From Candidatus Woesearchaeota archaeon (lineage in GTDB: Archaea; Nanobdellota; Nanobdellia; Pacearchaeales; GW2011-AR1), in NCBI GenBank assembly GCA_964575515.1, contig CAZNQS010000006.1, forward strand, positions 3,752-27,751: a stretch of DNA of 24,000 bases, read 5' to 3'. Position 1 is the stretch's first letter; each line of letters begins with the position of its first letter. Positions 1 to 24,000 of this stretch are shown piece by piece. Made by a program: the position numbers and the translations under genes. The notes below the pieces were generated by a model. That model was not told the origin of the DNA and searched no databases. It worked only from the letters and a program-made list of their open reading frames with translations.

Positions 1-1326
1 CAGATATTCAGAGAAGGAATCAACAATTACTTAAAAAAATATGCGTATAAGAATGCAAAAGCATCTGATTTGTGGAACTCTCTGGCGAAAATATCAAAAA
101 GCCCGATAAAGCAGATAATGGAATCTTGGATTACTCAAGCAGGCTATCCAATTATAGAATTAAAGCAAAAAGGAGCTAATCTAACGCTGACACAAAAGCG
201 CTTTAATTCAGAAAAAGATCAAATCTGGAAAATACCTCTTACAATAAAAACAAATAAAAAAATAATAAAAACCCTTTTGACGAAAAAAACTCAAATGATA
301 AAATTACAGGATGTAGAATGGTTCAAGCTCAACAGCAATCAGGAAGGTCTCTACAGGGTTAAATACACAAAAGAGCAGCTTGAAAAATTAAAGCCGCTAA
401 TCTCTGAAGATAAGCTCTCTCCATTTGATAAATGGGGAATACAAAATGATATTTTCAATTTGTCATTAATCAATGAGATATACATAACAGAATATCTTGA
501 CTTCATAAAGTCTTACAGCAGTGAATCAAATGCTTTTGTTCTGGAAGATATATATGCAAATATAAATAAAACACATAAGATATTTTATGAAGAAAAATCC
601 CTGCAGACTATCTGGCCAAAATTCAGGTCCTATATGCAAACCCCGTTCCAAAAAGCCCTTGAAAAATTGTCATGGAATCCAAACAAAAAAGAGCCGCACA
701 ATGCATCTCTTTTAAGGCCATTGGCAATAAGTTATTTAGCATTCGCAGAAAACGAAGTGATAATAAAAGAAGGCTTCAGGAAATTCCAGCAATTCCTGGA
801 AAGCCCTTATTCCCTGCATCCTGATATAAAAGGCTCGGTATTATCAATAATCGGAAGAAACGGAACTGAAAGAGAATATAATAAAATCCTTCAGGTCTAT
901 CTCAAAACAAATGATATAGAAGAAAAGATTAAGCTGCTTGCCTCTCTTTACAAATCAAAAAATCCAGCATTAATTAAAAAATCCCTTGATTTATCTCTGT
1001 CAAAAAATGTGAGACTGCAGGATATGAGAACAGTCTTCTCAATAATAAACTCAAATCCAGACGCCAGGCCAATACTGCTCAATTGGATAAGGCAAAACTG
1101 GAATAAGCTCGAGGAATTCAAAAAAGCAAATTTCGTCTTTATCAGCTTGTTGGAAGCGCTCATAACTTCCTACACTGGAAAAGAAAAAGAGAAAGAAATT
1201 AGGAAGTTTCTAAAAACAAAAGATATAGGATTTAAAAAAACAATAGCCAACTCATTTGAAATAATGCAGCTCAATACTAAATTCCTTGAAAGCAACAAAA
1301 AAGTCCTTGAAAATTACTTTAGCTGA
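1..1326 (+). CDS. M1-family zinc aminopeptidase, C-terminal part (5' end upstream of window)
   Basis: Frame 1 is open from nt 1. QIFREGINNYLKKYAYKNAKASDLWN precedes the ORF-track TTG at 70 and resembles the end of the M1 catalytic domain. The remainder is a long helical ERAP1-C-like domain, as in tricorn-interacting factors F2/F3. The HEXXH motif lies outside the window. Confidence 0.8.
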   Translation, partial: QIFREGINNYLKKYAYKNAKASDLWNSLAKISKSPIKQIMESWITQAGYPIIELKQKGANLTLTQKRFNSEKDQIWKIPLTIKTNKKIIKTLLTKKTQMIKLQDVEWFKLNSNQEGLYRVKYTKEQLEKLKPLISEDKLSPFDKWGIQNDIFNLSLINEIYITEYLDFIKSYSSESNAFVLEDIYANINKTHKIFYEEKSLQTIWPKFRSYMQTPFQKALEKLSWNPNKKEPHNASLLRPLAISYLAFAENEVIIKEGFRKFQQFLESPYSLHPDIKGSVLSIIGRNGTEREYNKILQVYLKTNDIEEKIKLLASLYKSKNPALIKKSLDLSLSKNVRLQDMRTVFSIINSNPDARPILLNWIRQNWNKLEEFKKANFVFISLLEALITSYTGKEKEKEIRKFLKTKDIGFKKTIANSFEIMQLNTKFLESNKKVLENYFS

Positions 1327-1364
1327 GCGCTTAAATATTTAAATAAAAAATGTATTAAAAATAC

Positions 1365-1802
1365 ATGAGTTATGAAATAAATCCTAAAGATTTTAATCCT
1401 CTATTTAATGTTGTGGGTTGTATAATAGAATCAGAAGGACAAATAGTTTTATTACAAAGGAAAAATTCTTCAATTCAAGGTAATAAATGGGGAATTCCAT
1501 CCGGAAAAGTAGAAGATAAAGAAGATTTATTATCAGCCATACAAAGAGAAATAGAAGAAGAAACACAGATTAAGATAAGCAAAGATCAAATAAAAAAAAT
1601 AAAAATTTATAGAGTTAGGCATATTCCTGGATATGATTTTATATATTATTTATTTTATACAAAAATACCTGAGAGACATAAAATAAAATTAGATAAAAAT
1701 GAGCATTTAAAGGCTGTATGGATTAATCCAAAAGATGTATTAAAATTACCTTTAGTTGAAGGGACAGAAAAATACATAAAAAAATTTTATAAATTAAGGT
1801 GA
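1365..1802 (+). CDS. NUDIX hydrolase
   Basis: ATG start. Near-canonical Nudix box G-x5-E-x7-R-E-I-x-E-E-x-Q-I in SGKVEDKEDLLSAIQREIEEETQI. The 145-aa size is typical of single-domain Nudix enzymes. Confidence 0.85.
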   Translation: MSYEINPKDFNPLFNVVGCIIESEGQIVLLQRKNSSIQGNKWGIPSGKVEDKEDLLSAIQREIEEETQIKISKDQIKKIKIYRVRHIPGYDFIYYLFYTKIPERHKIKLDKNEHLKAVWINPKDVLKLPLVEGTEKYIKKFYKLR

Positions 1803-1805
1803 AAT

Positions 1806-2555
1806 CTAAACCTTATTTTCTCTCTTTATGAATTTATAGATAAGAGAAATCGTATTTTCTAGGTTTTCATGAGAATGTTCAATCCAATTTATATTTGGAA
1901 CATCTAAGAATTTTCTTAAAGTTGAATACATTGCCTCCAGCATACCGACTATGATTTTATCTTTTGCTGCTTTCTCATCTATTTTTCCTTCTAATAGTTC
2001 AAGAACAGGTAAAATAATGACTCCCTTCCTCATAGGATAAGAATATCTATAACTTTTATCTAAGGCCCTCTCTACTTCGGATGTTAATCCTTCTTCAAAT
2101 AATTGATCTATTCTTTTTTCTATTTTTGTATGCACATTATAATTGCGAGGAAATCTTAAACCGACAAATGGACCGTATAGAGGTTCTTTAGAGAGTTTAT
2201 TTAGATCCATTAAAGCCTTCGTATATCCATAAGAACAGCCTTCTATAATAGGAAGTCTGTTTCTTGCCAAAATCTTTGGAATTAAAGGATTAACGAGCAA
2301 TAAGTAATCAACTAAAGATAGACTTTCTGCAGCAGGTTTTAATATTTGATATAGATGATGGGGAATTTTATTATAATAAAAAGAATCAGAGAGGCCTGTT
2401 GAAAGTTTAAGATCAGAAAATAAATAAAATTTATCTCCATTTATTACTTCTCCATCTAATCTTTGTGCCAATTCAAAAGCCACTTCCGTCTTTCCAGTTG
2501 TAGTAGGACCCAGAATAACAAGTGCCTTTTTATAATTAGACTTTTTTCTTACCAT
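1806..2555 (-). CDS. Isopentenyltransferase (MiaA/IPT family) core without the tRNA-clamping insertion domain
   Basis: ATG start. P-loop ILGPTTTGKT, then GEVINGDKFY, IPHHLY, LPIIEGCSYGY..AL and a C-terminal helical core (IEKRIDQLFEEGLTSEVERAL ... NINWIE), which follow the MiaA motif order. Only about 12 residues sit where MiaA carries its insertion domain. Confidence 0.6.
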   Translation of the reverse strand: MVRKKSNYKKALVILGPTTTGKTEVAFELAQRLDGEVINGDKFYLFSDLKLSTGLSDSFYYNKIPHHLYQILKPAAESLSLVDYLLLVNPLIPKILARNRLPIIEGCSYGYTKALMDLNKLSKEPLYGPFVGLRFPRNYNVHTKIEKRIDQLFEEGLTSEVERALDKSYRYSYPMRKGVIILPVLELLEGKIDEKAAKDKIIVGMLEAMYSTLRKFLDVPNINWIEHSHENLENTISLIYKFIKRENKV

Positions 2556-2637
2556 GAAAAATCATCTAGAATAAATACTAATAAATATTATGGCGATTAA
2601 ATAAGTTCTTTTTATTTGTAGAATCTATTTCTATAAA

Positions 2638-2709
2638 TGGGTCTAGGAGGAATCGAACCCCCGTCAATCGGTCCGAAGCCGATTATTCTGTCCACTGAAC
2701 TATAGACCC
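2638..2709 (-). tRNA. tRNA-Arg (anticodon UCG), no encoded CCA
   Basis: The reverse complement folds as a cloverleaf. Acceptor GGGUCUA/UAGACCC, D arm GUUC..., anticodon stem AUCGG/CCGAU with loop CU-UCG-GA, T arm GGGGG-UUCGAUU-CCUCC, discriminator A. Confidence 0.9.
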
Positions 2710-2769
2710 AAAATACCTAAATGCTTAGCTTTTTTAACCTTATTGACTATAATAAAATAAATAAAAAAG

Positions 2770-3894
2770 ATGGCGAAAACACTTCACGCAATTACAACTT
2801 TAATTGGCACGATAATAGGCGCAGGAATCTTCGGAATTCCTTATGTCGTGATGAGATCCGGATTCCCAGTAGGCTTAATTCATATTGTAATAATTGGCAT
2901 TCTAATGATAATAACCATGCTTTATTTAGGAGAAATAGCGCTAAGAACAAAACAAAATCATCATCTTACAGGCTATGCGGAAAAATATTTGGGAAAAAAA
3001 GGAAAAATTATAATGCTCTTATCTCTCATATTCGGAATCTATGCGGCAATTCTCGCATATCTCATAGGCATTGGAGAATCTCTAAGTTATCTATTTTTCA
3101 ACAGCGCAAATTATTCGCTTCATTTAGGCATAGGCTTCTGGGTATTAATGTCGTTATTAAGCCTTCTTGGCTTAAAAGCTCTTGAGCAAGGCGAATTCAT
3201 AGGCGTTGCTACAATAATTATTTTAGTAATCTCAATGGCAGTTTTTTTTATGAACAGAATAGAGCCCTCAAACCTAACGCAATATCCCATAGAGAATCCA
3301 ATGGATTACCTTGCCCCATTCGGCGTTATTTTATTCGCCTTTCTCGGCTACACAACAATTCCAGAAGTAAAAAGAATATTGGGGAATAAAAAAAGCGAAA
3401 TGAAAAAATCTATTATATTGGCAAACATCCTATCAGGAATCGTCTATATTATATTCGCAGTAATGGTCCTAGGCATAAAAGGGAAAGACACTCCTCAAAT
3501 CGCGACAATTGCCTTGGGCAGACCATTCATACTTCTAGGCATATTAACAATGTCAACATCATATCTCGCATTATCAATAGCCCTCATTGACAGCCTGCAA
3601 TTTGATTTTGCTCAAAGAAAGTCCAAGGCATGGCTTTACACAATCCTAATCCCGCTAATATCTTTTATCATCCTAACGCTCAGCCAGTCTGCAAATTTCA
3701 CGAAAGTTCTCGGTATCGGAGGAGTCATCACAGGAGGTTTAACAGCAATACTAATACTTTTCATGGCTGAAAAAGCAAAATATCTCGGCGACAGAATCCC
3801 TGAATATTCCATACCCATATCAAAAATGCTCACATGGCTTCTAATCTTAATATTTGCTTTGGGAACAATCGCAGAAATAATTAATGCGCTCTAA
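2770..3894 (+). CDS. Amino acid permease (APC superfamily, Aa_trans/Trp_Tyr_perm-like)
   Basis: ATG start. N-terminal TLIGTIIGAGIFGIPYVV motif and about 11 hydrophobic segments across 374 aa. The overlapping ORF 2721..3185 is a frame shadow. Confidence 0.75.
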   Translation: MAKTLHAITTLIGTIIGAGIFGIPYVVMRSGFPVGLIHIVIIGILMIITMLYLGEIALRTKQNHHLTGYAEKYLGKKGKIIMLLSLIFGIYAAILAYLIGIGESLSYLFFNSANYSLHLGIGFWVLMSLLSLLGLKALEQGEFIGVATIIILVISMAVFFMNRIEPSNLTQYPIENPMDYLAPFGVILFAFLGYTTIPEVKRILGNKKSEMKKSIILANILSGIVYIIFAVMVLGIKGKDTPQIATIALGRPFILLGILTMSTSYLALSIALIDSLQFDFAQRKSKAWLYTILIPLISFIILTLSQSANFTKVLGIGGVITGGLTAILILFMAEKAKYLGDRIPEYSIPISKMLTWLLILIFALGTIAEIINAL

Positions 3895-4145
3895 CGTTTC
3901 TTTATTTTCCACGCAGCCCCTAAAATAATAATTACAACGCTTATTATCGCAGAAAATAAAACCGAGAGAAAAATCACTCCTTCGTCTCCATAAAGCCCGG
4001 GCGGAGAGCTGAATATAGCGTCTCCTAAATCCCCATGAATGCCCACTTGAACAGAAAGAAAAATAAATTTAAGCAGAAAATACAAAGAAAAAAACAATGC
4101 AGCAAGAATAAAAACTACAATAGACAAAATAAATATTGCGTTCAT
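3891..4145 (-). CDS. Small membrane protein, unknown function
   Basis: 84 aa with two clear hydrophobic helices and a basic C-terminus. Its ATG overlaps the stop of the upstream ORF (ATGA at 4142-4145), suggesting co-translation. Confidence 0.4.
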   Translation of the reverse strand: MNAIFILSIVVFILAALFFSLYFLLKFIFLSVQVGIHGDLGDAIFSSPPGLYGDEGVIFLSVLFSAIISVVIIILGAAWKIKKR

Positions 4146-4459
4146 TTTACCAAACCTCTGATTTCCTTAATTAGACCATTCCTAATGGCAGAAATAAAAG
4201 TCGGTTCATATTCTTCTGATAAAGCCCTATGCATCAAACCCTTAGTTATAACTCTAATTATCTCTTCATCGTCTCCTTCCTTTATAATCTCTAAAATTTT
4301 ATCCCAATACTTAGCTTCAATAAACATCCCGTGCCTGTAACCGTCTCCAATCTCAACAATAATTCCATTATCGGAATTATAATATCTTATGGCATATCTC
4401 CCAAAAGTATCTTTTGATACTTCACCTTCTTCTAAATCAAATTCAAATAAATAGTTCAT
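4142..4459 (-). CDS. Hypothetical acidic cytoplasmic protein
   Basis: 105-aa ORF with ATG start, same strand as gatB and 74 nt downstream of it, 4-nt overlap with the next ORF. No recognisable motif. Confidence 0.45.
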   Translation of the reverse strand: MNYLFEFDLEEGEVSKDTFGRYAIRYYNSDNGIIVEIGDGYRHGMFIEAKYWDKILEIIKEGDDEEIIRVITKGLMHRALSEEYEPTFISAIRNGLIKEIRGLVK

Positions 4460-4533
4460 AATTATAGTCGTATATTACCATATAAATAATTTATTATTCA
4501 TTGTAAATTTCCCGCATTAACTAAATTATTTTC

Positions 4534-5970
4534 TCACTCAAGCATCTCCCTCAATATCTCGCCTGCAATCTTGAAATCAGCCCTCCTGCTTGTCTTTTTC
4601 ATAATCTCTCCCATTAAATAATTAAATGCTCTCTCTCCCCCAGCCCTATAATCCTCGACAGCTTTTTTATTTTTATTTATGACATCCTTGACAACCTTTT
4701 CTAATTCGCCCCTATCTGAAATTCTCTCCTCTTTTTTCCCAAGTTCTCTAATAGAAAAACTCTTTGGATAAAATTGATTTAAAATCTGCTTTCCCTTTAA
4801 AACGCTTATCTTACCACTTTTTACACTATTCAACAATTCAACAAAATGCTCAACTTTCAAATCAACTCTGCTCAAACTAGTTTTATTATAATTCAAAAAT
4901 CTCAATAATTCAACTGTAATCCATGGCAACGCAAACTTGGCGTCAATTCCTCTCTCAACAACTTTTTCAAAAAATTCAGCTATGTCAATATGCTTTGTCA
5001 AAACCTCCGCATCACTCTTTCCTATCTTATATTTTCTGATAATCTTCTCTAACTTATTTTCAGGTGATTCAGGCAAACTCTCCTTCAATTTTTCAATAAT
5101 TAAAGAATCTAAAACAATATCCTGCAAATCAGGATCTGTGATAAACCTATAATCCTCCTGCTCTTCTTTTCCCCTCATCCTGAAACTCTTTCCCTTCTCT
5201 GCATCAAATCTCCTTGTTTCCCGCTCACTACCCTCTCTAATCTGCCTCTCTAACTCATAATCTATTGCCCTCATTATACTATCAACAGAATTCAAATTTT
5301 TAATCTCAACTCTTTCTGTTTTTCCAGGTAAACCTGAAATTTTCTCTTGTCTCCTTGAAATTTCAGGGCTGGAGAATTTCACATTCTCCAGATTCACGTT
5401 AACATCAACCTTTATTCCAGCATTGCTATCAATACTCCTCAAATAAGCAAGATTATGCAACAAACTCTTAATCCAGTCTGTAACCTCTTCAGACGTCTCA
5501 AAATCAGGCTCTGTAATAATCTCAACTAATGGTAATCCAGACCTATTGTAATCAACACATCCTGTATCTGGCTCCCATGCAGCAGGGTCCTCCTCTAAGT
5601 GTATGCTTCTTATTCTAATCCCATAAAATTTCCCATCCTCTCCAACAGGAACAGCATAAGCCCCAGAAATAGTATTTTGATAGCCCTTGGGCAAATCAGG
5701 CCAATCGTAATGCTTTCTCTGCCATCTCATCTCTTTATTAATCTTGCATCCGAACATTAAACCAATCCTAATTGCTTGCTTAACAGCCTCCTCGTTAGGC
5801 AGCATCGGCTTTGCCCCTGGCTGTCCTGTGCACGTTGGGCAAATATTAATATTCGGCTTTAATCCTCTTTCTCTTGAAGCAATGCATCTACAAAACAATT
5901 TCTCTTTTGTAATAATATAAACATGAATCTCCAATCCTATCATGCCCCTAAGCTCTTGAATTTGTTTCAT
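4534..5970 (-). CDS. gatB: Aspartyl/glutamyl-tRNA(Asn/Gln) amidotransferase subunit B
   Basis: N-terminal IGLEIHVYI ... CPTCTGQPGAKPMLPNEEAV cradle-domain motifs and C-terminal YqeY-like tail (AFNYLMGEIMKKTSRRAD). The 478-aa length fits GatB rather than GatE. Confidence 0.9.
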   Translation of the reverse strand: MKQIQELRGMIGLEIHVYIITKEKLFCRCIASRERGLKPNINICPTCTGQPGAKPMLPNEEAVKQAIRIGLMFGCKINKEMRWQRKHYDWPDLPKGYQNTISGAYAVPVGEDGKFYGIRIRSIHLEEDPAAWEPDTGCVDYNRSGLPLVEIITEPDFETSEEVTDWIKSLLHNLAYLRSIDSNAGIKVDVNVNLENVKFSSPEISRRQEKISGLPGKTERVEIKNLNSVDSIMRAIDYELERQIREGSERETRRFDAEKGKSFRMRGKEEQEDYRFITDPDLQDIVLDSLIIEKLKESLPESPENKLEKIIRKYKIGKSDAEVLTKHIDIAEFFEKVVERGIDAKFALPWITVELLRFLNYNKTSLSRVDLKVEHFVELLNSVKSGKISVLKGKQILNQFYPKSFSIRELGKKEERISDRGELEKVVKDVINKNKKAVEDYRAGGERAFNYLMGEIMKKTSRRADFKIAGEILREMLE

Positions 5971-6032
5971 TATATTCCAAAAGAAACAGCTTATAAAAAT
6001 ATTTCCTATATAAATTAAAAATCTTCAATTTC

Positions 6033-6329
6033 CTATCGAGAGACTAAACCGTCTAAATAACTTTCATTTTCCTTAAGTATTCTAAAATCATTTGCCGAAA
6101 AATGATGAATATGTCTTTCTTTTGTCGCAAGCCCCCCTTTAAATTTACGATAGCCCATCCTACACTCTCTGCACTCTTTCAAATGCCGATGAGTTTTCAA
6201 AAGAGTTTCTTTAGTTTCAGTTTCCATCTCACAATACTCACATTTAGAAAGCTTAATTAAATAATCCATCATATTTATAGCCCTATTATGATCACAAGCC
6301 TCAAAACTTAACCATTCGTCCTGTTTCAT
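6033..6329 (-). CDS. Small C-x36-H-x3-C-x2-C protein, paralog 1 (ZAS/zf-HC2-like ligand pattern)
   Basis: 98 aa, ATG start. C12, H49, C53 and C56 plus the C-terminal FRILKENESYLDGLV tail are shared with ORFs 8644..8940 and 8999..9271. An A/T-rich TTTTTTATAT box lies about 25 nt upstream of the ATG. Confidence 0.6.
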   Translation of the reverse strand: MKQDEWLSFEACDHNRAINMMDYLIKLSKCEYCEMETETKETLLKTHRHLKECRECRMGYRKFKGGLATKERHIHHFSANDFRILKENESYLDGLVSR

Positions 6330-6363
6330 AATAAATTAAAACTAATGAGATATAAAAAAGTTG

Positions 6364-7023
6364 CTAAATTTTCATTTTTGCCTTGTCCCTAACTTGTTTC
6401 TTGAATAACTTCCAGATATTATCGGATATATTTTTAGGAACTACGATAAGTTTGCGATTGATGAGTTTCTCAAGTTTTTCTCCTAAACCCATAATGGCAG
6501 ACTCATTGCCAAATTTGATCTGTTCTTTTGATTCTTCTAGAATAACATTCCAGTCAATTTTACTTCTATTGATAATTGCAACTATATCTTCTAAATCCTT
6601 TTCTCTAGAAGTAACACTTTTCATGATAAGAATATCGTTCGGGTCCGCAACTCTTATGATAAGATTACCAAATTCATGTGTTTGTTTCGCTCGTTCTTTC
6701 ATTGCGTTAGAAAAAGTAGAAGTAATTACTTTGTTCATATACATATCAAAACGGAAATTATCAAATTCGAGCATTAAAGGAGTATTATTCTTCAAACCTT
6801 GCACTAAAATTACATCAGATTCCTTAGCACCTAACTTTCTTAGTGCATCCATAAACTCCTCTCTATCACCTTTTTTGTCAAAAACAAAATCGATGTCTAA
6901 AGTTGAATTTTTGATGCCTCTTAACATCATGGCAGTTCCGCCTATAGCATAAACCTGTATCCTCTTAGGAAGTATCTTTCCTATTGCTATCAATATTGCT
7001 TCTTGTTGTTGTATGTCAATCAT
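6364..7023 (-). CDS. Pol-beta-fold nucleotidyltransferase, AbiEii/DUF6036-like
   Basis: IGGTAMMLRGIKNSTLDIDFVF fits the hG[GS]-x9-13-D-x-D NTase motif in the GGTA...DIDF form seen in AbiEii-type proteins. The later ADPNDILIMKSVTSREKDLEDI resembles the R-x-KD-x-x-D helix of that group. ATGA overlap with the upstream wHTH gene. Confidence 0.6.
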   Translation of the reverse strand: MIDIQQQEAILIAIGKILPKRIQVYAIGGTAMMLRGIKNSTLDIDFVFDKKGDREEFMDALRKLGAKESDVILVQGLKNNTPLMLEFDNFRFDMYMNKVITSTFSNAMKERAKQTHEFGNLIIRVADPNDILIMKSVTSREKDLEDIVAIINRSKIDWNVILEESKEQIKFGNESAIMGLGEKLEKLINRKLIVVPKNISDNIWKLFKKQVRDKAKMKI

Positions 7024-7670
7024 CTGGTATATTCCTCCAAATCAGCACGGTTTAATGGGATATAAATTTTCCATCTTTTTTCAATATCTTTAAAATCATC
7101 TGAAGAAAGACCTCTTATGATATAAATAAAAGGATTAGCCTTTCTTTTTTGTGCCTGATGTAAAAATCTCTTTGGCATTCTCCTTACTTTTCTTACAACT
7201 CTTCTTGCAATCTCATAAAGAGCCACAATCTCCTTTATCAAATCTTCCTTTTTAGCCAACTTATACAATAAACTCCAATCAGATATCTTCCTAAATAAAG
7301 CTAAGGAAGCAATAATGCAACGAACATCCCTTTGTTTTATGGCATAAATAAGCGCCTCCTCATAAGAAAGAACTCTGCCATGTACATAATAGGGGTTAGA
7401 AGGCGCAACTTGAATCCCATGACTTGGGGAAGCCTCATTTATTTTTTCAGTATAGCTTACTCCTTTTTGTTTATTTTTCAGAGATATATTATATAACCTT
7501 TTCTTTCCCGCTCCATAATTGGTCTTTACAAAACCCAGTTTTCTTAATCTGTGAATAACATAAACTGCCTTAGACATATTTATCTTTAGTCTATCTGCGA
7601 AAGTTTCTAAAGTATAGACACCTTGTAGCGACTCCCCCAATCTCTCGTACTTGTTACTTCCCTTTATCAT
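7020..7670 (-). CDS. wHTH regulator, AbiEi-like (putative antitoxin/transcription factor)
   Basis: N-terminal winged-helix-like segment (TLETFADRLKINMSKAVYVIHRLRKLGFVKT) followed by a roughly 130-aa second domain. 4-nt overlap with the downstream NTase, the AbiEi-AbiEii gene order. Confidence 0.5.
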   Translation of the reverse strand: MIKGSNKYERLGESLQGVYTLETFADRLKINMSKAVYVIHRLRKLGFVKTNYGAGKKRLYNISLKNKQKGVSYTEKINEASPSHGIQVAPSNPYYVHGRVLSYEEALIYAIKQRDVRCIIASLALFRKISDWSLLYKLAKKEDLIKEIVALYEIARRVVRKVRRMPKRFLHQAQKRKANPFIYIIRGLSSDDFKDIEKRWKIYIPLNRADLEEYTR

Positions 7671-7749
7671 TATTAAATATATAATAAGTGATATATAAAC
7701 TTTACCATTATTATTTTTATTATTAAATGTATAATTATTAATATATAAA
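7669..7749 (-). promoter_or_regulatory. Two 31-nt imperfect direct repeats (27/31 identical) exactly 50 bp apart at the start of the AbiEi-like gene
   Basis: 7669-7699 ATTATTAAATATATAATAAGTGATATATAAA versus 7719-7749 ATTATTAAATGTATAATTATTAATATATAAA. The first copy overlaps the ATG (7668-7670). Confidence 0.35.
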
Positions 7750-7826
7750 TAAAATTAAAAATACATCAATTAGAAATAATTTTTAAATTAAAATTAAAGA
7801 ACTATAAAAAACTTGTTAAATTCCAA

Positions 7827-8579
7827 TTATGGCCAATTAGCAGTACAAACAGTTAGACCACCACTAATGGTATTAGATAGACCATTACCAACCAAATCAA
7901 CCTTCGAATCCTCAAACAAAATAGTATTAAAAGTTGAACCAATTTCTGCATAGCCTCTGTTTCTCCATCCGCTATCAGTCCCTAATCTAGCATACCTTAC
8001 TCTAACCTCTATATTTCCACTATTAACCCTTGCTTCATGGATCCCCTCATCCACAGTTCCTGCATGTGTTCTACAACTTATAATTGCTCCGTCAGGAACC
8101 CATTTATACCCAACCCAAGCCGCCCCCTTAAGCCCTGTACTTGTTCTTATATCCCCATTTACATCCAATCTTGCCTGAGGAGAAGATGTTCCAACCCCGA
8201 CATTTCCGCCACTTTGCGTAATTCCAGGAACCCATCCACTAACGCCATCGTATGCTGTCCAAGAACCATCAGCATTAGGATTTAGAGCAAATGCTCTTTC
8301 ACCATCTGAACGCATAATCGCTAGTCCTGTAGCTGTATTAGGACGAATTGTAAACTTAGAACCAACAATACCTCCCTCTGTAGGGTCATTTGTTCCAATA
8401 CCCACGCTTCCCTCGACACCTAATCTAGGCAACATCTGATTCCAATCAATCTGATCAATACCATGAAAAACAGATGTATCAACAGCAGCTGCTTTAACAT
8501 AAAAAACAATTCCAAATAATAAAACAACCCCAAGCAAAACAAAAAAATGCCTCTTTTCTATATTAATCTTAATTTCCAT
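7827..8579 (-). CDS. Membrane-anchored/secreted glycine-rich protein with tail-fibre-like GxVGIGT motifs
   Basis: ATG start preceded by a GAGG SD-like element. N-terminal TM/signal anchor (FFVLLGVVLLFGIVFYV). Two copies of the G-[SN]-V-G-[IV]-G-T-x-x-P motif, the second followed by ARLDVNGDIRT. Confidence 0.6.
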   Translation of the reverse strand: MEIKINIEKRHFFVLLGVVLLFGIVFYVKAAAVDTSVFHGIDQIDWNQMLPRLGVEGSVGIGTNDPTEGGIVGSKFTIRPNTATGLAIMRSDGERAFALNPNADGSWTAYDGVSGWVPGITQSGGNVGVGTSSPQARLDVNGDIRTSTGLKGAAWVGYKWVPDGAIISCRTHAGTVDEGIHEARVNSGNIEVRVRYARLGTDSGWRNRGYAEIGSTFNTILFEDSKVDLVGNGLSNTISGGLTVCTANWP

Positions 8580-8643
8580 ATAACCTCTTCTCTACAATTA
8601 TTAAAATAATAATCAAAACTATTTAAACATTACTTTTAACTTT

Positions 8644-8940
8644 TTAAACCAAACTATCTAAATATTTCTCATTCATTTTTAATAAAGCAAATTGTCTCCC
8701 AGAAAATCCGCCTCCTACACTAGCAAATCTCCCTTTAACATAATTCAAACCATTATAACAGACCTTGCACTCCTTAAAATGCCTATGCCATTTAAGAGTC
8801 ACTCTCTTATCCTCATCAGGCAAAAATTCATATTCTCGCTCTGATAAACTAATCAAATAGAGCACGACATATCCTGCTCTATCAAGTGAACAAGCTATAT
8901 TAATTCCCTCCTCAGATTTTTCATCAAATTCACTTACCAT
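8644..8940 (-). CDS. Small C-x36-H-x3-C-x2-C protein, paralog 2
   Basis: The ORF-track start at 8946 is GTG, and the first ATG is at 8940 (98 aa). C17, H54, C58 and C61 and the terminal FALLKMNEKYLDSLV tail align with paralogs 1 and 3. Confidence 0.55.
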   Translation of the reverse strand: MVSEFDEKSEEGINIACSLDRAGYVVLYLISLSEREYEFLPDEDKRVTLKWHRHFKECKVCYNGLNYVKGRFASVGGGFSGRQFALLKMNEKYLDSLV

Positions 8941-8998
8941 ATCCACATCAATTACTCTTTATTTAAAAATATTTATGAAAAACAAAACAATATTTTAT

Positions 8999-9271
8999 TT
9001 AAATCAAGCTATCCAAAACTCTCTCGTTCTCTTTTAATAATCTAAAACTCTCGGGAGTATAAAGCTTAGAAAATATTATATTGGATGCAGCGTCTCTCTT
9101 GGCATCAATGTAATAATTCCTACATCTATCGCAATTTTTAAAATGCTCATACATATCATTAATAAACCTCCTCTCCAGTTCCGATAAATCAGTATAAGTA
9201 GCAGTTGATAAAGTGCCTATATAAAAACAAATATCTAAACCTCTATCTTCAGAACATGCCTCGCTTTCCAT
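8999..9271 (-). CDS. Small C-x36-H-x3-C-x2-C protein, paralog 3
   Basis: The likely start is the internal ATG at 9271 (MESEACSEDRG..., 90 aa), preceded by AAGGAGGGAGAAGAAA. The 50 codons further upstream in the track ORF overlap dys in another frame. C6, H43, C47, C50 and the terminal FRLLKENERVLDSLI tail are present. Confidence 0.6.
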   Translation of the reverse strand: MESEACSEDRGLDICFYIGTLSTATYTDLSELERRFINDMYEHFKNCDRCRNYYIDAKRDAASNIIFSKLYTPESFRLLKENERVLDSLI

Positions 9272-10262
9272 TTTCTTCTCCCTCCTTCGCAAAACTCTCT
9301 GCCACAAGTAGCGGAAATAAAATTGTCGCATCCCCAAATACTTTAACAGAATCTCCCCCAGCCACAATCTTTCCCCAAGAAACAGCCTCATCGGGCAAGG
9401 CTCCTGCATCACTTCCATCATATTCTTGAGAAGTATTTATATAAACGGCATACTCGCAACCATTCCGCAACATATTTGTATTCAGAATAGAATGCTTAAT
9501 TATTCCAGTTCCAAGCAAAATCACTCCGCTCTTCTTTAACTTAAAACTACTATCATTCAATTCTTTTATATCTTCAGTAATATCAATCTTAAAATCAGGC
9601 TTTTTAAATTTGAAAAAATAAATATTATCTCCTAATGCTCCATCAGTCAGAGCAGGACAAAAAATTCTTATTTTATTCTTCCACGCCCAATAGCAAACAC
9701 TTCTCTTGTCATTTATTTTCTCTCCTAATTTCCAGATAAAGTCGCAAACACTCAAAATCTTTTTAGTCCTATCCTGCTCATTCCACAATTCTTCTAAAAT
9801 AGGCTGAATAAATTCTTCAAATTCAACATATCTGTTATTCGGCGCATATACATTTCCTATTCTATTAATCCCTTTTTCCCTCAATTCAGCCCCGTCAGCG
9901 TGAAAATCTCCCAAAACAAAATCCCCGAGGCATTTTATAATATCCTCTTCAATCCCTCCAGCTGTTGTAACAATCACGTTAACTTTTTTATGCTCAACTA
10001 AATATCTAAAAATATCTCTTAATCCAGAGCTTACAAGATTAGACGTGTATCCTAAATAAACAAAAGCCTTATCCTTAATCATCTTATTAGCAATGTCAAT
10101 CGCCTTGGCTAAATGCGATGCCTGAAACCCTGTAGAAGAAAAACTGCGGACAATCTCGTCATAATTCACTCCTTTATTGAAATCATATCCCTTAATCGCA
10201 ATTCCCTCTATTTCCTCGCTCTCTCTAAGCAAATTCTTCTTTGCAATTTCTCCATTATCCAT
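9249..10262 (-). CDS. dys: Deoxyhypusine synthase
   Basis: GYTSNLVSSGLRDIFRYLVEHKKVNVIVTTAGGIEEDIIKC and WGKI...GDATILFPLL are DHS hallmark blocks. The first ATG is at 10262, and the track start at 10274 is GTG. Confidence 0.9.
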   Translation of the reverse strand: MDNGEIAKKNLLRESEEIEGIAIKGYDFNKGVNYDEIVRSFSSTGFQASHLAKAIDIANKMIKDKAFVYLGYTSNLVSSGLRDIFRYLVEHKKVNVIVTTAGGIEEDIIKCLGDFVLGDFHADGAELREKGINRIGNVYAPNNRYVEFEEFIQPILEELWNEQDRTKKILSVCDFIWKLGEKINDKRSVCYWAWKNKIRIFCPALTDGALGDNIYFFKFKKPDFKIDITEDIKELNDSSFKLKKSGVILLGTGIIKHSILNTNMLRNGCEYAVYINTSQEYDGSDAGALPDEAVSWGKIVAGGDSVKVFGDATILFPLLVAESFAKEGEENGKRGMF

Positions 10263-10324
10263 ATCGTGAAGCACTTTTCATGATATATAAATCTTTATTA
10301 AGATTGATAAAAAATAAAAAGGAG

Positions 10325-10642
10325 ATGAAAAATATAGAAGAGATCATAGGAACATTGCTTGCAATTATATCCATTTTAATAACATTAACAATACCTATCC
10401 CATTATCACAAGATTTTAGATTAGCTATAATTGGGGCAATATTAATTTTTTACATAACAATAAGTATATTTAGATTTAATAAAAGATTGGAAGAACAAGA
10501 AAATGAGCAAAAAGGATTAGAAGAAAAGCTTAAAATACATGAGCATCTTATTGAGATTAAAGCAGACATAAAAAATCTACAGGATAAAACTAATAATCTG
10601 CAGGATAAAGTCAACAAATATGAGACAAAGAGATATAAGTGA
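10325..10642 (+). CDS. Small membrane-anchored coiled-coil protein
   Basis: The internal ATG at 10325 is preceded by AAAAGGAG. Two TM helices are followed by a charged heptad-like tail with a repeated NLQDK motif. The upstream 28 codons of the track ORF overlap the dys start region. Confidence 0.5.
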   Translation: MKNIEEIIGTLLAIISILITLTIPIPLSQDFRLAIIGAILIFYITISIFRFNKRLEEQENEQKGLEEKLKIHEHLIEIKADIKNLQDKTNNLQDKVNKYETKRYK

Positions 10643-10723
10643 CACATTAATCGATATTATAAAAGCAGCAGCAATAGCAATAATAGGATTTATAATAATA
10701 AGGGGGCTTTTACAAGCAACTTC

Positions 10724-11764
10724 CTAATTCCCCCCAAACCTTCTTTCTCTTTTTCCATATTCTCTTAATGCTTCGTGCAGCTCTTCAATGCCAAAATCAG
10801 GAAAATATTTTTTGCTGAAATATAACTCTGCATAAGCTGACTGAAAAGGCATAAATCCGCTGATTCTCTTCTCTCCTGATGTTCTTATAATCAAATCCGG
10901 ATCAGGCAGCTCTTTAGTGTCTAAAAACTTCGCAAAATCCTTCTCGTCGACTTTTTTTATCCCTTTTTCCAGAATCTTATTGACCGCCCTAATTAGTTCG
11001 TCCCTGCCGCCATAATCCAAACAAAGCAAAACATTGAACTCTTTATATTTCAAAGTTTCTTTCTCCAGCTTTTCTAAAGACCTGATTAGATCCTTTGGCA
11101 GTCTGTCTTTCCTTCCTATGTGAATAAATCTCATTTTATTCTTCTTGGCAAATTTCATAAATCTTTCAACGCCTCCTGAAAGCAGCTCAAAAATAGCCTT
11201 CTTCTCCTCGCTGCTTCTTTTCCAGTTCTCGCTTGAAAATCCCCATATAGAAACATGCGTAACTCCCATCCTTTTAGCCTCTCCAAGTAAAGACTCTACA
11301 TTGCCATAACTTCCTGCTTTATAATGTCCAAAATGAGATTCTATTCCCTTATACCTAGCCCATCTCCTGTTTCCGTCAGGAATAATTGCCACATGCCTCG
11401 GGATTTCTCTGCTCTCCTCGCCCCAGTTCGTTCTAAAAATCCTCCTAACCAGCCCTGATATACTCTTGAACTTATCAGCGAAAAAATTTCCCTCTCTGAC
11501 TATTTTAAAATGCCCTGAAGTTTTATTAATATCGCTCCAGTTAACCTCGATATTCTCTACTTTTGAAAATCCAGGGCTTTCCTCAAGCCATGACAATAGC
11601 TGATTAATTTTATCCCTCTCCCCTTGTGCAACTATCAGAATCCCTCCATCGCTTAAATTCATGGCGCTCCCCATGATTTCTTCTTTTTCGGCAAACTTTT
11701 TAATATAATTTCTGAAGTGCACCCCCTGCACCCTTCCTCTAACCTCAATCCTTGCCTCTTTCAT
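10724..11764 (-). CDS. uppS: Acylphosphatase-like domain fused to cis-prenyltransferase (undecaprenyl-diphosphate synthase family)
   Basis: The N-terminus carries both acylphosphatase signatures (VRGRVQGVHFR; GSAMNLSDGGILIVAQG). From about nt 11404 downward it is UppS (HVAIIPDGNRRWA ..., RTSGEKRISGF). The ATG at 11764 has a GGAGG SD and an ATGA overlap with the upstream DHH gene. Confidence 0.85.
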   Translation of the reverse strand: MKEARIEVRGRVQGVHFRNYIKKFAEKEEIMGSAMNLSDGGILIVAQGERDKINQLLSWLEESPGFSKVENIEVNWSDINKTSGHFKIVREGNFFADKFKSISGLVRRIFRTNWGEESREIPRHVAIIPDGNRRWARYKGIESHFGHYKAGSYGNVESLLGEAKRMGVTHVSIWGFSSENWKRSSEEKKAIFELLSGGVERFMKFAKKNKMRFIHIGRKDRLPKDLIRSLEKLEKETLKYKEFNVLLCLDYGGRDELIRAVNKILEKGIKKVDEKDFAKFLDTKELPDPDLIIRTSGEKRISGFMPFQSAYAELYFSKKYFPDFGIEELHEALREYGKRERRFGGN

Positions 11765-12813
11765 TTTATCTCCTCCAAAAGGCAATTCTTAAACTTTTCC
11801 AAATCCTCGCTTTTCAGGCGCACGCCAACAGCATCCTCATGCCCGCCCCCAGTAACGTTCTCAAAATTTTTAAGAGATTTTTCTAAAACCTTTTTGACAT
11901 TCTTTCCTCTCAAAGAAATATTAGAAATACTCCCCTTCTTGTAAGCAACAGCCACATATTTGTCTTTATTTAAATAAGAAAGCTCATTTGCAATGTCTGC
12001 GCTGATGCTCAAATCCCCTGAATAAACAAAAAATATCAAATTGCCGTAAAAGCAGTTCTTCGCCTTCTCAATCAGCCCATCATATTTTCTCCTTATTTCC
12101 CTGTATCGCTTTCTGAAATAATAATTGCCGTTGACTTCTAAAAAAACCTCTTCAGGTCCTTTGCATGAAATTAAAAAATTCTGCAAATGCACAATATTTG
12201 TTGTGCTGTCTTTTAATCCAAAATTAAGCGCCTGCGCAACTCTTCCTATTTCAGTTTTATAATATGCGTCAAAAGGCTCTTTGACATCTCCCCAAAATTC
12301 CCCATATCTTTTCCCAAAATCGTCAGCATAATCCGGCAGGTAATGATCAGCAATGCATCCGATTACAGCAAGCCACAAATCTTCTTTTCTACCGCTAACT
12401 TTATATGCCCAATAGGTAACTGCTCTCTCTCCTTTATCCTTCCCTCCTGTTTTAGCTGAATTATAAATAAAAACATTACTGAACTCTTTAACAAAATCAT
12501 CATCTCCAACATTATGGTGATCAATCCATATTAAAGGCAATCCCAGCCCGCTTATTTCCTCAATAAATCCTTCTGAAACTACTGGCTTATCCAAAACGAA
12601 AACATAATCTGCATTCAATTCTTTTGCCTTTCTCGCATATTGGGCATTTAAATCAGGAAAACTTCTCACTGCAACACCCCTGCCTCTCCCTAAATATCTT
12701 CTCAAAATCAAGAAACTGCACAATCCATCGCAGTCATTGTCATAATAAAATAATGGATTTTGCGCTCTTTTTAAGTGCTCTTTTATCTCAATTAATTGAT
12801 TTTCGCTTAACAT
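11761..12813 (-). CDS. DHH/DHHA1 phosphoesterase (archaeal RecJ/NrnA-like)
   Basis: Motifs in order: DNDCDG, VLD, IDHHN, CIADH and DHHA1 GGGHEDAVG. The ATG at 12813 is preceded by GGTG, and the track start at 12816 is GTG. Confidence 0.8.
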   Translation of the reverse strand: MLSENQLIEIKEHLKRAQNPLFYYDNDCDGLCSFLILRRYLGRGRGVAVRSFPDLNAQYARKAKELNADYVFVLDKPVVSEGFIEEISGLGLPLIWIDHHNVGDDDFVKEFSNVFIYNSAKTGGKDKGERAVTYWAYKVSGRKEDLWLAVIGCIADHYLPDYADDFGKRYGEFWGDVKEPFDAYYKTEIGRVAQALNFGLKDSTTNIVHLQNFLISCKGPEEVFLEVNGNYYFRKRYREIRRKYDGLIEKAKNCFYGNLIFFVYSGDLSISADIANELSYLNKDKYVAVAYKKGSISNISLRGKNVKKVLEKSLKNFENVTGGGHEDAVGVRLKSEDLEKFKNCLLEEIK

Positions 12814-12902
12814 CACCTTTAGAAAAAAATACCTTATTTAAACTTACCCAAGGTATATCGGTTCATAACGCAACATCATCTCCATAAATAATAAGCAATA
12901 AA

Positions 12903-14294
12903 TTAGGTTACATTAACTCCTCTAAGCCATCTTCCAATTTTATCAAAAATTGTATTCCCAGTCAAAGGCACTGAAGCTACAGAACCTCCGGCATTTCTCT
13001 GCTCTTCAGACAGCGAATTATACAACTCATCTCTATCCTGCAAGTTTATTACGCTGTCTCCATTAAAATCAGCATTATCTTTGCAATTAAAGTATCCTGT
13101 TTCCAATCCGTCATCTAAATCTTCAACATCGAAAATATCTATCCTTCCATCTCCATTCACATCCCCTATTTCTGAATCACATATAGGAATACTAACTACA
13201 ACTCTCAATCCAGGCTCCTTGATTTGCAATTCTTTTGCATCAGGTATCACTGGTACTTTTAAAAAAAAGCTTCTATCATTGTCAAAAGTCTCTCCATCAA
13301 TCAAAGGAGAAGCAAGCACATCTTCCAAATCAACTTCAGCTCTTGGCCCATCAGTAAAAATTAGCTCAGGATTAAATCTTCCTATCTCTACTTTCTTATC
13401 GTCATCTAAAATTACATCAAAACTATATCCTCCACTACCACTATCTCCGACACATCCCTGAGCAATTTCCCTATCAACAATACTAAGCCCACCTTCAACG
13501 CTTCCCTCAACTAAATAATATTCTTGCTCTGCACAATCAACCCCAGAATCAACAACTTTAGCAGTCACTCTACCACTTAGCTCGCTCAATTCATCTATTT
13601 TATTCTCAATAACCCACTCATTAAAACTCCCGTAATGCTCTGAGCTTAATGTTCTCATTATCCCATTCTCAACACTCCTACTATAATCAGCTCTTGAGCA
13701 TCCTATATAACATCCGTCCTCTCTCCCTTTAAACTCACTGCATTCTTTAGCACAATTTCCCGCAGAATTTCTAGGTATCTTAGCTGGCACATATTCTTCA
13801 GCCAAATTTACAAAACTGTGCCCAAATTCATGCAAAAAAACACTCAGTGGATGCTTTACATTCAAGCTCGCGACATTCAAATAACTAGAACTCCTAATGC
13901 TCCTGCTATAATCATCATTTAACACCACTATCTGATCATTAGGACAAGACCCCGCAACCCTTACTAATTCTCTTGAATAGCACAGCATAGCAATACCATT
14001 ATATAATTCACATTCTGGAGAATAATCTATATAATAAAAATTAAATCTATCCTTGTGAACACTAAGCGGATCCCATCCAAAAAAGTAATCTATATATCGC
14101 TCAACTTCTTTCTTATCATCTCCAAAAAACACAACATTAACTCCATTATCACTGTTCTGCTTCAAAACAGTACATTCTTCTAAATTCCCAGATGCAGGGC
14201 CCAAAAAAGCATTCTTAAAAACAATCAAACTTCCTATAACTCCAACAACAATCACTATAAAAACGATAATGGATACAAACATCAACTTTTCCAT
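12903..14294 (-). CDS. Secreted M64-like zinc metallopeptidase with C-terminal dockerin-type repeats
   Basis: N-terminal signal anchor. HEFGHSFVNLAEEY (nt 13818-13832 encode HEFGH) resembles the M64 IgA-peptidase HExxH...L-x-[DE]-E-Y block. The C-terminal DVNGDGRIDIFDV and DFNGDSVINLQD are paired calcium-loop dockerin repeats (about 13017-13163). Confidence 0.7.
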   Translation of the reverse strand: MEKLMFVSIIVFIVIVVGVIGSLIVFKNAFLGPASGNLEECTVLKQNSDNGVNVVFFGDDKKEVERYIDYFFGWDPLSVHKDRFNFYYIDYSPECELYNGIAMLCYSRELVRVAGSCPNDQIVVLNDDYSRSIRSSSYLNVASLNVKHPLSVFLHEFGHSFVNLAEEYVPAKIPRNSAGNCAKECSEFKGREDGCYIGCSRADYSRSVENGIMRTLSSEHYGSFNEWVIENKIDELSELSGRVTAKVVDSGVDCAEQEYYLVEGSVEGGLSIVDREIAQGCVGDSGSGGYSFDVILDDDKKVEIGRFNPELIFTDGPRAEVDLEDVLASPLIDGETFDNDRSFFLKVPVIPDAKELQIKEPGLRVVVSIPICDSEIGDVNGDGRIDIFDVEDLDDGLETGYFNCKDNADFNGDSVINLQDRDELYNSLSEEQRNAGGSVASVPLTGNTIFDKIGRWLRGVNVT

Positions 14295-14521
14295 GTTATT
14301 AAATCCCTTCTTGTTTTAAATAGATTACTAAAAATCTTAAAATCGTTCTTTATATCAAACTAATTTAATATATTGATAAATGTATATAACTATACCATTC
14401 AACAAAAAATTTGAATACTATATCCATTTCATTATATTATCCATAATTCTTAAATATATTATAGAAATAACTATACCATAAAACAATAAACTTTAAAACA
14501 TCTAAAAGACCTTTTTTACAT

Positions 14522-15832
14522 ATGAAAAGAGAATTAATAACTTTTTTTGCTGTTTCCTTCATCTTATTATCTATTATTAATGTATCCGCATTAAATGCAG
14601 ACTTCGCTATTTACGCAGGCTCTGGAACTTGGGAGCATAGCATAAAAGCATTTGAAAAGTTCTTAGAATGGAAAAATCTCTCATGGGAGGAAGTAAATGC
14701 CTGGGACATAAACAAGAGAGATTTGCGGCCATTATACAAAGGAATATTTTTTCCTGGGGGATGGGCATATAATTACAAACTCTCAATTAATAAAAACGGC
14801 AATCAGAATATACGTAATTTTATTTCGAATGGTGGAGTTTACATAGGAATGAGCGCGGGAGCTTTCTATGCATGTGATAAAGTGGTCTGGGAAGGATCTA
14901 CTTACGACTATCCCTTAAAATTATTTAATGGAAATTGTATAGGTCCAATAAATGAAATTGCTCCCTGGCCGAATTACGTAATGACAACAATGTCAATAAA
15001 TAAAGCCCACGAAGCAAATATTTATGAGCCAGAAACAGAAGATATATTATATTATGGGGAGCCATATTTTATCGCAAATGCAGGACAAGAAATGCAGGTC
15101 CTCGCCTCTTGGATTGTTCCGGCAAACCCAGCGGCCAATAACGCCCCAGGAATAATAGGTTTTAATTACGGAAAAGGTAGAGTCTTGCTTGTAGGCCCAC
15201 ATCCTGAAATAGAAGAAAATTCAGACCGTGATGGTACGAGCTTTGGATCTGAACTAAACGATAATGGCTCTGACTGGCCATTCCTCTGGACAGCAACAGA
15301 CTGGATGCTAAAGAAACAAATCTCACAACCCCCAGAATCTCCTCTTCCACCTCAAATCCCTCCCAAAAATGACACAAATACAACAATAATATTCCAAGAT
15401 GATTTTGAATCCTGCTCTCTAGTTAATTGGATTCTTTCTGGTATTGACGCAAACTGGCAGTCAGTATCAACAGACCCCTATCAAGGAACATGCCATGCAC
15501 AAGCCCGGCCAATGAATACAAACGAGCCAGCAAGCACAATGGAAAAAATAATTGATACAACAGGTTATACAAATGTAAAAGTAGATTATTACAGAAAATT
15601 AATAGGTTTAGATATAGCTGATGAATTCAAAGCAGAATGGTTTGACGGCTCTAATTGGATAACACTTGAACAAACCCCAGATTCCACAGACGACGCCTCC
15701 TATATATCAAAACAATTCACACTTCCTTCATCCGCCAATAACAATCCTAATTTAAAAATTAGATTTGAATGCACTGCCGGCGCAGTAAGTGAAACCTGCA
15801 ACATAGATGATGTAAAAGTAATTGCAAATTAA
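14522..15832 (+). CDS. Secreted class-I GATase-fold hydrolase (peptidase S51/BPL_N-like) with Pro-rich linker and C-terminal beta-sandwich module
   Basis: Signal peptide. GGVYIGMSAGAFYA (nucleophile elbow with Ser) and LLVGPHPEIE (His/Glu as in GATase G-x-x-x-HPE). Linker SQPPESPLPPQIPP. The C-terminal DDFE...IDDVKV domain is homologous to the N-terminus of ORF 17109. Confidence 0.65.
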   Translation: MKRELITFFAVSFILLSIINVSALNADFAIYAGSGTWEHSIKAFEKFLEWKNLSWEEVNAWDINKRDLRPLYKGIFFPGGWAYNYKLSINKNGNQNIRNFISNGGVYIGMSAGAFYACDKVVWEGSTYDYPLKLFNGNCIGPINEIAPWPNYVMTTMSINKAHEANIYEPETEDILYYGEPYFIANAGQEMQVLASWIVPANPAANNAPGIIGFNYGKGRVLLVGPHPEIEENSDRDGTSFGSELNDNGSDWPFLWTATDWMLKKQISQPPESPLPPQIPPKNDTNTTIIFQDDFESCSLVNWILSGIDANWQSVSTDPYQGTCHAQARPMNTNEPASTMEKIIDTTGYTNVKVDYYRKLIGLDIADEFKAEWFDGSNWITLEQTPDSTDDASYISKQFTLPSSANNNPNLKIRFECTAGAVSETCNIDDVKVIAN

Positions 15833-15842
15833 CATATAATTA

Positions 15843-16370
15843 TTACTCAAAAACTATCTTTCGTGTCATATCAATCAAATTTCTGCATTTTTGAGTTAAG
15901 TCTACAATTTTCTCTTTGTTCATAGATATTTTTGCGCTGTAAGTATAATCTTCCCTCATCTCTATAATACTCTCTTTCTTTTCCTGCTCATCTTCCTTAT
16001 ACTTAAACATCTCAATAAACACTTCATCAACATTAATTTTCCCTTCTTCTTTTAGGTATTCTATTAAAGCTATAGTGCAAGTTTGATTTCCTGACTCATA
16101 TCCAAATCTTGCAGCAATAGACAGAAAACAATGATACATTGCATAGAAAAAAGCACTTGCAGACCAATCAGAAAAGCCAGTTTTTACAAAATTAAGAGCT
16201 GCATCAAGATTATGCTCTGCTTTCTTAATATGCTCCCTCGCTTCATTAATATCTGGCTTTATCTTTAGAAGACCGCGGTGTTTTTGTCTTTTTCCTTCTC
16301 TTTTGCACTCTTCAATTTCTTTTTCTGCTTTTTTCAAGCACCATTCAACATGCTTAGATGCTTGTGACAT
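15843..16370 (-). CDS. HEPN domain protein (partner of adjacent MNT)
   Basis: All-helical 175 aa from the ATG at 16370 (MSQASKHVEWCLKKAEKEIEE...). It follows the typical HEPN layout with a late R-x-x-Y segment (MREDYTYS). It overlaps the 3' end of the upstream MNT gene by 17 nt. The start is uncertain, with alternatives at 16388 and 16403. Confidence 0.6.
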   Translation of the reverse strand: MSQASKHVEWCLKKAEKEIEECKREGKRQKHRGLLKIKPDINEAREHIKKAEHNLDAALNFVKTGFSDWSASAFFYAMYHCFLSIAARFGYESGNQTCTIALIEYLKEEGKINVDEVFIEMFKYKEDEQEKKESIIEMREDYTYSAKISMNKEKIVDLTQKCRNLIDMTRKIVFE

Positions 16371-16944
16371 TGCGTATAGCCTCCACATATTTATCCTGTC
16401 CATATAATACTATTGCATCTTTAACAATATTTATAATAGATTTTTGTTTTTCCTGAAGATTTTTTAAGAAATCATCTGTTGTAAGCTCCATTGAATGTAT
16501 TTTTTTTGAAAGGAATTTTTGTCTTTTAATTATAGCTCTGGAGGCTTCTTTATATTCTTCTTTTTCCATAACAATCATTATATCAATATCACGAGCTTTT
16601 TCATAATTTTTTATTGCAGAGCCATATAGCATCACAATCCTCTCTCCCTTAAAGAGCTCCCTAAATTCATCTTTCCAGCGCTTGAAGCTATCGGCTTCAT
16701 TAGCCAGCAGAAAAGCAATCAACTTTCTTATATAATCATCCTCAAGATTTAATTTATAGACAATTGATTTTCCTATTATCCTGTCTTTTAAGATATTTTT
16801 ATTAAGAAGTTTTTTGAGTAATTTCATACTGCCAACCCTGCTTATGCCTAAAAGTTTGCTCAATGAATTTGCATTATAATAATTAGAAAAATCTTTAAAC
16901 AAGATTAGTAATGCTTCTTTTTCCTTTTGTGTTATTGGCACCAT
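16354..16944 (-). CDS. wHTH-fused minimal nucleotidyltransferase (MNT)
   Basis: From the ATG at 16944. N-terminal winged helix (LSKLLGISRVGSMKLLKKLLNKNILKDRI), then the MNT catalytic motif LYGSAIKNYEKARDIDIMIV (G-S-x10-D-x-D). Confidence 0.7.
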   Translation of the reverse strand: MVPITQKEKEALLILFKDFSNYYNANSLSKLLGISRVGSMKLLKKLLNKNILKDRIIGKSIVYKLNLEDDYIRKLIAFLLANEADSFKRWKDEFRELFKGERIVMLYGSAIKNYEKARDIDIMIVMEKEEYKEASRAIIKRQKFLSKKIHSMELTTDDFLKNLQEKQKSIINIVKDAIVLYGQDKYVEAIRNVTSI

Positions 16945-16963
16945 TTTCCTATGTAAACTAATT

Positions 16964-16995
16964 CTTACTATATAGTAACTTAAACTTACTATATA
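16964..16995 (-). promoter_or_regulatory. Two perfect 11-nt direct repeats (CTTACTATATA) 21 bp apart, the proximal one inside a 14-bp perfect palindrome, upstream of the wHTH-MNT gene
   Basis: 16964-16974 and 16985-16995 are identical. 16965-16978 TTACTATATAGTAA is self-complementary. The repeats lie 20-51 nt upstream of the ATG at 16944 and include TATA-like sequence. Confidence 0.4.
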
Positions 16996-17108
16996 AATCT
17001 TCTGCTCTTGAATTGCATTCATTTTTCATTTTTAGTTTGCAATTTTCCTCCATACTTTATAAATAATTCAATAATAATATTTATAACATCTCCCAGCCAT
17101 AAATACTT

Positions 17109-20100
17109 ATGAAAAAGAGCGTGAAATTCAATGTATTCTTAATAATATTTGTAAGTTTGTTTTTGATCCAAATAGCCAGTGCGGTTCAACTAGGCGTTGA
17201 TGACTTTGAATGCAATGGATTTAATTGCGGCTCTGGTTGGAATGGAGCATGGAGTATTTCTGGAGATTGTATTGTTACTAATTTAGATGTTCCCAGAGGC
17301 TCTTTTCATATGAGGGGCCAGCAAGATGCAACTGGAACTTGTATAGCTGATAGAAAATTTAATAATTCTCCTTATGGTTTTACTAATCTAACTTTCTGGG
17401 CTAAAACTAATGTTTTGGAATCTGGAGATTTTTGTAGATATTACTATGATAATGGCGTTGATCTCACTCTTTTATTAGAATTAACAGATCCTCCAGACGA
17501 CGATACTTATAGGCAATATAGCTTTGAAGTTAGTCAATATGGAACTTCTGCCGATGCCGGAATAAGGATGCGACAATTTGGAGTTGGAAGCGATAATTGT
17601 TACATTGATGATATTAATATAACAGGGCAGATTACAGACAACACCCCTCCTCTCCTAACAATAAATTCCCCTTCACAAAACCAATTCCTAAACGCAAATA
17701 CTGTAACATTCAACATAACACTAAATGAAAATGGCACGGCCCGTTACACTCTAAACAATGGAATAACCAATATAACACTCTCTACAACAGACAATCAAAA
17801 CTTCAATCACACAAACACATCAATTTCAGACGCCCAATACACAGTCCAATTCTATGCAAATGACTCGGCAGGAAATATTAACAACACAGTCACAAGCACA
17901 TTCACAATAGACACAACGCTCCCATTAATATCAATAACAACCCCACAAAACATCTCCTACAACACAATACAAACCCAGTTAAATTATTCAGTATCAGACA
18001 TAAATATTCAAGCATGCTGGTATTCATTAAATAATGGGCAGACAAACACATCAATAAACTGCGGACAAAATGTCTCCGGATTATCATCCTCACAAGGCTC
18101 AAACACCTGGCAAATATATGCAAATGACTCGGCAGGAAATACAAACTCTTCATTAATAACCTTCTCTGTTGATTCAATAGCTCCAAACATAAACTTTACA
18201 AATCCCACAGAAGCCTCTGGAACTATAATAACAAAAAATAGTATATTAATTAATGTAACTTCCTCTGATACAAGCCTAAAAAACATAACAATATTTTTAT
18301 ATAATTCAACAAATTCTTTACTATACCAAAACACTTCAAATAGCTCTATTTTATTTGTTAATATATCAAACTTAAACGACGGTTTATATTTCTTCAACGC
18401 AACGTCTTACGATTCTTTAGGCAATCTAAATTCAACAGAAACAAGAAATGTAACAATAGATACTTTAAGCTCGCAAATCTCTTACAGGTTCCCAACAGAA
18501 AGCGATAATGTATTTAGAAGCAGAAACTATATAGAAATAAATGTTACAGGGCTACTAAATCCTCTTCCTGATACCTTAGTCATAAGACTTTACAACGCAA
18601 CTAATAATGAGATAAATTCTTCTACAACATCAACCTCTCCAAATTATGTAAATTTCTCAGGATTATCAAACGGCATTTATTATTATAACGCAAGCCGTTT
18701 TAGTCTCTTAAATGGTGATGTTCATTTAGAAACAAGAAAAATAACTCTAGACACAATAAAACCAAATCTCTCTATATCAAAACCGCAAGAAAACTCGGAA
18801 TTTGGAACAAACATCTCCCTCTCATTAAATTTCTCAGCATCTGATACAAACCTACAATCTTGTTGGTATCATATAGACAGTTCAAGTAATGTAACAATTC
18901 CTAATTGCCTAAACACAACATTCAATACTTCAGAAGGAACCAATACATTATATCTCTACGCAAATGATTCATATGGCAATACCGCAAGAGATACAAAGAA
19001 CTTCTCAATTGTCTTAGGCCCCCCAACAATCTCCTTAAATTCCCCATTAAATAATTCGTATTTAAGCACTTCGTTAGTAACCATCCTTTACACTCCAACA
19101 GACGTTGATTTACAGGCCTGCGAACTCTGGGGAAACTTTAACGGCACATTCACAAAAAATCAGACAAACTCTACTTTAACATCAGGCCAACAATCTTCTT
19201 TTAATTTAAATCTCTCAGATAATAGCTATAATTGGAGTATATTCTGCAATGATACTTTAGGAAATTCTGCATTTTCTATCAATAGAACCTTTTCTATAGA
19301 CACTATCTTCCCCTCTTTAACACTAACAGAACCCTCTGGAACAAAAACCTCAAGAAGCAATATTCCAATAGCTTTCTTTGCCTCTGACTTAAACATTCAG
19401 GCATGCTGGTATAATGTCTACCGAGGCGTTAATCAAGAAATTGCAAATACAACAATTGACTGCTCGTCGAATTCAACAACATTCAATGTGACTGTTGACG
19501 CAGATTTCACTTTAAACTTCTACGTTAACGACTCTGCCGGAAATATTAAGTTATCAAGCCCAAGCTTTGTAGTTACTACCGCATCCGCTCCTCCATCTGA
19601 AGGCGGTGGCGGCACAAGTGGCGGAGGCGGTGGCGGGGGAGCAATCGCGAGTAAATCAAATATCACGAGAGAACTAAAAATAGAAATAAATAAATTAGAA
19701 AATATTGCAATTAAAAGGGGAACAAGCACAACAACAGAATTAGAAATAACGAATCTGGAAAGAATATTCCTAAACAACTGCAGATTAGAAATAAGCTCCC
19801 CATTTATTCAATGGTTCATTAACACTCAAAAAAAAGGATTTGCCGCCGGAGAGAAATTTACATTTTTAATTAATATCAACATCCCTCAAACCGCAGAGCC
19901 TGCCGAATACAATCCGGAACTTACAATAAGATGTGACGAAGGCAAAAAATTAGTAAATATGATTCTCGTAATATTCAGAAACAGCTTTGAAGTAAGAATG
20001 ACAAACTACGAAAGAACAGTTGACAGTCTGAAGATTAGCTATTTTGTAGAGGAATTCGCGCGAGAAACGCATGAGATAAGCATTAACTATGAACTCGTAG

Positions 20101-20489
20101 ATTTTGAGGGGATAACTGTAGTGAAAGGAAATGATAAAATAACAATAAATCCTGAATTCAAGGGAGAAAATGCCCTGGAATTTAAAATACCAAAAGATGT
20201 AATTGGAGAATATGATTTGAAAATGACGCTAAGCGATGGAAAAACAAGCGCTGAAATAAACAAAAGACTTGTCTTGGGCTCTAAAAGTGTGGCTGGCTTG
20301 GCAATATCAGACAGCAACAGGAGAACACTATCAATCTTTGGCATAATTTTAGTCAGCGCCCTCTTATTATTCTTCATATCTAGATTCGTTTATCAAAAAA
20401 TAAAATTGAAAAGATTAAGAAAAGTAAATTTCCCTATAGAGCAAAAACATGGAAAGAAGGTTATAAAACTGGACTTGAAAGAAAGATAG
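17109..20489 (+). CDS. Large type-I membrane-anchored surface glycoprotein (adhesin/S-layer-like)
   Basis: Signal peptide (…LIQIASA/VQ), N-terminal DDFE...IDDINI beta-sandwich module, seven Ig-like repeats, Gly-rich hinge (SEGGGGTSGGGGGGG, nt 19599-19640), a CARDB/S-layer-like C-terminal region, a TM helix (about 20331-20390) and a basic tail (KIKLKRLRK). Confidence 0.8.
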   Translation: MKKSVKFNVFLIIFVSLFLIQIASAVQLGVDDFECNGFNCGSGWNGAWSISGDCIVTNLDVPRGSFHMRGQQDATGTCIADRKFNNSPYGFTNLTFWAKTNVLESGDFCRYYYDNGVDLTLLLELTDPPDDDTYRQYSFEVSQYGTSADAGIRMRQFGVGSDNCYIDDINITGQITDNTPPLLTINSPSQNQFLNANTVTFNITLNENGTARYTLNNGITNITLSTTDNQNFNHTNTSISDAQYTVQFYANDSAGNINNTVTSTFTIDTTLPLISITTPQNISYNTIQTQLNYSVSDINIQACWYSLNNGQTNTSINCGQNVSGLSSSQGSNTWQIYANDSAGNTNSSLITFSVDSIAPNINFTNPTEASGTIITKNSILINVTSSDTSLKNITIFLYNSTNSLLYQNTSNSSILFVNISNLNDGLYFFNATSYDSLGNLNSTETRNVTIDTLSSQISYRFPTESDNVFRSRNYIEINVTGLLNPLPDTLVIRLYNATNNEINSSTTSTSPNYVNFSGLSNGIYYYNASRFSLLNGDVHLETRKITLDTIKPNLSISKPQENSEFGTNISLSLNFSASDTNLQSCWYHIDSSSNVTIPNCLNTTFNTSEGTNTLYLYANDSYGNTARDTKNFSIVLGPPTISLNSPLNNSYLSTSLVTILYTPTDVDLQACELWGNFNGTFTKNQTNSTLTSGQQSSFNLNLSDNSYNWSIFCNDTLGNSAFSINRTFSIDTIFPSLTLTEPSGTKTSRSNIPIAFFASDLNIQACWYNVYRGVNQEIANTTIDCSSNSTTFNVTVDADFTLNFYVNDSAGNIKLSSPSFVVTTASAPPSEGGGGTSGGGGGGGAIASKSNITRELKIEINKLENIAIKRGTSTTTELEITNLERIFLNNCRLEISSPFIQWFINTQKKGFAAGEKFTFLININIPQTAEPAEYNPELTIRCDEGKKLVNMILVIFRNSFEVRMTNYERTVDSLKISYFVEEFARETHEISINYELVDFEGITVVKGNDKITINPEFKGENALEFKIPKDVIGEYDLKMTLSDGKTSAEINKRLVLGSKSVAGLAISDSNRRTLSIFGIILVSALLLFFISRFVYQKIKLKRLRKVNFPIEQKHGKKVIKLDLKER
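17637..19586 (+). repeat. Seven tandem, diverged 87-97-aa Ig-like coding repeats within the surface protein
   Basis: Units end at recurring [FI]-[ST]-[IVL]-D-[TS]-[ITL]-x-[PS] boundaries (aa 272, 359, 455, 552, 639, 735, 826; nt 17924, 18185, 18473, 18764, 19025, 19313, 19586). Recurrent Y-A-N-D-S-x-G-N and [AS]-C-W-Y motifs. Confidence 0.7.
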
Positions 20490-20660
20490 TTTCAATTTGA
20501 GAGCCCTCGCAAGAAAGAGATGCCTGCAATTGCTTCGCAACAGATAACCTTGACGTCATCAAGAAGAATTATGTTCTATTTCTTGATCCCGTGGGAACTT
20601 CCCCCTCCTAAAAATGGTCTTGAATCAACATCAGTTAAAGGACTGAAAACAAGGTAAGAT

Positions 20661-21845
20661 TTACAATTCAGTAATAGGAATAAAGCCTTTTTCTTTGTTA
20701 AATTTCTTTGTAATGACATAATTTTCTTTTATTTTTAGATCTTTAGAAACTCTTGCTAATAAATCCTTATCTTTTTTTGTGCCGGTTTCCTTAACTTCTA
20801 AAGCTATTTTTTGTTTTTTAAATATAAAATCAATTTCAATTCCAGAACGTCTCTGATAATAATTTACTTTGTCTAATTTTTTAATGGTATTAAATACAGA
20901 ATTTTCTAAAAGAACACCGAAAGAAACTTGGGAGAGATTGTTTAAAATTCCTGTATCACATATATAAACTTTTTTTGTACCACTGACCTCTCTATCCTTG
21001 CTGCGAGTAAAAGGAGAAATAAGATTAATAAAATAAGTCGCTTCTAAAAAAGAGAGATAAGAATAAACAGTTTGTCTAGTTACTCCGAGTTCAGAAGAAA
21101 TTTTATCAATATGTAATTTAGAGCCAGCTCTTTGCATAAGCAAAAGAATAAAGTCTCTTAAAATATTTAAATTCTTAAAATCAGACAAAGATTTTATATC
21201 CTTTTCAAAATAGGATTTAAAAATATCATCAAGAAAGGCTTTTTTTTCTTCAATTGTTGTTGCGAGCACAACCTGAGGGAATCCGCCATATTTGATATAT
21301 TCTTCATAAAATTTTATAGTTATCTCATATAAAACTTCGTTTTTTTTCTTTTCTTTTTCTCTGAAAGGAATATAAAATTTTTTAGTTTTTCCTTTAAAAA
21401 ATAAAAATTCTTCAAAATCTAAAGGAAATAATTCAAATACGATTTTTCTGCCAGCCAAACTCTCCGGAAATAGATTTTTGAGATAGAAACTACTTGAGCC
21501 AGTTAAGAAAAATTGGATGTTATAGTGATCATATAAATATTTAATTGGCCTAATAATTTCAGGCATTGCTTGTATTTCATCTAAGAAAATATAGGCCCTT
21601 TCTGACTTTGTAATGCTATAATTTTCTAAGTTTAAAAAGATATTATTATAATCTTTTTCATCAAAGAGCTTTTGCACAATGGGATTCTCAATATCTAAAA
21701 ATACCTTATTCTTACTTTCTATTTCTTCAAAGAGCATTTTAAATAAAGTGGTTTTTCCGACTCTTCTCATTCCAGTAACCACTATTATGGCTTTTTTATC
21801 AACCCATCTCCTTAACTCTTTAAGCAGTTTTCTTTCATAAAACAT
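20661..21845 (-). CDS. AAA_14/DUF4143-type ATPase
   Basis: Walker A VVTGMRRVGKTTL, Walker B IFLDEIQ, and a C-terminal wHTH-like and restriction-fold-like tail typical of this archaeal ATPase family. The first ATG is at 21845, and the track start at 21860 is TTG. Confidence 0.8.
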   Translation of the reverse strand: MFYERKLLKELRRWVDKKAIIVVTGMRRVGKTTLFKMLFEEIESKNKVFLDIENPIVQKLFDEKDYNNIFLNLENYSITKSERAYIFLDEIQAMPEIIRPIKYLYDHYNIQFFLTGSSSFYLKNLFPESLAGRKIVFELFPLDFEEFLFFKGKTKKFYIPFREKEKKKNEVLYEITIKFYEEYIKYGGFPQVVLATTIEEKKAFLDDIFKSYFEKDIKSLSDFKNLNILRDFILLLMQRAGSKLHIDKISSELGVTRQTVYSYLSFLEATYFINLISPFTRSKDREVSGTKKVYICDTGILNNLSQVSFGVLLENSVFNTIKKLDKVNYYQRRSGIEIDFIFKKQKIALEVKETGTKKDKDLLARVSKDLKIKENYVITKKFNKEKGFIPITEL

Positions 21846-22130
21846 TTTAATTTTGTCCAATGTAAATTTACATAATTATTAGAACAATGTATGTTTATAA
21901 ATTTTTGGTTTGTTTGATTAAAAAAACTCGGGCCCTCAAACTCTGATTTTTTGCCTTCGGCATCTTGCACTAAAAATCAATCCCTATTGAAAGAAACTAA
22001 CAACAATTAAAAGGTTACGCTCGGTTGCACCTCACTCCACCCAAATAGTTCGCTTCACTCACGACTTCTCTTAATCACATATAGAGTACAATCCTTGGAA
22101 TTCACGCTCTTCCAAAAAAGTTATAGATAA

Positions 22131-22140
22131 TTTTATAAAT
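22131..22140 (+). promoter_or_regulatory. TATA box for tRNA-Arg(UCU)
   Basis: TTTTATAAAT is centred about 28 nt upstream of the mature tRNA 5' end, with the purine-rich AGATAA immediately upstream (BRE-like). Confidence 0.5.
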
Positions 22141-22162
22141 TAAATAATTAACCTTAGAATAG

Positions 22163-22238
22163 GGCCCCGTAGCTCAGCCTGGATTAGAGCACTTGCCTTC
22201 TAAGCAAGGGGTCGCAGGTTCAAATCCTGTCGGGGTCA
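22163..22238 (+). tRNA. tRNA-Arg (anticodon UCU), no encoded CCA
   Basis: Acceptor GGCCCCG/CGGGGUC, D arm GCUC-AGCCUGGAUUA-GAGC, anticodon stem CUUGC/GCAAG with loop CU-UCU-AA, T arm GCAGG-UUCAAAU-CCUGU, discriminator A. Confidence 0.9.
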
Positions 22239-22300
22239 TTTAAAATCTTTAATCTTTTAGACATACTATTACACCTTCAAGAATAAAGAAAACAAATACC

Positions 22301-22308
22301 TTTAAATA
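22301..22308 (+). promoter_or_regulatory. TATA box for tRNA-Cys
   Basis: TTTAAATA is centred about 27 nt upstream of the tRNA-Cys 5' end. Confidence 0.45.
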
Positions 22309-22331
22309 AATCAATTATCACAACAAAATAT

Positions 22332-22404
22332 GCGCACGTGGCACAGTGGTTACTGCAGTCGGCTGCAGCCCGACTTTTCCCAGGTTCAATTCCTGGCGTG
22401 CGCT
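22332..22404 (+). tRNA. tRNA-Cys (anticodon GCA), no encoded CCA
   Basis: Acceptor GCGCACG/CGUGCGC, anticodon stem GUCGG/CCGAC with loop CU-GCA-GC, T arm CCAGG-UUCAAUU-CCUGG, and discriminator U73, the known tRNA-Cys identity element. Confidence 0.9.
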
Positions 22405-22620
22405 TTTCATGATTAAAAAAAAAACAGTATCTACTTGCCTTTATGAACTAAAAATCCTCAAAGTTTAAGAAGTTAGTTTATGAGAATAGCCAAACATGTT
22501 TAATTTATCTTCGATATAATAATATAATTCAATTAATAATATTTCTTTCCAATTGAGAAAATTAAGCAATTTTTAAAGTTGTAATTAAAAGATATCATAG
22601 TAGCTCTAGAAAGCTAAGCT

Positions 22621-22712
22621 ATGGATAACTGCATTGTTTAGGTTACAGTTATTTGGCAGTTATCCATTAGAGAACTGCGTACTAAATGTCATCTAACTAA
22701 CGCAGTTCTCTA
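22621..22712. repeat. Two abutting perfect inverted repeats (12-bp arms with 23-nt spacer; 13-bp arms with 19-nt spacer) sharing an AACTGC/GCAGTT core
   Basis: ATGGATAACTGC (22621-22632) pairs with GCAGTTATCCAT (22656-22667). TAGAGAACTGCGT (22668-22680) pairs with ACGCAGTTCTCTA (22700-22712). An extra CAGTTAT copy sits in the first spacer (22646-22652). Confidence 0.6.
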
Positions 22713-22779
22713 TATTTCACAAAACAAATAACTTTAAAACCCCTAAATTCCTAAAATGTTCACAAAAAGGAGGCATAAT

Positions 22780-22959
22780 ATGGCTAAACAAGAATTAGAA
22801 TTCTTTGATGTGAAATCAAAGAAGAAATTCAAAGCAAGCAATTATAAGATAGTGGACAAGGGCGGCAGAATGTTTGCTGTTACAAAATGCCCTGCCGGAA
22901 GCGGAACTCATGATTGCTGGAGAGTTGTCTCAAAAGATTTTGCAGCGAAAAATAAATAA
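22780..22959 (+). CDS. Small basic protein, degenerate DUF5679-like fold (first CxxC knuckle lost)
   Basis: The ATG at 22780 is 6 nt after AAAGGAGG. 59 aa. It aligns with the downstream zinc ribbon (FFDVKSKKKF...AVTKCPAGSGTHDCWRV versus GYCVKCKGMC...AKGKCPNCGTTVCRM). Confidence 0.55.
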   Translation: MAKQELEFFDVKSKKKFKASNYKIVDKGGRMFAVTKCPAGSGTHDCWRVVSKDFAAKNK

Positions 22960-22997
22960 TCAATTAATTAAATAATTGCAGAAAAAGGAGGTAAAAA

Positions 22998-23150
22998 ATG
23001 ACAACAAAAGGATATTGCGTAAAATGTAAGGGAATGTGCGACATCAAGGATGCGAAAGAGACAACTACAAAAAGAGGTGTAAAAATTGCGAAAGGAAAAT
23101 GCCCAAATTGTGGCACAACAGTCTGCAGAATGGGCGGATTGCAAAAGTAG
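22998..23150 (+). CDS. Mini zinc-ribbon protein (DUF5679-like)
   Basis: Not in the ORF track because it is 50 aa. The ATG at 22998 is preceded by AAAAGGAGG. MTTKGYCVKCKGMCDIKDAKETTTKRGVKIAKGKCPNCGTTVCRMGGLQK has a CxxC...CxxC ribbon with a basic core. Confidence 0.65.
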   Translation: MTTKGYCVKCKGMCDIKDAKETTTKRGVKIAKGKCPNCGTTVCRMGGLQK

Positions 23151-23195
23151 TAGTAAAAGAAAAATAATTTAAATAGTAGTTTTTATTATATAGTT

Positions 23196-24000
23196 ATGAA
23201 AGAGAAAAAACAAGAAAAGGATTTTCTAAGCTTTATTCAGGAAGCAGGCCTTATATGGGGCCCAAGCCCTGAAATCTATGGCGGGCTGGCGGGCTTCTAT
23301 ACATACGGCCCCTTGGGAAAGCTTCTCAAAAATAAGTTAGAAAATTCTGTAAGAAGCATCTTTAATTCTCATGGCTTCAGGGAAATAGAAAGCCCGACAA
23401 TCCTCCCAGATATAGTATGGAAAGCCTCCGGCCATCTTGACACATTCTCTGATAAGATAATAAAATGCAAAAAATGCAAATCAGTCTTCAGGGCTGATAA
23501 ATTAATAGAAGAAAGGCATAACATCCAAGCAAACTCGCTCTCGGATGAAAAATTGCTTGAGTTAATAAAGAAAATTCACTGTCCAAACTGCAATTCAAAT
23601 TTTGAGAATAAAATAGAAAAGCAAAGTCTGATGATTAAAACAGAAGTCTCTAATCAGCAAGCATCTTTACGCCCTGAAACAGCAACAGCAACATATCTCC
23701 CATTTCTGCGCTATTATAATCACTTCAGGAAAAAATTGCCATTTGGAGTATTTCAAATAGGAAAAGCGTACAGAAACGAAATCTCTCCAAGACAGCACAC
23801 TTTAAGAATGCGCGAGTTTACGCAGGCAGAAGCCCAGATATTCATTGATCCAATGGAAAAAAACTCATGGCAGAAATATAACAAAATAAAAAGGGAAACT
23901 CTTCCGCTATGGAGTTATAAAGAACAAGAAAAAAACTCTTTTCTAAAGGAAATTAAAATAGAAGAAACCATTAAATCAAAGCTAATCAAAAGCCAGGTAT
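23196..24000 (+). CDS. glyS: Glycine--tRNA ligase, archaeal/eukaryal dimeric type (3' end beyond window)
   Basis: Not in the ORF track because it is open to the window edge. The ATG at 23196 begins ...GPSPEIYGGLAGFYTYGPLGKLLKNKL..., followed by LRPETATATYLPF and GKAYRNEISPRQHTLRMREFTQAE (class II motif 2). Confidence 0.9.
   Translation, partial: MKEKKQEKDFLSFIQEAGLIWGPSPEIYGGLAGFYTYGPLGKLLKNKLENSVRSIFNSHGFREIESPTILPDIVWKASGHLDTFSDKIIKCKKCKSVFRADKLIEERHNIQANSLSDEKLLELIKKIHCPNCNSNFENKIEKQSLMIKTEVSNQQASLRPETATATYLPFLRYYNHFRKKLPFGVFQIGKAYRNEISPRQHTLRMREFTQAEAQIFIDPMEKNSWQKYNKIKRETLPLWSYKEQEKNSFLKEIKIEETIKSKLIKSQV

Follow-up and report, generated by a model that had tools for sequence, protein, structure and literature searches.

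Three Small Paralogs and Their Neighbors

The window in this study, which is the whole stretch of DNA that was analyzed (24,000 nucleotides from a Candidatus Woesearchaeota archaeon), carries three short genes on its minus strand. P1 (6033..6329) encodes 98 aa with the residues C12, H49, C53, and C56 and the helix-4 motif FRILKENESYLDGL. P2 (8644..8940) encodes 98 aa from the ATG at 8940, or 100 aa from an alternative GTG start at 8946, and has the residues C17, H54, C58, and C61. P3 (8999..9271) encodes 90 aa from the ATG at 9271, with C6, H43, C47, and C50. The frame of P3 stays open to 9421, inside its upstream neighbor dys (9249..10274, minus strand), which encodes deoxyhypusine synthase (Pfam DS, E = 2e-114), and the first 23 nt of P3 lie within the 3′ end of dys.

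In the MAFFT alignment of P1, P2, and P3, 22 columns were invariant; among them were the four candidate ligands and F82, L85, K86, N88, E89, L92, D93, and L95. The BLASTP E-values were 9e-17 for P1 and P2, 2e-10 for P1 and P3, and 2e-9 for P2 and P3. The alignment and these values indicate homology rather than chance; judged from their sequences, the three are true, diverged paralogs, and the first-pass annotation, which had placed them at these coordinates and residues, was right in this. The family HMM gave P1, P2, and P3 scores of 97.8, 84.5, and 95.4 bits, respectively. P0006, which is encoded directly after dys at locus L006, was 56% identical to P1, while P2 was 44% identical to P1 and 41% identical to P0006; P2 is a member of the P1-type subgroup. 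At locus L001, which is otherwise collinear with the window, P2 is missing and the P3 ortholog is directly followed by the secreted-protein gene. The dN/dS between P3 and this ortholog was 0.38. Orthologs of P3 lie directly 3′ of dys in L001-L004, L005, L008/L014, and L015.

The upstream sequences contain candidate expression signals. A TATA-like box, TTTTTTATAT (6350..6359, minus strand), lies at −30 to −21 of the P1 ATG, which suggests transcription of P1 from a promoter of its own as a leaderless mRNA, the promoter function being read from the sequence. For P2, the putative box is ATTTTTAAATAA (8959..8970, minus strand), at −30 to −19 of the ATG. Similar A/T boxes at about −27 precede P2, GatB, the wHTH gene, and the secreted-protein gene, as well as most family genes in L010, L012, L013, L096, and L099. 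P3 is preceded by the Shine–Dalgarno-like element AAGGAGGG (9280..9287, minus strand) at −16 to −9 of its ATG, inside the dys coding region, which suggests that P3 is translationally coupled to dys. In L001 and L006, the orthologs that follow dys also have a similar GGAGG or GAGG element upstream.

P1 sits 34 nt downstream of an NTase gene of the DUF6036/AbiEii-like type (6364-7023; DUF6036 E = 7e-10, PADLOC AbiEii E = 2e-5), which is paired with an AbiEi-like wHTH gene (7020-7670). This closeness would favor a function shared with the neighbors, as would the position of P3 and its orthologs, which overlap dys or start within 1 nt of it in the window and in L001, L005, L006, L008, and L015. 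However, the family follows dys at only 2 of 80 related dys loci (GTDB species representatives of Pace-, Woese-, and Nanoarchaeota), and the others carry gatB, a thioredoxin-like gene, a gene for a protein of about 120 aa, or other genes in that place. The genomes with the dys link also have all flanking genes in common, so this link is inherited synteny. The distant family members at the loci examined are never near dys and adjoin unrelated genes (eIF1A, ProRS, LysRS, topA, RNase HII, and PRPP synthetase), and no neighbor conserved across the family loci points to a partner. As for the AbiE-like pair, the repeat search found a 51-nt direct repeat with one copy at 6332..6382, over the end of the NTase gene and the P1 promoter region, and the other at 7784..7834, at the end of the secreted-protein gene. 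The copies are 78% identical, spaced 1452 nt apart, and bracket the wHTH and NTase genes, so this pair looks like an insertion next to P1, as far as the sequence can tell. Only P1 adjoins an AbiE-like pair, AbiEii genes being 8-9 kb from a family member in L008 and L096; the TATA-like box of P1 also stands against a shared function, and PADLOC gave no hit for the small proteins. The first-pass annotation had taken the two operon contexts as a clue. We conclude that the small genes follow dys and the AbiE-like pair by accident, through the variability of the dys–gatB slot, and that neither position is a functional link.

A Family Restricted to DPANN Archaea

P1, P2, and P3 belong to an undescribed, DPANN-restricted family of small soluble proteins of approximately 95 residues with a predicted four-helix fold. 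The exhaustive profile search gave 56 representatives at E ≤ 1e-3, the family size being about 56 clusters at 50% identity, and nearly all of the representatives were 74-122 aa long. All source-named members came from Pacearchaeota, Woesearchaeota, or Nanoarchaeota metagenomes. The hosts are tiny DPANN archaea of groundwater and marine origin. Thus, homologs were found in other DPANN genomes, as the first-pass annotation had proposed to survey, and the conserved neighbors sought with them were not. The models of Pfam, NCBIfam, PHROG, and PADLOC did not match the family, and we agree with the earlier view that it cannot be assigned to any characterized system.

Conservation was counted in an alignment of 57 family sequences, 51 of which reach the column of the N-terminal Cys. 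This Cys was present in 51/51 sequences, H49 in 55/57, and C53 and C56 in 57/57 each. The second conserved element, F-x2-L-[KR]-E-N-E-x2-L-[DE], lies in helix 4, with N88 in 56/56 sequences, E89 in 52, and L92 in 51. The aromatic residues Y23, Y32, Y60, F77, and F82 are also conserved. In P0043, the N-terminal Cys and the His are both lost, as would be expected if both belong to one site. The homologs from other genomes therefore bear out the claim that selection acts on the helix-4 motif and the four Cys/His positions. Two details of that claim hold in part: the spacing of exactly 36 residues from Cys to His is true of P1, P2, and P3 and is the mode in the family (33/51 sequences) with a range of 33-43, and the conserved tail is not always at the extreme C-terminus, since 6 to 23 residues follow N88.

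Apart from the motifs, the proteins diverge fast: where the flanking housekeeping genes are 70-87% identical, identity in the small protein is 29-56%. Paralogs are recurrent: the window has three, and L010 has a tandem pair. The median pI of the family is 5.7 and the net charge ranges from −14 to +9; P3 has a pI of 4.8, and some members are basic, with a pI up to 9.6.

Predicted Structure and Resemblance to ZAS Proteins

The AlphaFold2 model of P1 built with the 57 sequences (pLDDT 90.3, pTM 0.80) has four helices, at 14-29, 37-52, 54-69, and 79-96. The predicted ligand sites lie where helix 1 begins, where helix 2 ends, in the turn between helices 2 and 3, and where helix 3 begins. The ligands of RsrA have been described at the same secondary-structure positions (PMC4960319). 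Predicted helices 1 and 2 have 16 and 16 residues, compared with 13 and 11 in RsrA, and these longer helices match the approximately 10 extra residues between Cys and His. The four candidate ligands would converge in space, as we infer from the topology, because an up-down-up bundle brings their positions to one end. The conserved tail, which had been taken for a docking peptide, is modeled as helix 4 in the core of the folded domain and not as a free peptide. Foldseek with this confident model against PDB and BFVD gave no significant match, and no anti-sigma chain was among the matches listed.

The family has the ligand pattern of bacterial zinc-binding anti-sigma (ZAS) proteins in its CHCC form; P1, P2, and P3 all carry H-x3-C-x2-C. 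RsiW was the top solved-structure sequence hit (E = 0.03), the same with two different family profiles, and no other such hit came close to significance. The fourth ligand of ZAS proteins, Cys or His, is defined as lying 23-26 residues N-terminal of the motif (Rajasekar et al. 2016, PMC4960319), and the family spacing of 36 (33-43) falls outside this range. Pfam zf-HC2 (PF13490), which the first-pass annotation had proposed to search, matched 0/57 members, even at E ≤ 1. With a ZAS profile validated on RsiW, RsrA, ChrR, RslA, and DdvA in PDB, hhalign gave a probability of 83% and a score of 30.4, compared with 8.3 ± 1.7 (maximum 12.9) for the column-shuffled controls. After the H, C, and C columns were masked in both profiles, the score was 10.1, inside the shuffle range. 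At the sequence level, the apparent relatedness to ZAS proteins is thus a matter of three ligand columns only. Of the proposed ZAS likeness, the motif and the match to RsiW stand, whereas the spacing, the Pfam search, the masked comparison, and the lack of an adjacent sigma gene do not agree with it.

Possible Functions of the Family

That the family is real is supported by the paralogy E-values, the 56 representatives, the dN/dS of 0.38, and the promoter-like and SD-like signals at sensible distances. We tentatively favor the explanation, to which we give somewhat less than an even chance, that it is a zinc-stabilized helical binding protein, a stoichiometric modulator that binds a protein and acts much as RsrA and other CHCC-type ZAS proteins do. 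The metal would keep the helical bundle in a binding-competent shape, with helix 4 predicted to pack on the three-helix unit. If zinc were lost or the thiols were oxidized, the bundle would change shape and the partner would be set free. Zinc binding, partner binding, and redox switching are all putative here. We speculated on a protein partner rather than a nucleic acid because of the median pI of 5.7, the variable charge, the fast divergence outside the motifs, and the recurrent paralogs.

A small zinc-finger-like regulator acting on DNA or RNA, with a role like that of haloarchaeal Brz or the C(P)XCG micro-proteins, is unlikely. Regulatory roles have been reported for small zinc-motif proteins of archaea (PMC2253796, PMC10716476), many genes of the family are solitary and have a promoter-like box of their own, and the basic members could suit such a role. 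However, the charge is variable, there is no conserved basic surface, the predicted fold consists only of helices, with the putative metal site between them, and is neither a zinc ribbon nor a classical finger, and there is no significant Pfam zinc-finger or HTH match.

We also consider it unlikely that the family is a genuine ZAS anti-sigma factor that has diverged strongly, with a stretched CHCC domain encoded away from the sigma gene. The family would then regulate the bacterial ECF-type sigma factors of some Woesearchaeota and Pacearchaeota, for which a regulator is missing, holding sigma via helices 1-3 and helix 4 and freeing it on zinc loss or thiol oxidation. The first-pass annotation had held that archaea have no sigma factors, which is wrong for this group. 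Sigma-70-family genes were reported to be prevalent in Woesearchaeota by authors who stated that they found no anti-sigma factors (Castelle et al. 2021, PMC8204110). ECF-type sigma genes are present in related DPANN genomes, and in L049, L073, and L048 we found ORFs that lie next to archaeal dys and ftsZ and score above the Pfam cut-offs for Sigma70_r2 plus r4. No anti-sigma gene adjoins these ORFs, so any anti-sigma factor in these genomes would be encoded elsewhere. The ligand positions, the RsiW hit, the hhalign probability, and a soluble single domain of about 100 aa, as in RsrA (PMC4960319), would also fit. However, ZAS genes are usually recognized by their position downstream of their sigma gene (PMC4960319), and the Sigma70 Pfam models and the sigma HMM found none in the window or in L001-L013, L015, and L094-L099. 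There was no sigma-like ORF within approximately 190 kb around some 14 independent family loci, although the same HMM recovered the sigma ORFs in L048, L049, and L073 as a positive control, and these three sigma loci have no family member. The spacing, the absence of zf-HC2 matches, the similarity that is gone after masking, and the absence of a Foldseek match argue against it as well. If true, this explanation would identify the anti-sigma factors that eluded Castelle et al. (2021), and DPANN archaea would have a complete sigma/anti-sigma switch, possibly redox- or zinc-responsive, beside their TBP/TFB machinery.

It is improbable that the protein is a thiol-disulfide oxidoreductase or sensor instead of a metal protein, with the CxxC that begins helix 3 serving as a redox-active dithiol; such a protein might be a helical-bundle sulfhydryl oxidase that depends on flavin and resembles Erv/ALR. 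The place of the CxxC, at the N-terminus of a helix in a predicted bundle of about 100 residues, would suit this explanation, the PDB sequence search gave weak Erv1 matches (E = 0.43-0.56), sulfhydryl oxidases (3t59_C and Pithovirus entries) were among the noise-level Foldseek matches, and the five conserved aromatics could line a cofactor pocket. However, all of these matches are at chance level (E > 0.4; Foldseek E of 7-8), there is no Erv/ALR Pfam match, and the co-conserved His four residues before the CxxC and the distant Cys are together characteristic of a tetrahedral metal site and not of a dithiol center. The hosts come mostly from anoxic groundwater, where an O2-dependent oxidase would presumably be unlikely. 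A tie to the neighbors, with P3 as an accessory of DHS or aIF5A modification or P1 as a third component of the AbiE-like pair, is highly improbable and largely refuted by the gene-context evidence above.

Comparison with Known Systems

H. salinarum Brz and the Haloferax C(P)XCG micro-proteins (e.g., HVO_0758) share several features with the family: all are small archaeal proteins of the cytoplasm, one zinc site is putative in each, a role in regulation is probable, and they are often encoded by single genes. Brz and the C(P)XCG proteins have paired CPXCG knuckles and zinc-ribbon-like folds and are mostly under 70 aa. In contrast, the family is predicted to be all-helical with a CHCC interhelical site, and the sequences do not match. 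The Erv/ALR proteins share the helical bundle of about 100 residues (predicted in the family), the CxxC at a helix N-terminus, and the conserved aromatics, whereas the family has no flavin-binding motif, a metal site is indicated by its conserved His together with the distant Cys, and its sequence and fold matches to them are at chance level only.

The CHCC-type ZAS proteins RsrA of S. coelicolor and RsiW of B. subtilis share H-x3-C-x2-C with an upstream Cys as the likely fourth ligand, and four helices with the ligands at corresponding positions, which are predicted in the family; RsrA is also soluble, single-domain, and about 100 residues long. Compared with ZAS proteins, the family has its upstream ligand 36 (33-43) instead of 23-26 residues away, a similarity limited to the three ligand columns with no zf-HC2 match, no ASD/ZAS structure match in Foldseek, and genes that never adjoin a sigma gene at the loci examined. 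It also has its own helix-4 motif, which is absent from ZAS proteins, and archaeal (DPANN) hosts. What is new here is an undescribed family with the ZAS ligand motif in DPANN archaea.

Conserved metal site and wider family

The small proteins encoded by P1, P2 and P3 belong to a real family, hitherto undescribed and restricted to DPANN archaea, in which a CHCC site is strongly conserved and a second helix is conserved as well. The three minus-strand ORFs claimed in the first-pass annotation were all present in the ORF list, P1 at 6033-6329 (98 aa), P2 at 8644-8940 (98 aa, or 100 aa if the GTG at 8946 is the start) and P3 at 8999-9271 (90 aa, within a longer open frame overlapping the deoxyhypusine synthase gene dys). 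Their paralogy was borne out by BLASTP, with E-values of 9e-17 (P1-P2), 2e-10 (P1-P3) and 2e-9 (P2-P3), which means that they are not chance look-alikes. MAFFT alignment gave 22 invariant columns, including the candidate metal ligands C12, H49, C53 and C56 (P1 numbering) and the tail residues F82, L85, K86, N88, E89, L92, D93 and L95. The DNA repeat families D4 and D1 fall on the codons of both conserved blocks, H-x3-C and the tail.

With a five-sequence profile, HMMER searched 1.84 billion representatives exhaustively and retrieved 56 proteins at E <= 1e-3, 28 of them at E <= 1e-10, nearly all 74-122 aa long; the word-indexed search gave just two relatives outside the window. Profile scans of genome contigs and of viral contigs found no family match, and that of metagenome contigs found two short contigs only. 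The named sources are MAGs of Candidatus Pacearchaeota, Woesearchaeota or "Nanoarchaeota archaeon" from groundwater (Hainich and others) and Tara marine samples, and all members from them are annotated as hypothetical. As the first-pass annotation had supposed, the family has no assignment to a known system: neither the paralogs nor any of the 57 members had a significant model match in Pfam, NCBIfam, PHROGs or PADLOC. Weak matches to ARMET_N, zf-DBF, DUF5382 and SH2_2 were scattered across single members and were rejected as noise.

The Cys and His positions proposed from the three paralogs hold across the 57-sequence alignment, where C53 and C56 are invariant, H49 is kept in 55 of 57 sequences and the N-terminal Cys in all 51 that reach its column. 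The other six are mostly short and are probably truncated gene calls. Neither the N-terminal Cys nor the His is present in the outside member P0043, in line with both residues belonging to one site. The 36-residue Cys-to-His spacing, described as exact, is the commonest value (33/51) but not an invariant one (range 33-43). Similarly, the tail is conserved as claimed in N88 (56/56) and E89 (52), and L92 is kept in 51 sequences, but its place at the extreme C-terminus does not hold, with 6 to 23 residues following N88 across the family. Y23, Y32, Y60, K64, F77 and F82 are also strongly conserved.

Tandem duplication recurs in the family. The distant Nanoarchaeota contig L010 carries two tandem paralogs on the plus strand (1552-1833 and 1877-2152) that are 31% identical, each preceded by a TTTAAATA box of its own at about -29.

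Predicted structure

AlphaFold2 with the 57-sequence alignment gave a model with pLDDT 90.3 and pTM 0.80 (pLDDT 79.3 with five sequences) and with helices at 14-29, 37-52, 54-69 and 79-96. In this model C12 lies just ahead of helix 1 and H49 in the final turn of helix 2; C53 occupies a turn of one residue, and the first turn of helix 3 contains C56. The four residues are thus predicted at the same end of an up-down-up bundle, and we infer that their side chains may converge. The tail had been read as a docking peptide; in the model it is not a free peptide but forms helix 4 of the domain at pLDDT 94-97. Helix 4 has a hydrophobic stripe of F82, L85, L92 and L95/L96 with E89 on the same face, so that N88 and E89, together with Y23, H/Y47 and Y60, may make up a polar layer that is buried.

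Foldseek searches with both models against PDB, plus BFVD, returned no match at E <= 0.001. An Erv/ALR identity was rejected because the matches were at chance level, and the similarity of the tail to SpoIISB (FKENERLID, E = 0.8) was also taken as chance.

Genomic context

The position of P3 after dys had been offered as a functional hint, but among species representatives only 2 of 80 dys loci carry the family. In the closest relatives (L006, L008, L015) the gene order is DHH, acylphosphatase-UPPS, dys, small protein and gatB. A P3-type gene lies directly 3' of dys in the window, L001, L005 and L008, and in L006 the gene at this place is of the P1 type (P0006, 56% identical to P1). At the other dys loci gatB follows immediately, or the slot holds a thioredoxin-like or a conserved ~120-aa ORF, a sigma gene or another gene. 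Distant members adjoin genes for eIF1A, ProRS, LysRS, topA, RNase HII or PRPP synthetase, usually singly, and no neighbour family common to their loci was found. Pfam identified none of the small unannotated proteins encoded beside them (L011, 146 aa; L013, 95 and 183 aa; L012, 193 aa; L010, 91 and 103 aa), and none is common to different loci. The few dys loci and the absence of a common neighbour family therefore indicate that the dys link is inherited synteny in one lineage, and we rejected it as a functional clue.

The conserved ~120-aa post-dys ORF is found on the plus strand in L023 (5022-5393), L040 (4601-4969), L044 (1386-1766) and L045 (5046-5414), with the motif ...FIETSSITVHLD...FVDIFSCK.FD. 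It may resemble pyruvoyl S-adenosylmethionine decarboxylase, which, if true, would be sensible beside a spermidine-using enzyme. Two loci (L072, L087) recorded as "Patescibacteria group bacterium" carry an archaeal-type dys 62-64% identical to that of the window; the bacterial label is probably due to mis-binning or mislabelling of DPANN contigs.

Within the dys lineage the small protein is 29-56% identical and its neighbours 70-87%, the one exception being the pair of P3 and its L001 ortholog (1267-1539). The dN/dS of this pair, 0.38, speaks for P3 being a real gene. This pair has 89% amino acid identity (dys 76%) and 88-95% nucleotide identity per 60-nt window, and the similarity between the window and L001 ends abruptly at the P3 stop codon, beyond which the window has the extra paralog P2. 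The high identity and the abrupt end may reflect recombination or gene exchange.

The AbiE-like pair before P1, also on the minus strand, consists of a wHTH gene (7020-7670, 216 aa, weak wHTH matches only) and an NTase gene (6364-7023, 219 aa, DUF6036 at E = 7e-10, AbiEii weaker). It is bracketed by a 51-nt direct repeat (6332-6382 and 7784-7834, 78% identity, spacing 1452 nt), each copy of which begins in the final codons of the gene before it and includes a TATA-like box like that 5' of P1. This layout is what a cassette insertion would leave, and the repeats look like the footprint of such an event between the secreted-protein gene and P1. The AbiE-like context, which the first-pass annotation had treated as a hint to function, was therefore set aside, and the position of P1 is probably incidental.

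The secreted protein (7827-8579, minus, 250 aa) begins with a signal or anchor sequence (MEIKINIEKRHFF...), resembles the product of the gene at the same position in L001 (1604-2053, plus) in the first ~90 residues only and weakly matches phage tail-fibre PHROGs (E = 1.6e-4); towards the C-terminus it seems to carry a variable surface domain. Two overlapping minus-strand genes (15843-16403 and 16354-17022), a pair of HEPN and minimal nucleotidyltransferase, of which the latter matches the PADLOC candidate system PDC-M05A (E = 2e-14), give the window a putative second module of toxin-antitoxin-like type. The AAA_14/DUF4143 ATPase encoded at 20661-21860 (minus), which has an HTH, strongly matches the PADLOC candidate defence protein PDC-S01 (E = 3e-66). 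The window also has tRNA genes for Arg-TCG (2637-2710, minus), Arg-TCT (22163-22238, plus) and Cys-GCA (22332-22404, plus).

Expression signals

An A/T-rich TATA-like box lies about 27 nt before the ATG of P1 and P2 and of most family genes that stand alone at other loci, as well as 5' of gatB and of the genes for the wHTH and the secreted protein, which is the pattern expected of archaeal leaderless transcripts. Upstream of the genes at 5970, 6329, 7670, 8579 and 8940, such boxes stand about 26-30 nt before the start codon with no room for a leader, which points to leaderless mRNAs as the norm in this genome. Upstream of P3 and of the orthologs that follow dys in other genomes, a GGAGG-like element within the 3' end of dys takes the place of the box, suggesting translational coupling to dys. 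We infer these promoter-like and ribosome-binding-like signals at the family genes from the sequence.

Sigma factors and possible mechanism

The statement that archaea have no sigma factors does not stand for this group. Sigma-70-family genes were reported to be "particularly prevalent in Woesearchaeota", and possible anti-sigma factors were not found (Castelle et al. 2021, PMC8204110). When 80 dys loci from related genomes were surveyed with an ECF-sigma HMM, ECF-type sigma genes with Sigma70_r2 and r4 above the Pfam cut-offs were found on the minus strand of L049 (5019-5660), L073 (4986-5576) and L048 (4968-5519), in each case with the archaeal dys directly before the gene and ftsZ after it. 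In L048 the gene is broken into two ORFs and may be a pseudogene or a frameshift.

The family could be the missing archaeal anti-sigma factor, given that these archaea have sigma-70-family genes for which no regulator was found (PMC8204110) and that it is the only candidate with an anti-sigma-like motif. However, no sigma-like ORF was found in about 14 independent family loci (roughly 190 kb), and the three sigma loci contain neither a family member nor an anti-sigma-like gene beside the sigma gene. Classical operon coupling of sigma and family genes is thereby excluded, and we consider the anti-sigma reading improbable. Nucleic-acid binding is argued against by the charge of the family, which is mostly acidic and highly variable.

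The likeliest mechanism, to which we hold only tentatively, is the stoichiometric binding of a partner by a helical protein that zinc stabilises and that may be thiol-sensitive. That the family diverges fast and has duplicated repeatedly suggests that this partner also varies. Because DPANN genomes are small and many of their genes are unexplained, a conserved, multi-copy and fast-evolving family with a clear metal-site signature is a tractable piece of DPANN dark matter. It makes the question of DPANN sigma regulation testable, and should the sigma link fail, it would be a putative new interhelical CHCC zinc module.

Comparison with bacterial zinc-binding anti-sigma factors

RsiW (5wuq_C), one of the bacterial zinc-binding anti-sigma factors (ZAS), was the top PDB-sequence match of two different family profiles (E = 0.03), covering H-L-x2-C-x2-C and the helix after it. 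RsiW matches RsrA at only E = 0.48, that is, ZAS proteins are equally divergent among themselves. A word-indexed homolog search with RsiW gave 3 proteins only; the ZAS profile was made of nine sequences and validated against PDB, where it retrieved RsiW, RsrA, ChrR and RslA at 1e-20 to 1e-34 and, as an independent case, DdvA at 4e-5. Between the family and this profile, hhalign (-M first) gave a probability of 83% and a score of 30.4, compared with 8.3 +/- 1.7 (maximum 12.9) in 100 column shuffles; scores with -M 50 were artefactual (E = 1e-27 to 1e-31, in one case over a single aligned column) and were discarded. Masking the three ligand columns (H, C, C) in both profiles lowered the score to 10.1, which is noise and confines the apparent sequence resemblance to the motif.

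By the published definition, ZAS have the fourth ligand 23-26 residues before the motif and a gene downstream of an ECF sigma gene (PMC4960319). The family shares H-x3-C-x2-C with ZAS, and to this extent the proposed ZAS ligand pattern stands; beyond this motif the family differs, as the fourth ligand lies at 36 residues, the genes are not downstream of an ECF sigma gene and the curated Pfam model (zf-HC2) is not matched. Helices 1 and 2 have 16 residues each, whereas those of RsrA have 13 and 11, and together with a slightly longer loop they account for the ~10 extra residues between Cys and His. On spacing, gene location and Pfam model, the family is not filed as ZAS. The best available analogy for its working is still that of ZAS, in which the metal would staple the helical bundle of the family protein and the bundle would bind a partner.

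What the first reader, a model, noticed from the sequence alone, without database searches (positions are those of the whole stretch)
6033..7749. Compact AbiE-like wHTH + nucleotidyltransferase pair with a Cys/His small protein as a possible third component
ORF 7020-7670 (wHTH plus a second domain) overlaps ORF 6364-7023 by ATGA. The latter has the GGTA-x11-DIDF Pol-beta NTase motif and a later REKDLEDI helix. This is the gene order and coupling of type IV AbiEi/AbiEii toxin-antitoxin/abortive-infection modules, but the NTase (219 aa) is shorter than the classical AbiEii proteins I recall. Paralog P1 of the C-x36-H-x3-C-x2-C family follows 34 nt downstream on the same strand, with its own TATA-like box. 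If it is functionally linked, this would be a three-part variant: regulator, NTase effector, zinc-finger modulator.
Basis: partly seen in the sequence, partly recalled or inferred. Interest (0 to 1): 0.6.

Follow-up and report, generated by a model that had tools for sequence, protein, structure and literature searches.

The report
Two-gene archaeal NTase toxin–antitoxin-like cassette
This is a self-contained, horizontally spreading two-gene cassette of tiny DPANN archaea, a DNA-binding regulator plus a MenT/AbiEii-like nucleotidyltransferase with its own conserved twin-repeat promoter, and the small Cys/His gene next to it is only a neighbour, not a third component.

Summary
The sequence observations are all correct: ORF coordinates, ATGA overlap, GGTA-x11-DIDF, REKDLEDI, and P1 34 nt downstream.

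**Supported.** This is a tightly coupled two-gene module.
- The 219-aa NTase is a DUF6036 protein (Pfam 39.5 bits, cut-off 23.6) and falls below the AbiEii cut-off.
- It carries the MenT/AbiEii core residues: GG, T41-x-D43-x-D45, K135 and D143/D146.
- Its best fold match is the M. tuberculosis toxin MenT1.
- The 216-aa partner has a MarR-type winged helix plus a C-terminal helical domain with no detectable relatives. It is not AbiEi by Pfam, PDB sequence or fold.
- In 151 genomes of the order, the partner was found in 10. All 10 also have the NTase, and the two genes abut.
- The pair is patchy, sits in a different context every time, and its similarity pattern contradicts that of GatB. This indicates horizontal transfer.
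- Two ~31-nt direct repeats, 50 bp apart over the promoter, are conserved in 10 of 11 loci and occur nowhere else in the genome. They are a likely operator.

**Refuted.** The three-part variant does not hold.
- The small Cys/His family and the NTase co-occur only in this genome (0 of 13 other NTase genomes).
- A same-genus genome has dys, one small gene, then gatB, with no pair.
- No experiment was possible, so toxicity is inferred.

The parts
7714..7749 (-). Distal copy of the conserved promoter or operator unit (TTTATATATTA-N7-ATACATTTAATAAT), about 79 nt upstream of the partner ATG
   Evidence: Direct repeat found. Conserved in 10 of 11 related loci at the same register. Mean column identity is 0.90 against 0.57 further upstream. 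The composite unit occurs only at these two sites in the 1-Mb genome.
7664..7699 (-). Proximal copy of the unit. Its TTTATATAT box lies 21-29 nt upstream of the ATG and its last bases are the start codon, which fits a leaderless promoter. A conserved AGAAAG (BRE-like) precedes it in relatives.
   Evidence: The promoter role and the leaderless transcript are inferred from archaeal promoter geometry and were not measured.
7020..7670 (-). Partner protein, 216 aa: N-terminal MarR/TrmB-type winged helix (residues about 5-70) plus a C-terminal helical domain (about 100-216) with no detectable relatives. Putative repressor and antitoxin.
   Evidence: AF2 pLDDT 88. Foldseek matches only the wHTH. A broad profile hits MarR structures at E=7e-4. 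No Pfam family scores above cut-off and none is AbiEi. The family is small: 130 clusters at 50% identity in 1.84 billion proteins.
6364..7023 (-). DUF6036 nucleotidyltransferase, 219 aa, MenT/AbiEii-like. Core residues are G28 G29, T41, D43, D45, D93, K135, R140, K142, D143 and D146. Putative toxin or effector.
   Evidence: Pfam PF19502 39.5 bits. These residues are invariant or nearly invariant in 32 homologues, and GG, DxD, K135, D143 and D146 are invariant across 6 paralogues. AF2 pLDDT 90. Foldseek top hit is MenT1 8an5_B, E=4.7e-7. The paralogue profile aligns to MenT1 with the S/T-x-D, K and DxxD positions in register.
6330..6363 (-). Module boundary: a 34-nt spacer with a T6 run directly after the NTase stop codon and a TATA-like box placed to drive a separate leaderless P1 transcript
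   Evidence: Read from the sequence. Termination and promoter function are inferred.
6033..6329 (-). P1, a small Cys/His protein. It is an adjacent gene judged NOT to be part of the module. It is one of three local paralogues of a dys-linked small gene.

Best explanation
Positions 6364-7749 (minus strand) hold a compact, mobile, self-regulated two-gene cassette of the AbiE/MenAT kind. The downstream gene encodes a DUF6036 Pol-beta-fold nucleotidyltransferase with the catalytic core of the MenT/AbiEii toxins. By analogy, it would add nucleotides to the 3' ends of tRNAs or other RNAs and so arrest translation. The upstream, translationally coupled gene encodes a MarR-type winged-helix protein with a lineage-specific C-terminal domain. 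I propose two roles for it. First, it represses the operon by binding the two conserved direct-repeat units that cover the TATA box and the start site. Second, it neutralises the NTase through its C-terminal domain, either by sequestration or by inducing autophosphorylation of the invariant T41. T41 occupies the position of the MenT1 T39, MenT3 S78 and AbiEii T65 phosphoacceptors. Shown here: the family assignments, the motifs, the fold similarity, strict co-occurrence and adjacency, patchy and horizontally transferred distribution, and conservation of the repeats. Inferred: toxicity, the substrate, DNA binding to the repeats, and the neutralisation mechanism. The small Cys/His gene P1 is an unrelated neighbour.
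For: - **NTase family:** DUF6036 scores above the cut-off and AbiEii just below it. PADLOC AbiEii models hit weakly.
- **NTase fold:** the best Foldseek hits are MenT1 (8an5/8an4) and JHP933. The paralogue profile hits MenT1 at E=1.5e-5 and JHP933 at 4e-5, with catalytic positions in register.
- **Core residues:** the conserved MenT1 residues T39, D41, K137 and D152 (PMC11375011) have invariant counterparts T41, D43, K135 and D146. The AbiEii phosphoacceptor T65 is described as structurally equivalent (bioRxiv 10.64898/2026.01.19.700257).
- **Coupling:** the 4-nt overlap is kept in every locus examined.
- **Co-occurrence:** in 151 genomes of the order the partner is present in 10, all NTase-positive, with abutting coordinates.
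- **Patchiness:** 2 of the 4 other genomes in the same genus have the pair, and about 9 of 105 in the family.
- **Horizontal transfer:** GatB identity is 76/73% within the genus and 59/54% outside it. NTase identity is 63/35% within the genus and 75/60% outside it.
- **Empty site:** a same-genus genome lacks the pair at this position.
- **TA or defence context:** some copies sit next to other such modules, namely PemK/MazE, MNT/HEPN and an AbiE-like pair by eye in G101.
- **Operator:** two units are conserved at -79 and -29 in 10 of 11 loci, are unique in the genome, and show a matching C-to-G change in both units of the most divergent locus.
Against: - There are no functional data.
- The NTase misses the AbiEii gathering score. 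Foldseek TM-scores to MenT1 are only about 0.5. Antibiotic NTases, ANT(2'')-Ia and LnuA, score nearly as well.
- The partner has no detectable similarity to AbiEi or any MenA antitoxin, so its antitoxin role rests on gene organisation alone.
- Sequence conservation within the family is high (57-89% in the listed hits). This is more than in many TA families and could reflect a constrained cellular role.
- The repeats include a TATA box, so part of their conservation is promoter function and not necessarily repressor binding.
Confidence: 0.6

Rival explanations
1. Three-component system as proposed by the first reader: wHTH regulator, NTase effector and the Cys/His small protein P1 as a zinc-finger modulator.
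For: P1 lies 34 nt downstream on the same strand.
Against: - The small family has only three copies in the genome, all local.
- In 151 genomes it is found in 5 and the NTase in 14, with only this genome in common. Same-genus G135 and G141 have the pair without it. G084 and G107 have it without the pair.
- In G107 and G084 its homologue follows dys directly.
- The gene downstream of the NTase differs in all 16 other neighbourhoods and is never Cys/His-rich.
- P1 has its own TATA-like box, and a T-run follows the NTase stop codon.
Confidence: 0.03
2. A non-toxic modifying enzyme with a dedicated MarR-type repressor. The NTase would nucleotidylate a small molecule, such as an aminoglycoside- or lincosamide-like antibiotic or a metabolite. 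The wHTH protein would simply regulate its expression.
For: - Foldseek hits to ANT(2'')-Ia (E=2e-4, TM 0.46-0.55) and LnuA are close behind MenT1.
- MarR-type regulators commonly control resistance genes (general knowledge).
- A patchy, transferred distribution also fits a resistance cassette.
- High sequence conservation.
Against: - Profile-sequence searches hit MenT1 and JHP933 at about 1e-5, but LnuA only at 0.12 and ANT(2'') not at all.
- The K135 and D143-x-x-D146 helix and the S/T at -2 of the catalytic Asp match MenT/AbiEii core positions.
- Strict 4-nt translational coupling, and a conserved 110-residue C-terminal domain in the partner that co-varies with the NTase, suggest a protein complex and not just regulation.
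- The same genome holds five more HTH-NTase pairs, two of them true AbiEii.
Confidence: 0.15
3. A domesticated, lineage-important cellular function, such as RNA or tRNA 3'-end maintenance linked to tRNA-charging genes. This would parallel the MNT-HEPN fusion that is unusually conserved in DPANN.
For: - High conservation.
- In this genome three HTH-NTase pairs sit beside GatB, a GatE-like gene and a class II aaRS. In G135 the pair sits beside GluRS, and in G063 it is 2 kb from PheS.
- PMC6393860 notes a conserved MNT-HEPN protein in housekeeping context in DPANN.
Against: - The pair was found in only 10-14 of 151 genomes, including only 5 of 68 high-quality ones.
- The aaRS adjacency was not seen in 5 hold-out genomes or in 8 other loci.
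- In same-genus genomes the pair and gatB are on different contigs.
- The similarity pattern indicates transfer, not vertical descent.
Confidence: 0.07

Closest known systems
MenAT toxin-antitoxin systems of Mycobacterium tuberculosis (MenT1/MenA1, MenT3/MenA3). MenT enzymes are DUF1814-superfamily NTases that extend tRNA 3'-CCA ends.
   Same: - MenT1 is the best structural match (8an5/8an4) and is of similar small size (about 190-220 aa).
- The core residues are the same: GG, [ST]-x-D-x-D, K, D-x-x-D.
- The upstream gene overlaps the toxin gene.
- Antitoxins in this group are already known to be mutually unrelated (PMC11375011).
   Different: - The Pfam family differs: DUF6036, not DUF1814/AbiEii.
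- TM-score is only about 0.5 and identity about 15%.
- The partner is a 216-aa wHTH protein unrelated to MenA1 or MenA3.
- The host is an archaeon.
- tRNA modification and autophosphorylation are untested.
AbiE (AbiEi/AbiEii) abortive-infection and TA system of Lactococcus and Streptococcus agalactiae. It was classed as type IV and is now proposed to be type VII.
   Same: - Gene order: regulator first, then NTase, with overlap.
- The partner has two domains, an N-terminal winged helix and a C-terminal domain.
- Paired repeats lie in its own promoter, as in AbiEi autoregulation (cited).
- The NTase core motifs are shared.
   Different: - The NTase is below the AbiEii gathering score.
- The partner matches no AbiEi Pfam model, PDB sequence or structure.
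- The repeats are direct with 50-bp spacing and each includes a TATA box. AbiEi binds inverted repeats.
- The same genome also has two true AbiEii genes, but with the HTH gene downstream.
Pfam DUF6036 (PF19502), 'nucleotidyltransferase of unknown function'
   Same: The NTase is a member: 39.5 bits against a cut-off of 23.6. All listed homologues but one carry the same precomputed domain.
   Different: The family has no described function or partner. No paper in the searchable library mentions it. The coupling to a specific wHTH partner and operator is described here.
JHP933 of Helicobacter pylori (4o8s/4ok0), a DUF1814-family NTase from the plasticity zone
   Same: Second-best structural and profile match. 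It is also an accessory, horizontally acquired gene.
   Different: It is larger, has no reported wHTH partner, and is bacterial.

Membership tests
DUF6036 (PF19502) | Score above Pfam's gathering threshold | tested here: met
   39.5 bits against 23.6, residues 22-163. The precomputed PF19502 domain is listed on all but one of the listed homologues.
AbiEii / DUF1814 (PF08843) | Score above Pfam's gathering threshold | tested here: not met
   19.4 bits against 22.5. The PADLOC AbiEii models match only residues 28-70, best E=2e-5. Two other NTases in the same genome do pass, at 65 and 53 bits.
AbiEii / MenT NTase superfamily | Conserved core residues: GG, phosphoacceptor S/T two residues before the first catalytic Asp, DxD, a later Lys, and a C-terminal Dxx D helix (MenT1 T39, D41, K137, D152) | tested here: met
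   G28, G29, T41, D43, D45, K135, D143 and D146 are invariant or nearly invariant in 32 homologues, and the GG, DxD, K135, D143 and D146 positions are invariant across 6 paralogues. They are in register with MenT1 in the HMMER alignment. Residue roles are from PMC11375011.
AbiEii / MenT NTase superfamily | Fold similarity to solved members | tested here: met
   Foldseek: MenT1 8an5_B E=4.7e-7 (TM 0.49/0.57), JHP933 E=3.5e-5. The match is moderate, and ANT(2'')-Ia and LnuA follow closely.
AbiEii / MenT NTase superfamily | Growth inhibition and nucleotide transfer to tRNA 3' ends | not testable with these tools
   Requires expression and biochemical assays.
AbiEi antitoxin (PF13338, PF09407, PF11459 and relatives) | Sequence match to an AbiEi model | tested here: not met
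   No AbiEi family appears in the window protein's own table or among the top 25 families per scan, for 32 close and 33 broader family members at E<=0.1. hhalign against the AbiEi_4-like partner of a true AbiEii in the same genome gives probability about 0.1-1%.
AbiEi antitoxin | Fold similarity to solved AbiEi-type structures | tested here: not met
   Foldseek against PDB: only the wHTH domain matches (MarR, ZitR, eS25, Z-alpha) at E of about 0.04 or weaker. No AbiEi entry is among the 50 hits listed. The C-terminal domain has no hit.
AbiEi antitoxin | N-terminal wHTH plus C-terminal domain, encoded upstream of and overlapping the NTase gene | tested here: met
   AF2 model and gene organisation. 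This is a resemblance in architecture, not evidence of homology.
AbiEi antitoxin | Negative autoregulation by binding paired repeats in its own promoter | tested here: inconclusive
   Paired repeats are present, conserved and unique. They are direct, not inverted, and binding was not testable.
Toxin-antitoxin or abortive-infection module (generic) | Strictly co-inherited gene pair with patchy, horizontally transferred distribution | tested here: met
   10 of 10 co-occurrence with adjacency. The pair is in about 7-9% of genomes sampled. Similarity is incongruent with GatB. Contexts vary.
Three-component variant (pair plus Cys/His protein) | Conserved synteny or co-occurrence of the small gene with the pair | tested here: not met
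   0 of 13 other NTase-positive genomes have the small family. All 4 other genomes with the small family lack the NTase. 0 of 16 neighbourhoods show it.

The most novel reading that the evidence does not exclude
The wHTH partner is a previously unrecognised antitoxin family. Its lineage-specific C-terminal domain, which ends in an acidic SSDDFKD loop, would trigger autophosphorylation of the invariant T41 of a DUF6036 NTase. This would extend the type VII 'antitoxin-induced autophosphorylation' mechanism beyond DUF1814 enzymes and into DPANN archaea. The same protein would read a tandem operator in which each unit embeds a TATA box, so that repressor and TBP compete at two sites. With six HTH-NTase pairs in a 1-Mb genome, such NTase modules may be a major stress or antiviral strategy of these episymbiotic archaea, which otherwise have few recognised defence systems.
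Probability: 0.3. Interest if true: 0.55.

Novelty: new variant of a known kind. Interest (0 to 1): 0.38.

Why it matters
DUF6036 is an uncharacterised Pfam family, and I found no paper that mentions it. This work links it to the MenT/AbiEii toxins by core residues and fold. It also identifies an obligate partner protein from a family with no Pfam model and a conserved operator.

Together these give a concrete, testable functional hypothesis for a cassette that circulates among Pacearchaeota-like DPANN archaea. These organisms cannot be cultured alone, and recent archaeal surveys find few recognised defence systems in many archaeal genomes (abstract listed).

The result also removes a false lead. 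The Cys/His small protein belongs with dys, not with this module. The overall importance is moderate, because the kind of system (an NTase toxin with a DNA-binding antitoxin) is well established.

Tried and rejected
- **Third component:** rejected on co-occurrence, synteny and the same-genus empty site.
- **AbiEi homology of the partner:** sought by single-sequence Pfam, NCBIfam and PADLOC scans, by Pfam scans of 32 and 33 family members, by PDB profile searches, by Foldseek against PDB and BFVD, and by hhalign against the partners of the other NTase pairs in the genome. Only a MarR-type wHTH was found.
- **Housekeeping NTase (CCA-adding enzyme or sugar NTase):** CCA enzymes appear only at E>=3e-3 with TM of about 0.3. 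No such Pfam family matched.
- **Association with tRNA-charging genes:** I noticed this post hoc and tested it on 5 unseen genomes plus other loci. It did not replicate.
- **Antisense ORF 6383-6952 (+):** its similarity in relatives comes from NTase conservation on the opposite strand, and it is broken into 74-89-aa pieces there. It is not a gene.
- **Viral origin:** PHROGs gave only one weak unknown-function hit for the NTase and none for the partner.
- **Literature:** a search for DUF6036 returned nothing.
Full report
**1. The observation**

The window is AT-rich (about 30-38% GC). It comes from a 1.01-Mb, 48-contig genome. The closest protein relatives are labelled Pacearchaeota or Nanoarchaeota, which are DPANN archaea.

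On the minus strand I confirm three ORFs: 7020-7670 (216 aa), 6364-7023 (219 aa) and 6033-6329 (98 aa). The sequence shows these features:
- The first two ORFs overlap by ATGA.
- The NTase has GGTA-x11-DIDF (G28 to F46) and REKDLEDI (R140 to I147).
- A 34-nt spacer precedes P1.
- P1 has the C-x36-H-x3-C-x2-C pattern.

The flanking genes are GatB (4534-5970) and deoxyhypusine synthase (9249-10274).

**2. What the two larger proteins are**

*The NTase.*
- It passes Pfam's DUF6036 threshold (39.5 against 23.6 bits) and misses AbiEii (19.4 against 22.5). PADLOC AbiEii models touch only residues 28-70.
- A 32-sequence alignment gave a confident AF2 model (pLDDT 90).
- Its best Foldseek matches are the M. 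tuberculosis toxin MenT1 (8an5_B, E=4.7e-7, TM 0.49/0.57) and H. pylori JHP933. ANT(2'')-Ia, TM1012 and LnuA follow. CCA-adding enzymes are far behind.
- G28, G29, D43, D45, K135, D143 and D146 are invariant across the six NTase paralogues of this genome. T41, D93, R140 and K142 are invariant within the family.
- A profile of the paralogues aligns to MenT1 (E=1.5e-5). In that alignment the S/T-x-D, Lys and D-x-x-D positions are in register with MenT1 T39, D41, K137 and D152.
- PMC11375011 identifies those residues as the conserved core, with T39 as the autophosphorylation site. MenT3 S78 and AbiEii T65 are the equivalent residues.

*The partner.*
- It has no Pfam family above threshold. Only sub-threshold wHTH matches appear.
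- Its AF2 model (pLDDT 88) has a winged helix at residues 5-70 and a helical domain at residues 100-216.
- Foldseek matches only the winged helix (MarR/ZitR, eS25, Z-alpha) in PDB and in BFVD. No AbiEi structure appears in the listed hits.
- A broader profile reaches MarR structures at E=7e-4 and nothing else.
- hhalign against the partners of the other NTase pairs in the genome finds nothing. This includes the AbiEi_4-like partner of a true AbiEii.
- An exhaustive profile search of 1.84 billion representative proteins finds only 130 clusters, many of them fragments. Full-length members are about 195-225 aa. The family is narrow and lineage-specific.

**3. The pair is a unit and it moves**

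- Both proteins have over 200 homologues in the same identity range.
- In 16 further neighbourhoods the two genes are always adjacent. Seven of these are metagenomic contigs and nine are reference genomes. The 4-nt overlap is kept in all but two of them, while everything around the pair differs.
- In 151 genomes sampled from the order, the NTase is found in 14 at E<=1e-20 and the partner in 10. All ten partner-positive genomes are NTase-positive, and the coordinates abut.
- Two of the four other same-genus genomes have the pair and two do not.
- GatB identity to the window follows taxonomy: 76% and 73% within the genus, 59% and 54% in other genera. The NTase does the opposite: 63% and 35% within the genus, 75% and 60% outside it.
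- Some copies lie next to other TA modules, such as PemK/MazE and MNT/HEPN. In G101 the neighbour looks like an AbiE-type pair by eye.

These are the population features of an accessory, horizontally transferred module.

**4. A conserved operator-like element**

- The repeats at 7664-7699 and 7714-7749 are 83% identical and 50 bp apart.
- In an alignment of the upstream DNA of six loci, both units are conserved, with consensus TTTATATATTA-N7-ATACATTTAATAAT. Mean column identity is 0.90 and 0.87, against 0.57 further upstream. The proteins themselves differ by 25-50%.
- Across all loci with enough upstream sequence, 10 of 11 show both units at -79 and -29. The exception is the divergent G135 subfamily.
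- The composite unit occurs only at these two places in the genome.
- In the most divergent locus, both units carry the same C-to-G change. This suggests one reader protein for both sites.
- The proximal unit's TATA-like box lies 21-29 nt before the ATG, and the motif ends in the start codon. This implies a leaderless transcript.
- Only the proximal unit is preceded by a conserved AGAAAG. Its role is inferred by analogy with archaeal BRE elements.

A repressor bound to the ATACATTTAATAAT half-units would occlude the promoter. That is functionally like AbiEi autoregulation, but here the repeats are direct and not inverted. Binding itself was not tested.

**5. The small Cys/His gene is a neighbour**

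- The family has three copies in the genome, all in this window: 6033-6329, 8644-8946 and 8999-9421.
- In the 151-genome sample it occurs in five genomes. The only overlap with the 14 NTase-positive genomes is this genome. Within the genus the two features are mutually exclusive apart from this genome.
- In same-genus genome G107 the order is UppS, dys, one small gene that overlaps the end of dys, a 75-aa Pol-beta NTase remnant, then gatB. In G084 a DEAD-box helicase gene occupies that gap.

So the small gene is natively linked to dys. The interval between it and gatB is a variable hotspot. In this genome that hotspot holds two extra paralogues, a 250-aa exported protein and the NTase pair.

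P1 also has its own TATA-like box, and a T6 run follows the NTase stop codon. No gene downstream of the NTase elsewhere is Cys/His-rich.

**6. Mechanism and confidence**

Most likely (0.6), this is an AbiE/MenAT-like toxin-antitoxin or abortive-infection cassette.
- The NTase would be the growth-arresting effector, probably acting on RNA 3' ends.
- The wHTH protein would be both repressor and neutraliser.
- T41 is a candidate for antitoxin-induced autophosphorylation.

Toxicity, substrate, DNA binding and the neutralisation mode are all inferences.

The main rival (0.15) is a small-molecule-modifying NTase under a MarR-type repressor. A domesticated role linked to tRNA-charging genes (0.07) was suggested by neighbours in this genome, but it did not replicate in hold-out genomes. 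The three-part model is essentially excluded (0.03).

**7. Novelty**

The kind of system is known. The new elements are these:
- DUF6036 is assigned to this mechanism class.
- An obligate partner family without any model is identified.
- The operator is a pair of direct repeats that each embed a TATA box.
- The setting is DPANN archaea.

No paper in the searchable library mentions DUF6036. I rate it a new variant of a known kind, of moderate interest.

**8. Limits**

- Absence calls in draft genomes mean 'not found in those searched'.

Noticed in passing
G000 contigs C1, C9, C10, C16, C26 (loci L007-L011) plus window 6364-7670: This 1.0-Mb genome carries six HTH-plus-NTase gene pairs of at least four subtypes. 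Two are true AbiEii genes (65 and 53 bits), each followed by an AbiEi_4-like gene and what looks by eye like a GNAT-type gene (not checked by profile). Two are near-duplicate wHTH-then-NTase pairs (DUF6036/NTP_transf_2). One is an HTH-then-NTP_transf_5 pair. The sixth is the pair studied here. This is a very high density for such a small genome.
   Followed up: partly
window 5970-9000, compared with L012:6500-7200 and L013:4700-6450: The interval between the dys-linked small Cys/His gene and gatB is a variable hotspot within the genus. It is nearly empty in G107, apart from a 75-aa Pol-beta NTase remnant. It holds a DEAD-box helicase gene in G084. Here it holds two extra small paralogues, a 250-aa exported protein and the NTase pair.
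   Followed up: partly
L012:6512-6790, L013:6442-6900, window 8999-9421: A homologue of the small Cys/His protein overlaps or abuts the 3' end of the deoxyhypusine synthase gene in three genomes of the genus. This suggests a conserved dys-small-protein linkage that would be worth its own study.
   Followed up: partly
L009:904-3468, L008:2009-4790, L015:1161-4393, L017:2011-6950, window 4534-7670: Several HTH-NTase pairs lie next to tRNA-charging genes: GatB, a GatE-like gene, a class II aaRS, GluRS and PheS. I noticed this post hoc. It was not seen in five hold-out genomes or in eight other loci, so it is probably chance or a local effect.
   Followed up: yes
L024:3556-4754 (G101): In one genome the NTase is followed, with a 4-nt overlap, by a 178-aa ORF. 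By eye it looks like a 2H phosphoesterase or LigT (an H-V-T-I motif). The pair is also flanked by what looks by eye like a canonical AbiE-type pair. This is a single case, and neither assignment was verified by profile search.
   Followed up: no
window 7827-8579: The 250-aa protein upstream of the pair gives weak PHROG tail-fibre hits (E=1.6e-4 to 6e-3, residues about 120-176). It has no homologue next to the pair in the ten related loci compared by BLAST.
   Followed up: partly
window 6383-6952 (+): A 189-aa antisense ORF lies inside the NTase gene. It appears conserved in relatives only as broken 74-89-aa pieces. It is a shadow of the coding strand, not a gene.
   Followed up: yes
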